Source: Methanobacteriota archaeon | GTDB lineage: Archaea > Thermoplasmatota > Thermoplasmata > SG8-5 > DAIRED01 | Assembly (NCBI GenBank): GCA_043799545.1 | Contig: JAZDNO010000026.1 | Coordinates: 1-64,000 of the forward strand | Reading direction: 5' to 3' | DNA: 64,000 bases | The notes under the pieces: generated by a model | The model's database searches: none | What the model was told of the DNA's origin: nothing | Seen by the model: only the letters and a program-made list of their open reading frames with translations | Program-made: the position numbers and the translations under genes | Part shown: positions 1-64,000 of the stretch, piece after piece | How positions within the stretch are numbered: position 1 is the stretch's first letter | How the letters are laid out: each line of letters begins with the position of its first letter

Positions 1-1585
1 AATATTTAATCATGCCCATATTTATCAATTCGTACCCGAACTTGCGGTAGTAATCGCGCACGCCGACGCCGCTGGTCACGACTATCTGGCCAGCCCCGGA
101 TTTCCTCGCGATTTCCTCGGCCGTTTCGAGCAGCCGGGCGCCGTATTTCCTGTGCTGATATTCGTCCGCCGCGGCGCGGCCGATTGGCACCATTTGCCCG
201 AAGATTTTCAGCTCGCGGACGAGCGCTACGTGCCTTTCTTCGGGGGCGTTTTCCTGCCCAAACGCCTCCCTCCGCGCATCGGGCGAGGCCATCCTCAGGC
301 GCAGGTAGCCGACGAGCGCGTCCGACTCTGGCTCGTCGAAGGAGAGGAAGTGCTCTGTGCCTCCGGACGCTTCGTAGGAGATGCTGTTTTCCATTATCTG
401 GCTCTCGTCGATGCTGCCTCCGTCGAGCAGAACATGCCCCGCCTCGCGGCAGCGTATGCACCGGCATTTCTTTCCCTGCCTGGCCAGCTCCTCCTTGGCG
501 AGGGTGCGAACGTGGCTCTTCTTCACGCCGTCCGCGATGAGCTGCGCTGGGATATCGCGCTGTATCCTCTGTATTCGGACCCACGGCGGCAGCTTCGGTT
601 TCACGATGGCCAGCAGCTTTACGACGTCCCCGGTGCCATACGGCTTGTAACGGCCAGACTCCCATTCCGCGTGCAGCTTCGTCCCAGGCATCACGAGCGT
701 CGGGTATATCTTGAGCATATCTGGCTTGAACGATTCATCCTCGAAAAGCCTCATGAACATGGCGGCGTCGCTCTCCACGGTAGCCCCGGGCAGCCCGGGC
801 ATCATGTGGTACCCGACCTTGAAGCCAGCGTCTTTCGCGAGGCGTGTAGCCCGCTCCGTCGCCGCAACGTCGTGGCCGCGCTCCACGCGCTTCAGAATCG
901 CATCGTCGAGGGACTGGACGCCCATCTCGATCCTCGTTCCTCCGAGCCGAAGTGTCTCGATGTTCTGCGCCGGTCCGATGCAGTCGGGCCTCGTCTCCAC
1001 AGTCAAGCCTATGCATCTGGCCGGAGCTGCCTCGTTGAGCCCCTGCGCCCCCTCCAGCGTTGCGGACTCGCGCCCGTTCATCGCGTCCAGGCACCTGCGC
1101 ACGAACGTTTCCCTGTACTCCCAAGGCCTTGAAGTGAACGTCCCGCCCATGATTATCAGGTCTATCTTGTCGACCGGATGGCCTATCGCCGAGAGCTGGC
1201 TCAGACGGGCGGAGACCTGCCTGAACGGGTCGTACTCGTTCTGACCGGCTCTGAGCGCTGCAGGCTCGTGCCCTGTATACGACTGAGGCGTTCCCACGCC
1301 AGTGCCCCCGGGGCAGTACGCGCACCTGCCGTGAGGGCAGTCCGCCGGCGAGGTCATGACGGCGACGACGGCGACTCCGCTAGCCGAGCGCACGGGCTTG
1401 ATGCGGAGCAGCGGCTCGAAACGCTCGCGCTCCTCGCCGGACAGCCTTTCCAGTATGTCGGCGTTCGTCGGCAGCGAAGCCATGCGGTGCCTGCTGCAGA
1501 GGCGCATCTTCGCGCGCTCCACGTCCGGACCCGTTTTCAGCTTGCCAGACCGTATCTCATCTATGATCTCATCGAAGTAATCCAC
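1..1585 (-). CDS. elp3: Elongator Elp3-type tRNA U34 carboxymethyltransferase (radical SAM + GNAT), 3' end runs off the window
   Basis: Not in the ORF track because there is no stop in the window. Manual translation from GTG at 1585: MDYFDEIIDEIRSG...IKPVRSASGVAVVAVMTSPADCPHGRCAYCPGG...PQSYTGHEPAA. Window edge reads IVVTSGVGVRDYYRKFGY, the Elp3 GNAT tail. Confidence 0.93.
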   Translation of the reverse strand, partial: MDYFDEIIDEIRSGKLKTGPDVERAKMRLCSRHRMASLPTNADILERLSGEERERFEPLLRIKPVRSASGVAVVAVMTSPADCPHGRCAYCPGGTGVGTPQSYTGHEPAALRAGQNEYDPFRQVSARLSQLSAIGHPVDKIDLIIMGGTFTSRPWEYRETFVRRCLDAMNGRESATLEGAQGLNEAAPARCIGLTVETRPDCIGPAQNIETLRLGGTRIEMGVQSLDDAILKRVERGHDVAATERATRLAKDAGFKVGYHMMPGLPGATVESDAAMFMRLFEDESFKPDMLKIYPTLVMPGTKLHAEWESGRYKPYGTGDVVKLLAIVKPKLPPWVRIQRIQRDIPAQLIADGVKKSHVRTLAKEELARQGKKCRCIRCREAGHVLLDGGSIDESQIMENSISYEASGGTEHFLSFDEPESDALVGYLRLRMASPDARREAFGQENAPEERHVALVRELKIFGQMVPIGRAAADEYQHRKYGARLLETAEEIARKSGAGQIVVTSGVGVRDYYRKFGYELINMGMIKY

Positions 1586-1694
1586 GCCCGCCAGAGGCGC
1601 CGCCGCATTAATAAAATCGCCGAGCACTAATTAAGCAAATATGTTAAATTATAATGCTTACAAATTCATAATTGATATTTATTAAGTATGTTGA

Positions 1695-2612
<918 letters not shown>

Positions 2613-2759
2613 AGCGATCCATCTAGAATCGTTCAATAGCGACGTTTTACCGGGGGTAAACAACCGTGTTTCGCTGTTTTCGAGGGGTTTCCCTCGTGAA
2701 TATATAATCACACCGCCCCAAATATATATTGTCGAGCGCGATTCTTTCTAAAATACGGT

Positions 2760-3125
2760 AGTCCATGTTTAAGGTAGAGCACGCTAAAACAAAAAAACAA
2801 CCTATAATTCTATTGCTACACTGTGAAATAATAAAACTATAGAGTTCGATGATTACATCGAAACTATAGAAAAAAGATGTTTTCGTAAACCATAATGATT
2901 AATATAATATGTAATTTAATTAAAATAAGTTATAAATTATTGTTATATACTTACCAATAATTTATTCAATAGATAACTATGCTTTAATGCATACCAATAA
3001 TATCATAGAAAACATAAATATCATTTTAATTAATAGTATGTTTAAAACTATGTGTAACCATAAAATATAATGAATAAATTAAACTATAGATAACTATTAA
3101 TACAATAGAATCTATAACCGATGCC
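2760..3125. repeat. Extremely AT-rich intergenic tract with short direct repeats and a palindrome
   Basis: Hand count of 41 G+C in 2881-3120 (17%). AAACTATAGA at 2834, 2861 and 3081; ATAGATAACTAT at 2969 and 3086; TACCAATAAT at 2952 and 2992; TTCGATG-ATTA-CATCGAA at 2845-2862. Confidence 0.85.
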
Positions 3126-3383
3126 ATGCCCAAGAAACGCGGACGCCCCCGCAAGACGCCAGTCGCAGATGCAAAAGACGAGCCGGAGGAGCTGCCAGCG
3201 CCGTTGATTTCTCAATCCGAGGACGACGTCATAGGAGCGCCAACGGACAAGCCGTCGATGACCTCGATTCAGCTCACGCCTGCAGTGCGCGATCGCCTCT
3301 GGAGGCTGAAATTCAGAAAGACCTACGACGCCTTCCTGGCTGAGCTTTGCGAGATGTACGAGGCGGCCCACAGGGAAGAATAA
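3126..3383 (+). CDS. Small DNA-binding protein: N-terminal AT-hook, acidic linker, C-terminal ribbon-helix-helix-like domain
   Basis: MPKKRGRPRK (AT-hook core RGRP). TSIQLTPAVRDRLWRLKFRKTYDAFLAELCEMYE resembles archaeal RHH/antitoxin-like proteins. Confidence 0.7.
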   Translation: MPKKRGRPRKTPVADAKDEPEELPAPLISQSEDDVIGAPTDKPSMTSIQLTPAVRDRLWRLKFRKTYDAFLAELCEMYEAAHREE

Positions 3384-3417
3384 AACCATTCGTTTCTTCT
3401 TGATTCCCGCCTGGGAA

Positions 3418-4308
3418 CTATGGCTGATAAGTGCCGCCGGGCTTGCCCTCGCGGTCCTCCAAGGGGGGCGGCAGGGCAATACGCTCGCTCCCGGGCCTGA
3501 AATCGGCACTCGCCTTTTTCCGCTCCTTCAGAACCTCGACCTTGCCGTCTATCCTCACCTGCATGCCGTCCTCAGCCGCGACGACGTTCATACCCGTCTT
3601 CTCGCGCACCCACTGCGCCTCCCGCTCCGGACCGGATTTCAGGACCTTGAGCCCGAAGTGCGTCATCACGGCAAGCTCGGGCTTCGCAATCTTGACGAAC
3701 TCTGCGATGTCCTCCGTGCACATGTGCCCGGGAATGCGCCCCTGGATGGGCCTGGTGGCAGGGAGGATGAGGAGGCGCGCGCCGCGGTGCCTCATGGCGA
3801 GCTCTTCCGAATACTCCGAGTCGCTCACGTACGATATCGCCCCCGACAGGGTGTTGAAGCGGAAACCGACTGTGGATTCGTCGGTGTGCTTCGAGGGGTG
3901 CACCTCCACGTTGAGCCCGTCGAGGAAGTACTTGTCGCCGACGCGGGCGGTCTTGACCTGCGCCGGCTTCGATAGGTGGTACCTGGAAATGATGGGCCAG
4001 TAGTTCCCCATCCCCTCCGTGACGCTGCGGCTGCCTATTAGGATTCCACGGTGGCGAGTGCCGCCTTCGGTCATGGCCTCCACCAGGACGTCCGCGTCCC
4101 CGTAGTGGTCGGGGTGGCCGTGCGAAACGACGATGACGTCCGTCAGCCTGGGGTCGAGACCCATCTTCACCATGGAGACCAGCGCCCCCGGGCCGGGGTC
4201 GACGTGTATCCTGATGTGGTCCTCGATGTAGACTCCGCCAGTGCCGCGCATCTGGGTTATTGTCGCGAAGCGCCCGCCGGAAGTGCCGATGAAGGTGACT
4301 GTGGTCAC
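3418..4308 (-). CDS. Metallo-beta-lactamase-fold hydrolase
   Basis: TFIGTSGG, HVDPGPG, SHGHPDHYGD (HxHxDH), YVSDS, THFG motifs. Confidence 0.9.
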   Translation of the reverse strand: MTTVTFIGTSGGRFATITQMRGTGGVYIEDHIRIHVDPGPGALVSMVKMGLDPRLTDVIVVSHGHPDHYGDADVLVEAMTEGGTRHRGILIGSRSVTEGMGNYWPIISRYHLSKPAQVKTARVGDKYFLDGLNVEVHPSKHTDESTVGFRFNTLSGAISYVSDSEYSEELAMRHRGARLLILPATRPIQGRIPGHMCTEDIAEFVKIAKPELAVMTHFGLKVLKSGPEREAQWVREKTGMNVVAAEDGMQVRIDGKVEVLKERKKASADFRPGSERIALPPPLEDREGKPGGTYQP

Positions 4309-4353
4309 GAAACCCGGATGGGCAGGGCATCAAATACGTTTTGGGGTCCGGAA

Positions 4354-7300
4354 TCACCAGTCCACGGTCCAAACGGTGTCCACCGTTGCATAGACCCAGT
4401 AGCCCTCGCCGCGCTTCATTACGTGGGCGTCGCCAAGCCCCGCGCTGCGATACTCCGACGCCAGGTCCATGCCCTCGACTGCCGTCGCGCCAGTGTCCAT
4501 CCGGAATTGCCCTATCGTGTACGCTCTATCGTCGTTCGCTCTGTAGCCGACCATGTTCCAACCCGCGTGCAGCGTCACGTCTGTCGAGGTCGGCGAGTCC
4601 CCCTCCACAACTAGAAGGCCGTCGGCCATTTCCGCAACGCGCAACCAGAACGCCGCTCCGGCTGGGATGACGCTAAGGTCATTGAACGATGAGGGCCAGC
4701 CAGTGTAATACCGCTTCCAATGGTCAGCGGTATCCGCCGAATCGTAATACATGACGCAATCCCATCGGGTTCCCATTCCGCAATCGTCTAGAATCTCAAC
4801 AAGGTTCGCGGCGCCGGTAGCTATGGGTATGGATATCAGATTCCATCCCTGGAAGACCGGAACGCCGAAGCGCACCGGCACCTTGGAAACGAGAAAGTCG
4901 CTGAAGTGCTCGACATCGCCCCATAGCGTGTCGGTGAATGTGTCGACGCCAGTCGGGTCGCACGCTTCATAGCCCTGGATGTAGGGATTGTAGACGTTGA
5001 GCACCATGTCGTCCTCCGTTACGCCGGCGGGTATGTCGGCGGCGGAGTAATGGATTGTCATCGTGGCCATGATCATGGAGGCTGTTATCCTGGCGTCCGC
5101 GACAATCTCGTAGCTCTTGCCATCGTTCGCTGTCCTGTGCTCCACGATGACGATGCTTGCCTCGTGGATTGGGGTGGCGAAGGTGAAGTTCAAGGTGAGG
5201 TTGGTCGTTGCGGACGCCACGTTCGCCGCACTGCCAGAGAATGTAAGCGCGTCAACCATTGCCGAGTCCGGGGGGAACGCGCACAGCACGCCCTGGGTTT
5301 CATAAACGACGTCCCCCACCGAGACATCCGCGACGTAGGAGCCCGGCACCAGCTCGCTCGACTGGATCTCGATTGAACAAATGCCGTCGGAGGGCGTCGC
5401 ATCGCCGTGTGTTCCGTCGTCGTAGAGCGGGAGGCGATACGTGACGCCGTTCCTTGCTCCGCGAAGCGAGACTCTCTCGGCACCGCCGGGCGCCTCCACC
5501 GCCAAATGAACCGTATCGCCCGCTCCCGCCACGGCAGGAGTGATTGTGACCCCTGCTGCATCGCCTGGGTGGTCGAGGAAGAATTTGTCCTTGGAGCCGT
5601 CGTTCTCGCCATCCAGGTAACCCTCGCCGCTCGCCGTGGCCATTATCCTGTACGTCCCGGGGACCGAGGAGTTGACCCCGAAATAAAATCTGCCCACGTA
5701 AGTCCCCCGGGAGGCCTCGGTTATCGTGATGGAGGTGTTGGTTAAATCCGGTGCGATTATCCTTGCGGAAACGGATGCGCCCTCGATCGGCTGGCCAAGG
5801 TATGTGACCTTGACCGATATGTCGGCGAACTCGTCCACGCCGCTGACGTACTTCTGCTTGTCGGAGCAGGCCTTGACCTTTAACTCGCCGCATGTGGGAG
5901 AAACGAACAGCTGCTTCGAGGCCTGGTTGTTGCCCATGTCCGCCTCTGGCGGGTCGGAGTCGGTGATGTCCACGATTATCGTGTGGTTGCCGTCCGCGTT
6001 CGCATTCCAGTACGCCGACACCGTTGCGTAACCTCCCGCTGGCACAAAGAACTCGAATTCGCGCCATATCAGGTACTCTTCGCTTGCGTTGTCGAGATAG
6101 AAGGAAACCGTGCAGACCGCGTTCAGTGAGCCCGTGTTGTGCGTCTCGGCGTCGATGGTGATGTCATCCCACAGATGCGGGTTCGGGTCGGAGAATGCGA
6201 TGCCGTCGGCGGAGATGGATATGTCCGGAGGTGCGACGGCAATTACCGTCATGGCATAATCGCTGGTTTGCGGGAGAGAGTAATAGTCATTAGGCGTCGT
6301 ATAGATGCATAGTGCCCAATTGGTCAAGTTCGTGCCATATGCCACGCCGCCGTCGACTTGAACCCGAATCGTAAAATAGTGCACGCCTGGCATCACGCCC
6401 GTGTACTCGAAAAACAGGTTTCCGCCGTTTATGGCGCGGAATACGAACGTCGCTCCGACAGCCTCCGAGGCAGTGTCGTTGACATAGGTTACCCCGGCAG
6501 GAAGCGTGTCGTTGAAACTGGCGCTCGCCGCGGTTCCGCTTCCCGTGTTGTTGAACCAAAGGGTGTAATCCAAAAAGTCCCCGGGGGAGGCTGTCGCTTT
6601 GTCCACAGTCTTCGAGAGGGCGATTGAAGGGCAGGAGACTGTGGTGACCGCCCAATCCTCGGTGACAACTCCAGACGGCTCATAATCGCAAGTAACATGG
6701 TTTGAGAGCAGCGCTCCGTCCAGTACGTTACCATTGATGCGAGCAGTTATTGTAAAAACGTGCATGCCAGGCGGAACGTTTGCGAATCTATAGTTGATGT
6801 TGTTGCCTGCGATGTTGCGAGAGGTGAAGTACGGCAAAGATGCAGCGGAATCGCTGATGTAGGCCATCCCTGTCGGCAGAGTGTCGTTTATCCACACGTA
6901 ATCCGCGCTCACCAGGCCCGTATTGGCGAAGGATATCGTGTAGGTCAATATGTCGCCAGGATATGCGATTGCACGATCCACGGTTTTGTCCACCCCAACT
7001 GTCGGGGCGCTCAGGTTCCCGGTCACGTTCACGATGCAGTAGTCGCAACCCGCCATTCCAGTGTCGTCCCATACCGTAAGATTGACCATGTAGCTTCCTG
7101 GCGTTTCGTATTTATGGCTCGCAAACATCCCTATGCCAGAGTTACCGTCCCCGAAGAACCATGTGTAATTCTCCTCCCCGAAAATAAATCCATCAGGATC
7201 ATATGATGCGGTTCCGTTGAAATAAGCATACTCCTCCAGGGCCACAGCCTGGTATCCGGGCAGCGCCACTGCAACCGGGGGCAGCCCAGCAACGGCATTG

Positions 7301-7413
7301 ATCGAGACGAACGATGCGAGCACCATCGCCCCAACGACGAAAATGGCTACGCATCTCCGCGCAACACTTCCCTTGCCCACAATGTACGCCTCACAGCCCT
7401 CCTGTCGAGTCAT
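4354..7413 (-). CDS. Secreted/cell-surface protein: signal peptide, PKD, 2x DUF11, CARDB-like, DDGxHGD motif, C-terminal GWN-repeat domain
   Basis: Hydrophobic N-terminus. PKD: FNGTASYDPDG...WFFGDG...HKYETPGSYMVNLTV. DUF11: DKTVDRAIAYPGDILTYTI and SKTVDKATASPGDFLDYTL. Also YDDGTHGDATPSDG, GWNLISIP and GWNMVGY. Confidence 0.85.
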   Translation of the reverse strand: MTRQEGCEAYIVGKGSVARRCVAIFVVGAMVLASFVSINAVAGLPPVAVALPGYQAVALEEYAYFNGTASYDPDGFIFGEENYTWFFGDGNSGIGMFASHKYETPGSYMVNLTVWDDTGMAGCDYCIVNVTGNLSAPTVGVDKTVDRAIAYPGDILTYTISFANTGLVSADYVWINDTLPTGMAYISDSAASLPYFTSRNIAGNNINYRFANVPPGMHVFTITARINGNVLDGALLSNHVTCDYEPSGVVTEDWAVTTVSCPSIALSKTVDKATASPGDFLDYTLWFNNTGSGTAASASFNDTLPAGVTYVNDTASEAVGATFVFRAINGGNLFFEYTGVMPGVHYFTIRVQVDGGVAYGTNLTNWALCIYTTPNDYYSLPQTSDYAMTVIAVAPPDISISADGIAFSDPNPHLWDDITIDAETHNTGSLNAVCTVSFYLDNASEEYLIWREFEFFVPAGGYATVSAYWNANADGNHTIIVDITDSDPPEADMGNNQASKQLFVSPTCGELKVKACSDKQKYVSGVDEFADISVKVTYLGQPIEGASVSARIIAPDLTNTSITITEASRGTYVGRFYFGVNSSVPGTYRIMATASGEGYLDGENDGSKDKFFLDHPGDAAGVTITPAVAGAGDTVHLAVEAPGGAERVSLRGARNGVTYRLPLYDDGTHGDATPSDGICSIEIQSSELVPGSYVADVSVGDVVYETQGVLCAFPPDSAMVDALTFSGSAANVASATTNLTLNFTFATPIHEASIVIVEHRTANDGKSYEIVADARITASMIMATMTIHYSAADIPAGVTEDDMVLNVYNPYIQGYEACDPTGVDTFTDTLWGDVEHFSDFLVSKVPVRFGVPVFQGWNLISIPIATGAANLVEILDDCGMGTRWDCVMYYDSADTADHWKRYYTGWPSSFNDLSVIPAGAAFWLRVAEMADGLLVVEGDSPTSTDVTLHAGWNMVGYRANDDRAYTIGQFRMDTGATAVEGMDLASEYRSAGLGDAHVMKRGEGYWVYATVDTVWTVDW

Positions 7414-7538
7414 TTTGCTTCACCATCCGACATCATGCCTCCGACAGTATTTAAACGTCTCGTGCTGCTGCACAAGTTGCACGGCATTAATTATATATTT
7501 AAACAAGTGCAACAGACAGGAATGTTTTTATATTAAAG

Positions 7539-10265
7539 ATGCGAATAATGGTCGTGCACGGACGGAACGGTTTCACACCGACTCAGGCGAAGATAGTTTC
7601 CCACCTCGCGCCTTTCGCACGCTTGGCCAACAGCTACCTGCAGCCGGACCTCGTGACCCAGGACGGGATAGCGCGCTCGGTGGGAATAGCCAGGAACCAC
7701 GTCCCGCATGCCATCAACGATCTGATTGCCAACGACTACGTCACTTCGAGGAAGGCCAGGGTCGACGGGGCGGCGCGGAGGAAAACGTGCTACTTCCTCA
7801 CGGAGGGAGGACTGCAATCATCCAAGGAACCCGCCGAACTACCCGCGCGCAGGAAGAAGCCATCGCGGGATCGCGGGCGGTTCGTCGGGCGGCGCCGGGA
7901 GCTGAAAGAGCTGGCATCATGGCTCAAGGGTGGCGCGCCAGTCTTGGTCCTTGAAGGCGAGCGGGGCATGGGAAAAACTGCGTTGCTCCGGAGATTCCAG
8001 GAGAGAACCGAGAAAAGGCATGTCTTCTGCTGGTCGCTGACAAATGACGGAACGCTGCGGGACGGGTTGATCTCTCTGGCGGATGGGCTTCCCGACGGAC
8101 AGGGAAGGATGCTCGCCTACATGGTGAAAACAGAGCCGGGAATAAACCACTGTAGAGCGGTCGGCATGCTGGACGAGATCGATAAACCGCTCGTCCTCGT
8201 CCTTGACGACGCGGACCGCCCGGGCGCCAAGGCTGACGCGGAAGCGATGGCGGGAGCCTTCGCCAAGGCCCGGAAAGCGAGGCTGCTGCTGGCGGGTGAA
8301 AGGTTTGAGCTGCATTGCCGCCCATCTCGGATTCGCTTGGATGGGCTGTCGCGCGCTGAGACGGAAAAACTCGCGAAGATGCTGGGGCGCGGCGACCCAG
8401 CGGAGGCGTACGAATCGTCGGGAGGCAGGCCCTGGCTTGTGGAGATGTGGAGCCCCGCGACAAAAGGCGCGAGCGCTATTTCAAGCGCCCCAGTCCAGCC
8501 GATGTCGAAGAAGGAGGCGCGCGCTTTGGAAATGCTGATGCTCTTCGGACGTCCGGTCCACTTGGGCGAGGCTGCGGCGCTGGGATTCGATTACCAGGTC
8601 ATCTCGTGGCTCGCGGGAAAGAGATGCGTCACGATTGCCAACGGGCGCATCCACCCGCTCGGGCGAGGGTCGGTGTCGCCGCGGAAAAACGAGCGAGGAC
8701 GGAACCGAGGAGGCGCGCGCGTGGCGCGAGCCATATTGGCGACTTGGAACGACCCGACGCATGACGCGGAGGCGTGCGCCCACTATCTCGACGCCGGAGA
8801 CGACGCGGCATGCGGGAAGGTTGTCGCCGAGAAAGGGGAGCGGATGCTCAAGGCCGGCTTCGCCCCCAGACTGGACGAAATATTATCTGGACTCAAAACC
8901 GAGAGATTGGACGCGCACGCCCATGCAAGGGTGCTCACGGTCATGGGTGCGATGAAGAAGATGAGGGGGGAGTGGGAAGGCGCCCTCGTGTGTTTCGAGA
9001 AAGCGAGACATCTGGGGGGTGGAGACGACGCTTATTGGGCGGAATCTACAGCACGAATCGCGTCCGTATACCTTGCAAGGAGGGACCTGGCTAGAGCCCT
9101 GAAAACGTACGGCGAGGCGCTCGTCCGCCTGCCGCGCGGCCAACCGCGCATCGAAGCCAGGATACGGGACGAAATCGCAACAGCGCTGCTGAGGAACGGC
9201 GACGCTGACGGCGCCTCCGCTTCGAGCGACATCGCCGTGGCCAGGGCAGGCGAAACCGGGGATGCGGAGCTCGTCGGGCTCTGCGAGGCGACGCGGGGCA
9301 ACGTCTTTGCCGCGAGGGGGGATTTCGCAGAGGCCGAGCGCTGCTTCTCCGAAGCCTTGGCCAAGGTCCGCGCGGTCTCGAATGTGCGGGCCGAGGGAAC
9401 GATCTTGATAAACCTGGCAGGAATCCAGCAAAGAATGGGCAACATCGGCGCTGCAGCGGCCATGTGGAAGGACAGCGCGGCGCTTCTCGAAAGGCACGGC
9501 GACCCAAGGTACTGCATGGCGCTTGCAAACCTCGCCACCGCGCTCTGGCGCACCGGAGACTGGGTAGGTTCCAGGGAGTGCAGGGCGAAGGCCCTTTCGC
9601 TTGCGAGGATTGTAAACGAGAAGGCCGTGGAGGGTGCGATGCTCACGGTCGAAGGCAACGAGGAGATGCTCTCCGGCAGGATTGAAGATGCCGTACGCAG
9701 CTACCGGGGCGCGCTCGACATTAAAAACGCTCTGCCAGACATGCGCGCGAGGGTGCGGGCGCGATGCGATGTCGCGAACGCGCTCGTATCCGCCAAGCGG
9801 CCGGGGGAAGCCTTGGAAGTCCTGAAAAGCGACGTCGATTGGGCGAAATCAGCAGGATGTTCGGAGGAGGCGGCCGGAGCCCTCCTTTCTGCTGCGAGGG
9901 CTGAGCTCGCTGGCGGGAACGGGGCCGGGGCGCGGGGCTTGTTGAAGTCCGCACTGTCCGCGTGCGCCGCGGGCGACAGGCCAAGCTCTGCGAGGGTGCT
10001 CAGGACGCTCGGGGTCTGCGCTGCGGTGGACGGCGAGTGGTACGTAGCCAAGAGATACCTTGATGATGCGTTGGCCATGTTCAAGGAGTCCGGCGAAGCC
10101 GTGGAATACGCGACGACGCTGCACGACATCGCCCGCGCCTTCAAGTTGCTCGGCCTTGACGGGGCAGACGCAGCGATGGAAGCTGCATCGGAATCCGCAA
10201 AGAAAATCGGCATGGCTTTCCCTCCTTTGAACTCGGATTGGCTGCTCGCTGCAAACCCGGCATAG
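7539..10265 (+). CDS. Winged-HTH + STAND-like P-loop ATPase + TPR repeats (MalT-like regulator architecture)
   Basis: TQDGIARSVGIARNHVPHAINDL (HTH); FVGRRREL; Walker A GERGMGKT; Walker B LVLVLDDAD; Ala-rich TPR-like helices in the C-terminal half. Confidence 0.8.
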   Translation: MRIMVVHGRNGFTPTQAKIVSHLAPFARLANSYLQPDLVTQDGIARSVGIARNHVPHAINDLIANDYVTSRKARVDGAARRKTCYFLTEGGLQSSKEPAELPARRKKPSRDRGRFVGRRRELKELASWLKGGAPVLVLEGERGMGKTALLRRFQERTEKRHVFCWSLTNDGTLRDGLISLADGLPDGQGRMLAYMVKTEPGINHCRAVGMLDEIDKPLVLVLDDADRPGAKADAEAMAGAFAKARKARLLLAGERFELHCRPSRIRLDGLSRAETEKLAKMLGRGDPAEAYESSGGRPWLVEMWSPATKGASAISSAPVQPMSKKEARALEMLMLFGRPVHLGEAAALGFDYQVISWLAGKRCVTIANGRIHPLGRGSVSPRKNERGRNRGGARVARAILATWNDPTHDAEACAHYLDAGDDAACGKVVAEKGERMLKAGFAPRLDEILSGLKTERLDAHAHARVLTVMGAMKKMRGEWEGALVCFEKARHLGGGDDAYWAESTARIASVYLARRDLARALKTYGEALVRLPRGQPRIEARIRDEIATALLRNGDADGASASSDIAVARAGETGDAELVGLCEATRGNVFAARGDFAEAERCFSEALAKVRAVSNVRAEGTILINLAGIQQRMGNIGAAAAMWKDSAALLERHGDPRYCMALANLATALWRTGDWVGSRECRAKALSLARIVNEKAVEGAMLTVEGNEEMLSGRIEDAVRSYRGALDIKNALPDMRARVRARCDVANALVSAKRPGEALEVLKSDVDWAKSAGCSEEAAGALLSAARAELAGGNGAGARGLLKSALSACAAGDRPSSARVLRTLGVCAAVDGEWYVAKRYLDDALAMFKESGEAVEYATTLHDIARAFKLLGLDGADAAMEAASESAKKIGMAFPPLNSDWLLAANPA

Positions 10266-10311
10266 CCTCGCCCAGGATAGGTTTATCTACACCCCGCCCG
10301 ATTCGGAACGC

Positions 10312-11595
10312 ATGACCTTGGTTGTGAAGAACGGCCTCGTGCTGACCCAGAACCCCAAGCGGGAGATTTTCAAGGGCGACGTTCTAATCGAGAACGGGAA
10401 GATAGCAGCGCTCGGCCAGTCGCTCCGGGGCGACGAGGCGCTGGATGCCAAGGGCTGCGCGGTCATCCCCGGGCTCATTAACACGCACGGCCACGTCTCG
10501 ATGACGCTTATGCGGGCGGTGGCGGACGACCTGAACCTGGAGCAGTTCCTGGAGAAGACGTTCGCGGTCGACGCCAAGCGCACGAGGGAGGACGTCCGGG
10601 CGGGGGCGCTGGCGGGCTGCGCCGAGATGCTCCTCTCCGGCACGACGACATTCCTGGACATGTACTACCACGAGGACGCTGCTGCGGAATCGTGCGAGGG
10701 GACGGGCATCCGCGGATATCTCGGCTGGGCCGTGCTGGACGACGACAAGACTACCCAGAAGGGCTCCCCGCTCCGCAACTGCGAGAAGTTCATCAAAGCC
10801 CAGAAGGGGAAGAAGCGGGTCAAGCCGCTTGCCGCGCTGCAGGGAGTGTATGTCTGTTCGGAGGAGACGTTCGCTGGGGCGCGCGAGCTGGCGGAGCGCG
10901 AGGACGCGTTATTGCACATGCACCTGCAAGAGACAAGATACGAGGTGCACGCGCACGAGAAGGCCACCGGGAAGCGCCCAATCGATTGGCTGGACGGAAT
11001 AGGGTTCCTCAACCCGAGGCTGTCGGCGGCGCACTGCGTTTGGCTCACGATAAACGAGATAAAAACGCTTAAGAAGAACGGCGTTTCGGTGGCGCACTGC
11101 CCCGTTTCGAACGCTAAGCTGGCGAGCGGAGGGGTTGCTCCCGTCCCGGAGATGCAGGCCGAAGGCGTGGCCGTTGGCCTGGGGACAGACGGCTCGTCCT
11201 CCAACAACTGCCTCGACATGTTCCAGGAGATGAAGTTCTGCGCCCTGACGCACAAGGCGCACCGCTGGGACGCGACCGTGCTGCCTGCGCAGAAGGTTCT
11301 GGACATGGCGACGATAGAGGGGGCGAGGCTGCTTCACGCGGAGAAGGAGCTGGGCTCAATAGAAATCGGCAAGTCGGCTGATTTGGCGATAATCGATTTG
11401 TCGGGGCCGTGGGCGCTGCCGACGGACGAGCGGACGCTCGCTTCAAATCTTGTGTACTCTTGCACGGGGGACAAAGTGAGGGATGTGCTCGTCGCTGGAG
11501 AGCTAGTCGTTAGGGACCGGAAGCTCGCGAAGGCGGACCTCCAGGGAATAATGGCAGGGGCGGAAGAGGCGGCGGAGAGGCTGCGGGGCAAATGA
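10312..11595 (+). CDS. Amidohydrolase, MTA/SAH (or 5'-deoxyadenosine) deaminase family
   Basis: PGLINTHGH, HMHLQET, AAHCVWL, HCPVSNAKLASG, LGTDG, GSIEIGKSADL. Confidence 0.88.
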   Translation: MTLVVKNGLVLTQNPKREIFKGDVLIENGKIAALGQSLRGDEALDAKGCAVIPGLINTHGHVSMTLMRAVADDLNLEQFLEKTFAVDAKRTREDVRAGALAGCAEMLLSGTTTFLDMYYHEDAAAESCEGTGIRGYLGWAVLDDDKTTQKGSPLRNCEKFIKAQKGKKRVKPLAALQGVYVCSEETFAGARELAEREDALLHMHLQETRYEVHAHEKATGKRPIDWLDGIGFLNPRLSAAHCVWLTINEIKTLKKNGVSVAHCPVSNAKLASGGVAPVPEMQAEGVAVGLGTDGSSSNNCLDMFQEMKFCALTHKAHRWDATVLPAQKVLDMATIEGARLLHAEKELGSIEIGKSADLAIIDLSGPWALPTDERTLASNLVYSCTGDKVRDVLVAGELVVRDRKLAKADLQGIMAGAEEAAERLRGK

Positions 11596-11693
11596 GGGAA
11601 GCCTACGTGCTTCGGGGTTTCCTAGCCAGCGCCAGAATTAAAATTCGACAACGTTATATAGTCGTTCCCTGATATTGCCGCAGAGGTTGTCCA

Positions 11694-12128
11694 ATGGAAT
11701 TTGGAGCAGTAGCAAACCAGATAGAATTTCTCGGCGGCATACTCTGCCTGGCGTTCGTGGCCGTATGGTTCATCATATGGCTCCTGATTGCCATATGGGT
11801 ATACAAGGACGCGGAGGCCAGGGGAATGGGTGGGGTCTTGTGGCTCATACTCGTCATCCTCCTGGGCATCGTGGGAATAATCATATACCTAGTCGTCAGG
11901 AAACCGATACAGCCGCAGCAGCAATACGGAGCATACCCGCCGCAGCAGCAGCCGTACGGGGCCTACCCGCCGCCGCCACCGCCGCCAGCATACCAGCAGC
12001 CACCGCCGCCGCCGGCATACCAGCAGGCAGCCCCACCGCAGGGTGAGACGCGCGTCTGCATGGGATGCGGCCGCCAGGTGCCAGTGGCCTACAACGTGTG
12101 CCCGCACTGCGGAAAGCCAAGGCAGTAG
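11694..12128 (+). CDS. Membrane protein with PLDc_N-like hairpin, Pro/Gln-rich linker and C-terminal zinc ribbon
   Basis: WVYKDAEARGMGGVLWLILVILLGIVGIIIYLVVR; PPQQQPY repeats; CMGC...CPHCG. Confidence 0.8.
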   Translation: MEFGAVANQIEFLGGILCLAFVAVWFIIWLLIAIWVYKDAEARGMGGVLWLILVILLGIVGIIIYLVVRKPIQPQQQYGAYPPQQQPYGAYPPPPPPPAYQQPPPPPAYQQAAPPQGETRVCMGCGRQVPVAYNVCPHCGKPRQ

Positions 12129-12306
12129 GCGAGTGGTAGAACCGAGAAAACCCTTTCCAAAATTTTCTATTTTCAAAGATGAGACAACTTGCTGCAAATA
12201 TGATGTGCTGCGTCCATAATTGTAAAGAATAGTTTCTGGTTTTCGAGTTTGTTCAAAGGCCGAGATAATCTATTTGAAAGGATTTGAAGTCCATGCCTCG
12301 CAGCGC

Positions 12307-12864
12307 CTACTGCGTGCTGCCTATCGCCTTCTCCAGCTGGTCCGCCCTGTCGTGGTAGGCCTTGGCCTCGGCCTCGTTGAGCTTGCTCTTCTCCAGCAGC
12401 TCCTTCGACTTCGCGGTGTGCTCCACCGCCGCGTGGTCCAGCTTGGCCCCCTTGGATTGCTTCGCGGCTGCCTTCTGCTTCATCTTCGCTGACTTCTCGA
12501 TGAGCTTCGAGCGCTTGACCCTCATCTTCCCAACCTTCGCGGGGTCGGTTTGTTGGCTCGTCATGGCTTCCATCTCGGAGGCCTTGGTGTCAAAATCCTT
12601 GCTCTTTTGAATGTACTCGTCGGCCTGGCGCCTGACCTTGTGGCCCTTTTGCGTGAGCTTCATCGCTATGGATTCCTCTTTTCGGTATTTCCTGAAAAAC
12701 GCCGCGGCCTCGTTCGCGTGCTCCGCGGCCTTCTTCCTGAGGCTCGTCACGTCGAGCGTGGCGTTGACCGTGTGCTTGTGATCCCTGGTGCTCTGAATTT
12801 CACGCTCTATCTGCGCCTTGTCCGGATTCGCCGGCTGGCCTGAACTTCCGTACGTCCCATCCAT
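12307..12864 (-). CDS. Hypothetical Lys/Ala/Glu-rich coiled-coil protein
   Basis: 185-aa ORF with host-like codon usage and continuous amphipathic helical composition; no recognised motif. Confidence 0.7.
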   Translation of the reverse strand: MDGTYGSSGQPANPDKAQIEREIQSTRDHKHTVNATLDVTSLRKKAAEHANEAAAFFRKYRKEESIAMKLTQKGHKVRRQADEYIQKSKDFDTKASEMEAMTSQQTDPAKVGKMRVKRSKLIEKSAKMKQKAAAKQSKGAKLDHAAVEHTAKSKELLEKSKLNEAEAKAYHDRADQLEKAIGSTQ

Positions 12865-12972
12865 CGTATCCCTCTGTCACCGAAATCGACGTGCCGCATT
12901 TAAAGGTTTGCGGAAGGGGATGCAAGTTTTTTATACGCAGGGTAGATATCCGACAGGCCAGAGGTTTGCGGC

Positions 12973-13710
12973 ATGAACGTTTGGAAGTCCATAGAGTCCG
13001 CCCTGAAGAAGGGCAAGGTCCACATGACGCTGCTGGACCCAGACAAGCTCTCGCCCGAGACGATAGCGGAGATATGCGCCAGTGCGGCCGCCGCGGGCAC
13101 CGACGCAATCATGCTGGGCGGATCCACGGGGATAACCGTCGAGAATCTGGACAAGTCCATTTCTGCGATTAAGGAACGCACGAGGCTTCCGGTAATACTA
13201 TTTCCGATGGGAGCCAGGTCGCTGAGCGGGAGGGCGGACGCGATATACTTCATGAGCCTGATGAACTCGCGCAACCTGAGGTTCGTCATAGGCGAGCAGG
13301 TCATGGGGGCGCCGGTCGTGAAGGCGCTTGGCCTGGAGCCGATATCCATGGGATACATCATAATCGAGCCAGGAATGAAGGTCGGCGAGGTCGGGGAGGC
13401 GGACGCCGTGCCGAGGAGCGAGCCGAAGACTGCCGTGGCCTACGCACTTGCGGCGCAATACCTGGGCAAGAGCCTCGTCTACCTCGAGGCTGGCTCCGGA
13501 GCGCACAGCCCGGTGCCTGACGAGATGGTCTCCGCCGTCAAAAGGGCGGTCGCGATACCGCTGGTCGTCGGCGGGGGAGTGCGCACCGCGCAGCAGGCCA
13601 GGGCTCTAGCAGCCGCGGGCGCGGACGTGCTCGTAACGGGAACTCTCGCGGAAGAATCGACCGAAGGCGCGGACCTCGCTGGAGTCATCAAGGCGTTCAA
13701 GGGGAAGTGA
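12973..13710 (+). CDS. Geranylgeranylglyceryl phosphate synthase (archaeal ether lipid synthesis)
   Basis: HMTLLDPDK, TDAIMLGGSTG, PVILFP, VYLEAGSG, LVVGGGVR, ADVLVTG. Confidence 0.95.
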   Translation: MNVWKSIESALKKGKVHMTLLDPDKLSPETIAEICASAAAAGTDAIMLGGSTGITVENLDKSISAIKERTRLPVILFPMGARSLSGRADAIYFMSLMNSRNLRFVIGEQVMGAPVVKALGLEPISMGYIIIEPGMKVGEVGEADAVPRSEPKTAVAYALAAQYLGKSLVYLEAGSGAHSPVPDEMVSAVKRAVAIPLVVGGGVRTAQQARALAAAGADVLVTGTLAEESTEGADLAGVIKAFKGK

Positions 13711-13723
13711 GGGCTAAGCCGGT

Positions 13724-14317
13724 TCAAATCATCTCCAGGAACGCCTGGTGGATGCGCGCGTCCCCGGAAAGCTCCGGATGGAACGCCAGGGCGAGCACGT
13801 CTCCTTGCCTGGCGGCGACAATCTTCTTCTCGAAACGCGCCAGCGGCCTGCATGCTTTTCCTACGGACGTGATTGAGGGAGCCCTGATGAACACCGCGGG
13901 GAACGGACCGCCGTCCAGCCCGTCCACGCGGACCAAGGCCTCGAACGACTCGCGCTACCGCCCGAAGGCGTTGCGCGAGACGCACATGTCCATGAGTTCC
14001 AGCAGCCTAGTGCCCGTGCCCCCTACCTGTGCGTCCCCCTCCCTGGCCAGGAGTATGCATCCGGCGCAGGTGCCCATCACCGGCATCCCCTGCCAGGCCC
14101 GAGCCCGGATCGGCTCGTAAAGTCCGAACTTCTCCAGCAGCTTGGAGATTGTGGTGCTCTCGCCGCCGGGTATGGCCAGCGCGTCCACCCTCTCGAGCTC
14201 CGCGGGCTTGCGGACCACGACGGCTGAGCCACCGAGGCCCAATTCCCCGAACGCCTGTTCGAATGCTGCGATATGCTCGGAGACAGCCCCCTGCACCCCT
14301 ATCACGCCAACTTTCAT
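13724..14317 (-). pseudogene. pdxT: Pyridoxal 5'-phosphate synthase glutaminase subunit, interrupted by an in-frame TAG at 13955-13957
   Basis: KVGVIGVQGAV, IPGGESTT, GTCAGCIL, RNAFGR-[TAG]-RESFEA, FIRAP, LAFHPEL. Both halves are in the same frame, 197 codons in total; TAG sits where the family has Gln (RNAFGRQ). Confidence 0.9.
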
Positions 14318-14357
14318 CAAACCGGAAAATGGCTCTGGCGTTATAATAATTTACACT

Positions 14358-14681
14358 CTAACCGTAGCGGTCTATCCTGTCTATCCCGTTCTTCGCTATC
14401 ATGTCGTTGGGGTTGTCCTTCAGGACGGTCTCGTAGCAGGCTCGCGCCTCGCCGATTACGCTGTCGTCTTTGACCCTGCGCCCGACGCGGTAAAGAGAGT
14501 CTCCCTTGAATTGGAGCACGACGTTCCTGATGAGCGGCTCCTCGGCAATCTCCAGGGCCCTGTCGCAGAACTGGACCGCGCGGCCGAACTTCCCCTGGGA
14601 CCTGAGCTGGCCTATGCGCTTGATGTAGCCCTCGACTTCCTTGTTCAACTTGCGCTGCGGAGCCTTCTGTGCCTGTGCCAT
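14358..14681 (-). CDS. Small TPR protein (107 aa)
   Basis: GKFGRAVQFCDRALEI and EARACYETVLKDNPNDMIAKNG are TPR helices. ATG at 14681 is preferred because it avoids overlap with AMP phosphorylase. Confidence 0.7.
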   Translation of the reverse strand: MAQAQKAPQRKLNKEVEGYIKRIGQLRSQGKFGRAVQFCDRALEIAEEPLIRNVVLQFKGDSLYRVGRRVKDDSVIGEARACYETVLKDNPNDMIAKNGIDRIDRYG

Positions 14682-14736
14682 TGTAACCCCCGGGAGGTAT
14701 AGCCCCGCCTCGACGTATAAACCTTTCTCAAAGCAC

Positions 14737-16281
14737 CTATTCGGAGTTGAGAATCTCCACGACGCGCGAGTTCCCCGGGATGTGCTCCAGGACAATGCCC
14801 TCGACCGTCATCGGGTCGAACCTCCTGGCGACGGCCTTGGCCATGTCGAGCTTGCGCTGGTTGTCCGAGAAGACCGTGAACAGCACCTCGCCATGCTCCA
14901 CCTTGTGGCCGCGCTTCTTTTCGAGTATCATGCCAGCTCCCTTGTCCTTCGGGGCGCCGGCGGCGCGGACGATCTTCGTCACGTACTTGTTGTTGATTGC
15001 GGTGACGTAGCCGTCTTTCCTGGAGACAATATCCAGCTTGAACTTGCCCATGGACACATCCTCGCTCTTCACGTCCGGGTTGCCGCCCTGGGCCGCGATT
15101 ATCTCCCTCAGCTTCGCCAGCGACGTTCCGGAAGCCACGCTCTCCTTGGCCATCTGCTTCCCGTTTCCATGCGCGGCTCCGCCCATCTCCAGTATCAGGC
15201 CGGCCATGGCGCAGGCCTTCTCCAGAACGCTGGTGCTGTTGCGGTCCGCCTTGCCCTCCAGCACCATCAGGGCCTCCTTCGCCTCCGCCGCCGGGCCGAT
15301 GTGGGTGCCAATCGGCTGGCCGCCGTAGGTTATCGCACACTCGACCTTCATGCCGAGGCGCCGGCCTACCTCTATGAAGTCGTGGGCGTAGCTCCTGGCG
15401 AGCTTCATGTCTGGGACCTTGGTGTTCGGCCCAGTTGGTATGTCCAGCAGGAAGTAGTCCGCCCCGACGGCCTTCTTCTTCGCCATCACCGAGGCGATGA
15501 CCTGCGAGTACGGGTCTATGGAGAGCGGGTACTCGACCCGGATTATGATGTCGTCAGCGGGAGCCATGTTGACGCTGCCTCCCCAGACTATGACGCCGCC
15601 GATGGTTTCCGTTATGCTCTTTATCTTCTCCTTCGGCTGGTTCACGTTGCAGAGGACCTCGAAGATGTCCGCCGTGCCGCCGGCGCTGCTGATGGCCCTG
15701 CTGCACGTCTTCGGGATGTGGAGGCCAGCAGCGGCGACAATCGGAACGACCAGCATCGTTATTTTGTTGCCTGGCGCGCCGCCTATGCTGTGGAAGTCGA
15801 ATATCGGGCGCTTGTCGAACTCGATGGTGTCGCCGGTCTCGACCATCGCCTTCGTCAGCTCCGTTATCTCGTCGAGATTCATTGGCTTGACCTGGTTCGC
15901 CACGACGTATGCTGTCAGCTCGATGTCGGAGAGGTTGTGGTTGACCATGTCCTTGACGAGCGTGCGTATCTCTGCAGGAGTCAGCGTCTGACCTTCAAGT
16001 TTTTTCTTGATGATGTCCACCGATTCCGGCCTATCTGCCGGGAGTATGTCCACCTCCTTCTCGCCGTTCGGGCAGACGGCGTCGTAGGTCGCGCAGAGAA
16101 GTCCAGCCTCCCCTTCGGCTATCATCTCCTTGCTTGTCTCGACAATTGCCGTTACGGTCCTCTCCTTCGTGAATACCCTCACGCGGTCCAGCGACCGGAC
16201 CCCGAGGTCCTTGGCGTCCCTCTCGTTCAGTATGACCGTGTGCTCCCCTGCGTCTATGTTAATCTCCTTGACTTTGTACAT
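14737..16281 (-). CDS. deoA: AMP phosphorylase (archaeal thymidine phosphorylase family)
   Basis: N-terminal VILNERDAKDLGVRSLDRVRV extension; DFHSIGGAPGNK, KTCSRAISSAGGTAD, DIPTGPNTKV, QPIGTHIGPAAEA, AGAPKDKGAG. Confidence 0.95.
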   Translation of the reverse strand: MYKVKEINIDAGEHTVILNERDAKDLGVRSLDRVRVFTKERTVTAIVETSKEMIAEGEAGLLCATYDAVCPNGEKEVDILPADRPESVDIIKKKLEGQTLTPAEIRTLVKDMVNHNLSDIELTAYVVANQVKPMNLDEITELTKAMVETGDTIEFDKRPIFDFHSIGGAPGNKITMLVVPIVAAAGLHIPKTCSRAISSAGGTADIFEVLCNVNQPKEKIKSITETIGGVIVWGGSVNMAPADDIIIRVEYPLSIDPYSQVIASVMAKKKAVGADYFLLDIPTGPNTKVPDMKLARSYAHDFIEVGRRLGMKVECAITYGGQPIGTHIGPAAEAKEALMVLEGKADRNSTSVLEKACAMAGLILEMGGAAHGNGKQMAKESVASGTSLAKLREIIAAQGGNPDVKSEDVSMGKFKLDIVSRKDGYVTAINNKYVTKIVRAAGAPKDKGAGMILEKKRGHKVEHGEVLFTVFSDNQRKLDMAKAVARRFDPMTVEGIVLEHIPGNSRVVEILNSE

Positions 16282-16306
16282 CCAAATCACGTCTCCCTTT
16301 CCAAAC

Positions 16307-17221
16307 TCACAGCCCCTCCAGGTGTTTTCTCGCGAAATCCAAAGCACCCGCAGGTGCCACCTCTCCATGCTCCGTGGCGTAGGAGTTTATCAGCCCCGGA
16401 ACGGTCCTGTCGAAGACCGGATTCCAGACCTTCACGTCCGGCAGCTCAGCCCCGTCCAGCACCTCATCCGCGCTCCGCAGCTCAATCTCTCGCCTTTTCC
16501 CGGCTTGGCTCGGCGGCGCGAACTTGTAGCTCTCCGCGCAGCAGACGAACGGCACCGAATTCCGGGCGGCGGCGCACGCCAGCTGCGACGTGCCCACCTT
16601 GTTCAGCAGGCTGCCGTCCCACTCGACAGTGTCGGCGCCTACGAGCACGATGTCGATGTCCGGCATCAGAAGCCCAGCCGAGGAATCTACTACGAGGGTC
16701 ACGGGAACGCCGGCGGCTGCCAGCTCCCGCGCCGTTATCCTCCCCTGTCGCCACGGCCTCGTCTCGGTGCAGAAGGCCTCGACTCCGCCGTTTTGATGCG
16801 CCCGGATTATCGCCGCCACGGCGGCCGAGCTGTTGCAATGCGTCAGCACCCTCGCGCCCTTGGGAACCTTCGCCGCCGCGACCACCGCCAGGCGCTTGAC
16901 CGCCGTCTCGGAGGCGCGCGCGAAATCGGACGCGGCGCGGGTGACGGATTCTCTGGCTTCGTCGACGGTTCCAGCCTTCGCCGCCGAGCGGACTACCAGC
17001 CCGACTGCGTTGGACAGCGAAACAGCGGTGGGCCTGGTGGCCACGAGCTCGGCGGCCGAGAGCTCCAGCTTGGATTTGAAATCCGAGAGTTCCGCCCCCT
17101 TGAAACCGCTTGCCATCTCGCCGAGCGCCAGCGCCGCCGACCGGGCGATTCGCCCGGCGCCGCGTATCCTCATATCGGCTATGCGTTCAGCGGTCTCCTT
17201 GACGCAGAGTGCATTTTCCAT
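16307..17221 (-). CDS. Ribose-1,5-bisphosphate isomerase (eIF-2B-like family)
   Basis: MRIRGAGRIA, TRPTAVSL, LTHCNS (catalytic Cys), ETRPWRQG, VGAD (catalytic Asp), NKVGT, FDRT; directly upstream of AMP phosphorylase on the same strand. Confidence 0.88.
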   Translation of the reverse strand: MENALCVKETAERIADMRIRGAGRIARSAALALGEMASGFKGAELSDFKSKLELSAAELVATRPTAVSLSNAVGLVVRSAAKAGTVDEARESVTRAASDFARASETAVKRLAVVAAAKVPKGARVLTHCNSSAAVAAIIRAHQNGGVEAFCTETRPWRQGRITARELAAAGVPVTLVVDSSAGLLMPDIDIVLVGADTVEWDGSLLNKVGTSQLACAAARNSVPFVCCAESYKFAPPSQAGKRREIELRSADEVLDGAELPDVKVWNPVFDRTVPGLINSYATEHGEVAPAGALDFARKHLEGL

Positions 17222-17299
17222 CCGTTGTGGGATGCCCGTGGGCCGTTATATGCCTTTCCTTTAGAAAGTTAATTAAGGTATAATCCGATTGTAAACCCG

Positions 17300-18223
17300 A
17301 TGAGGATACTCGCAAACGTCTTGGAGACAGTGGGCGGGACTCCGCTCGTAAGGCTCAACAGGGTCGCCATCGGCTGCCTGGCGACCGTATGCGCCAAGCT
17401 GGAATCGCGAAACCCGGGTGGGAGCGTCAAGGACCGCCCGGCGAGGGAGATGATTCTCGAGGCTGAAAAGGCCGGGTTGCTGGTCCATGGCTCGGTCGTG
17501 GTCGAGCCGACCTCGGGGAACACGGGCATAGCGCTTGCGATGGCATGCGCGGTCAAAGGATACAGGCTCGTGCTCACAATGCCTGAGACGATGAGCGCGG
17601 AGAGGCGCGCTTTGCTAGCCGCGATGGGGGCGGAGCTGGTCCTCACTCCCGGAGCGGAGGGGATGGCCGGAGCGATAAGGAAGGCGGAGGAGCTTCTGGC
17701 AAGCTGTGAAAAAGGTTTCATGCCCCAGCAGTTCAAGAACCCCGCGAACCCGCAGGCCCACGCCCGCACCACCGCAGAGGAGATATGGAGCGATACGGAC
17801 GGCGCGGTGGACGCCATCGTCGCCGGTGTCGGAACCGGCGGGACCATAACCGGCATCGGTGGGACGCTGAAGCCCAGGAAACCTTCTTTGAGGCTCGTCG
17901 CGGTGGAGCCGGCCGAGTCGCCGGTGCTATCGGGCGGCAATAAAGGTGCCCACGGCATCCAGGGAATCGGAGCTGGCTTCGTGCCCGAGACATTGAGGAA
18001 CGAATTAATAGACGAGATAATTCAGGTGCGCACGGAAGACGCAAAAGCCATGACTAGGAGGCTCGCGCTTGAGGAGGGGATCCTCGCAGGGATATCGTCC
18101 GGCGCCGCAGCGCTCGCGGCAATCGAAACGGCGAAGCGCGATGGGATGGCCGGCAAGCTAGTCGTGGTCATCTTCCCGGACACTGGCGAGAGGTACATGA
18201 GCACGGGAGTTTTCGAGCGCTGA
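17300..18223 (+). CDS. cysK: Cysteine synthase A (O-acetylserine sulfhydrylase)
   Basis: [14 protein letters not shown] (PLP Lys), [41 protein letters not shown]. Confidence 0.96.
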
Positions 18224-18261
18224 CCCAGAGATTCGGATTCGCAGAATATATACTGACTCGG

Positions 18262-19239
18262 CTAGTCCTTTTCGGCATCCTTGCGCGAGGTGATTTTTAG
18301 CTGCCTGTATTCTGTCACAATCTTGCTGAACGGGGGCACGGATTCCACGAGCCAGACGTTGCCGCCTATGACCGAGTCGTGCCCTATGACCGTGTCGCCG
18401 CCGAGAATCGTGGCGCTCGCGTATATCGTGACGTTGTCCTCCACGGTCGGGTGGCGTTTGACGCCTCGGGCCAGCTCCCCCTTCGCGTCCCTGGCGAAGT
18501 GCAGCGCGCCCAGAGTGACGCCCTGGTACAGCACGACGTTCCTGCCGATGTCCGTGGTTTCGCCGACAACGACACCAGTCCCGTGGTCAATGAAAAAGTT
18601 CTCTCCGATTTTGGCTCCCGGGTGTATGTCTATCCCCGTCTCGCCGTGGCCGTGCTCTGTCATTATCCTGGGGATTATCGGCACGCCCATCGTGAAGAGC
18701 TCGTGCGCGACCCTGTAATAAGTGATGGCCCTCACGGCCGGATAGCTGATGACGACCTCGTCGTGGCTCTTCGCTGCCGGGTCGTTCTTGTAGGCTGCTC
18801 GCACGTCTCCCGACAGCATCTTCCTGATTCGTGGGAGTCTCCTCATGAACTCGAGCGCCTGGCTCTGCCCCGCCTCGTCGCAATCCGAGCACGCGCCCCT
18901 GGCGGACCTGCAGGAGTATGCGAGCGCCTTGGTTATCTGGTACCCCAGCTTTTCATAGACCAGGTGCATCTCGTTTCCCAGATGGAACTGAAGGTAGGAG
19001 CCGTCCAACTCCTGCTTGCCGAAGAAACCGGGAAACAGTATTCCTTCGAGGTCGCGGAGAATCTCGACCACCTCGCTCCGGGACGGTATCAGGGAGGCGT
19101 CCGAGTGGTGCAGGATCTCGTCGCTTTTACAAGTCTCCACCATCTCCCCGATGGCCTTGCCCAGCTCCTCCCGGCTGGCCTTGTCCACGCGGAAGACCCT
19201 TGGGCAGCCCCCGAAGTCCCCGCCCTCACCTTTGGTCAT
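18262..19239 (-). CDS. cysE: Serine O-acetyltransferase (long EpsC/CysE type)
   Basis: [60 protein letters not shown] hexapeptide repeats. Confidence 0.93.
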
Positions 19240-19327
19240 GCCCCACCCGAAGTTGGGGACCGTATAAATAAAAATCGCATACCGGCCAATCAATAACTAT
19301 TTAATTTTCATCCCCTTCACCCGGGCC

Positions 19328-21781
19328 ATGATGGGGATTGGCAAGACTGGAATCCAGGTCACTTCAAAATTCGTCGGAAGGGCCGAGGAGGTCAAGTACC
19401 TCAGGGGGAAGCTCCAGCAAACCCGCGGAGGCAAGGGGGCGCTGGTCTTGGTTTCAGGAGAAGCGGGCGTGGGCAAGACCAGGCTGGTCGACGAGGTCGG
19501 ACGCCAAGCGGTCGAATCGGGTTTCCTATACCTGACTGGCAGGTGCATTTCCCAGAAGGACGCGGCGCCGTACCTTCCTTTCCTGGACGCGCTCAAGAAC
19601 CACGTGAACATGGGGAACGGGGGGATGCAGCCCGAGGAGGCGAGGATGCCAGTCGGACTCGCCGCTGGCATGGCCGGAAGCGGCGGAACCTACGAAGGCG
19701 GACTTATCTCGATGGGATTCATGCCCATGGCTGAAGAGAGCAGCGCGCAGTTCAAGATGGACGCGCAGAGCGAGAGGGAAAAGATGTTCAACACCCTCAC
19801 CCAGCAGATCATCGGGATGTCGAGGCAGCGGCCCGTCCTCCTGTTCATCGACGACCTGCAGTGGGCCGACAACGCCTCGCTCCAGCTCCTCCACTACGTG
19901 GCAAGGAGCGTCGGGGATGCCAGCGTTCTGATATGCGGCGCCTATCGCCCGGCGGAGCTTGCGTCGCAGACCCTCCCGCTGGAGGACATGCTCCGAAGGA
20001 TGAACCAGGAAAAGCTCTACGAGGAAGTCAACCTTGAACGCTTCAAGCTTCTGGAGATAGGCACAATGGTCAAGGACATCCTCGGCATAGATGACGTGCC
20101 GGAGAAGTTCATAGGCAAGCTCTACGACATGTCGGAGGGCAATCCGTTCTTCGTCGAGGAAGTGCTCAAGGCGCTGGTCGAGGAGGGCATAGTCAAGAAG
20201 GACTCGTATGTCTGGGACACGGGGGTGGACCTCTCGTCCATACGCATCCCGGGCACGATAAAGGACGTCATCTCCCGCCGCGTGGCCAGGATGGACGAGA
20301 ACACGAAGAAGGTCCTGATGTACGCTGCCGTGATAGGCAACAGGTTCAACTTCGAGGTCCTGCACAGGGTGACCGGGATGGACGTGAACGAGCTCCTGGA
20401 CGCCGTGGACAAGCTCATGGCCGTCGACATAATCCGCGAGGACCGGGGCAGCGAGGACGAGACGTACATCTTCGACCACAAGCAGACCGCCAGCGTCATC
20501 TACGACGAGATGAGCAAGTCGCGCGTGAGGCTGATGCACAAGCAGGTCGGCGAAATCACCGAGGACGTCTACGCAAGCAGGCTGGACGAGGTCGTCTATC
20601 CCCTTGCGAGGCACTTCGCGCTCGGCCGCGAGAACCAGAAGGCGTACAAGTACAACCTGCTGGCCGGGGACAAGGCGCGCAGGCTCCTGGCTTACTACGA
20701 AGCGATAGAATATTACAACCAGGCCATCAGGCTCCTGGCCGGCATGACGTCCGCGCAGGGCATCGAGGTGAAGCGGGAGACGGCGCGCCTCCAGGGCGAG
20801 ATAGGTCTGCTGCTCTTCGACCTCGGGGATTGGGGGGCCGCCCTTCCGAGCTACGAGCAGGCCTTGCACAACGCCAGGCTCCTGGGGGACAAGAGCCTCC
20901 TCGCCACGACCCTCCGCGGCCTCGCAGACGTGCAGAGGCAGAGGGGCAAGTACAACGAGGCGGAGCAGCACTACGAGGAGAGCCTGCTCATATCGGAGGA
21001 CCTCAACGACGCATCCAGCGTCTCGGACATACAGCGCGGGCTGGGATACGTTCACTGGCGGAAAGGGGAGATAGACGAGGCGATAGACCACTACAACCAG
21101 AGCATCTCCTACGCCATGAAGAAGGGAGACCAGCATTCGACGGCGAAGACGTACATAGAGATGGGGAACGTTTACAACCAGCGCGGGGACCACGAGAGGG
21201 CCGTAGAGTACTACACCAAGGCGATAGGCGAGCTTGAAAAGGTCAAGGACTACCCGGAGCTGGCAAGGGCGTACAACAACCTCGGAGACACGTACCTCAA
21301 CCTGAAGGAATGGGACAAGGCCATAGAATACCTCGAGAAGAGCAAGACCGTGTCAGAGAAGATCGGGAACACCAATTACGTCGCCTGGGGGCTGTTCAAC
21401 GCCGCGTACGCCTACGCCCACAAGGGAGAGACGGACCGGGCAATTGATTACAGCCAGAGGAGCCTCAAACTCTGCGAGAAGAACGACGACAAGATAGGGA
21501 TGTGCGGGGCGTACAAGAGCCTCGGCGTCGCTTACAGGATTAAAAAGGAGTGGCAGAACTCCATAAGCAACCTGAACAAGGGCATCACGATTTACGAGAT
21601 GCTGGACATCCCCTACGACCTCGCGTCGTCCCAGATAGAGCTCGGGCGGTCATACGCGGCGATGGGGGAGAAGGAGGCGGCCAAGGAGTGCTTCAACTCG
21701 GCGCTGGAGCGGTTCAAGCTCATCGGCTCAAAATTCGAAATAGAGGATGTCGAGAGAGAGATGAAGGCTCTCGACGGCTGA
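19328..21781 (+). CDS. STAND-like ATPase (predicted-ATPase/cyclase-associated type) + TPR repeats, no N-terminal effector domain
   Basis: FVGRAEEV, Walker A GEAGVGKT, Walker B LLFIDDLQWAD, SEGNPFFVEE, YIFDH; about 10 TPR-like repeats at the C-terminus. Confidence 0.88.
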   Translation: MMGIGKTGIQVTSKFVGRAEEVKYLRGKLQQTRGGKGALVLVSGEAGVGKTRLVDEVGRQAVESGFLYLTGRCISQKDAAPYLPFLDALKNHVNMGNGGMQPEEARMPVGLAAGMAGSGGTYEGGLISMGFMPMAEESSAQFKMDAQSEREKMFNTLTQQIIGMSRQRPVLLFIDDLQWADNASLQLLHYVARSVGDASVLICGAYRPAELASQTLPLEDMLRRMNQEKLYEEVNLERFKLLEIGTMVKDILGIDDVPEKFIGKLYDMSEGNPFFVEEVLKALVEEGIVKKDSYVWDTGVDLSSIRIPGTIKDVISRRVARMDENTKKVLMYAAVIGNRFNFEVLHRVTGMDVNELLDAVDKLMAVDIIREDRGSEDETYIFDHKQTASVIYDEMSKSRVRLMHKQVGEITEDVYASRLDEVVYPLARHFALGRENQKAYKYNLLAGDKARRLLAYYEAIEYYNQAIRLLAGMTSAQGIEVKRETARLQGEIGLLLFDLGDWGAALPSYEQALHNARLLGDKSLLATTLRGLADVQRQRGKYNEAEQHYEESLLISEDLNDASSVSDIQRGLGYVHWRKGEIDEAIDHYNQSISYAMKKGDQHSTAKTYIEMGNVYNQRGDHERAVEYYTKAIGELEKVKDYPELARAYNNLGDTYLNLKEWDKAIEYLEKSKTVSEKIGNTNYVAWGLFNAAYAYAHKGETDRAIDYSQRSLKLCEKNDDKIGMCGAYKSLGVAYRIKKEWQNSISNLNKGITIYEMLDIPYDLASSQIELGRSYAAMGEKEAAKECFNSALERFKLIGSKFEIEDVEREMKALDG

Positions 21782-21805
21782 TTCCCCAGTGGATTTTCCG
21801 GGCGC

Positions 21806-23347
21806 TCAGACAATCGGGACCAGCTTCACGTACGGCGGGCCCTTCTCCTCGTCCGACACCATGGCGTGGATTATCGTCTTCGGCTTGACTCCGTAGATGC
21901 ACGGCCTCTTGTCTATCGAGGATATCCTGATGAACGTGTCGGCCATGTTGAGTATCTCCTGGCGCAGCTTCAGGCCGGGCTTCAGGATGCCGATGCCCAT
22001 GTCCTTCGAAATCTTGATCTTGGCCACGGCGTCGAAGAGGTTCCTTATCGCCACCTCGCCACCCTGAAGGTATTCAAGCGTGTCGAAACCAGCGTAGTCG
22101 ATAATAGGACGGCCTTCCGCACCGCGCAGGTGCTCCAGGTTCTGCTTCCATATCTTGAATGCCTCTTCCTTGGGGCGCGCGAGTGCCATGACGTACGGCA
22201 TGTCGGTGCGCTGCTGGAAGTAATCCGCGATTCGGACGTACTTGTCGAACTGCTCCGCCGGGATGAACCTAGTGAGGTCCTTCCTCATGGCGTCCGCGTG
22301 GTCGCCGCCCGTCAGCACGGCGACAATCCCCTTCTGCTGGGACATGAAGTTCAGCAGGATTGGGCGCACGACCATGTAATATTCCTCGCTAGATACGTTC
22401 TCATCCACCTCGAGCACGTTGTAGCTCCCCACCGCGTAGCCTCCTCCGAGCAGGGCGTCCAGGTCGGCGATTCCCGTGCTGTAATGCCCCGCGGGGTCGG
22501 CCACGACCTGCCAGGTGCCGGCCTTGAGGTGGTTCGGCACGAAGGAGTTGAAGCCCGTGAACCTCCCGCCCTTGAGTGACAGCAGGTACGACGGCTGCCT
22601 TATCTCCGTCGCGCGGAGCTTGGCGAGCTTCATGTGCCTTACCCTCCGCTCGTTGTACAACTCCGATGTGAGCGATATAACGCCGTCTACGAGGTATTCC
22701 AGGCTCGGCGCGTCCGCCTTCTCGAGTACCAGCAGGACGTCGGTGTTCGAGCCCTCGACCAGGTCCTTCTGCAGGCAGTTAATGAACTCGTCCATGTCTA
22801 TGCCGTACTTGTGGGTGACGCCTTCGATGCTGTCGACTATGAGTATCGATTTATCCGGGAGCGCGCGCTCGATGCAGTCGTATATCCGCTCAATCTCCGG
22901 CATGCGGATGCGCTCCGTGATGACCTTGAGACGGGTCCTATCGACCTTGCTTGGCGGAGCCATTTCACCGCTGCTGATAGATTTTAGGAAGCCCTTTGCG
23001 GCCTTGACCCGCGTGGCTGTGATTTTCTTGGACTCGACAATCTCCTCCTCATCGGATCCGACCGGGCATAGAGCCTCCAAGAGCATCCTGCTCGAATCGA
23101 CTATGCGATTCTTCATGTCGGTGTCTCTGAGCCACGGAAACTGGTTGTACAGGGCCTCGTCTGAAACTCTGGTCGAAAGGTAGAAGCTCTTGTTCGGTTT
23201 GCCGAGCTCCTCGAGAAGCTGGAGCGCGAACGTCGTTTTGCCAGTGCCGGGCGCGCCTTTGACAATCAGGGAACGTCCGCCTGGTTTGTTGAAGAAGTCC
23301 GCTATCTCGCGCGGAATCGATGCCGAATCAGACGCCAGCCCTTTCAC
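21806..23347 (-). CDS. GvpD-like / KaiC-RecA superfamily ATPase with two P-loop-like domains
   Basis: GGRSLIVKGAPGTGKTTFALQLL, FYLSTRV, LIVDSIEG, LEYLVDGVISL; degenerate second domain STGIADLDALLGGG. Confidence 0.8.
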   Translation of the reverse strand: MKGLASDSASIPREIADFFNKPGGRSLIVKGAPGTGKTTFALQLLEELGKPNKSFYLSTRVSDEALYNQFPWLRDTDMKNRIVDSSRMLLEALCPVGSDEEEIVESKKITATRVKAAKGFLKSISSGEMAPPSKVDRTRLKVITERIRMPEIERIYDCIERALPDKSILIVDSIEGVTHKYGIDMDEFINCLQKDLVEGSNTDVLLVLEKADAPSLEYLVDGVISLTSELYNERRVRHMKLAKLRATEIRQPSYLLSLKGGRFTGFNSFVPNHLKAGTWQVVADPAGHYSTGIADLDALLGGGYAVGSYNVLEVDENVSSEEYYMVVRPILLNFMSQQKGIVAVLTGGDHADAMRKDLTRFIPAEQFDKYVRIADYFQQRTDMPYVMALARPKEEAFKIWKQNLEHLRGAEGRPIIDYAGFDTLEYLQGGEVAIRNLFDAVAKIKISKDMGIGILKPGLKLRQEILNMADTFIRISSIDKRPCIYGVKPKTIIHAMVSDEEKGPPYVKLVPIV

Positions 23348-23708
23348 TGCTGAGCACCCCCTTTACCTTTTCAACTGCCTTGTCCAGGGAATCCATGAGC
23401 TCCTGGCTCTTTCGCGCCTTGCTCATTCCGACCAGGAGAGCCTTGGTGCCCAGAGGCGTGGCTATGAAAGTGCCGTCCTGCGATTCTATGAAAATGTGCC
23501 TCGGAGGGATTTTGCCCAGGTCCGCGTAGACGACCTCGGAAGCCCCGAGAATCGTTGCGGAGAGGGTGGCGAAGGTCTCGACGTGCGCCTCGCTGGCCAT
23601 GTTCCAGGCTATCGGGACTCCGCTTCGGGAAACGACGGCGGATATCTCGATACCATGCTCGTCCTCGAGCTTCTTGAGCTCCTGCTTCAAATCAGCCAAC
23701 ATCGACAT
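23328..23708 (-). CDS. Roadblock/LC7 (MglB-like) domain protein
   Basis: ISAVVSRSGVPIA, FATLSATILGASE, IFIESQDG; 126 aa. Confidence 0.88.
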   Translation of the reverse strand: MSMLADLKQELKKLEDEHGIEISAVVSRSGVPIAWNMASEAHVETFATLSATILGASEVVYADLGKIPPRHIFIESQDGTFIATPLGTKALLVGMSKARKSQELMDSLDKAVEKVKGVLSSERAGV

Positions 23709-23780
23709 CGCTTCACCTCGCTGGTTGTGCCGTTGTGTATATCAGATTTAGATATTTAAACGCTTTGGGTGAAACGCTGG

Positions 23781-24725
23781 CTACCCGTCAATCTTTTTCC
23801 GCCGCCTGGCCTTGCCTTCGAGCCGCGCAACCATCTCGCACGCCTTGCACGTTGCCGCCATGCCAGGCTCGCGGCATCTGGAGCATTCTGTCAAATCCGC
23901 GGGCCTGAAAGACGCGCGCAATGCCTCCCGCATCGAGTCGTGCCCCCTGAGTATGGCGTGCCTCGTGCCCGGAGACGCATCCTCGAGCTGCGCCAGCATT
24001 CTCACGAATTGGCCGCGCTGGGCCCTCTCGGCGTACGGGCACTCCCTCTCCAACACCCGCATGCCCTCGAGAATCGAGTACAGCTTGACCTCCTCCTCCG
24101 GAAGTGACCTCATCGGCATCATCCTTGGCACGAGGCCCGGCTGCACCTTGTCGTGGGGCCCCATCCTCGCCATCCGCTCCACGTCGCCCCGAACGTAGTT
24201 CATCAGAAGCGATTCCGCTGTGTCGTCGAGGTTGTGGCCGAGCAAGAGCTTGGCCGCCCCCAACTCCAGCGCCGCGCGGTTCAGCGCCGCGCGCCTCCAG
24301 ACGCCGCAATAGGTGCACGGAATCGTCCCAGGGTCGAGAAGGGCGGCCTCGTCTAGCGTCCGGCCGAACAGCTCCCTGAACTTCACAACCTTCAGCGGGA
24401 CGCCCAATCGCCGGCACTCGCGCCTGGCGACGCGGACCCCCTCGGCGCGGTAGCCCCTGATTCCCTCGTCGACTATTATCGCCGCGATGCCTATGCCGGT
24501 GCGCTCGTGGAATACCTTCCGTGCGAGCCTGAGCAGCGTGACGCTGTCCTTCCCGCCAGATATCGCCACTGCCACGGTCGCCCCGCGTCGAAGCTTTACG
24601 GACTTTCGCATGTCCCGGGCGAAGCGCCGTTCGAAGAACTCCTTGAAGTGGCGCTCGCAGAGGTGCTGGCCAGAATAGCGGATGTGGGTCACCGACGCGC
24701 GCCCGCACCTGGAGCATGGAATCAT
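23781..24725 (-). CDS. TtuA/NcsA-family tRNA 2-thiolation PP-loop ATPase
   Basis: CSRC...LCERHF zinc finger, SGGKDS PP-loop, CTYCGVWRR, GHNLDD, CPYA, C-terminal CSRC/CKAC. Confidence 0.92.
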   Translation of the reverse strand: MIPCSRCGRASVTHIRYSGQHLCERHFKEFFERRFARDMRKSVKLRRGATVAVAISGGKDSVTLLRLARKVFHERTGIGIAAIIVDEGIRGYRAEGVRVARRECRRLGVPLKVVKFRELFGRTLDEAALLDPGTIPCTYCGVWRRAALNRAALELGAAKLLLGHNLDDTAESLLMNYVRGDVERMARMGPHDKVQPGLVPRMMPMRSLPEEEVKLYSILEGMRVLERECPYAERAQRGQFVRMLAQLEDASPGTRHAILRGHDSMREALRASFRPADLTECSRCREPGMAATCKACEMVARLEGKARRRKKIDG

Positions 24726-24860
24726 CGCCAGCCCATCCCCGAAGTGCTATAAATCGGTTCGCGCGGGCGGTTTATCCGGAAATGCAACAACATGCCCAGG
24801 GCTGCTCCCGAAGAGGGGGGTCCGAAAGGATAAAATTAACATTTTCGTAAAAATGTAGTA

Positions 24861-24934
24861 AGTGTGAGGGGGGTGTGGGAAGAAGAGTTAAAACAAAGGC
24901 TCGTTTTTGAGCCAAATAAGAGACCCCTCACACT
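24861..24934 (-). ncRNA. Candidate ~74-nt small structured RNA
   Basis: Perfect 11-bp terminal stem AGTGTGAGGGG/CCCCTCACACT and internal GGCTC/GAGCC hairpin. Minus-strand BRE/TATA CGAAAG-TTTATTAA (24971-24958) lies 24 nt upstream of the stem; a T-tract follows. Confidence 0.45.
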
Positions 24935-25003
24935 GTCACCTTAATCTGCGAGGCTGCTTAATAAACTTTCGGCGGAAATCTCGGCGGGGGATATTTATCG
25001 GGG

Positions 25004-26194
25004 GTGGGCATTCCGTGGACCGTGAAGCGGCACGCGTACACGAAAAGTGAGGCAAAGCTGGCCCTTGCGGCCGCGCACGGCTTGGGGTGCGAACGGGAAT
25101 TTTCCGGAAAAGCGGGGGCGCTCGATGTGGCCAGGCGCATGGGTTGCGTCCAGTCAGACCCCCTCGATGTGGCCGGGAGGAACCACGACCTGACGCTTCA
25201 AAGCAGGGTGAAAGGATACCGCCCGATGCACCTGCATGACCTGTGTTACAAAGATAGGTCTCTATTCGAGTATTACTGCAAGATGGCGTCGATAATGCCC
25301 ATCGAGGCTTGGCCAGAGTTTGGCGCGTTCCGTGAGAAGTGGGGCAAGAAGCTGGCGCCGTTTTTTAGGGAGCATGCACGCGAGACCCGGGAGGTCCTCG
25401 TCGCGCTTGAGGACGGCCCCATCTCTTCCCGCGGTTTCAAGGGGGCGAAGAAGGTCGACTGGTGGTGGGGGAAGACCAACGTGTACAAGGTCGTCTTGGA
25501 GCACCTGTTCTTGACTGGCCGGGCCATAATCGCCCGCAGAGACGCCGGGGTGAAGAGCTACGGGTTGGCTGAAAAACTTGTACCGCGGGCGCTCTTCGAT
25601 GCCGAATCGCCCAAGGGAGACACCTTTCGAAAAGCTGTTGCCCTCAGGGTGTGCCGCGCATCGAGGCTTGCGGCATCGTCCAGCTCCCCGGAGCAGTGGA
25701 CAATGGTCGGGAAAAGCAAATGCGTCGGCGAGACGCTAGCTGCCCTGGAACGGGACGGTAAACTAATCAAGCTCGAGCTGGATGGGTGGAAGGGATCCCT
25801 CTACGCCCCAATCGAAAATGAGAACATCTGGAAAGAGCCGCCCGGATTCGGGGAGGACGCCGCCCGGTTCCTCGCCCCTCTGGACCCGCTGCTTTGGAAC
25901 AGAAAACTGTTTTCCGTAATCTACGGTCACGATTACGTCTGGGAGGTATACAAGAAGGCTCACGAGCGCAGGTGGGGCTACTACTGCCTGCCGGTGATGT
26001 TCGATGGCGATTACGTCGGTCTCATAGAGCCCTGGTACGGCAAAAAGGAGAGACGGCTGGAGATAAGGAGCTTCCACCTGCTGGACAGAAATGTCCAAAG
26101 GGGGAGGCTGAAGCGCGCGCTCACGGATGAGCTGACCAGCTTCGCCAGTTACCTCGGCGCGGAGAAGGTTCTGGCGGGAAAGGTAAAGCTCTAG
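25004..26194 (+). CDS. YcaQ/AlkZ (HTH_42) family DNA glycosylase-like protein
   Basis: MGCVQSDPLDVAGRNHDLTLQSR (QxD motif), LFEYY, FLAPLDPLLWNR, YVWEVY...RRWGYYCLP. Confidence 0.88.
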   Translation: MGIPWTVKRHAYTKSEAKLALAAAHGLGCEREFSGKAGALDVARRMGCVQSDPLDVAGRNHDLTLQSRVKGYRPMHLHDLCYKDRSLFEYYCKMASIMPIEAWPEFGAFREKWGKKLAPFFREHARETREVLVALEDGPISSRGFKGAKKVDWWWGKTNVYKVVLEHLFLTGRAIIARRDAGVKSYGLAEKLVPRALFDAESPKGDTFRKAVALRVCRASRLAASSSSPEQWTMVGKSKCVGETLAALERDGKLIKLELDGWKGSLYAPIENENIWKEPPGFGEDAARFLAPLDPLLWNRKLFSVIYGHDYVWEVYKKAHERRWGYYCLPVMFDGDYVGLIEPWYGKKERRLEIRSFHLLDRNVQRGRLKRALTDELTSFASYLGAEKVLAGKVKL

Positions 26195-27294
26195 CCCAGG
26201 AACTTCCCGTCCTTGTATATCAGCTTCCCATCGGCAAATATCTTACCGCCCTTCCTCATGTCCTTCAGGATGTCCCAGTGTATCGCCGAATCGTTCTTCG
26301 CGCCCGTCTCCGGGTAGCAGGCGCCGAGCGCCATGTGGACCGTGCCGCCCATCTTCTCGTCGAAGAGCATGTTCTTCGTGAACGTCGTGATGCCCGGGTT
26401 CGTCCCTATGGCGACCTCGCCCAGCCTCACGGCGCCCTTGTCGGCCTTCAGCAGCGTCTTCAGCAACTCCTCGCCCTTGGCCGCGCTGGCCTTGACGACC
26501 TTGCCGTCCTTGAACGTCAGCCGGATGTCCTCGATTTCTCGCCCCATGTATATGCCTGGATATGTGAATCGGATCGTGCCGTTGACCGAGTCCTCGACCG
26601 GCCCCGTGAAGACCTCCCCGTCGGGCAGGTTTATCTGGCCGTCGCAGTTTATCCATTTGCGGCCCGCCACTGACATCTTCAGGTCCGTGTCCAGGCCTAC
26701 GAATCGCATCTCCCTTGCCCTGTCGAGCCGGGCCACCATTTTGTCTTGCATCTTGGAAACCTTCTTCCACTCCGCGATGGGGTCGGCCCTGTCGGCCAGG
26801 CAAGACGAGAAAACGAACCTCTCATAGTCGGAGAGGGACATCGAGCCCTCCTGCGCGTCCGCGTTTCCGGGGAACGGCACGGCGACCCATCTGAAGTCGC
26901 CCTTGGCCGTGCGCTCCATCATGGTCTTCATCAGGCCGGCGTTCGCGACGGAGCCCATGCGCATCTTCTCCGGCGGTATTCCGGTCATGCTCCTGGTGTT
27001 GGTGTCGAACGAGATGCCTATCATCGCGTCGGCGTTCTCGTAGAGGTATTTCTTGAAGGGCGACACGTGCTTGATTTGCTCGTCCGTCGCGTTCTCGAAG
27101 AAGATGTTGCTCAGGCCATCGATTCCAGCCAGCACTGTCGTGTAGCCCCCCGCTTTGACGACCTCCCTATAAAGCTCCCTGATGAATGGAGCCGCTTCGG
27201 AGGCCCCAGCAATCATGACCTCGTCCCCCTTTTTCACCTTGATCGAGTATCTCACAACCAGCTTCGCCAATTTTTCCACGCGCGGGTCCGCCAT
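26191..27294 (-). CDS. M29 family aminopeptidase (AmpS-like), copy 1
   Basis: NLPDGEVFTGP, LGEVAIGTN, LFDEKMGGTVHMALG, SAIHWD. Confidence 0.93.
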   Translation of the reverse strand: MADPRVEKLAKLVVRYSIKVKKGDEVMIAGASEAAPFIRELYREVVKAGGYTTVLAGIDGLSNIFFENATDEQIKHVSPFKKYLYENADAMIGISFDTNTRSMTGIPPEKMRMGSVANAGLMKTMMERTAKGDFRWVAVPFPGNADAQEGSMSLSDYERFVFSSCLADRADPIAEWKKVSKMQDKMVARLDRAREMRFVGLDTDLKMSVAGRKWINCDGQINLPDGEVFTGPVEDSVNGTIRFTYPGIYMGREIEDIRLTFKDGKVVKASAAKGEELLKTLLKADKGAVRLGEVAIGTNPGITTFTKNMLFDEKMGGTVHMALGACYPETGAKNDSAIHWDILKDMRKGGKIFADGKLIYKDGKFLG

Positions 27295-27344
27295 TGATAC
27301 ACCGGGGCGGGGATGGTGGCGGGGCTATAATTGATTTTCCGTGG

Positions 27345-28448
27345 TCACTTCAGGAACTTGCCGTTCTTGTAAATCAAGCTGCCGTCCCCGTATATCTCGC
27401 CGCCCTTCTTCATGTCCTTAATTAAATCCCAGTGTATGGCGCTGCGGTTTTTAGCCCCGCACTCCAGGTAGGCCGAGCCGAGGGCCATGTGAATCGTCCC
27501 GCCAATCTTCTCGTCGAACAGAATCTTCCTCGTGAACCGCTTTATGCCGTCGTTCGTGCCTATTGCGACTTCGCCCAGGCGCTTCGCCCCGTCGTCGATT
27601 GCGAGCAACGCTTGCAGCAGCTCGTTGCCCTTCGCCGCCGTCGCTTTGACGACCTTTCCCTTCTTGAAAACGAGCCTGACATCCTCTATCTCCTTCCCTC
27701 TGAAGACTCCGGGGAACGTGAATCTGATGCGACCCTCGACGCTGTCCTCCACCGGCGCTGAAAAGACCTCGCCGCTGGGCATGTTGTGCTTCCCGTCGCT
27801 GTTCATCCATCTGCGGCCCTTGAGCGACATGGATATCTCGGTGTCCTCGCCGTAGAATTCCAGCTTTTTCACGCCGTTCAGATACTCGACCATCCTCTGC
27901 TGCCTAGCGGAGACCTTCTTCCACTCGGCCACAGGGTCGCTCCGGTCCACCATGCAGGCCCCGTAAACGAAGTCCTCGTACTCTGAAAGCGACATGCTGG
28001 CCTCCTGGGCCAGACCGTTGGTCGGAAAGACCAGGCCGCACCATTTCAGCTTTCCGGCGGCGCTGCGCCTCTCGTGCACATCCTTGGCCTCCATGCCTGC
28101 AGCGGAAACCAAAGCCAGCTTCCTGGAATCCACGCCGGACATCGCACGCGTGTTCGAGTCCGCGGATATGCCTATCGTGGCATCCAGGTTCTCAGAGAGG
28201 AACTTCCTGAAGGGCGATTTGAAAGCCAACTGTTCCGGTCCCGCCTCCTCGAAGAAAATCTCGTTCGCGCGCTCGAAAACAACGTTCATCTGCGGGTGGC
28301 CTCCCGCTTTAATAACCTCTCGGAAAATCTCCAATGCCAGCGGCTCGGCGATTGGCGGTGCGGTGATGAGCACCTTATCGCCTTTTTTGCAGTAAATAGA
28401 GTAGTTCACGACAAGCTTCGCAAGCTTTTCCACGCGCGGGTCCGCCAT
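27345..28448 (-). CDS. M29 family aminopeptidase (AmpS-like), copy 2
   Basis: NMPSGEVFSAP, LGEVAIGTN, LFDEKIGGTIHMALG, SAIHWD; same length (367 aa) as copy 1. Confidence 0.93.
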   Translation of the reverse strand: MADPRVEKLAKLVVNYSIYCKKGDKVLITAPPIAEPLALEIFREVIKAGGHPQMNVVFERANEIFFEEAGPEQLAFKSPFRKFLSENLDATIGISADSNTRAMSGVDSRKLALVSAAGMEAKDVHERRSAAGKLKWCGLVFPTNGLAQEASMSLSEYEDFVYGACMVDRSDPVAEWKKVSARQQRMVEYLNGVKKLEFYGEDTEISMSLKGRRWMNSDGKHNMPSGEVFSAPVEDSVEGRIRFTFPGVFRGKEIEDVRLVFKKGKVVKATAAKGNELLQALLAIDDGAKRLGEVAIGTNDGIKRFTRKILFDEKIGGTIHMALGSAYLECGAKNRSAIHWDLIKDMKKGGEIYGDGSLIYKNGKFLK

Positions 28449-28505
28449 TATTGCACCGGGCTGGACAATGGCTCGCCTTTATTATTGCTTTTCCTTGGAA
28501 CAGAT

Positions 28506-29135
28506 TCAAAGGCCAGGACGCGCCTCGCCCTCGGGGCTGTCGCGCGGGGCCTGCGCGGAGAACTCGGTTTCGTGCTCGGTCAGGAGGATGTAACCGCTGC
28601 CGAAGAGCGGGATGAAAATGAGCGAGCTCGCGACGTGGACGAGGGTGAAGCCTATCTGCCATTGGAACCTCGTCTGGAGCGTGTCCATCGACGCCCCGTC
28701 CATGAAGTACCATATGCCCACAACGGTCCAAACGTCGAATATCAGCGTGGCCAGCACCCCGGCAAACGTTATGACGCCCAGGTTCTTCAACTTGAATGCG
28801 CAGCGTTTTCTCAGCCAGCTTCCCAGAAGCATGGCCATCATGAACCCGGTCCAGACGAAGAACGTGACTCCGGCAATCACGCCGATGCCGTACTGCCCGT
28901 GGATGTTGAATGCGTATATCAGCGCGTCCGTGATTGCCATTATCCCTATCGGAACCAGCACGGCCAGCGCCAGGGGCATCACCATGCTGGCGATTATCGT
29001 CAGCGCCATGACCGGCTCGACGTTCGGCGCGTCGAAGTTCAGCAGGATGAGCCTGACGGCAACGCCTATCGTGACGAGCAGGGACGACGTGACGGCGTCC
29101 TTCCGCTTGAACCTGAGCCAATCCGGAACGCCCAT
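28506..29135 (-). CDS. ECF-transporter S-component-like membrane protein (putative cobalamin/vitamin uptake)
   Basis: About 5-6 TM helices; PNVEPV motif typical of CbrT/DUF6580-like S components; follows a DUF4430 gene. Confidence 0.65.
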   Translation of the reverse strand: MGVPDWLRFKRKDAVTSSLLVTIGVAVRLILLNFDAPNVEPVMALTIIASMVMPLALAVLVPIGIMAITDALIYAFNIHGQYGIGVIAGVTFFVWTGFMMAMLLGSWLRKRCAFKLKNLGVITFAGVLATLIFDVWTVVGIWYFMDGASMDTLQTRFQWQIGFTLVHVASSLIFIPLFGSGYILLTEHETEFSAQAPRDSPEGEARPGL

Positions 29136-29567
29136 CTATATCCCCGGAGGATCCGAAGGATACTGGTCGGTGTAGTAGAACGCGACTGTGTCGCCATCGT
29201 GCACCTCGCAGACGTTCGCTCCGACCTCGGCCATGGTCCCGTTTATTCCGAAGAGCCAGAACTCAGTCATTGACCCCACGGTCCCGTTGATGGACGAGAT
29301 GAACCCTCCCGATTCCTCTATCTCGAAATCCTCGCGCTCCCCCGCCGTCTTCAGCGCGTTCAGCGCGCTCGCGTTTTCCACGCCGACGTCCTCGGCGACT
29401 ATCGTCCAGCCCGGCCCGTAGACCTTGACATCTACCACGGCTGCGTAGTCCGGTCCGCTCGGCTCCATCAACGGCAAGGCCACGAGCAGCGCCGCGGCGG
29501 CGACAGCCGCCACCACGATTACCGCGAGAGCCATCTTCTGCGTCTTTGTCAAGTTGATTTTCGTCAT
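29136..29567 (-). CDS. DUF4430 (transcobalamin C-terminal-like) membrane-anchored protein
   Basis: N-terminal TM; GGFISSINGT...FWLFGINGTMAEVGA...VHDGDTVAFYY. Confidence 0.8.
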   Translation of the reverse strand: MTKINLTKTQKMALAVIVVAAVAAAALLVALPLMEPSGPDYAAVVDVKVYGPGWTIVAEDVGVENASALNALKTAGEREDFEIEESGGFISSINGTVGSMTEFWLFGINGTMAEVGANVCEVHDGDTVAFYYTDQYPSDPPGI

Positions 29568-29686
29568 CTGGGTGCACCTCTGTTGGATATATTATCCACC
29601 CATGTAATGCTACCGAGTATTTGTATCTTTCTGAGATTGTATTCCCCGTCGAGATCCCGTTCGCCCTCGGCAGGAAATCATGGATT

Positions 29687-30289
29687 CTAGACAATCTTAT
29701 CGGTCATCTCGCACATAGCGAAGACCAGCGTCGCCGCGGCAGCGAACGCACCCGATTCCGCGCTCACGGGGTCGCGCCCGTAGCCTATGACGAGAACGTC
29801 GCCCTCGCCGGGCTTGAAAAGGTGGACTAGCAGGGCCGCGTCGGCCTCGTAATCCTCATCGAGCTTCCGCCCGTCCGGAAACCTGAGGGCTCCCTTGTCG
29901 AACACGAGCGCCGTCGCCCCGACTGCGCCCGCGAGCATCGCAGCGTCCCTCTGCTCCAGCCCGCTCCTGACGAACCGCGCATGGTCCCGTATCGCCACGC
30001 CGTGTCCGCATGTCGAGAGCGCCAGGGGACCCAGGCCAAGCTCGCCGTGCACCACGGGCAGGCCGGACATCATGCGATTCCCGCGCCTCGACAGCGAGAT
30101 TCCACCCTTCGAGACTGAAACGAGCCCTCGGTCGTCAAGCTCGCGGAGAACGCCCCTGCACGTTCCCTCGCCCATCCCCATCAGCTTGGCCAGCCGCTTC
30201 CGCCCGACCCTGGCGTTCTCGGAGACTAGGAAGAGCGCCCAGAGTAGGTGATAGGTTGCGTACTTCGGCAGCGCGCCCCGCTTGGCCAT
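29687..30289 (-). CDS. DUF4443-type winged-HTH protein adjacent to SAM synthetase
   Basis: VGRKRLAKLMGMGEGTCRGVLREL; GLEQRDAAMLAGAVGATAL. Confidence 0.75.
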   Translation of the reverse strand: MAKRGALPKYATYHLLWALFLVSENARVGRKRLAKLMGMGEGTCRGVLRELDDRGLVSVSKGGISLSRRGNRMMSGLPVVHGELGLGPLALSTCGHGVAIRDHARFVRSGLEQRDAAMLAGAVGATALVFDKGALRFPDGRKLDEDYEADAALLVHLFKPGEGDVLVIGYGRDPVSAESGAFAAAATLVFAMCEMTDKIV

Positions 30290-30310
30290 GGCCGATTGCC
30301 CTGCCCCATC

Positions 30311-31510
30311 TCAGAACGTCTTGATGTCGCCAGCCACGCACATTTTCGTTATCTTGGGGAGGTCCTTCAGCCACCTGTCCGTGATGGCCTCGACGTCCGA
30401 TTTGACCTTCTCGAACTTGACGCCTTTCTCCATTATGAGGTGGACGTTTGCAGCGAGCGGCTGGTCAATCGGCTTCCCGATCTGGGAGAGCAGCCTGACG
30501 TGGGCCTCCTGGACCGAGCCCTCGTGGTCCTTCGCAATCTGGTCCGCGATTTGGATGGCGAGGAGGTTGTACATCTTCCCCACGTGCGTCACGGGGTTCT
30601 TTCCGGACGTGGCCTCGAGGCTCATCGTGCGGTAAGGCGTGATGAGGCCGTTCGCCCTGTTGCCCCTTCCGACGTTGCCGTCGTCGCCGTTCTCCATCGA
30701 CAGCCCGGTCACGGTCAGGTAGTAGATTTTCTTCTTGTAATCGTCCGCAGTGTTGACAAAGACCTTGACCTCGCGGTCCGTGTACTTGGTCGCGTTGTCC
30801 GCTACCTTGTCGTGAAGCTCCTCGACCACGCTCTTGTAGTGGTCGACGTCCGGTATCTTCGGCGACACCATCGCCGCCGCCACCGTCAGGTAAATCGTCT
30901 CGCCTATCCTGGCGGCCATGACCTTGACATCCTCGCCCACTTCCGGTAGCGCGCGCTTCAGAGGCCCGTTGATTAGCTGCTCTGTCTTGAGCGTGAGTAG
31001 CTCCGTCTCGGAGAACGGCGCGAAGCCGACCCCGAAAGACGTGTCGTTGGCGAGGGACATCTTCGTTTCGTAGACGCCCCTCAGGTCGAGGGAGCCCTGT
31101 CCTATGCGGCAGTCTATCATGACGTCCCAGTCCACGTTCAGGTTCCTGCACGTCTTCTTCAGGTAATCGTAAGCAGCTTTGACTGCGACGGACCTGAACG
31201 GCAGGCGCTCGCCGCCAACCTCCGTGACCGCGCGGCCCACAAGCAGGACATAGATGGGATCGAGGATCCTTCCGCCGCCGAATTTCGGGGCCGCCTGGCC
31301 GCCGACAATCTGGCACTCGTCGGTGTTGTGGTGAAGTATGGTGTTGAACTCTTCGTTGTACATCTTGCAGAGCCCCACAGAAACGGATTCGGCTATGCCG
31401 TCGGCTATGCTGTCGGGATGCCCGATGCCCTTCCTCTCCACCATCTCGGTCTTCTGCTCCTCAATCGGCGTCTGGTTCATCAGTTCCACGTATATGTTTC
31501 TCGCAGTCAT
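30311..31510 (-). CDS. mat: Archaeal S-adenosylmethionine synthetase
   Basis: EMVERKGIGHPDSIADGIAE, LHHNTD, ANDTSFGVG, GEDVKVM, GDDGNVGRGNR, GKNPVTHVGK. Confidence 0.96.
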   Translation of the reverse strand: MTARNIYVELMNQTPIEEQKTEMVERKGIGHPDSIADGIAESVSVGLCKMYNEEFNTILHHNTDECQIVGGQAAPKFGGGRILDPIYVLLVGRAVTEVGGERLPFRSVAVKAAYDYLKKTCRNLNVDWDVMIDCRIGQGSLDLRGVYETKMSLANDTSFGVGFAPFSETELLTLKTEQLINGPLKRALPEVGEDVKVMAARIGETIYLTVAAAMVSPKIPDVDHYKSVVEELHDKVADNATKYTDREVKVFVNTADDYKKKIYYLTVTGLSMENGDDGNVGRGNRANGLITPYRTMSLEATSGKNPVTHVGKMYNLLAIQIADQIAKDHEGSVQEAHVRLLSQIGKPIDQPLAANVHLIMEKGVKFEKVKSDVEAITDRWLKDLPKITKMCVAGDIKTF

Positions 31511-31599
31511 GTTATCGCTCCTGTATTTGCACGGCTTGAATCTCCTGGCTTGATATATGCTTTTCGGTAAACCATCAATTTATATACTGGCTGCGAGAT

Positions 31600-32817
31600 G
31601 TGCGAGCGATGGTCGGGGAAACGCCTTGCAAGATATGTGGCACGCCCATTCCGCACGGCCAAGACAAGTGTCCCCTCTGCGGGACCGAGTTCTCTCGTTC
31701 GGAAGGCGGAAAGGTGAAAACCAAGGTCTCCACTGAGAAGAAGGCGGCGGAGAAACTGGACATAGACATCTCAGACCCAGAGGTGCGGCGGGTCCTGGAA
31801 GAGCTCACGCTCATCCCCGGCATTTCCAGGCGCGGCGCTCTAATCCTCTACAAGCAGGGGATACGCACTGTCTCCGATTTTATCAAGAAGGCCATGCCCG
31901 GAGAGGCGATGAGCGAGCGATACGCCCAGGTCATCGCCAACAGGCTGGCAATCGATTCCGCCAAGGGAACCGGCCAGGTCGCGGAGCGGAAGGTCCCGTG
32001 CCCGTCGTGCAGGTCTCCCAACAAAGCGGCCTCGAAGAAGTGCGGGGTCTGCGGCGCTCAGATTTCGACCGTGAGGAAGAACGTCGACCTCGAGCAAATC
32101 CAGGGCCGTGTGAACGAGACGATTAAAGAGGTCCTGGGAGACTTCGCGGAATCCGAGGATTTCGGGGCGCTCCCAAGCGATATGAAGGAAGAGATCGCCG
32201 CCGTCCTTTCTTCCGAGAGGGAAATAACTGAGGAGGAGGTAAAGGACGTCGCCAAGACGCTGACATCACTACCCGAGGACATGACTCAGATTGTCGATGA
32301 CATCGCGCTGGGGGAGGACGATTTCGGGGAGGGGAAGGGTGAGGAAGACGGAGGTGGTGAGGGCGAATCGTCCCCGGTAGAGAAAAGCTCTCGGCAACTC
32401 AAGAAGAAGCAGATTCTGATGGCGAGGCTCGAACGGTGGAAGAAGATGGGCTACGACGTCTCCGAACTGGAGCCACTCGTCGACGGTGACTTCGAGACCT
32501 TCAAAACAAAGGCGAAGGATATACTGTCCAGCAAGCTGAACAAGGCTGCCGCGAAAGGCACCGCCAAGCCTCCCTCCGAGAAGGCGGGCGATTCTAAGAA
32601 ACAGGCTCCGCCAGCCTCCCAGAAAACCGACGGCGGAAAGGCCCCAGGAAAGAGGGGCGCCACGCCGGAGGAGCGCGCAAAGTTCCTGAGGCAAATCGGA
32701 GTCTGGAAGGAAAGGGGCTTCGACGTCGCAGGTCTGGCCGAGCTTCTCGAAACGGACATGGCGGAGTTTAAGAAGAGGAGCATGGCGATGTTGAAAGCGC
32801 AGATGAGCAAGAAGTAG
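31600..32817 (+). CDS. Hypothetical protein: zinc ribbon, helix-hairpin-helix, second zinc ribbon, acidic linker, 2x WxxxG(Y/F)DV repeat
   Basis: CKIC...CPLC; LTLIPGISRRGALILYKQG (HhH-like); CPSC...CGVC; WKKMGYDVSEL and WKERGFDVAGL. Start may be ATG at 31609. Confidence 0.75.
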   Translation: MRAMVGETPCKICGTPIPHGQDKCPLCGTEFSRSEGGKVKTKVSTEKKAAEKLDIDISDPEVRRVLEELTLIPGISRRGALILYKQGIRTVSDFIKKAMPGEAMSERYAQVIANRLAIDSAKGTGQVAERKVPCPSCRSPNKAASKKCGVCGAQISTVRKNVDLEQIQGRVNETIKEVLGDFAESEDFGALPSDMKEEIAAVLSSEREITEEEVKDVAKTLTSLPEDMTQIVDDIALGEDDFGEGKGEEDGGGEGESSPVEKSSRQLKKKQILMARLERWKKMGYDVSELEPLVDGDFETFKTKAKDILSSKLNKAAAKGTAKPPSEKAGDSKKQAPPASQKTDGGKAPGKRGATPEERAKFLRQIGVWKERGFDVAGLAELLETDMAEFKKRSMAMLKAQMSKK

Positions 32818-32822
32818 CCATA

Positions 32823-33827
32823 TTGGTGCGGGCAATGATCACCGTCAAAAACGTCACAAAAAGATACCGGAAGAACGCCAAGAGCAGCTCGTGGAAGACA
32901 AGGGTCAAACAGATGTTCAGCGACAAGAAACGCGAATCCATGACTGCGCTGAACAACGTCGATTTCCAGGCGAACGGCGGAGAGATAATCGGAATCCTCG
33001 GGCCGAACGGCGCGGGAAAGACCACGCTTTTAAAAATAATCGCGGGGTTGCTTGTGCCAGAGGTCGGCCAAGGCGAGGTCAACGGATTCGACATCGTCAA
33101 GGACAGGGAAAAGGTGAGGACGTCGGTGAACTTCCTCATGAGCGGCGGCTGGGTCATCTTCGATTACAAATTCTCCGTGCGGGACAATCTTAGGTTTTGG
33201 GGGGTCTACCAGGGGTTGAGCCTGAAGGACGTCGACCAGAGGGTGGCGGAGGTTTTAAAGGTTGTCGAGCTGGAGGAGAAGAAAGACGAATTCCCCGAAA
33301 ACATTTCCGCCGGGATGAGGCAGAGGATGAACCTTGCCAGATGCCTGCTCGTCGACCGCCCGGTGTATCTGCTGGACGAGCCGACGGCCAACCTGGACCC
33401 CTACTCGGCCGAATTCATTAGGAAGTTCGTGAAGGAGAAGCTCCGAACGGACAATAAGACAATCGTCCTCGCGACCCACAACCTCTGGGAGGCCGAGCTG
33501 CTGTGCGACAGAATCGTCATCCTTAACAAGGGCGAGGTTCTGCTCGCGGACAAAACGGAGGAGATAAAAAGAAAGATCGGCAAGGAGGTGGCCATCATCG
33601 AGATCGAAAGTGAGGACGCGGAACTGCTGAAAACTTTCCGGGGGCTGGATTTCGTGGACAGCGCCACGCTGGAGGGAAACCGCCTGCGAATATTCGGCGA
33701 CGTTAAGAGAAACCTCCCCCGCATCATCGACATCTGCCGGGAGCGCACGACCGTCACAAGCGTGAACGTCCAGGAGCTCTCGCTGAACGACATATTCATC
33801 CAGCTGGTGAGCAGGGGTGAAACATGA
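32823..33827 (+). CDS. ABC transporter ATP-binding subunit (export type)
   Basis: Walker A GPNGAGKTT, signature variant ISAGMRQR, Walker B VYLLDEP, ATH switch. Confidence 0.93.
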   Translation: MVRAMITVKNVTKRYRKNAKSSSWKTRVKQMFSDKKRESMTALNNVDFQANGGEIIGILGPNGAGKTTLLKIIAGLLVPEVGQGEVNGFDIVKDREKVRTSVNFLMSGGWVIFDYKFSVRDNLRFWGVYQGLSLKDVDQRVAEVLKVVELEEKKDEFPENISAGMRQRMNLARCLLVDRPVYLLDEPTANLDPYSAEFIRKFVKEKLRTDNKTIVLATHNLWEAELLCDRIVILNKGEVLLADKTEEIKRKIGKEVAIIEIESEDAELLKTFRGLDFVDSATLEGNRLRIFGDVKRNLPRIIDICRERTTVTSVNVQELSLNDIFIQLVSRGET

Positions 33828-34681
33828 TAAAGCACAGCCTCTCGCTCTCGGAAAAGCTCGAAGTAGTATATATTTCGATGTGGAGGTACGGGAAGTTAAT
33901 GACCAGATTTAAAACGAGCTTCTTCTTTTCCATAGTCGCCATGTTCGTCTCGATTACGACATTCTACTACTTCGGACAGGTGTTCGGGGACGCCACTGCC
34001 GTGGCCGTTGAAGACTACGGTGGCAACTACTTTTCCTATGTGCTCATCGGACTCGCGTTCAATCAGTTCGCTGTCACTAGCCTCAGCACCTATCTCGCGA
34101 CCGTACAAAATATATATTGGTCCAACTGGCTCGAGCTGATACTGACAGCCCCCATGCGCCTCAAGACATATTTCGTCGCTGCGATGTCCTGGGCTTACAC
34201 GTACTCGACTATCCTCATCGCCTTTTACTTCATCATCGGGGTCGGGATATTCGGGGCCGCGATTGCATTCCCCCCAGGCTGGTACGTCATCATACTCATC
34301 CTGTTCTTGACTGTCCTAAGCATCTCGGGCATCGGTTTGATGGCCGCAAGCACTTTCATGCTGTTGAACGCGAAAGGCCAGGTGGAGCCCATCAGCTGGT
34401 TCGTGGGCACGGTTTCCGCCCTTGTCTGCGGGGTCTATTATCCGCCCGAATTGCTGCCCCCGTCCATCCATGCCATCTCATACATCTTCCCGCACACGTA
34501 TGCCCTCGAGGGGCTGCGAGAGATACTCCTGAACGGGAAAGGCCTCATGGACCCGTCCATCCAAATGATAATCCTGATATTGGCAATATTCTCCATGATA
34601 CTCCTGCCGCTGGGAATGGCGATGTTCAAGTCAGGAATTAAAAAGGCTGAGAAGGATGGAACCCTGGCAAGATGGGTTTGA
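33824..34681 (+). CDS. ABC-2 type permease
   Basis: Six TM segments; LELILTAP; GVYYPPELLP...PHTYALEGLR; ATGA overlap with the ATPase gene. Confidence 0.9.
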   Translation: MIKHSLSLSEKLEVVYISMWRYGKLMTRFKTSFFFSIVAMFVSITTFYYFGQVFGDATAVAVEDYGGNYFSYVLIGLAFNQFAVTSLSTYLATVQNIYWSNWLELILTAPMRLKTYFVAAMSWAYTYSTILIAFYFIIGVGIFGAAIAFPPGWYVIILILFLTVLSISGIGLMAASTFMLLNAKGQVEPISWFVGTVSALVCGVYYPPELLPPSIHAISYIFPHTYALEGLREILLNGKGLMDPSIQMIILILAIFSMILLPLGMAMFKSGIKKAEKDGTLARWV

Positions 34682-34790
34682 TTCTGCGATCCAGCCCCCG
34701 CGCGATTTCATCGAATTCGCGAGCGGTTGTGCGGCGCGGAATGCAAATCAATTGATGTATTGGGTCACAACAATGTTAATCTATGTGATT

Positions 34791-34806
34791 CCAAAAAATA
34801 TAAATA
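34791..34806 (+). promoter_or_regulatory. Archaeal BRE/TATA promoter upstream of the putative precursor peptide
   Basis: CCAAAAAATATAAATA; an ATCAATTGAT palindrome at 34747-34756 may be an operator. Confidence 0.55.
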
Positions 34807-34879
34807 TGAGATGTAACATTCACGATTCACCCTGACATGCAAAAGCATGTGTGTGGTAACCAAGAAAGGGAGGTTAAAA

Positions 34880-35017
34880 ATGCCAGGAGACGGAAATGGA
34901 TTCGACCCCATCGACCCGGGCCAGGGATACAAGCACAGGCACGGACACGAAGCAACCGGATGCGGATGCGTAGAGGTTGGTTCCATATACGCAGTATTCG
35001 ACCCACAGCCGGTTTAA
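34880..35017 (+). CDS. Putative RiPP precursor peptide, 45 aa: MPGDGNGFDPIDPGQGYKHRHGHEATGCGCVEVGSIYAVFDPQPV
   Basis: Below the ORF-track cutoff. SD GGGAGGT at 34868-34874 is 5 nt before the ATG; the ORF lies between an ABC exporter and two rSAM/SPASM genes; an 8-bp hairpin overlaps the stop. Confidence 0.75.
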   Translation: MPGDGNGFDPIDPGQGYKHRHGHEATGCGCVEVGSIYAVFDPQPV

Positions 35018-35141
35018 TCGATTTAAACCGACGGAGAAAAACTCTTCCAATCTTTCTATAATTATTAATAACTGATAATAATAGGGAGCAGCGCGGGCTG
35101 CCAGAGGTGGTTTCACGGAAAAACCGAAACTCGCAAAGGCT

Positions 35142-36491
35142 GTGGTCGTCAAGAAGAAGAACGGAAAGAGCGCGTTCATTCACCCCGACATTCCCAAATG
35201 GCTCGCTTTCCGCGCCGAGGGGGCCCGGACCCTGGAGCTGTGCGACGGAACGCGGAGCGAGCGGGACATCATCGAGACAATTTCGAGGGAATTCAACGAG
35301 CCCATGGAGTATGTGGGGAAGGGAGTCGCCGGCCTACTTAGCCACTGCGAGAAGCAGGGATTCTTCCAGGATGTCACCCCGAAGAGACCGGACGCCCTGC
35401 CAGTGGAGATGAAGATACTCTACCTGAACATCACCCGGGAGTGCAACCTGAGGTGCACCTATTGCTATGCGAGCGCGGGCGCCCAGCGGGAAAAAGAGCT
35501 GACTCTGGAGGAGATAAAGAAGCTCCTGAGCGAGTTCCACGCCCTTGGAAAAGGGACGCGGCAGAACGTCATAATAACTGGCGGGGAGCCGCTGCTGAGG
35601 AAAGACTTCTGGCAGATTGCCGAATATGCGAGGTCGCTGGGGCTCGTCCTTGTGCTTTCCTCAAACGGACTCCTCATCGACAGGGAGACTGCAAGGAAAT
35701 TGGGTAAGCTCTTCGGCGGCGTGCAGATCAGCCTCGACGGCGACAGGGAGATGCACGACAAATGCCGGGGCAAGGGGTCCTTCGACGGGGCGACGAGGGG
35801 CATAGAAAACCTGGTCGAAGCCGGCATCACGCCGTCGATATCTGCCACTGTGACAAAAGAGAACTTCAAAAAGCTGGACAACCTGTGGGACGTGTGCGAC
35901 AAGTACAAAATAAAGCACGTGAAGACCAACCCCATCATCCCCCTAGGCCGGGCGGAGAGCGACAGAGACGAGATAATGCTGTCGAGGGACGAATACATAG
36001 AGCTCTGGAGGGCGACCAAGCAGCAGCTCAAGAAGCGCCGCCTGGAGGTCACGATAGATAACGAGCGGTCCATTTTCTCGGGAGGCACGTCGTTCAAGGG
36101 CACGGGCAACTCTTGCGGAGCCGGCCGGACGTCCATCAGCTTCGAATCCAACGGGGACGCCTATCCGTGCCAGGCATCGCATCTCCCGCAGTTCCTCTGC
36201 GGTAACATAAGGGAGAAATCTCTGGAAGAGATCGTGACGGGGGCGGAAGTTCTGAAGGACTGGATGGGCCGCTCAATCAACGACATTCCGGGATGCAGCT
36301 CCTGCGAATGGAAGATGTACTGCGGCGGCGGCTGCTTCCTGCAGGCGGCTCTGGGCCACGGGACCGTGCACGCGCCGGATGTCTATTGCGACGTTTACAA
36401 GTTCGAATACGAGGAGACGTTTTGGGAATTTGTGGACAAAAGGGAAAAAGAACAGGAGGAATCAAATGACGGGCAAGCAGCCAAAGTTTGA
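35142..36491 (+). CDS. Radical SAM/SPASM peptide maturase with N-terminal PqqD/RRE-like domain
   Basis: GARTLELCDGTRSERDIIETISREF (PqqD-like wHTH); CNLRCTYC; TGGEPLLR; QISLDG; SPASM CGAG...YPC...CSSCEWKMYCGGGC...YC. True start may lie slightly upstream. Confidence 0.9.
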   Translation: MVVKKKNGKSAFIHPDIPKWLAFRAEGARTLELCDGTRSERDIIETISREFNEPMEYVGKGVAGLLSHCEKQGFFQDVTPKRPDALPVEMKILYLNITRECNLRCTYCYASAGAQREKELTLEEIKKLLSEFHALGKGTRQNVIITGGEPLLRKDFWQIAEYARSLGLVLVLSSNGLLIDRETARKLGKLFGGVQISLDGDREMHDKCRGKGSFDGATRGIENLVEAGITPSISATVTKENFKKLDNLWDVCDKYKIKHVKTNPIIPLGRAESDRDEIMLSRDEYIELWRATKQQLKKRRLEVTIDNERSIFSGGTSFKGTGNSCGAGRTSISFESNGDAYPCQASHLPQFLCGNIREKSLEEIVTGAEVLKDWMGRSINDIPGCSSCEWKMYCGGGCFLQAALGHGTVHAPDVYCDVYKFEYEETFWEFVDKREKEQEESNDGQAAKV

Positions 36492-37602
36492 AATCAAGAG
36501 CGGGCGAATTTACTACGAGAACATACCGCCGGGAACGCCTATGTCCCAGCTGATGACGGGATTTTTCAAGGACAAAATAGAGAACGAGGGGATGGGTCCG
36601 CTGATGGCGCAGTGGATAGCGACCAGCAAATGCAATTTCAGGTGCCCGCATTGCGGCACCGCGGCCTCTGAGGCAAAGCCCGACGAGCTGAGCTGGGCCC
36701 AAATCAAACCGGTCATAGAGGATTTGGCAAGCATGGGATGCAAGACTTTCACGATGACCGGGGGGGAGCCGATACTGCGACCGGATTTCTGGAAGATCGT
36801 GGACCACGCCCACGCCAACGGGATGAAGACCGGATTCGTGACGAACGCCTGGGCCATAAAGGATTTCGAGGACGAGCTGAGGCGAGCCAAGATAGAGACC
36901 ATCCTGGTCAGCATCGACGGCTACAGAGAGAACCATGACAAAATCCGCGGGATGCCCGGCTCGTACAAGAAGTGCCTCGAGGCCATCCGGTTCCTGAAGG
37001 ACATCGGCACCCCCGTGGTGGGCGTGTCGACGGTCTACATGAAGGACAACGTCGATTTCCTGCCGCAAATCGTGGACGAGGCGGCCAAAGCCGGCGCGGA
37101 CAGGCATCGCCTCCAGGCCATCGTGCCGGAGGGGCGCTCGAAGGGCAAGGGTAACAGCCGGGAGGAGATAAAAAAGGCCATAAAATTCGTCTACGACGCC
37201 AGGAAGCGAGGGGTCAACATCGAGGTGTGCGAGGCGCACGGATGGCTCGGGCCGCTTGACGGCATCCTGAGGGCCAACTTCTACTGCGGCATCGGCCTGA
37301 ACACGCTGTGCATAATGCAGAACGGCGACGTCATGGGCTGCTCCCTCATGGACTACCCGGACAAGACAGAGGGGAACGTGAAGGACAAAAGCATCAAGGA
37401 CATATGGTTCAACGGTTTCAAGATGTACAGGCAGCCTACGCTCCCGGACCTCCCCAAGGAATGCACCGACTGCAAGCAGCTCATCGAGTGCAGGGGCGGA
37501 TGCTGGCTCCACCGCATGAACAACAACTTCTGCTTCCTCCCCATGGCCGTGGAGGTCGCGCGAGAATCTGGGGATTTCCCCAATCTCGACGAGAAGTACT
37601 GA
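36466..37602 (+). CDS. Second radical SAM/SPASM enzyme (no RRE)
   Basis: SD CAGGAGGA before ATG 36466; CNFRCPHC; TGGEPILR; VSIDG; SPASM CGIG...MGC...CTDCKQLIECRGGC...FC; overlaps the first rSAM by 26 nt. Confidence 0.92.
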   Translation: MTGKQPKFEIKSGRIYYENIPPGTPMSQLMTGFFKDKIENEGMGPLMAQWIATSKCNFRCPHCGTAASEAKPDELSWAQIKPVIEDLASMGCKTFTMTGGEPILRPDFWKIVDHAHANGMKTGFVTNAWAIKDFEDELRRAKIETILVSIDGYRENHDKIRGMPGSYKKCLEAIRFLKDIGTPVVGVSTVYMKDNVDFLPQIVDEAAKAGADRHRLQAIVPEGRSKGKGNSREEIKKAIKFVYDARKRGVNIEVCEAHGWLGPLDGILRANFYCGIGLNTLCIMQNGDVMGCSLMDYPDKTEGNVKDKSIKDIWFNGFKMYRQPTLPDLPKECTDCKQLIECRGGCWLHRMNNNFCFLPMAVEVARESGDFPNLDEKY

Positions 37603-37672
37603 CGCTCGCAGCTTGATGGCGCGGAAGGCGGCAGCGGGGCGCGCAGCCCGCGGGTCCAATCTATGCCTCCGC

Positions 37673-38935
37673 CTAGCACATCAGGAAGAGCCAGTAAATC
37701 GCCACTTGGGCGAGGGTGAGGGGGATGCCGACCTTTGCGAACTCCATGAACGTCAGGGTCTGGTTCCCTTTCCTCTCTGCATTCTGGATGATTATCACAT
37801 TGCTGGCGGCTCCGAGGATGAGCAGGTTGCCGGCGATGGTGCTCCCCGCAGCGAGGGCCATGAACCCCCTGTCTCCCGTGCCAGCTGCCACGAGCATCGG
37901 AATGTAAAGAGCCACGAGCGGGACGTTTGATATCACCTGGCTGAGCAGGACGGAGATGATGATAATCATCGCAATTCCAGACATGTCTATGCCCCATTCC
38001 CCGATGAGCCCTTGGAAGAAGCCCGAATTCCAAACGGCGGCCATCAAGACGAACATCGCGGCGAAGAAGACCAGCGTGGACCAGTCGACTCCCTTCATTA
38101 TCCCGACGCGTTTCGGGCTGAGTGCGAGGATTGGCAGCGCAGCCGCAAGCGCGACATAAGTTAGGCGCATCTCGGTGTTCAGTCCTGCGATGGCCATGGA
38201 GATTTTCAAAGCCACCAGCGCCAGTATCATCACGAGGGAGGCTTTGGCGAGCATCGCGAGCTTCGGGTCGCGCAGCGGAACGTCCTCGTGGACCAGCGGC
38301 CTGCCGTGGAACTCTTTTCCGAAGAAGATCCTCAACGCGAGGTATGCTAGCAGGAGGTTGAGCACCGTGGGGACCAGCAGATTCCTCGCGAAGGTGGCGA
38401 ACGGGTTCTCCATCCCCCCGCCGATGGCGATGAGAAGGTTCTGTGGGTTTCCGATTGGGCTGGCCACGCTTCCGACTGTAATCGAGAAGGCGAGCACGAG
38501 CAGCATCAGCTTTGGGGACATCTCGTGCCGCTTCGACATCGCCAGCACGACCGGCGTGCCTATGATTGCAAGCGTGTCGTTCATGAGGAGCGCGGACGCC
38601 GAACCGAACCCAAACATCATAAGTAAGACGAGCTGGTCCGTTGTGCGGGCGCGTCTGAAAAGCCTGTACGACAGATGCTCCAGGTAACCGCTCCGCTCCA
38701 GCGCCTCCCCCACAACGAACATCCCGAAGAGGAATATCATCACGTCGGGGTTTATGGCCTTAATGGCTTCGACGGGTGATATCTGGAGCGTCGCCACGAC
38801 CGCCACCGCGCCACCGAGCATCACCTGCCATATCTGAAGGCGGAAACGCCCGACCTGCCTCACCGCTATGAGCACAAAGACGGCGAGCAGGATGAAGATG
38901 GTGAGGGGCGGCACGGCATCAAGGAAATCCGGCAA
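37673..38935 (-). CDS. ArsB/NhaD (SLC13-like) anion permease
   Basis: ALLMNDT, GSVASPIGNPQNL, SQVISNVP, STIAGNLLILGAASN; about 11 TM. Confidence 0.88.
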   Translation of the reverse strand: MPDFLDAVPPLTIFILLAVFVLIAVRQVGRFRLQIWQVMLGGAVAVVATLQISPVEAIKAINPDVMIFLFGMFVVGEALERSGYLEHLSYRLFRRARTTDQLVLLMMFGFGSASALLMNDTLAIIGTPVVLAMSKRHEMSPKLMLLVLAFSITVGSVASPIGNPQNLLIAIGGGMENPFATFARNLLVPTVLNLLLAYLALRIFFGKEFHGRPLVHEDVPLRDPKLAMLAKASLVMILALVALKISMAIAGLNTEMRLTYVALAAALPILALSPKRVGIMKGVDWSTLVFFAAMFVLMAAVWNSGFFQGLIGEWGIDMSGIAMIIIISVLLSQVISNVPLVALYIPMLVAAGTGDRGFMALAAGSTIAGNLLILGAASNVIIIQNAERKGNQTLTFMEFAKVGIPLTLAQVAIYWLFLMC

Positions 38936-39022
38936 GCAGATATAATATTAATGAAGCCGGCTCGCGCGGAAGGCCGACCCAACCTTTAAATCCCATCTAT
39001 GCGATGCTCGTTTTGGGATAAT

Positions 39023-39721
39023 ATGAAGGAACGCATCAAGACATACGTCATGGACCTGGACGAGCAGATAGGCGGAGGGGTGCCGAAGGGCCACGTCGTG
39101 CTGGTCTCCGGGATGCCTGGAACTATGAAATCGTCAGTCGCTTACAACGTTCTATACTACAACGCGCGCGAGCTAGGTACGCGAGGGCTCTATGTCTCGC
39201 TCGAGCAGGGACGCGACAGCATCGTGGAGCAGATGGCCGGGCTCGGCATGGCGCACGGGGAGGTCGAGGAGCTTGTGAACATCGTGGACCTCGGGTACCT
39301 GCGCATGAACACGGACCAGGGAAAGATGAGCCACGACTGGCTTGAGGTTTTTAGGCTGTATGTCCAAAACCTCCGCGCTGCGACGAAGTACGAACTGCTG
39401 GTGGTCGATTCGCTCCCGGTGCTGGAGATTCTTTCCAAGCCCGACGACCGCCGCGTGAGGCTCTTCGAGCTTTTCGGCTGGCTGCGCGAGCTGGGGATAA
39501 CCACGTTCATCATCTCCGAGTCGGCGAAGCGCGACGACGTCGTGCACGAGGAGGACTTCCTCGCGGACGGCATCATCCTTCTCAGGAAGGAGATAGTCGG
39601 CAACGACGTCCAGCGCCAGATAATCGTTGACAAGATGCGCGGCGCGAAGCACGCCATGGGCGCCTACTCGCTGATGCACGACGGGGAGAACTTCAGGATA
39701 ACGAAGGTCATAAACGGCTGA
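39023..39721 (+). CDS. KaiC-like (RAD55) single-domain ATPase
   Basis: DLDEQIGGGVPKGHVVLVSGMPGTMKSS, YVSLEQ, LVVDSL, FLADGII, VDKMRG. Confidence 0.88.
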   Translation: MKERIKTYVMDLDEQIGGGVPKGHVVLVSGMPGTMKSSVAYNVLYYNARELGTRGLYVSLEQGRDSIVEQMAGLGMAHGEVEELVNIVDLGYLRMNTDQGKMSHDWLEVFRLYVQNLRAATKYELLVVDSLPVLEILSKPDDRRVRLFELFGWLRELGITTFIISESAKRDDVVHEEDFLADGIILLRKEIVGNDVQRQIIVDKMRGAKHAMGAYSLMHDGENFRITKVING

Positions 39722-39792
39722 ACCGTGGTGGCAGCCTCACCGTTCAATCCTCGCCGTCCTCGCCGCACGTTCAACTAGCTTTCGGGAAATCT

Positions 39793-39818
39793 ATGAGAAC
39801 TCTCAGGTAATCTTTAAC
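39793..39818 (+). promoter_or_regulatory. Putative operator + TATA (copy 1): ATGAGAACTCTC-N3-TAATCTTTAA
   Basis: The identical 12-mer recurs at 43027-43038, again followed by TAATCTT. Confidence 0.55.
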
Positions 39819-39877
39819 TAGTCTTACTTACAAAGTAACTTTTCAAGCGTTGCGCAAGCAACGCCGGAGGCTGAAAA

Positions 39878-40375
39878 ATGAGACGATTGGCAACAATAGC
39901 GGTAGCGCTGGCCTTCGTCGCCCTTATCTTTCAGGGCGGCGGAGCTCGAGCGTGCGGTGTGAACGTCGTGGACGCGACAATCAGCGCCACCATCTCGGGG
40001 GGAAACGCGTCGTTCGTAGTGACTTACCCTCCGGAGACGGAGGTCGCGGGGACGATACGCCTAGCTCCCAGACCGCTGGTCTTCACGGAAAACGAGGAAA
40101 CGGGATGCTGGGAGACCGGGGACGTGAGCGCTCGACTGATAATATCCGGAGGCAACTCGGAGATGGCAACATTGATACCTGCGGGACACGGACCGCACGC
40201 GCATGAGACCGTGCTGAGGCTCGGCGGGCCGCTCAAGTTCGTATGCGACCCACTGACGCCCGGCACGGTTTCTCTCGGACCGCTGCCGCTGATGGAACCG
40301 GACATCCAGGACACGTTCGGCAACGGCAGCCCGACGATAATCCTGATGGAACCGGACATCGAAGACCCATACTAA
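39878..40375 (+). CDS. Secreted hypothetical protein with duplicated C-terminal LMEPDI(Q/E)D motif
   Basis: Signal peptide MRRLATIAVALAFVALIFQGGGARA; 18-bp exact repeat at 40289-40306 and 40343-40360. Confidence 0.7.
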   Translation: MRRLATIAVALAFVALIFQGGGARACGVNVVDATISATISGGNASFVVTYPPETEVAGTIRLAPRPLVFTENEETGCWETGDVSARLIISGGNSEMATLIPAGHGPHAHETVLRLGGPLKFVCDPLTPGTVSLGPLPLMEPDIQDTFGNGSPTIILMEPDIEDPY

Positions 40376-42984
40376 GCGAGCATGGTACACTGCCCATGTC
40401 TAATAAACTCTTTCGATATTTCTTTTCTAAGGATCTTGTTTCCCATATCGTCAGCTAAGGAAAGAGCCCGCTTAAAAACACTCCTGGCCTCATCCTCACG
40501 ACCGCAAGCATTGCACGCCATCCCAAGGCGGGTGAGGGCTCGGGCGATGGCTTTGGGCTGAGCGTATCGCTCCGCTGCCTCGACGCCAGACCTCGCAAAG
40601 TCCAGCGCTTCCGTATACTGGCCTCGCTGGTAGTAGACCATCGAAAGGTTGTTGTGCACGGCCACCAGCATACGCAGATCCCCGATGCCCACAAGAATGT
40701 CACGCGCCTTTACCAGCGCATCCTCCGCCGATGTGAGGTCCGGTTTCCTTATCAGCACGCCCCCGAGGTTCGCCAGGGCCATCCCCTCCATCGGGAGGTT
40801 TCCGGTCTCTCTCGCCAGGTTAATGGTTCTATCGTAGTAGCCAACAGCCCCCGGTATGTCGCGCACCGCGAATGAGATCTTTCCGAGCGACATGAGCAGT
40901 TTGAGGATCGTAGCCTTCTCCTCGCTACCTTCCAGAAGCTTCAACGCCCGCTCTTTATAATACCTCGCCCGCCCGAGGTGCCCCCGCGCCTCTTCCACCC
41001 GCCCCTTGCCGTAGAATGCCAATGCCAACAGCGGCGTGCTTCCGCAGGATTCGGCCAGCTTCCTCACCATACCGAATTCGCTTTCGGCCATTTCCATGTC
41101 CTCTGTCTCGAGGAGCGATCCCATGAAGTACCGCCCTCTTGCCTCGGATTCCCTGTTCCCGGTTTTCACAGAGAGGGCAATCCCCTGGTCGAGCGCATGG
41201 CGCGCTTCAGCCCTCTTCCCTCTATGCAGGCACAGCTCGCCCAGGGCGCACAGCGCGTCGCATTCGAGCCCGGAGATCCGCGCCTCCCGCGCCAGTGAAA
41301 CTGCGGAGCCGAGCTTGATGGAGGCCTCGCTCCACCTTCCCACGTGCCCGTAGACCTTGCCCAGGGAGACCAGCATCTTCGGGTCAAGCTCCGTCCGCCC
41401 GCCGCACAAAACATCGGCAGCCTCGTCCAGCCCGTGCACGAACCCCTTCCCGACCAGCTCGACCGCCAGCTTGCAGAAAAGGGCGCGCGCCTCTGCATCC
41501 TCCCCGGCCTTGCACAAATGATGGATGGCCTCGAGCCCGCTTGCGGGACCGACCGACCCCGCGTAGTGCCTTCCCAGCAGGAGATGGGCCCTCTTCCTCT
41601 CAGGGCCGGCCCGCCTCTTCTGGACAAAGTCAGACAGGATGTCGTGCACTCCGAACGCCGTGGGCGACACCGGCATGGCCAGGCCGCGCTCGACAAGGCC
41701 GTCCATCCTCTCCCGCCCCACGCCCAGCGGTCCGGCCAAGGCGTCGACGGAGATCGGTTCGCGCGAGACGCTGAGCAGCGTCATCGCCTCCCAATCGGCT
41801 TCGGAGAGACCGGAAAACACCTCGGCGCGCAGGTAACAGTCCAGGCTTTTGTCGACCGCCGGGCTCTCCGCCGGGGCGAGCTTGAGAAACAGGGGGTGCC
41901 CCCCGCAGAGTTGAACCAGCCCTCCGGCTGGCACCTTCCTGGCCGCAAGTATCTTCCTCGAGGATTCGGAATCCAGGAAACCTAGCTTGATTTCGGAGAC
42001 AGTTCCGTCCATAACGTCGCGCCCGTCATGGATTTTCGGGCATCTTCTGCCGATCGACACAAGCTTGAGGCCAGGTTCGCCACGGGTTATTTCCAGAAGC
42101 ATCGACACGAGGTCCATCGCGTCGCCGCGTGCGGCATGGATGTCATCGATGACCACCGCCAGCCTCATCCGCTTGGCGTCCTCCGCCATCGCGCGCCCGA
42201 AGACCTGCAAATCCCAGTCGCCTGCGGAGAGCGCGGATGCCGTGCGGCTGCGACCGAGGACTGACAGGAATGCCCCCAGCTCCGCCGCCACCTGCTGCGC
42301 CGAGGTCCAGCGCTTCAGCGGAATCCAGCAGACGTGCGACCTTGCGGACCAGTTTTTCACCATTCTGGATATGAACGCGGTCTTTCCAATCCCGGCGATT
42401 CCCGTGACAACGAGCATTTTCGCGGCGCGGCTGCGCCACCATTCGGACGCCTTGGCCATCTCCGCGCTCCGGCCGTAGAAATCGCCCAGCTCGGGGATTG
42501 CCTTTACGGCATAGCCGCCGAAACCGCGCTTGACGCGCCGGCCCTCAAACCAGTTCAGGTCCAGCTCCCCGAATTTCACTGACCCGGCGACCTCAGACAA
42601 CGTGCATCCTGCAGGGACGTACGCCGGAATCTCGGAGAGCGGAACGACCCTCGGACCTCCCGGCGTCTCAATCCTCACATCCAGCATCTCGGCCCTCTCC
42701 ATGAGCGCCCCGAGTTCGACCGCGCCAGCCCTGTCGAGCCGGTAATATTTTGAGATGTGGGTCCGGCCGGCCGGCCTCGCGCGCCTAACCTCCACCAGCC
42801 TCGCGCGCTCCATCTCCTTCAGAGCCCTCGCGACGTTTCCCCTTCCGACTCCGGTGGCGTACGCGATACCCTCCTGTGTAACCGTGTTGGGAACGTCGTG
42901 GTCCCTGACGACGCGCTGCTCGCCGAGGTGGAGGACTATACGCTCCTTCACTGTGAACGCGGCCTCTCCCTTCCTTGGCCTCAT
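40372..42984 (-). CDS. Winged-HTH + STAND-like ATPase + TPR repeats (paralog of 7539-10265)
   Basis: TQEGIAYATGVGRGNVARALKEM; FYGRSAEM; Walker A GIAGIGKT; Walker B AVVIDDIH; GGHPLFLKL; TPR-like tail. Confidence 0.83.
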   Translation of the reverse strand: MRPRKGEAAFTVKERIVLHLGEQRVVRDHDVPNTVTQEGIAYATGVGRGNVARALKEMERARLVEVRRARPAGRTHISKYYRLDRAGAVELGALMERAEMLDVRIETPGGPRVVPLSEIPAYVPAGCTLSEVAGSVKFGELDLNWFEGRRVKRGFGGYAVKAIPELGDFYGRSAEMAKASEWWRSRAAKMLVVTGIAGIGKTAFISRMVKNWSARSHVCWIPLKRWTSAQQVAAELGAFLSVLGRSRTASALSAGDWDLQVFGRAMAEDAKRMRLAVVIDDIHAARGDAMDLVSMLLEITRGEPGLKLVSIGRRCPKIHDGRDVMDGTVSEIKLGFLDSESSRKILAARKVPAGGLVQLCGGHPLFLKLAPAESPAVDKSLDCYLRAEVFSGLSEADWEAMTLLSVSREPISVDALAGPLGVGRERMDGLVERGLAMPVSPTAFGVHDILSDFVQKRRAGPERKRAHLLLGRHYAGSVGPASGLEAIHHLCKAGEDAEARALFCKLAVELVGKGFVHGLDEAADVLCGGRTELDPKMLVSLGKVYGHVGRWSEASIKLGSAVSLAREARISGLECDALCALGELCLHRGKRAEARHALDQGIALSVKTGNRESEARGRYFMGSLLETEDMEMAESEFGMVRKLAESCGSTPLLALAFYGKGRVEEARGHLGRARYYKERALKLLEGSEEKATILKLLMSLGKISFAVRDIPGAVGYYDRTINLARETGNLPMEGMALANLGGVLIRKPDLTSAEDALVKARDILVGIGDLRMLVAVHNNLSMVYYQRGQYTEALDFARSGVEAAERYAQPKAIARALTRLGMACNACGREDEARSVFKRALSLADDMGNKILRKEISKEFIRHGQCTMLA

Positions 42985-43026
42985 CAGGGATGAGATTGGC
43001 TACGTCATAGAAAAAGGTATCTGAAA

Positions 43027-43054
43027 ATGAGAACTCTCGCGATAATCTTAAATA
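43027..43054 (+). promoter_or_regulatory. Putative operator + TATA (copy 2): ATGAGAACTCTC-N4-TAATCTTAAATA
   Basis: Same 12-mer as 39793-39804, in the divergent promoter region of the HTH-ATPase-TPR gene. Confidence 0.55.
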
Positions 43055-43078
43055 TTAAGAACATGAACATCGCCACGG

Positions 43079-43243
43079 ATGACGGAACACCAGAGAAAGC
43101 CAGAGCCCCGGTGCGACTGCCACACTTGCAGGCTCGCCAGGATAGAGGCCAGCATCGATTCTCTGCGCAAGTCCGTCGATGACATTTCCGCGTCGGTGGA
43201 GAGGCCCTTCAAGCGCGACGGGAGTAGCGGGGGGCGGGATTGA
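43079..43243 (+). CDS. Putative 54-aa small protein MTEHQRKPEPRCDCHTCRLARIEASIDSLRKSVDDISASVERPFKRDGSSGGRD
   Basis: Manual translation. It follows a TATA-like element, its stop is 1 nt before the DUF835 ATG, and it has a CxCxxC motif plus heptad pattern. Confidence 0.45.
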   Translation: MTEHQRKPEPRCDCHTCRLARIEASIDSLRKSVDDISASVERPFKRDGSSGGRD

Positions 43244-43244
43244 A

Positions 43245-43724
43245 ATGCCAGACGCACAACATATTTGCCCCGGCGTCAGCATCATCGTCGAGCCCGAGCC
43301 CAACCGAATCATGAAGTTGTTCTCCGAACTTGTCACAGGCGGCTGCAAGGGGCTCTACATGACGAGAAGGTGTCCGAGCGAAGTCGCAAAGAGACCGGAG
43401 AGGGGCTCCGTGAAATATGTATGGCTGCCTCGCAAGGACTCGCACACGAGGGGAGAGGAGGCTTTCGCCCTGGGCAGCACGATAGAGAGGTTCCTTGATG
43501 AGAGCGAGGGGGGTGTGGTTGCGGTGGACTGCGTCGATTGCCTGAACTCCGCGAGCGGTGGGAAGACGTTCGCGGAGATGCTAGGCGCAGTCTCCCGCAA
43601 GGCCCTGGAGCGGGGGTCGTACGTCCTGATCCAGACATCGGGCATGGCGCTTTCGGAGGAGGAACTGGAGAAGCATGCCGGCGCGACCGGGTTCCCTATA
43701 CTCGCCAGGGACGGGACAGGCTGA
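43245..43724 (+). CDS. DUF835 domain protein (degenerate KaiC-like P-loop fold)
   Basis: GLYMTRRCP, YVWLP, GGVVAVDCVDCLNSASG; stand-alone, 159 aa. Confidence 0.72.
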   Translation: MPDAQHICPGVSIIVEPEPNRIMKLFSELVTGGCKGLYMTRRCPSEVAKRPERGSVKYVWLPRKDSHTRGEEAFALGSTIERFLDESEGGVVAVDCVDCLNSASGGKTFAEMLGAVSRKALERGSYVLIQTSGMALSEEELEKHAGATGFPILARDGTG

Positions 43725-44274
43725 GGAATAGGTTGTCAAGCACGGATTGCCGCGGCTCGCCGCTATCTTCGACGTCGGGAGCGTCCGAGGCGTCCCAGGC
43801 AACGAACGCGAAGGCCATAACGCAGAACGCCGCCCACAGCGCCAAAGGCACGTCCGATATCGCAAGAAACGGCCGGCTCCCGGCATAAATGACGGCTCCC
43901 CGCGCGGCCACGAACGTTCCCGTCTCGACGGGATAGGCCATTGGCAGGGCGTTGCCTGCGGCGATGTCGAGCGCCATGTGCCCCGCCAACACGGCGAGAA
44001 CGGCGAGGGCGAGCGTCTGGGCGTTTGCGTTCCTTTCAGGCTTCGCGTGGTCGAACACGAACGCCGCTGCGAACAGCATCGTCGGGGCGACGACGAGGAA
44101 ATAGCCGCTGTGCAACCAGGATTCTGGCATGGACGGAGATGTGAGGAAATGGTCCAAGTCCGGCAGCATGCCGAGGATTCCGCAAGCCAGGGCGAAGAAC
44201 AGCGGGTGCCTCTGCCCCCGCGCCAGCATGGCCCCGACCAAGAGCGACATCGTGAAATGAATTATCGGCTGCAT
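43696..44274 (-). CDS. Membrane metal-dependent hydrolase (YdjM/DUF457-like)
   Basis: IHF, LPDLDH, LHS, GHMALD motifs in a hydrophobic protein. Confidence 0.78.
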   Translation of the reverse strand: MQPIIHFTMSLLVGAMLARGQRHPLFFALACGILGMLPDLDHFLTSPSMPESWLHSGYFLVVAPTMLFAAAFVFDHAKPERNANAQTLALAVLAVLAGHMALDIAAGNALPMAYPVETGTFVAARGAVIYAGSRPFLAISDVPLALWAAFCVMAFAFVAWDASDAPDVEDSGEPRQSVLDNLFLSLSRPWRV

Positions 44275-44418
44275 CGCCCAAGCATAGCATGTCGGGACGA
44301 TTTAACCGGTCGCCTACGGTTCCGCTCCGTGATTGCCGCCCGTGATTATTGCAGGTGATACCAGTGTCGATACAGGTATATCCCTTCCACACGATTGAGT
44401 TGTGAGGTCGAAACAGCG

Positions 44419-45168
44419 ATGAATGAAAAGGACGTCGTGCTGATGAACAAGTTCGTGAACGAGGTCAGCGGCAAGGAAAACGGGCACAGGGTGCTCCTCT
44501 CGGTGAAATACAACCAGATATGCAAGATTAACCTCATCCTCCTGAGGGCTCTCATCGGGGAGCAGGGCAAGCACGGCCTGTTCGTGACCGTGGACCGCCC
44601 GCACCAGTACATGACCTACCTTCTGGACCTGCACAAAATCCCCCGGGACGGCCTGATCTTCCTGGACATAATAAGCAGGTTCTCGGGGGAATCCATCAAG
44701 GTGTGCGACACGGATGTGAACACAGCCTCGCCTTTCAGGATAAACGAGCTGCTAGACCTCCTGGAACACGGCGGCGGCGGGCGCGACAGCCGGACGGCGA
44801 AGATAGATTTCGGGCTCCTGGACTTCATTATGATAGACAACCTCGGAGCCATGCTGTCATACAACGAGCTTGACGACGTCGCCGCCTTCATCCAGAGATA
44901 CCTGCGCCTCGTCGAGAGGTACGGAAAGCTGTTCACGGCCATCGTCATTGACGTCCGGGCCCAGCCAGCCCTTTACAAAGCGGTGCAGGGGCTCTGCCAG
45001 CAAGAGTTTTTAGTCGCAGACGACGGGACCCTGGTGTTATTGGCTACGCCGAATGACTTTCACGAGCCTGAAAAGAAGATGGACGAGATAGCCGAATCCG
45101 TCCTCCTGTACGCGCCGGACAGTCCGAGAATTGGAGCCGCTCATCCGAGGCCGGTCGGGGGCGCGTGA
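44419..45168 (+). CDS. KaiC-associated degenerate P-loop protein
   Basis: GLFVTVDRP, FLDIIS, FIMIDNLGAMLSYN; directly upstream of a KaiC-like gene. Confidence 0.6.
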   Translation: MNEKDVVLMNKFVNEVSGKENGHRVLLSVKYNQICKINLILLRALIGEQGKHGLFVTVDRPHQYMTYLLDLHKIPRDGLIFLDIISRFSGESIKVCDTDVNTASPFRINELLDLLEHGGGGRDSRTAKIDFGLLDFIMIDNLGAMLSYNELDDVAAFIQRYLRLVERYGKLFTAIVIDVRAQPALYKAVQGLCQQEFLVADDGTLVLLATPNDFHEPEKKMDEIAESVLLYAPDSPRIGAAHPRPVGGA

Positions 45169-45169
45169 A

Positions 45170-45853
45170 ATGGCCGACTCCTTCCAGCGGGTGCCGAGCG
45201 GCATCCCCGGCTTGGACGAAATGCTCGACGGTGGTTTTCCATTCCCGTCCGTCATCCTTCTGGCAGGCAGCGCGGGCACGGGCAAGACCACGTTCTGCCA
45301 GAAGTTCCTTTCATCTGGAGCGGATGCCGGCGAGCAGTGCCTGTACCTCACGACCTTGAGCGAGCCCACGCAGTGGATGCTGCGGTTCGCGACGCAGTTC
45401 AGCTACGTGAACAAGCGACACTTCGGCAAGGAAATCGTGTACGTGGACATGGGCGAGCTGGTCCGCAAGGGCAAACCGGCGGACCTGCTCTCGTTCGTGG
45501 ACGAGCAGGTCGGGTCCATCATGCCACAGCGCATCGTAATAGACCCGATAACGGTCGTCGGCGACTTCATGGAGAAGAACTACCGGAGCTTCCTCTTCGA
45601 CCTCTCGAACAAGCTGAAGAACTGGCGGGCCGTGACTATTTTGACTGGCGAGGTGAAGCCCGGCGACCTGTACCCTGCGGAAGCGGCCTATGCGACCGAC
45701 GGGGTGATACTGCTGAGGCTCCTCGAGGAGGACGGCGCGCGCAGGAAATACATCGAAGTGCTCAAGATGCGCGGGACGAACCACACCTCCGGGAGGCAGT
45801 GCATAGACATCACAAAGCAGGACGGCATCGTGGTGCTCAAGTCGAAGTTTTGA
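45170..45853 (+). CDS. KaiC-like (RAD55) single-domain ATPase
   Basis: RVPSGIPGLDEMLDGG, GSAGTGKT, RIVIDPIT, YATDGVI, EVLKMRGT. Confidence 0.9.
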   Translation: MADSFQRVPSGIPGLDEMLDGGFPFPSVILLAGSAGTGKTTFCQKFLSSGADAGEQCLYLTTLSEPTQWMLRFATQFSYVNKRHFGKEIVYVDMGELVRKGKPADLLSFVDEQVGSIMPQRIVIDPITVVGDFMEKNYRSFLFDLSNKLKNWRAVTILTGEVKPGDLYPAEAAYATDGVILLRLLEEDGARRKYIEVLKMRGTNHTSGRQCIDITKQDGIVVLKSKF

Positions 45854-45991
45854 TGCCGCTGGCTTTGAATCCCGCAATTGAGGTCGTGATTATCAGCGGC
45901 GATAACGACGGAGGAGGTTTGTAATAGCCCGCCCCGCATCTGTAGATTGGGAGGAAGAACCCTATCATAACCTCTCTGAAAGCCTCTATGA

Positions 45992-46029
45992 ACGGGCTCC
46001 GGCATTTGCCGTGGCCCGTCCCTTTTTTT
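45992..46029 (+). terminator. GC hairpin + T7 tract terminator
   Basis: ACGGGC-TC-CGGCA-TT-TGCCG-TG-GCCCGT followed by CCC and T7. Confidence 0.65.
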
Positions 46030-46107
46030 AACGCCGACGATGAATGTGTAAATGACTTGACCGGCAGCCCCGAGATTTGATGTCGGAAGCAGGCTCGCCG
46101 CCATGAG

Positions 46108-46245
46108 TTAACATCTGTGCTTGCGTTCGGCCCTCTCTGGCTTCGGTTCGTACGGTATCAGCCTTATGCTGAGGACGTTCTTCATCGGGACTTCGAGCAT
46201 CGTCGTTATCACGTCGCCGGATATCTTCGTGAATTTTATCTTCAT
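46108..46245 (-). CDS. Possible 45-aa small protein MKIKFTKISGDVITTMLEVPMKNVLSIRLIPYEPKPERAERKHRC
   Basis: Internal ATG of track ORF 46108-46416; protein-like beta-strand pattern and host-like codons. Confidence 0.4.
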   Translation of the reverse strand: MKIKFTKISGDVITTMLEVPMKNVLSIRLIPYEPKPERAERKHRC

Positions 46246-46336
46246 GAACCGGGAAACGGCTTCCCCGAGAATAAAGCAAGCTGCCTGAATGGCGCGTTTG
46301 AGAATCAGCGACGATTGGCAGCGCCTACCGAGGCCT

Positions 46337-46705
46337 TCAGGGTTGATCGAACGCGCTGCCGGGCAATCCAGTTTCAGCGGAGCCGGCCCCTGCGCCGATT
46401 TTCTTCGTCCTGCCATCTTTGAAAGAGACCTTCACGAGCATCTTTCCCCCATCGAAGGAGACTTCCATCCCTTTGACATTCGAGAGATACAAACGGATCC
46501 ACTTGCCCCGCGGGTTGAGGAAACGCTCCTTGTACTCGATGACGCCGATTTCCTCCAGCGCCTTGATGCGCCGGTAGCAGGCCGCGATGGGAATACCGCA
46601 CTGCTGCGAGAGACCCTGGGCGCTCTTCGGGCGCATGCTCGTCGCGAAGATTATCTGGGATGAATACCTGTCCGTCACCAGTTTCGCTGCTTCATCCTTT
46701 TCCAT
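46337..46705 (-). CDS. ArsR-like winged-HTH protein (paralog 1)
   Basis: KSAQGLSQQCGIPIAACYRRIKALEE. Confidence 0.82.
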   Translation of the reverse strand: MEKDEAAKLVTDRYSSQIIFATSMRPKSAQGLSQQCGIPIAACYRRIKALEEIGVIEYKERFLNPRGKWIRLYLSNVKGMEVSFDGGKMLVKVSFKDGRTKKIGAGAGSAETGLPGSAFDQP

Positions 46706-46865
46706 ATCTGAACCCTCCCCTTGACAATGATGTACATGAAAGGCAGGGTATTTAAAACGTCGCGCGTGAGAATCATCCGCGCATCTCGAAAGTAAGATTC
46801 AGCCCTGACAGCCGAAGGGGCAGGATACTATACCCGTCCCGCCAATATCCATGGGTCGTGAATAA

Positions 46866-47111
46866 ATGATAACCAAGAGAATAGACAAGGTTGTGATCCT
46901 CCTGGCGCTGGGGTTCGTCTTCATCGTGCAAACGATTGTGACGGGCGAGCTCGGATACGTGCCGACGGACATCCTTGTCAAACTCGGCCTGGGCATCGGA
47001 TTCAGCATGGTGCTCGGCTCAGGATACGCCCTCATTGTACCGGCGACCGGCATGCGAAACGCGTTCCGCGCCAGCACGAGCGCCCCCAGCGGGCTCCCGG
47101 CAGCAGCATGA
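46866..47111 (+). CDS. Small membrane protein (about 2-3 TM)
   Basis: 81-aa hydrophobic ORF filling the gap between convergent genes. Confidence 0.55.
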   Translation: MITKRIDKVVILLALGFVFIVQTIVTGELGYVPTDILVKLGLGIGFSMVLGSGYALIVPATGMRNAFRASTSAPSGLPAAA

Positions 47112-54007: not shown

Positions 54008-57007
54008 ATGCAGTTCGAACCAGGGGATCAACCGATGACCAAAAGGAAGTCTAGCGGGAAGGCTGCGGCAACGAATGGCAAGAGAATGGAGGTTCAACCG
54101 CCCGCGCCGGATGAGCGGGGCTTTCCAATAGTCGGCATCGGTGCCTCGGCCGGAGGGTTGGCGGCGTTCGAGGCTTTCTTTTCCGGGATGCTGGCGGACG
54201 CCGAGCCAGGCATGGCGTTCATTCTCGTCCAGCATCTTGCCCCAAACCATAAAAGCATCCTCACTGAACTGGTCAAGAGATACACCAGGATGCAGGTCTT
54301 CGAGGTCGAGGACGGGATGGAGGTGAAGCAAAACTGCGCTTACATAATCCCCCCGAACAAGGACATGGCGTTCCTGAACGGCACTCTGCAGCTCCTGGAG
54401 CCAACGCTGCCCCGCGGCCATCACCTGCCCATCGATTTCTTCTTCCGCTCCCTAGCTCAAGACTTGCGCGAGAGGGCGATTTGCATAGTGCTTTCAGGCA
54501 CGGGGAGCGACGGCACTCTCGGCCTCAGGGCGGTGAAAGGAGAGGGGGGGATGGCGATGGCCCAGAACCCCGAATCGACCCAGTACGACGGGATGCCCCG
54601 CAGCGCGATCGGCACAGGCCTGGTCGATTTCGTCCTGCCTCCCGCGGAGATGCCGGCCCAGCTTCTTTCGTACGCCGCGCACGCATTCGACAAGAGGCCT
54701 CTTCCGGCCTCGCCCCGGGCCCCGAAGGCCGAAGATGCGATGAAGAAGATATTCGTCCTGCTCCGCAACCAAACCGCCCACGATTTCTCCCTGTACAAGC
54801 AGAACACCATCGTCCGCCGGATCGAGCGCCGCATGGCTGTCCACCAGATTCCGAACATCGACGGCTACGTGAAATACCTGCAGAAGAACCCCGACGAAAC
54901 CGAGGCGCTGTTCCGAGACCTGCTCATCGGCGTGACGAACTTCTTCCGCGACCCGGAAGCCTTCAAGGCGATGGAGGAGCAAGCGATTCCCAAGATATTT
55001 GACAGGAAAGTTTCCGGCACAGCCGTGAGGGTTTGGGTCCCAGGATGCTCCACGGGCGAGGAGGCTTACTCCATCGCCATCCTCCTCCAGGAGCGCCTCG
55101 ACAAGCTGCATCAGAATTTCAAAACCGTCATCTTCGCCACGGACATCGACCAGGCTGCGATAGATGTTGCCAGGTCCGGATTATACCCGGCCAGCATCTC
55201 GAACGACGTAACGCCGGAACGGCTCGCGCGGTTCTTTACACCCGAATCGGACGGCGCGGCCTACCGGGTCAACAAGAACTTGCGGGACATGCTGGTGTTT
55301 TCAGTCCACGACGTCATCCAGCAACCCCCTTTCTCCAAGCTCGACATGATAAGCTGCCGGAACATGATGATATACATGGGTGGGGAGCTGCAGAAGAAGC
55401 TCATCCCGCTCTTCCACTACGCGCTCAATCCGGGAGGTTTCCTCTTCCTCGGCTCGTCCGAGACTGTCGGGGATTGCACGGATCTGTTCTCCGCGGCGGA
55501 CCGCAAGTCGAAGCTCTACAATAGCAGGAACGACATGCCGCACGCGCACAATCTGGCAATCGTGAAGCCGCTGCCGCGCCTTGCCGAGCCGCCGCTGGGA
55601 ATCGAAGCGAGAGCGCCTTCGGACGGAAGGCTCCGGCTGCGCGAGTTCACGGAGCGGGCGCTCTTGCAGCAATACTCGCCCGTCGGGGCGCTAGTCGACG
55701 AGCGCGGCGACATCCTCTTCCTCTACGGCAGGACCGGCCAGTACCTGGAACCTGAGCCAGGCGAAGCGAGGATGAACATCCTGAAGATGGGCCGGGAGGG
55801 GCTGCGGCACGAGCTGACCAACGCCCTCCACAGGGCCGCGTCCCACAGCGAGCCCGTATTGAGGAGGGGGCTCAAGGTGAAGACCAACGGCGGCTTCACG
55901 AACGTCAACCTCACTGTCAGGCCGGTGAAGCCATCGCCCGATGTGGCGTCCGAGACAAAACTTTTCCTCGTCATCCTGGAGGAGGCGCCAGATGAGCCAA
56001 TACCGGGGAAGGCTAGGGCGCGCGGCTCAGGTCGCCGTAGCGACAAAGATGCAGACGCGCAAATCGCCAAGCTGAAACTCGAGCTGCGCGGGAAGGACGA
56101 GTACCTCCAGACCGTCAACGAGGAGCTGAAATCTTCCAACGAGGAGCTGCAGTCGATAAACGAGGAGCTGCAATCCACCAACGAGGAGCTGGAGACCTCG
56201 AAGGAGGAGCTCCAGTCGACAAACGAGGAGCTCGCCACGGTCAACACGGAGCTTCAGAACAAGGTGTCGGATTTGACGCGGGCCTCGAACGACCTTAGCA
56301 ACCTGCTGGCCAGTACGGGCATAGGCACGATATTCGTAGACCACAACCTCCTGATACAGCGTTTCACGCCCTCGGTGACGCAGGTCATCAACCTTATTTC
56401 GACCGACATCGGGCGGCCCGTGGGCCACATAGTCTCAAACCTCATCGGCTACGACAGCCTCGTCGAGGACGTCAAAGCCGTTCTGGACACGTTGGCTCCT
56501 AGAGAGGCGGAGGTGCAGAACAAGAGCGGAACGTGGTTCCTGCTCCGAATCCAACCGTACCGCACGGTCGAGAACGTCATCGAGGGGGCTGTGATAACAT
56601 TCACTGAAATCACCGAGAACAAGATAGCTCAGGCCAAGCTGCGCGACTCCGAGGCACTGCTGCGTCTGGCGGCGGTCGGTCGGGATTCGCGCGACGCCAT
56701 GGTCGTGCAGGACTTGGAGGGGCGGATAATCGCATGGAACCCCGCCGCTTCCAGGATGTACGGCTGGAGCGAGAAGGAAGCGCTGGCGATGAACATTTCC
56801 GATTTGACCCCGGTCGCGCTGCGTGAGGAGTCGCTAGCCACCGCCCGCAGGCTGGCGCGCGGCGATACCATCGAACCCTGCTCGACGCAGCGCATAGCCA
56901 AGGGCGGAAGGAGCGTCTCCGTTCGGGTGATTGCGACGGCGCTGGTAGACGGCCAAGGCAATGCATACGCCATCGCGACGACGGAGCGGAAAGCGGGCAA
57001 CGAATAG
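54008..57007 (+). CDS. CheB-CheR fusion with coiled coil and PAS domains
   Basis: CheB: IVGIGASAGG, VQHL, PIDFFF, VLSGTGSDG. CheR: IGVTNFFRD, RVWVPGCSTGEEAYS, FATDID, ISCRN. (EEL.S.N)n coiled coil and two PAS domains. Start may be ATG 54035. Confidence 0.93.
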   Translation: MQFEPGDQPMTKRKSSGKAAATNGKRMEVQPPAPDERGFPIVGIGASAGGLAAFEAFFSGMLADAEPGMAFILVQHLAPNHKSILTELVKRYTRMQVFEVEDGMEVKQNCAYIIPPNKDMAFLNGTLQLLEPTLPRGHHLPIDFFFRSLAQDLRERAICIVLSGTGSDGTLGLRAVKGEGGMAMAQNPESTQYDGMPRSAIGTGLVDFVLPPAEMPAQLLSYAAHAFDKRPLPASPRAPKAEDAMKKIFVLLRNQTAHDFSLYKQNTIVRRIERRMAVHQIPNIDGYVKYLQKNPDETEALFRDLLIGVTNFFRDPEAFKAMEEQAIPKIFDRKVSGTAVRVWVPGCSTGEEAYSIAILLQERLDKLHQNFKTVIFATDIDQAAIDVARSGLYPASISNDVTPERLARFFTPESDGAAYRVNKNLRDMLVFSVHDVIQQPPFSKLDMISCRNMMIYMGGELQKKLIPLFHYALNPGGFLFLGSSETVGDCTDLFSAADRKSKLYNSRNDMPHAHNLAIVKPLPRLAEPPLGIEARAPSDGRLRLREFTERALLQQYSPVGALVDERGDILFLYGRTGQYLEPEPGEARMNILKMGREGLRHELTNALHRAASHSEPVLRRGLKVKTNGGFTNVNLTVRPVKPSPDVASETKLFLVILEEAPDEPIPGKARARGSGRRSDKDADAQIAKLKLELRGKDEYLQTVNEELKSSNEELQSINEELQSTNEELETSKEELQSTNEELATVNTELQNKVSDLTRASNDLSNLLASTGIGTIFVDHNLLIQRFTPSVTQVINLISTDIGRPVGHIVSNLIGYDSLVEDVKAVLDTLAPREAEVQNKSGTWFLLRIQPYRTVENVIEGAVITFTEITENKIAQAKLRDSEALLRLAAVGRDSRDAMVVQDLEGRIIAWNPAASRMYGWSEKEALAMNISDLTPVALREESLATARRLARGDTIEPCSTQRIAKGGRSVSVRVIATALVDGQGNAYAIATTERKAGNE

Positions 57008-57012
57008 TCATC

Positions 57013-59526
57013 ATGACCGAAAGCAAGAAAAAACCCAACGGGCAAGGCGCCAACGACGCCGCGGATGCAGCCCGGCGGAAGAAGGCCGAAGATGCCTGCA
57101 GGGCGGGCGCCGGCGAGATTCCCGAAGAAGTGAGCGGGCTGGAACCGGACGAAGCCCGGAGAATCCTCCACGAGCTCCGGGTCCACCAAATCGAGCTGGA
57201 GATGCAGAACGAGGAGCTAAGGCAGGCGCAGGAGAACCTGGAAGCTTCGCAGGCGAGGTATTTCGACCTCTACGACTTGGCCCCGGTCGGATACCTGACA
57301 ATAAGCGAGAAGGGATTGATAGTCGAGGCGAACCTCACGTTCGCCACGATGCTGGATGTGGCCAGGGGCTCGCTCCCGAAGCAACCCATCACGAAGTACA
57401 TCCTGCGGGAGGACCAGGACATCTACTACAGGCATCGCAAGGCGATGTTCGAGACGGGCGAGCCGCAATTCTGCGAGATGCGGCTCGCCGGCAGGAACGG
57501 CGCCCCTTTCTGGGCGCACATGGAAGCCAATATTGCAGAGGCCCCGGATGGAACTCCAGTATGCCGGGTCGTCGTGAGCGACATATCCGAGCGCAAGCTC
57601 AACGAGGAAGCCAGGGAATCGCTCAGCCGCTTCCCGCTCGAGAACCCGAACCCGGTCGTCCGCATCTCAGCGAAGGGCGACATACTCTTCAGCAATTCTA
57701 GCGCCACCACGCTCGTTGACGATTTCCTCGCATCCGGGAAAGACGAGATACCCGTCGAGCTGAGGGAGAGAATCGACGGGGCGCTGGCCACGGGGAAGGT
57801 CGGTTTCATGGAGTGGGTCGCGGAGGGCATAGCCTACATCCTCACCATAGCCCCGGTCCGGGAGCGCGGCTACGCAAACCTCTACGCGGTCGATGTGACG
57901 GCCAGGAAGTCCGCCGAGAAGAAGCTGAAAAACAGCATGGAGCTGTACAAGGACCTGGTCGAGAACATCAACGACGTCATCTTCTCGGTCGACGCCGAGG
58001 GCAAAATAACTTACATCAGCCCGCCTGTCAAGGCGCTGGCCGGATACGAACCGGAAGAGCTCATCGGAAAAACCGTCTTCCGATTCATACACCCCGACGA
58101 CCGCGAGAGGGTCTCGGAGAAATTCCAGCGGGCCGTCCACAGCGGCTCTGGCATTCTCGAATACCGCATCCTGACGAAGGGCGGCGAGACACGCTGGGTG
58201 AGCGGAAACAGCAGGCCGAGGATGAAGGACGGAAGGACCGTGGGGTTCCGAGGCGTTCTGCTGGATATAACAAAGCGCAATCGCGCTGAAGAAGCCCTCG
58301 CAAAAAGCGAAGCCCAGTACCGCCTCATCGCCGAGAACATGGCAGACACGATTTGGCTCATGGACCTCGACCTGAGGGTGACGTACATCAGCCCGTCTGT
58401 CGTCAAGACCAGGGGCTACACGCTCGAAGAGCTGAACGACCTCCCGCTGGATAAGCAGCTGACCGCCGAGTCGTTCGAGATGATGATGAAAGTCCTCGAA
58501 AGCGAGATGACGGCGGAGCGTCTGGCGCAGAAGGACCTTCAGGTATCCCACACGTTCGAGCTTGAGTTCTATAGAAAAGACGGCTCCACCTTCTGGTCCG
58601 AGGTCACGATAAAACTGTTGCGCGACGCGGGCGGCAGCCCCACGAGCATGCTCGGGGTCGGAAGGGACATAACAGAGCGTAAGCTGGCAAGGGAGGCGCT
58701 GGTCGCGAGCGAGGCGAAGCTCAGGGGAATCACGGACAGCATGTTAGACATGGTATGCACAGTGGACCCAACTGGCATCATCACATACGCGAGCCCATCG
58801 TACAAGGCGTCCCTCGGATACGAGCCGCAATCGTTGATGGGGGGCTCGATATTCGACCTCGTTCACCCCGACGACCTCGACTCCGTCATGGAAGCCGTGA
58901 CCGTCACCAAGGGAACGAAATCTAGCGGCCTGATGTCGTTCAGATACCAGAAGGCTGACGGGACGTATGCCTGGCTCGAGTCGCTGGGCAACATCTTGTA
59001 CGACGGCGACGGGAACGTCTCCGGGGCAATCTTCGGCTCCAGGGACATCACCGACAGGATGAGGGCCCAGGAGGCGATGCTGAGGGAGAAGACCCTCGAA
59101 TCCAGGTACACGCTCACGAAAATCATGACCGACGTCGTGCCCGCCCTGCTGACGATGGGCAGGGGGGACAAATCCAAGGAGGAGTTCATGGGCGAGATGA
59201 TGCGGCGCCTCGAGGAGGCGTTCTTTGACAAGTACTTTCCCACCCAGGGACTGGGGCTGGAGGAGTTCGGCGCTAACATCTGCGCTTTGATGAACGACAT
59301 GGGCGGCGAATTCTCGCACCGCGCCGACTGTGGCGAACTCCACATACTCGGCGGAGGTTGCCCATGGAAAAACGACCTTACACGGAACCCGATTCTGTGC
59401 ATGATAGACCGCGGGCTAATAGAGAGGTTCGCCAATAAAGCACTGGGGAGCGTCAGCCTTAACCAGATTTCGAGCCTTGTCAATGGCGATGCCGCCTGCG
59501 AGTTCGTCACATCCAAGGTCGATTGA
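57013..59526 (+). CDS. Multi-PAS sensor with C-terminal MetOD1/V4R-like output domain (no kinase)
   Basis: LHELRVHQIELEMQNEEL; YFDLYDLAPVGY; several PAS/PAC (IHPDDRERV, FYRKDGS, VHPDDL); GGCPWK...LCMIDRG...GDAACEF tail. Confidence 0.8.
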   Translation: MTESKKKPNGQGANDAADAARRKKAEDACRAGAGEIPEEVSGLEPDEARRILHELRVHQIELEMQNEELRQAQENLEASQARYFDLYDLAPVGYLTISEKGLIVEANLTFATMLDVARGSLPKQPITKYILREDQDIYYRHRKAMFETGEPQFCEMRLAGRNGAPFWAHMEANIAEAPDGTPVCRVVVSDISERKLNEEARESLSRFPLENPNPVVRISAKGDILFSNSSATTLVDDFLASGKDEIPVELRERIDGALATGKVGFMEWVAEGIAYILTIAPVRERGYANLYAVDVTARKSAEKKLKNSMELYKDLVENINDVIFSVDAEGKITYISPPVKALAGYEPEELIGKTVFRFIHPDDRERVSEKFQRAVHSGSGILEYRILTKGGETRWVSGNSRPRMKDGRTVGFRGVLLDITKRNRAEEALAKSEAQYRLIAENMADTIWLMDLDLRVTYISPSVVKTRGYTLEELNDLPLDKQLTAESFEMMMKVLESEMTAERLAQKDLQVSHTFELEFYRKDGSTFWSEVTIKLLRDAGGSPTSMLGVGRDITERKLAREALVASEAKLRGITDSMLDMVCTVDPTGIITYASPSYKASLGYEPQSLMGGSIFDLVHPDDLDSVMEAVTVTKGTKSSGLMSFRYQKADGTYAWLESLGNILYDGDGNVSGAIFGSRDITDRMRAQEAMLREKTLESRYTLTKIMTDVVPALLTMGRGDKSKEEFMGEMMRRLEEAFFDKYFPTQGLGLEEFGANICALMNDMGGEFSHRADCGELHILGGGCPWKNDLTRNPILCMIDRGLIERFANKALGSVSLNQISSLVNGDAACEFVTSKVD

Positions 59527-59549
59527 GCCGCGCGCTTTTGCCTGACGGG

Positions 59550-60244
59550 TCACTTGGCGGCGTTGGATTTCCCCGCGCCGGTTATCTTAATGCCGTTGTC
59601 GGTGAGCTCGTAGAATATGTACGACGAAGGCACCTTCGTGCTCCTCATCTTGACTATCTCCATCACTCGCTCCCTGGAGTCCGTGAACGGGTTGTTGCGC
59701 CTGAAGAGCCGGACGACTCCGAACGACGAGTGCGTCACGGCGTTCTTCATCTCCTCCTGGACGTCCTCGTCGTACACCAGAAGCGTAGTCGAGCCGTGCT
59801 GCTTCAGCTTGTACACCAGCGAGTCCATCTGGTCCCTGAAGCGCGCCGCTTCGTAGGTGGCACCGAAGACGCTCAGGTTGTCGAGGATGATGTTGATGCC
59901 CTTCGGAGGCCGCAGCCGCTAGATGAAGTGCTGGAAGCCGTCGGGAAGCTTCGCGCCCGCGGCCCTATCCGGGAGGATTTCCACGACCGTCAGCAGCCCG
60001 TCCGCCTCGAACTTGGCGAAGTCCCAGCCGAACGTCCATGCCTGGGCGAAGATGTCATCCTTCTCCTCCTCGGTGAGAATCTGGAAGCACTTCTTGCCGC
60101 GCTCGCAGGCCGTCTTGATGAAATGCAGCGTGAGAATCGTCTTGCCCGTTCCTGCTCCGCCCATAATTAGAGTCGTGCGGTTCTTCGGGTAGCCCGATAT
60201 CAGGCTGTCCATCTCCGGAATCCCCGTAGGAACCCTCTCGACAT
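59550..60244 (-). pseudogene. KaiC-like ATPase with an in-frame TAG (59919-59921) and no in-frame canonical start
   Basis: ERVPTGIPEMDSLISG...GGAGTGKT...FQHFI-[TAG]-RLRPPKGINIILDNL...EIVKMRST. The nearest ATG (60244) is out of frame by 1 nt (ATG TC- GAG AGG GTT). Confidence 0.8.
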
Positions 60245-60397
60245 GCTTCGGCGCGATGACGTCTTTTTCTCCGTCGATTCTCGTGGTATGACCCCCCTCG
60301 CACGAATCGATTGTTCGGGACCGTATTTAATGGTTCTCATAACGTTATCATTTCTTCGGTGCGAGGCACTCAGCGGACGAAAATCACCCGAGCCATC

Positions 60398-61090
60398 TCA
60401 ACCCGTCAGCTCCTGCGCTGGAAAAACGACCACGCCCTCGGAGTTCATCTCGTAGCGCATCGTGTCCAGAGGGTGGTCCACGCCCCTGAACTTGGATATC
60501 CTTAGGCTGCGGTAGCCGCGCACGCCGACCCTCTCGACGAACAGGTTCACCACGGCGTCCACGAGATACGGCTCCACGCGGGCTCCCGCGGCGTCCTCGG
60601 AAAACTCGCCAGTCATCAGGACCGTCGCGCCCGTCAGGCGCAGCCTGGTGAAGAGGCCGTCCAGAATGCGGCGGTACGCGCCGGGCTCGACGTACTCCTT
60701 GAAAATCGTGACTGGATCTATGACTATCAGGTCGGGCTTGAGCGAGTCGAGCTGCGCCAGAATGCCTTCCAGGGTCTCCTCGAGGCTCGACCCGCGCCTC
60801 ATCTGCGCGAGCATGTCGAACGACGTGCAGTTGGCCAGGAACGCCCCGTCGTCGAAGAAGCCGAAGGCGGAGGCGTACCTGACCACGACTGAGAAAGGCT
60901 CGGTCATGGCCGAGATGTAAGCCACCTTCGACCCGCGCCGCACGAACGAGCTGGACACCTGCATCGTGAAGGTCGTCTTCCCCGTTCCCGGTGGCCCGGA
61001 AAGCAGGATGAGGGCGCCTCGTGGCGCGCCCCCGCCGAGCGCCTCGTCGAGACCGGATATGCCCAGAATTACCCTGTTCATCTCGCTCAT
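60398..61090 (-). CDS. KaiC-like (RAD55) single-domain ATPase
   Basis: RVILGISGLDEALGGG, GPPGTGKT, IVIDPVT, YLVDAVV, ISKFRG; ATGA overlap with the upstream gene. Confidence 0.9.
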   Translation of the reverse strand: MSEMNRVILGISGLDEALGGGAPRGALILLSGPPGTGKTTFTMQVSSSFVRRGSKVAYISAMTEPFSVVVRYASAFGFFDDGAFLANCTSFDMLAQMRRGSSLEETLEGILAQLDSLKPDLIVIDPVTIFKEYVEPGAYRRILDGLFTRLRLTGATVLMTGEFSEDAAGARVEPYLVDAVVNLFVERVGVRGYRSLRISKFRGVDHPLDTMRYEMNSEGVVVFPAQELTG

Positions 61091-61977
61091 GCCGGGTTCA
61101 CGCTCCACGACGGCTTGCCCGCGGGCTGCGGCGAGGGCTTCTGGACCCCTGCTGGCCTCTCGACGAGAGTCTCCATCATCGATTCGAGCGTCGCCAGCTC
61201 TCCGTCCGAGAACGATTGGGAATGCAGGCCGACTATCATCAGCCCGCCCGAGTCGTTCATGATGTCGGCGATGTCCGCCAGCAGCGCGTAGAGCTTCTGG
61301 AATCCGTTTATCACTTTCAGGTATTCGGCGCAGTCTACGAGCACTACCGAGTCGGGGTGCGATTCCAGATGCGAGCGTATGATTTTCAGCAGCGGCATCT
61401 CGTCCACAAGGTCCAAGGACCGCTCGCGCCCGTCGGCCATCCCGCCCGAAGTTTCAGACGAAGGCCAGAACAATCTGCTGAGCTGCTTCCGCACCATGAC
61501 TATCTTGACCTCGCTGATGTCGAAGCCCAGGATTTCCGGGCGAGCCCTCCTCGTCAGCACGAGCCCGTGCTTGCCGTCCAGGACGCGCTCGATGAAAATC
61601 GACGTGGCCGCGTCCGGAGCCTCGTCCGCATAAACCAGATAGGAATCTCCCGGCAGAGAGTTTTTCAGGGCTTCCCCGCCCTTCGTAGATGTGCCCTTCC
61701 AGCCCTCGTACCACATGGCAAGCTTCTGCCCGAGCGCGGGCTCCAGGGCTTCCGTGAGCTTCCTGGCTATCACGCGCTCCTCGACGCCGGCCTTCTCCGA
61801 TGTGGCGGATATCAAAGACTTCAGGCGCTCCGGCCCCGTGTCGATGACCGAGGCCATCACAGATTCCGCGACCCTCTCGCCGAGCCAGACGCGCATCCGG
61901 CGCGCGAGCGCCGCCTCGACCTCTTCGTAATCTAGCATCCCGTTCATCTGGAAGTTCCCGGCCATGGACCAGTTCAT
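61087..61977 (-). CDS. DUF835 domain protein with helical N-terminal extension
   Basis: HGLVLTRRARP, SVVLVDCAEYLKVINGF, LADIAD; start uncertain (61977 or 61947). Confidence 0.78.
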   Translation of the reverse strand: MNWSMAGNFQMNGMLDYEEVEAALARRMRVWLGERVAESVMASVIDTGPERLKSLISATSEKAGVEERVIARKLTEALEPALGQKLAMWYEGWKGTSTKGGEALKNSLPGDSYLVYADEAPDAATSIFIERVLDGKHGLVLTRRARPEILGFDISEVKIVMVRKQLSRLFWPSSETSGGMADGRERSLDLVDEMPLLKIIRSHLESHPDSVVLVDCAEYLKVINGFQKLYALLADIADIMNDSGGLMIVGLHSQSFSDGELATLESMMETLVERPAGVQKPSPQPAGKPSWSVNPA

Positions 61978-62023
61978 GGTTTGCGATATGAATAACGTAG
62001 CGGTCTGGGTATCACGATTGAGA

Positions 62024-62782
62024 CTATCTGCGCACCGGTCCGTTCGGCATAATTTTAAGGCCGCTGGCATCGACGCTGTAACGTCCTGTGGCGGGAGCCC
62101 TCGACGGCGTCGTGACCTTGATCGTGCTCGTGGCGCTCTCCATCCTTATCACGACGTCCGCGAGCTCCATGAGTATGCCGCGGTCCTTCTCCTGGCACAG
62201 GTCCGTGCTCAGGACGGCGATGGCCGAGCCCTTGAACGAGCGCACCTTGGCCTTGATGAAGAACAGGAAGCGGTAGATGGCCTGGATTGGCAGGTACATC
62301 ATCATCGTGTCGACGGACTCGACGACGGCGCGCTGCTGGACCACACCAGAAGCGAAAAGGTTCGACATCGCCGTCACGGTCAGATGGCTGAGCTTCGGGA
62401 GGTCGGAGACAGACGAGACGTACTGAATCGTCTCGGTGTCGCGCACCTGCGGGTCGGCGAGAGCGGAATACGCGTCCACGATGCTGAGGCGCTTGCCCGC
62501 GTCCAGCGCCCCCGCGCCCACAAGCTCCTGTGCGAGGTTATCGCCGAACTCCTTGGTGCTGAGGTAGACGCAGCCGTCGCCGGAGGCGAGGCCTTTTGCG
62601 GCGTACTCCAGCGCGAGGGCGTGGACCGCGCTCATCGGGTCGCCGTCGAGAATCACGAAAGCGCCGGGGGGAAGACCGCCGTCGAGGAGGGTGTCGAGGC
62701 CTGCAATTCCAGTCGGAACCTTGGGGAGAATGCCCAATTTATAAACCCCCGGGCTTCGTGTCTTTACCAAATGGCCTGACAT
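62024..62782 (-). CDS. KaiC-like protein with degenerate Walker A
   Basis: KVPTGIAGLDTLLDGGLP; GDPMSAVH replaces GxxGxGKT; VVESVD; LADVVIRM. Confidence 0.8.
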   Translation of the reverse strand: MSGHLVKTRSPGVYKLGILPKVPTGIAGLDTLLDGGLPPGAFVILDGDPMSAVHALALEYAAKGLASGDGCVYLSTKEFGDNLAQELVGAGALDAGKRLSIVDAYSALADPQVRDTETIQYVSSVSDLPKLSHLTVTAMSNLFASGVVQQRAVVESVDTMMMYLPIQAIYRFLFFIKAKVRSFKGSAIAVLSTDLCQEKDRGILMELADVVIRMESATSTIKVTTPSRAPATGRYSVDASGLKIMPNGPVRR

Positions 62783-63098
62783 TTCCTTCGTGGGATGATG
62801 TTAATATCTTGGCTGAAGTATATGTGAAAGCAACGTAAAAAAGCACGCCTATGAACAGAGCCAAGAGTAGTATCCCTGCATCACCCGTCGAGATGTTAAG
62901 GATAAAGGCAATCGCCAGAATAATGTCGAAAAGAGCGAATAAATAAAGCGAAATTGTTCCCTCGCGCCTTAAAAAATATTGCGAAGCAGAAAAGACCGGG
63001 TCTGCGATGAATTTTTTCCTTATGTCGTTTAAATAAAACGTTCCGACAGTCATCAATATGAAGACAGCCAGCGATAACAAAACCAGCGGAATCTGCAA
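62739..63098 (-). CDS. Small 3-TM membrane protein (low GC)
   Basis: Three hydrophobic segments; operonic with the KaiC-like and Roadblock genes. Confidence 0.6.
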   Translation of the reverse strand: MQIPLVLLSLAVFILMTVGTFYLNDIRKKFIADPVFSASQYFLRREGTISLYLFALFDIILAIAFILNISTGDAGILLLALFIGVLFYVAFTYTSAKILTSSHEGNVRPFGKDTKPGGL

Positions 63099-63434
63099 TC
63101 AATCACCCCTGACAATAAAATATAGTCTGACGACTACATAAGACATGCATATGAAACCTGCAGTTATGAAAGCCGTGACAATATAATCGAGTATGACTGA
63201 TTGATGAACATGATATAAGACGTAGAAACCGGCGGCTATCACTGCGGACACGCCGAGTCCCCAAAATAGAACCGAGAATAGTATTCCAACCTCCTTTGCC
63301 TTGAGGAATAAAAAACCCCCGGCTATCTGCCTGTCTTGCAATAAATAAATCGTTCCAAAGGCGAAAATTGCAGAAACTAGAGCGGATGAGATGTATATTG
63401 TGTTCTCGATGTAAAAACGGAGGTCCGTCATCAT
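63099..63434 (-). CDS. Small 3-TM membrane protein (low GC)
   Basis: Three hydrophobic segments; similar layout to its neighbour (FL..K/R.E..I/G motif). Confidence 0.65.
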   Translation of the reverse strand: MMTDLRFYIENTIYISSALVSAIFAFGTIYLLQDRQIAGGFLFLKAKEVGILFSVLFWGLGVSAVIAAGFYVLYHVHQSVILDYIVTAFITAGFICMSYVVVRLYFIVRGD

Positions 63435-63440
63435 GCAACC

Positions 63441-63818
63441 TCAACCATCCAGTATCCCCTTGACCTGGCTCGCCTGCTCCTCCATCTCCAGCAGCAGCAT
63501 GCCGAGGTTGACCGAATTCTCGGCTGTGCACACTATCAGCGCTTTCGGGCCAGCGCCCATCGCTACGATTGTGGCGTGCTCGACCTCGGCGATCACGCGC
63601 CTGACGCTGCCCTTGTTCAGCGTGGTTCCAGTCGTCTCCACGGCACCCATCATCGTCGCCGTCATCGCCCCCAGGCGCCTCTCGTCGATGTCCCTCGGCA
63701 GCTCCGACGCTATCAACAATCCGTTCCTGGCAACAATCGCTGCGCCTGTGACCCCGCCCACGGCAGTCACCTTCTTCAAAGCCAATGTCAGCCTATCGCT
63801 TTTTGTCTCGGTCATCAT
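63441..63818 (-). CDS. Roadblock/LC7 (MglB-like) protein
   Basis: GVTGAAIVARNGLLIAS, LGAMTATMMGA, VNLGMLL. Confidence 0.92.
   Translation of the reverse strand: MMTETKSDRLTLALKKVTAVGGVTGAAIVARNGLLIASELPRDIDERRLGAMTATMMGAVETTGTTLNKGSVRRVIAEVEHATIVAMGAGPKALIVCTAENSVNLGMLLLEMEEQASQVKGILDG

Positions 63819-64000: not shown

Follow-up and report, generated by a model that had tools for sequence, protein, structure and literature searches.

The window, by which we mean the whole 64,000-nt stretch of DNA that was analyzed, originates from a methanogen-related archaeon and contains a compact operon of five genes. As described in an earlier note on this DNA, all five genes are present and co-oriented, each on the + strand, to which all coordinates below refer. 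The first gene encodes an ABC transporter ATPase of the DrrA type (32835 to 33827). Its open reading frame (32823 to 33827) opens at a TTG codon at 32823, the ATG at 32835 being the likelier start. The deduced protein matched the Pfam families ABC_tran (106 bits) and DrrA1-3_C (40.7 bits), and scored 228 bits with TIGR01188 (drrA), below the cut-off of 312 bits. The second gene encodes an ABC-2 type permease (33824 to 34681; PF01061, 48 bits), the start of which overlaps the stop of the ATPase gene by 4 nt. A scan with Pfam and NCBIfam profiles revealed no peptidase C39 domain in the ATPase. Neither this domain nor a dedicated protease was found, as the same note had claimed.

The third gene (34880 to 35017) encodes a 45-aa putative precursor peptide. 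It is preceded by an A/T-rich, TATA-like stretch (34793 to 34806), a possible archaeal promoter according to our reading of the sequence and all that corresponds to the separate promoter claimed in the note, and by a Shine-Dalgarno motif, GGGAGGT (34868 to 34874), located 5 nt ahead of the ATG codon. Initiation at the ATG at 34847, which would generate a 56-aa peptide, was rejected since the Shine-Dalgarno motif and the orthologues support 34880. An 8-bp hairpin spans the stop codon (35010 to 35030); it is weak (z = -1.7) and not conserved. The last two genes encode radical SAM enzymes, designated rSAM1 (35142 to 36491) and rSAM2 (36466 to 37602). The GTG at 35142 is the sole start codon in the open frame of rSAM1. 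For rSAM2, the ATG at 36379 was rejected in favor of the ATG at 36466, which is located behind an AGGAGG motif (36454 to 36459), and the two genes therefore overlap by 26 nt.

Domains and relatives of the two radical SAM enzymes

Both enzymes contain a radical SAM domain (98 and 96 bits for rSAM1 and rSAM2, respectively) and a SPASM domain (PF13186; 36 and 32 bits). Family alignments revealed invariant cysteines in the CxxxCxxC motif of rSAM1 (C101, C105, and C108) and at the corresponding cluster of rSAM2 (C56, C60, and C63), in addition to seven invariant SPASM cysteines in each enzyme (residues 325 to 416 of rSAM1). The N-terminal domain of rSAM1 (residues 1 to 73) resembles PqqD, with a score in the single protein (21.2 bits) under the cut-off of 23.4 bits. 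PqqD (PF05402) was detected in six of the seven members of the rSAM1 family (best E = 3.6e-7), a profile of the domain matched the lasso-peptide RRE TbiB1 (E = 1e-4) and also PqqD, and the structural model comprises three strands followed by three helices (pLDDT 81 to 95). These results indicate that the RRE of rSAM1 is genuine. Profile scanning did not reveal an RRE in rSAM2, and the domain scan and the gene coordinates together bear out its description as a second SPASM enzyme devoid of RRE and overlapping the first.

Neither enzyme reached the cut-off of a curated family. The best curated family for rSAM1 was the sactisynthase StsB (NF045574; 190 bits, and 129 bits for rSAM2; cut-off, 625 bits). 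MftC (TIGR03962; cut-off, 265 bits) was second best for both enzymes, with 166 bits for rSAM1 and 136 bits for rSAM2. Scores were lower with PqqE (TIGR02109; 100 and 89 bits; cut-off, 381 bits), SkfB (TIGR04403; 92 and 74 bits; cut-off, 300 bits), and the SCIFF maturase CteB (TIGR03974; 98.9 bits for rSAM1; cut-off, 425 bits). Thus, the enzymes, which were checked for membership of cofactor-maturation families, remained under the cut-offs of NirJ, AhbC, AhbD, PqqE, and MftC.

Among proteins of known structure, CteB (PDB 5WHY/5WGG) has the complete set of RRE, radical SAM, and SPASM domains present in rSAM1 and was the best match both to its sequence (E = 4.6e-24) and to its model (TM 0.68 to 0.74 over 441 to 449 columns), but with only 18 to 20% identity. 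The SCIFF precursor, the substrate of CteB, contains six cysteines, whereas the window peptide contains two and matches no NCBIfam model, indicating that it is not a SCIFF peptide. For rSAM2, SkfB (PDB 6EFN) was the best match in both sequence and structure; SkfB and SuiB were the nearest folds, with PqqE also among the nearest. The SkfB alignments extend no further than the first half of the SPASM domain.

Taking the positions from Precord et al. 2023 (PMC10288494), we compared six catalytic-site residues of rSAM1 with those of SkfB, StsB, CteB, and anSME, the only enzymes included. The residues were Y, T, S, S, Q, and A in rSAM1; Y, T, F, S, Q, and L in SkfB; Y, T, I, S, K, and L in StsB; and F, F, T, S, H, and Q in CteB. 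rSAM1 therefore has four of six residues in common with SkfB (Y, T, S, and Q), three with StsB (Y, T, and S), and one with CteB. Its profile fully matches no known group, and its active site looks, from these residues, most like those of enzymes forming thioethers between cysteines and alpha-carbons. StsB is itself MftC-like in overall sequence, yet thioether-forming (PMC10288494).

Conservation of the precursor peptide and distribution of the locus

The 45-aa open reading frame is a real gene, beyond chance, since two further loci have retained it while its codons drifted synonymously. Between the window peptide and its closest orthologue, in G016, 12 codons display synonymous-only differences, and half of the identical residues differ in codon. 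Both orthologues carry GGAGGT at the same position, upholding the claim of a genuine gene with a strong Shine-Dalgarno motif, and a TTTATATA box is present about 60 nt ahead of the ATG of the orthologous loci. They are located upstream of rSAM1 orthologues of 61% and 65% identity. Alignment of the three orthologues revealed 17 invariant positions, an N-terminal conserved segment, G-x-G..[FY]-x-P-I-[DT]-P, and a core, G-C-G-(x)-C-[VI]-[ED]-V-G-[SP]-I-Y-[AS]-x-F-x-P, in which the spacing between the cysteines varies (CGC versus CGNC) and a single conserved glycine follows the cysteine pair. An HxHxH motif and twin FDP motifs were rejected as functional features because the orthologues do not conserve them. 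The window peptide, which ends in DPQPV, is unlike recognized precursors, as first noticed from the sequence: it matched no Pfam or NCBIfam model. It retrieved only itself from 5.8 billion proteins. The ESM Atlas yielded no match above 0.84. The only match of the peptide pattern among metagenome contigs (L118) was due to chance, being antisense within a bacterial membrane-protein gene.

All paralogous rSAM1 genes (33 to 38% identity) also have a small upstream open reading frame, a candidate precursor containing two or three cysteines followed by a hydrophobic segment. The sequences of these paralogous peptides diverge fast. The clade has eight peptides, of which three are orthologous and five paralogous. 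Each contains at least two cysteines, and their alignment has only one invariant cysteine column. Most paralogous peptides retain a Y-[AG]-[IV]-[FM] motif; the one encoded on contig C2 of the same genome lacks tyrosine. Since the G006 and G014 peptides have just 8 residues ahead of the first cysteine, it is doubtful that the family in general has an N-terminal leader.

The clade comprises seven loci in four of the 22 species genomes of Methanomassiliicoccales, plus three metagenomic fragments, and the cluster was not found in a genome of the same genus that is 84% complete. This small family is confined to Methanomassiliicoccales and related Thermoplasmata. The five genes occur in the same order at a diverged locus of another Methanomassiliicoccales genome (L015; identity of 47% for the ATPase, 40% for the permease, 38% for rSAM1, and 50% for rSAM2). 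At the closest orthologous locus (G016:C16), rSAM2 is 72% identical and the ABC pump is not adjacent; a DrrA/ABC-2 pump accompanies the enzymes at four of the seven loci. Among 80 more distant radical SAM loci on genome contigs, those outside Methanomassiliicoccales all lacked rSAM2 orthologues as well as matching pumps. An rSAM2-like gene of G036 is located at a contig end, which leaves its neighborhood unreadable. L113, a distant cluster of four radical SAM genes, combines an rSAM2-like enzyme, an RRE-containing radical SAM enzyme, and a cysteine-free peptide containing Y-A-A-I-D-D-P; a YA-x-[FI]-D-P motif is common to this peptide and that of the window. Where homologous enzyme pairs were checked for a conserved upstream peptide, it was retained. 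At the level of sequence comparison, the 45-aa gene is thus a conserved partner of rSAM1, and rSAM2, a second SPASM enzyme that lacks an RRE, has been inherited along with rSAM1.

Predicted product and alternative explanations

Four hallmarks of sactipeptide- or ranthipeptide-type systems were found together: the CxxxCxxC motif, the SPASM cysteines, a fused RRE, and a short cysteine-containing precursor gene adjoining the maturase. The operon very probably encodes the synthesis of a modified peptide. We favor, with some reserve, a complete scheme in which a ribosomally synthesized peptide would be modified by radical SAM chemistry and exported. rSAM1 would dock the peptide via its RRE, recognizing it by the N-terminal segment [FY]-x-P-I-[DT]-P or else by the hydrophobic strand I-Y-A-x-F. 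It would then join Cys28 and Cys30 to carbon atoms of residues further downstream in the core, generating a small thioether hairpin. Sactipeptide-type thioether formation by rSAM1 is a prediction to which we give even weight for and against. rSAM2 would then modify this core a second time, by a further cross-link or by epimerization. The leader, if removed, would be cut by a protease encoded elsewhere, and the pump would export the product or protect the producer. The StsA and BlaA precursors similarly have closely spaced cysteines with acceptor residues a few positions later, but their cores (CxCxC-x4-GxGxG and CxC..GxG, respectively) are absent from the window peptide (PMC10288494). In addition, the StsB/StsA and BlaB/BlaA systems are bacterial and rely on a single radical SAM enzyme, whereas the window cluster is archaeal and encodes two, and StsB depends on a separate RRE protein, StsC, whereas the RRE of rSAM1 is fused.

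The cross-links may not be thioethers: one or both enzymes could, like those of the SuiB or PqqE type, form carbon-carbon or carbon-oxygen links on I-Y-A-x-F, the cysteines serving in a disulfide or as metal ligands. This explanation is unlikely, though by no means negligible. The folds closest to rSAM2 include SuiB and PqqE, both enzymes score second best with MftC, and the Y-[AG]-[IV]-[FM] motif persists in most paralogous peptides. Because L113 pairs an rSAM2-like enzyme with a cysteine-free peptide sharing YA-x-[FI]-D-P, rSAM2 may act on this motif rather than on cysteines. However, every peptide of the clade has its cysteines, albeit with a single invariant column, one paralogous peptide is devoid of tyrosine, and the rSAM1 site is closer to the sactisynthases SkfB and StsB than to CteB or anSME, the only others compared.

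A substrate role of another kind is far less probable. The peptide could be the precursor of an intracellular, mycofactocin- or PQQ-like redox cofactor, in keeping with the MftC scores and with an RRE of the PqqD type, as in MftC, but we consider this very unlikely: both scores are well below the cut-off, and the reaction of MftC requires a C-terminal Val-Tyr (PMC10288494), which the window peptide lacks. Moreover, Pfam scanning of the neighboring genes detected no other cofactor-pathway family, an ABC-2 exporter accompanies the enzymes, the distribution is patchy, and the peptides of paralogues diverge fast. It is hardly credible that the small open reading frame is not a substrate at all, the enzymes maturing a protein (CrpC-like) or a tetrapyrrole (AhbD/NirJ-like) beside an unrelated pump. 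rSAM1 does score about 150 bits with AhbD and NirJ2 (151 and 150 bits; 122 and 124 bits for rSAM2), but far under the NirJ, AhbC, and AhbD cut-offs of 500 to 650 bits. CrpC of Methanococcus voltae, like rSAM1 an archaeal RRE-radical SAM-SPASM enzyme, installs thioethers in CrpA, a large cysteine-rich repeat protein (PMC13692751, 2026). No other biochemically characterized archaeal SPASM thioether enzyme was found in the literature searched. However, its family, TIGR04463, was not among the top matches listed for the window enzymes, no large cysteine-rich protein is adjacent, and the CrpC core cluster has a single radical SAM enzyme and no ABC pump, in contrast to two enzymes and a pump in the window. 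The conservation of the small protein in all orthologous loci, the conserved order of the five genes, and the fused RRE, which indicates a peptide substrate, argue for the peptide as the substrate.

The earlier note had proposed a new two-enzyme archaeal RiPP class. A peptide-modifying cluster of RiPP type is supported, but the new class is not, since a class is defined by chemistry, here only predicted, since both enzymes belong to the CteB/SkfB/StsB/MftC-like SPASM radiation, and since one branch of the clade uses enzyme 1 alone. Furthermore, bacterial pathways with two radical SAM/SPASM enzymes exist, such as RumMC1 and RumMC2 of the ruminococcin C cluster (PMC8188230). The window cluster differs from this pathway by an RRE on one enzyme only and a single precursor gene, and the RumMC family was absent from the best 25 NCBIfam matches listed for either enzyme. 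Thus, the pathway is of a known kind, encoded by a rare gene family, and does not yet constitute a new class. That the two enzymes define one, with Cys-derived links formed by rSAM1 and a non-thioether modification of I-Y-A-x-F-D-P by rSAM2 generating a doubly cross-linked scaffold not seen in bacteria, seems improbable to us.

Archaeal modified peptides are almost unexplored. Genome-mining counts of archaeal sactipeptide- and ranthipeptide-type clusters exist (PMC12144867), and we found no description of this gene family in the literature searched. With its single precursor, two enzymes, and a pump, the locus forms a compact and complete unit, validated by its evolution, and provides a practical entry point to archaeal radical SAM peptide chemistry. 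It could help show whether such peptides serve relatives of the methanogenic Methanomassiliicoccales in competition or signaling.

The family also offers natural sequence variants and a natural comparison of one-enzyme with two-enzyme loci. Loci with rSAM2 fall on either side of the rSAM1 tree, and enzyme 1 occurs alone in one branch (G006, G014, and the contig C2 paralogue). From this pattern, rSAM2 appears to be ancestral and to have been lost in that branch, so that the presence of two enzymes does not define the family.

Gene content and conservation of the operon

The five co-oriented genes described in the earlier note were all found on the + strand, which confirms the observation once the gene starts are corrected. 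A DrrA-type ABC ATPase (ORF opening at 32823, likely start at ATG 32835, end at 33827) is followed by an ABC-2 permease (33824-34681), a 45-codon ORF preceded by GGGAGGT (34880-35017), a 449-aa enzyme designated rSAM1 (35142-36491), which comprises a PqqD-like N-terminus, a radical SAM core and a SPASM domain, and a second radical SAM/SPASM enzyme, rSAM2. GTG 35142 is the sole start codon open to rSAM1. For rSAM2, the first ATG of the ORF (36379) had initially been read as the start. This codon was ruled out in favor of ATG 36466, since AGGAGG is located seven bases ahead of the latter and the orthologues begin at the same point. The overlap between the rSAM1 and rSAM2 genes is therefore 26 nt. 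The domain check of the operon genes bore out the absence of both a peptidase C39 domain in the transporter and a dedicated protease gene within the operon. The G+C content decreases to 0.54-0.56 across 32-36 kb versus ca. 0.60 in the surroundings.

Members of the rSAM1 clade were detected at seven loci in 4 of the 22 species genomes examined for the order, and none was found in a same-genus genome that is 84% complete. All five genes are present in the same order, in diverged form, at locus L015 of Methanomassiliicoccales archaeon CSMAG_1752 (the same place as L019), with identities of 47% (ATPase), 40% (permease), 38% (rSAM1), and 50% (rSAM2). The small ORF of this locus has the position and composition of the window peptide and a different sequence. 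DrrA/ABC-2 genes lie beside four of the seven rSAM1 loci, and no such pump was found near the closest orthologous locus (contig C16 of genome G016). Judging from sequence comparison, the operon is a unit.

Two genes lie upstream. An archaeal-type S-adenosylmethionine synthetase (30311-31510, - strand; PF01941, 559 bits) is located 1.3 kb from the operon, and its proximity to two SAM-consuming enzymes may be a coincidence. A 405-aa Lys/Glu-rich protein (31600-32817, + strand), which contains two zinc-ribbon motifs and in which a W-K-x-x-G-[YF]-D-V segment is repeated, stops 5 nt short of the ABC ATPase ORF and is not kept beside related clusters.

The peptide gene

The window is part of a Thermoplasmatota/Methanomassiliicoccales metagenome-assembled genome. 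The closest rSAM1 orthologue, encoded by the G016-C16 locus, is 61% identical, and a partial copy on fragment L110 is 65% identical. The conserved peptide that the earlier note expected upstream from homologous enzymes was found at both: a 41-43-aa ORF lies just upstream of rSAM1, on the same strand, with GGAGGT ahead in each case. The three peptides are invariant at 17 positions, which make up an N-terminal segment (M-x-G-x-G..P-I-x-P) and a core (G-C-G-(x)-C-[VI]-[ED]-V-G-[SP]-I-Y-[AS]-x-F-x-P). The window and G016 peptides are encoded by different codons at 12 of 24 identical residues; in the DNA alignment, it is mainly the ORF and its Shine-Dalgarno sequence that are conserved. Comparative evidence of this kind indicates that the 45-aa ORF is a genuine gene. 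Neither the His triplet nor the pair of FDP motifs pointed out at the first stage was conserved in the orthologous peptides. The stop codon of the peptide gene is spanned by an 8-bp hairpin (35010-35030, + strand; z = -1.7) with an A/T-rich tract behind it. The orthologues show no visible counterpart of this hairpin; there, oligo-T runs come after the peptide gene.

A small ORF also precedes each of the other rSAM1 paralogues. The candidate precursor that it encodes contains two or three Cys and, after them, a hydrophobic segment that in most cases reads Y-[AG]-[IV]-[FM]. Since the peptides of genomes G006 and G014 have only eight residues ahead of the first Cys, it may be this segment that is recognized, in place of an N-terminal leader. 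The source genome itself harbors a second, one-enzyme family member on contig C2 (G000-C2): a 47-aa peptide ending ...SCHGPCDHGLPPGTAGIMIIIGPWAGNPIQP (locus L018, 7169-7312, - strand) is encoded beside an rSAM1 paralogue of ca. 35% identity.

Enzyme families and candidate chemistry

In the NCBIfam scan, no model reached its cut-off for either enzyme. The scores of rSAM1 were 190 bits for StsB (cut-off 625), 166 for MftC (265), 151 for AhbD (500), 100 for PqqE (381), and 99 for the SCIFF maturase (425); those of rSAM2 were 138 for TIGR04133 (425) and 136 for MftC (265). Assignment to cofactor-maturation families, a possibility raised in the earlier note, thus found no match above cut-off among AhbD, PqqE, and MftC for rSAM1, or with MftC for rSAM2. 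The peptide-recognition domain (RRE) proposed for rSAM1 is sub-threshold in the window protein alone (21.2 versus 23.4 bits). It was detected in six of the seven family members (best E-value 3.6e-7), and a profile built from the first 97 positions matched PqqD as well as the lasso-peptide RRE TbiB1, the latter end to end (E = 1e-4). The AlphaFold model of rSAM1 (pLDDT 81), which also upholds this domain, has three strands and three helices ahead of the radical SAM barrel, and its full length can be superposed on CteB (TM 0.68-0.74). The rSAM2 model (pLDDT 89) has just a hairpin and one helix before the barrel and is nearest to SkfB, SuiB, anSME, and PqqE. Seven SPASM cysteines are kept in both families. 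The operon very probably directs the production of a modified peptide.

For sorting thioether-forming enzymes, six residues that line the catalytic site are a better guide than overall similarity (Precord et al., PMC10288494). They are F,F,T,S,H,Q in CteB and Y,T,I,S,K,L in StsB (Precord et al., PMC10288494). HMMER alignments at the same landmarks gave Y109, T146, S173, S197, Q344, and A345 for rSAM1, Y,T,F,S,Q,L for SkfB, and F,Q,Q,S,D,F for anSME; G,T,V,S,S,L was read by eye from family motifs for rSAM2. The rSAM1 site is therefore nearer to the sactisynthases SkfB (four of six matches) and StsB (three of six) than to the ranthisynthase CteB (one of six). In StsA and BlaA, closely spaced Cys are bridged to residues a few positions downstream (PMC10288494). 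Since the Cys pair of the window peptide is followed by an invariant V-G-x-I-Y, the preferred product would be a small thioether hairpin formed from this pair. However, the CxC..GxG pattern of StsA and BlaA is absent from the core, and the Cys-Cys spacing varies among peptides. A distant cluster at locus L113 (Logan SRR25621642, 3828-9456) encodes three radical SAM enzymes: an rSAM2-like enzyme (42% identical to rSAM2), a HemN-like one, and an RRE-rSAM-SPASM enzyme (27% identical to rSAM1). The 34-aa peptide of this cluster is Cys-free, and its motifs G-D-P-I-E-P and Y-A-A-I-D-D-P are similar to F-D-P-I-D-P and Y-A-V-F-D-P of the window peptide; this combination also weighs against the hairpin. 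The thioether mechanism specifically is given an even chance.

Distant relatives of the cluster, and the probable history of rSAM2

When 5.8 billion proteins were searched with a profile, six clusters scored above 400 bits. Two of them are this genome's own proteins, and those with a name are from Thermoplasmata. The next scores were at most 347 bits, and among the next relatives (ca. 30% identity) are Nitrospirota enzymes fused to a methyltransferase as well as a cluster of Thermococcus prieurii. No paper joining Methanomassiliicoccales, radical SAM, and RiPP was found in full-text searches. For archaeal sacti-/ranthipeptide-type clusters, full-text searches turned up antiSMASH counts only, together with one characterized archaeal SPASM thioether enzyme, CrpC, whose substrate is a large protein. 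The operon offers a tractable archaeal system for study. The cluster of the named species T. prieurii (BAAHYH010000001, locus L119, 3123-7414), a distant relative of the one in the window, comprises a DrrA ATPase, an ABC-2 permease, an rSAM-SPASM enzyme (31% identical to rSAM1), a separate PqqD, an S24-like peptidase, and a small ORF with A-C-A-C-Q-C-G (CxCxC) and a Gly run.

The orthologues of rSAM2 (72%, 73%, and 50% identity) are all located next to rSAM1 family members in G016; the only other copy found (44% identity) lies at the end of a contig from a different order. The core clade of the rSAM1 tree (support 96/93) has two sides, (P0004, (window, G016-C16a)) and (G016-C77, (G000-C2, (G006, G014))). 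Because both sides include rSAM2-bearing loci, the ancestor probably possessed rSAM2, and the G000-C2/G006/G014 branch probably lost it. Thus, of the new two-enzyme class proposed in the earlier note, the two enzymes hold for this operon but not for the family, and a new class is not established; two-rSAM sactipeptide pathways are already known from bacteria.

At L116 (5987-7963) and L117 (1809-3773), domains similar to rSAM2 carry a Band_7 (stomatin-like) domain as an N-terminal fusion and adjoin FtsX permeases and more radical SAM genes. On G016-C16, a truncated 254-aa rSAM2 copy devoid of the CxxxCxxC SAM-cluster motif (locus L014, 8496-9260, - strand) is located between two divergently oriented rSAM1-plus-peptide units. 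The full copy, to which it has 85% identity, lies at a distance of 2 kb, and the short copy looks like a partial duplication.

Follow-up and report, generated by a model that had tools for sequence, protein, structure and literature searches.

The architecture of a short precursor gene accompanied by an RRE-bearing radical SAM/SPASM enzyme and an exporter is already known. In the hairpin sactipeptide systems of Actinobacteria, StsA/StsB(/StsC) and BlaA/BlaB, nested Cys-to-Gly sactionines are formed by StsB, an enzyme that is MftC-like overall, on the StsA core CxCxC-x4-GxGxG, and by BlaB on C13-x-C15...G20-x-G22 of BlaA (PMC10288494). Six active-site-proximal residues have been proposed as predictors (Precord et al., PMC10288494). 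CteB of the CteA/CteB system (SCIFF, thermocellin; PDB 5WHY/5WGG) makes a non-alpha (ranthionine) thioether, not a sactionine. Mycofactocin (MftA/MftC) and PQQ (PqqA/PqqD/PqqE) likewise involve RRE-dependent radical SAM/SPASM enzymes and a short peptide with an essential Tyr. Characterized archaeal RiPPs are few. The only archaeal enzyme of this type that has been studied experimentally is that of CrpA/CrpC from Methanococcus voltae, an RRE-bearing SPASM radical SAM enzyme that installs thioether cross-links, and its substrate is a protein (PMC13692751).

We analyzed a 64,000-nt stretch of DNA from an archaeon of the Thermoplasmata (the whole stretch is called the window below) and identified a locus in which genes for an ABC ATPase, an ABC-2 permease, a 45-aa peptide (P0001) and two radical SAM/SPASM enzymes (A and B) follow each other on the + strand (Table 1). 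We consider it probable, though well short of certain, that P0001 is a Methanomassiliicoccales RiPP precursor in which enzyme A makes Cys thioether (sactionine-type) bridges and enzyme B introduces a second radical modification. New are the precursor family, the obligate second SPASM enzyme without an RRE, and the archaeal host. None of the three genes (P0001, A and B) is covered by a curated model, and the literature searched contained no publication on clusters of this kind in Methanomassiliicoccales.

Like the StsA and BlaA precursors, P0001 has a closely spaced C-x-C with a conserved Gly shortly after it, and enzyme A resembles StsB in being an RRE-dependent radical SAM/SPASM enzyme of the MftC/StsB neighborhood. 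Unlike in the Sts and Bla systems, where the RRE is separate, that of enzyme A is fused to it, a second SPASM enzyme is present, and the host is archaeal. P0001 also lacks the G-x-G-x-G acceptor ladder and has an additional conserved acid/Tyr/Phe segment. Its core contains C28-x-C30 and G34 with no second Gly in register, and the Cys spacing varies (C-x-x-C instead of C-x-C in one ortholog, 0-9 residues across the family). CteB is the nearest solved structure and the best full-length structural match of enzyme A, at an identity of only ~20%, but a CteA-type precursor has six Cys and P0001 has two. The ranthipeptide type of core, with either six Cys within ~45 aa or repeats of C-x3-D, is not seen in P0001, in which C28-x3-E32 occurs once, with a spacing that is not kept in the C-x-x-C ortholog. 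The Crp enzyme is similar to enzyme A by description; its substrate, however, is a large Cys-rich protein, its links are ranthionines, and it comes from a different archaeal lineage. In contrast to mycofactocin and PQQ, the locus has an exporter next to it and no further mft or pqq genes, and it is patchily distributed. P0001 is without the C-terminal Val-Tyr of mycofactocin, and its E32-x4-Y37 differs from the E-x3-Y of the PQQ core.

Table 1. Coordinates of the features of the precursor locus in the window.
Feature	Position	Strand	Evidence
ABC transporter ATP-binding subunit (DrrA-like)	32823..33827	+	PF00005, DrrA1-3_C, TIGR01188 227.8 bits
ABC-2 type permease, probable partner in export or immunity	33824..34681	+	PF01061 ABC2_membrane, E 1.3e-12
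A/T-rich TATA-box-like element, putative archaeal promoter of P0001	34793..34807	+	Sequence; predicted
Shine-Dalgarno (SD) site GGGAGGT	34868..34874	+	Sequence; 5 nt before ATG 34880
45-aa precursor peptide gene (P0001)	34880..35017	+	Translation, orthologs, dN/dS, family alignment
P0001 putative leader	residues ~1-26		[FY]-x-P-[IV] motif at 8-11
P0001 putative core	residues ~27-45		C28, C30, E32, G34, Y37, F40
8-bp hairpin over the P0001 stop codon, then A/T-rich tract	35010..35030	+	Folding
Radical SAM/SPASM maturase A, N-terminal PqqD-like RRE (aa 1-71)	35142..36491	+	Pfam, NCBIfam, AF2, Foldseek
Radical SAM/SPASM maturase B without full RRE	36466..37602	+	Overlaps the end of enzyme A by 26 nt

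The precursor gene and its orthologs

The P0001 gene begins with ATG at 34880 and ends with a TAA stop codon (35015-35017). The ORF and its SD site had been noticed in an initial annotation made from the sequence alone. Both are present, the translation is identical to the one quoted there, and the motif residues were all numbered correctly (H19/H21/H23, C28-G-C30, Y17/Y37/F40, and F-D-P at 8-10 and 40-42). The N-terminal part (about aa 1-26) is rich in Gly, Pro and Asp. The peptide ends in Q-P-V, and Tyr37 lies eight residues before the end. Starting at an alternative in-frame ATG (34847) would lengthen the peptide to 56 aa, and this ATG is without an SD site; the start at 34880 is preferred because of the position of the SD site and the starts of the orthologs. 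The ORF had been described as missed by the ORF track, which is correct for the track used at the time, but the identical 45-aa protein was already called as a gene in a public protein collection and in the ESM Atlas, as was a 43-aa ortholog on an ENA contig.

Orthologous small ORFs were identified at two loci. One (L022:6130-6261, - strand, 43 aa, 60% identity) is from another Methanomassiliicoccales MAG (G016, contig DAOVXH010000006.1), in which the enzyme A ortholog is 61% identical. The other (L037:1308-1433, + strand, 41 aa, 53% identity) is from a Thermoplasmata contig that encodes a partial enzyme A ortholog (65% identical). Both ORFs lie directly 5' of the enzyme A ortholog and are oriented with the maturase; the arrangement is alike in the window, where the P0001 gene is 124 nt 5' of enzyme A in the same orientation. 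The enzymes are syntenic as well, with orthologs 61% (A) and 72% (B) identical. GGAGGT occurs 5-6 nt before the ATG in all three orthologous precursor genes, and more distant precursors are also preceded by GGAGGTG.

Aligning the three peptides yields 17 invariant positions, including G27-C28-G29, C30, V33-G34, I36-Y37, F40 and P42. Pairwise dN/dS values among the three genes are 0.30-0.50 with pS of 0.44-0.65, so that synonymous sites are near saturation. This pattern indicates selection on the protein rather than on DNA or RNA. Orthologous DNA that is frameshifted yet otherwise conserved was not seen. Judged by sequence comparison, P0001 is a real, conserved, protein-coding gene.

When 5.8 billion proteins were searched with the P0001 peptide, it matched only itself, and no relatives were identified in Pfam, NCBIfam or the ESM Atlas. 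The intergenic DNA matched no family in Rfam (the sole row, Bacteroides-1, has an E of 0.25 and is far under gathering). A six-frame profile search of 401 genomes of the class recovered the window and G016 only, plus one match at chance level. JGI metagenome contigs scanned with a back-translated pattern gave a single match (L038), which is antisense to a membrane protein gene and was rejected as spurious.

The wider precursor family and its distribution

Ten archaeal loci with A-type enzymes supplied the 13 candidate precursors of the family alignment. All 13 share an invariant second Cys, and a first Cys lies 0-9 residues before it in every sequence. The alignment supports these two residues as the best candidates for cross-linking. 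The position of Tyr37 is kept in 12 of the 13, whereas Y17, listed beside it in the initial annotation, is matched by F or Y in the orthologs only. In most of the precursors a Gly is found at +4 relative to the last Cys, and the Tyr37 position is commonly followed by a stretch of hydrophobic or aromatic residues. A leader motif, [FY]-x-P-[IV], occurs in five peptides from four loci. The first F-D-P of P0001 overlaps this motif; the conserved part, however, is [FY]-x-P-[IV] and not F-D-P.

Of the 401 genomes sampled within the class, only four have A-type enzymes (above E 1e-60), and these four belong to one order. A genome of the same genus (G001, 84% complete) has no A-type enzyme. The four genomes contain seven A-type genes, each with an SD-preceded small ORF upstream. 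Across the related loci the small ORFs are always paired with A-type enzymes, and SD-preceded analogs are present in seven further loci. The L047 contig encodes a histidyl-tRNA synthetase with ~50% identity to its counterparts in the same class.

Precursor genes occur as tandem pairs at L047 (2994-3161 and 3375-3548) and L049 (2911-3051 and 3441-3554). At these two metagenomic loci, where both enzymes are present, the cores of the paired peptides are nearly identical and the leaders have diverged. RiPP loci typically show such tandem precursors, as well as several copies of a cluster in one genome.

Several additional units were identified. Contig C2 of the window genome carries a second, A-only locus (G000:C2:144755-146086) whose enzyme is 34-36% identical. 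Beside it is a gene for a 47-aa candidate precursor (L026:5169-5312, - strand) with C-x3-C followed by G-I-M-I-I-I-G-P-W; close relatives of this type of peptide (L024:5296-5409 and L025:4998-5105, in G006 and G014) lie beside ABC-2 exporters. G016 has three A-type genes. Upstream of its orthologous precursor is a truncated copy of enzyme B (L022:6496-7260, - strand; 254 aa, 74% identical) without the CxxxCxxC part, and a divergent third unit has its own 43-aa precursor (L022:7435-7566, + strand), which shares the leader element G-N-G-P-Q-F. At L037, a 386-aa radical SAM protein (L037:1-1163, + strand; Radical_SAM only, no SPASM) is encoded upstream of the precursor. It shows no relationship to A or to B at E 1e-5 and may be an extra tailoring enzyme in that lineage.

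More distant A-type homologs (P0007, P0010, P0011 and P0017, ~30-34% identity) were considered as family members and left out of the family definition because their contexts are unrelated. P0010 (L039/L040) and P0017 (L043), at ~32-34%, are beside very large secreted PG_binding_1 or Big_5/PKD proteins, or NosD and an ABC-2 transporter. This suggests that, to judge from their contexts, such RRE-SPASM relatives may have proteins, not peptides, as substrates.

Radical SAM/SPASM enzymes

The CxxxCxxC motif of enzyme A consists of C101, C105 and C108, and it is accompanied by seven SPASM Cys (C325, 343, 385, 388, 394, 398 and 416). All ten positions, the three and the seven, are invariant across 36 sequences. 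Pfam identifies Radical_SAM and SPASM, along with a weak PqqD match that covers aa 27-74 (E 3.8e-4) and narrowly misses the gathering score, and homologs of the enzyme bear a precomputed PF05402 annotation. In the AlphaFold2 model (pLDDT 90.5), aa 1-71 form three strands and three helices, and the predicted fold shows the PqqD/RRE topology.

Among NCBIfam models, the StsB sactipeptide maturase family scores highest for enzyme A (190 bits), followed by MftC (166 bits); WgkB, AhbD and DynA also match. The StsB (NF045574) and MftC cutoffs, 625 and 265 bits, are not reached (190 and 165.8 bits). The scores for the ranthipeptide enzymes also fall below their cutoffs (99 of 425 bits for the SCIFF maturase, TIGR03974; 117 of 340 bits for PapB, NF047865), as do those for PqqE (100 bits for A and 89 bits for B, compared to 381). 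As no curated cutoff is reached, enzyme A lies outside every named family and we infer its cross-linking chemistry. The top PDB sequence matches are CteB and then SkfB, and the top Foldseek match is CteB, over the full length including the N-terminal RRE. By all measures available, the nearest relatives of enzyme A are thioether-forming peptide maturases.

We mapped the six proximity residues onto enzyme A via a phmmer alignment to CteB (chain index = paper number + 3), with StsB and CteB as the two references. The residues are Y109, T146, S173, S197, Q344 and A345. Three of six are identical to those of StsB (Y, T, I, S, K, L; shared are Y109, T146 and S197) and one of six to those of CteB (F, F, T, S, H, Q). 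Positions five and six are Q-A in enzyme A versus K-L in StsB, and the profile is stable within the A clade (Y, [TS], [AS], S, Q, [AS]). As a predictor of chemistry, the match of three in six to StsB may be taken as a lead and not as a test.

With two auxiliary clusters to be bound by seven SPASM Cys, one site would have no Cys ligand. One auxiliary cluster of CteB reportedly has an open site, where the substrate Cys binds, and the seven invariant Cys of enzyme A would fit a site of this kind. A predicted complex of enzyme A and the P0001 peptide (score 0.30, mark 0.32) is used neither for nor against binding.

The start of enzyme A is uncertain. Similarity to the N-terminus of the ortholog (P-K-L-A-x-A-V) reaches nine codons upstream of the GTG at 35142, and the frame is open from 35085, with no ATG, GTG or TTG before that GTG (35085-35144). 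An SD-like GAGGTG is located upstream of it at 35104-35109. Translation may begin at a non-canonical start, or the N-terminus may have been shortened recently.

For enzyme B, the start at 36466 was chosen via alignment with the 72% identical ortholog. The enzyme has C56/60/63 and seven further Cys, invariant in 12 sequences. A complete RRE is lacking, since the barrel is preceded by no more than a hairpin and a single helix. The best NCBIfam models are uncharacterized families, plus MftC (136 bits) and StsB. SkfB and SuiB are the nearest structural neighbors, among which is also PqqE. In all four of the further contigs examined, B-type enzymes are directly beside A-type enzymes, with one or two small ORFs that are preceded by GGAGGTG or GAGGTG. 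B-type enzymes are slightly more common in metagenomes. The strict pairing with A, together with conservation of the acid-Gly-Tyr-Phe residues in loci with both enzymes, suggests that enzyme B may carry out a second modification of the P0001 core.

Exporter and flanking genes

ABC-2 exporter orthologs are encoded beside L023 and L050 (at L023 the ATPase is 47% and the permease 40% identical), and weaker ones beside the A-only loci L024 and L025. The exporter is absent from the closest orthologous locus. Thus, a role of the ABC-2 pump in export or immunity is plausible from its placement and is not obligatory. No gene for a leader-removing protease was identified within the cluster. About 6 kb upstream of it, the window encodes two tandem 367-aa paralogous aminopeptidase-like proteins (26191-28448, - strand), both starting with an identical 14-residue N-terminus. 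The gene after enzyme B, on the opposite strand, encodes a CitMHS-type transporter and is probably unrelated to the precursor cluster. The GC content of the cluster is 0.52-0.57, compared with 0.58-0.62 in the flanks, a contrast too weak to indicate recent transfer.

Predicted biosynthesis

The conserved genes and their context support the initial proposal that P0001 is a leader-plus-core precursor for the adjacent RRE-containing radical SAM/SPASM enzyme. We predict that the leader (about aa 1-26) docks on the RRE of enzyme A via [FY]-x-P-[IV] (F8-D-P-I11). Enzyme A would then take a hydrogen from a downstream core residue and join that residue to the sulfur of C30 and of C28. The product could be one or two nested thioether (sactionine-type) bridges in a small hairpin, as in StsA and BlaA, whose C-x-C sulfurs are bound to Gly alpha-carbons a short distance downstream. 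In view of CteB, the acceptor carbon may also be a non-alpha one. By analogy to those peptides G34 is the best candidate acceptor, followed by I36 or Y37. A second radical modification by enzyme B may involve E32 or the Tyr37/Phe40 segment, and the ABC-2 pump might export the product or protect the producer.

More tentatively, P0001 and its 12 relatives may constitute a new archaeal RiPP class, in which A and the RRE-less B install two different cross-links on C-x(0-9)-C...Y, a Cys thioether and a Tyr- or acid-centered link. If true, the Methanomassiliicoccales/Thermoplasmata would gain their first sacti-like peptide natural product. Two different radical reactions by A and B on one 45-mer would be new enzyme chemistry, and the product a possible antimicrobial or signaling peptide from gut- and sediment-associated relatives of methanogens. 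The 13 precursors, with their clear invariant residues, provide a defined substrate set for the uncharacterized A/B pair. Interest centers on both Cys, G34 and Y37 in the core and on [FY]-x-P-[IV] in the leader, rather than on the His triplet or the second F-D-P.

The near-invariant Tyr and the frequent acid at +2 from the last Cys could point to a different chemistry, or to one additional to the Cys thioether. We regard it as unlikely, although deserving of attention, that P0001 is a RiPP precursor with its key chemistry on Tyr37, via carbon or oxygen (PqqE-like to E32, a cyclophane, or MftC-like). The Cys would in that case form a disulfide or position the substrate at the auxiliary cluster, and the product might be cofactor-like rather than an exported toxin. 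Tyr37 is retained in all but one of the 13 precursors, as that reading would expect. Within a subset of nine precursors (the peptide group of the window itself and the remaining loci that encode A together with B), six have an acid at +2 from the last Cys. However, the acid is Asp instead of Glu in L037 and L050, L049 has acids at +1 and +3, L048 has no such acid, and the Glu-Tyr spacing of P0001 is unlike that of PqqA. MftC is the second-best model for both enzymes, and both SuiB and PqqE are among the structural neighbors of B, but PqqE itself scores low for A and for B, and MftC chemistry requires a C-terminal Tyr, which Tyr37 is not. The lack of an exporter at the closest orthologous locus would fit this reading; a core cofactor, on the other hand, would not be expected to have the patchy distribution of this cluster among close relatives. 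The Cys are the most conserved residues, and thioether synthases are the best neighbors of enzyme A in both sequence and structure. These observations favor Cys thioether bridges made by enzyme A.

The initial annotation had suggested a metal-binding product based on three His and two Cys, with the two F-D-P motifs serving as leader and follower docking sites for two enzymes. All of these motifs are present in P0001, two enzymes are encoded, and a distant precursor (L047:2994-3161) has H-K-H in its leader. Nevertheless, H-x-H-x-H falls in a 2-residue insertion that is unique to the window; both orthologs have Q-W-G-[QK]-[DE] here, and the His triplet is found nowhere else in the 13-sequence alignment. 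The metal site is therefore not a family property. The proposed twin docking sites likewise find no support in the comparison, as the second F-D-P is F-L-P in L022 and is not recognizable in the wider family. Cys engaged in thioethers would also no longer be thiolate ligands, and no gene for metal transport or a metal chaperone is linked to the cluster. We thus find the metal-binding proposal improbable. With thioether formation by enzyme A as the preferred reading, the histidines may be a lineage-specific decoration of the leader-core junction.

It is most improbable that P0001 is a chance open frame or the untranslated, non-coding leader of the maturase operon, as might be supposed from its short length and the lack of relatives in Pfam, NCBIfam and the Atlas, because amino acids are conserved in three lineages despite saturated synonymous change, the SD site is kept at a fixed distance, analogous SD-preceded ORFs occur in seven further loci, and no Rfam family matches.

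Promoter and terminator-like elements

The A/T-rich, TATA-like box that may be the promoter of P0001 is ~75-85 nt upstream of the ATG in the window and ~55-70 nt upstream in the two orthologs. The hairpin that spans the stop codon has an MFE of -12.1 kcal/mol (z -1.9) and is marginal, as 9 of 200 shuffled sequences fold equally well. It is a weak candidate for a partial terminator or attenuator. Both orthologs have an oligo-T tract right after the stop codon.
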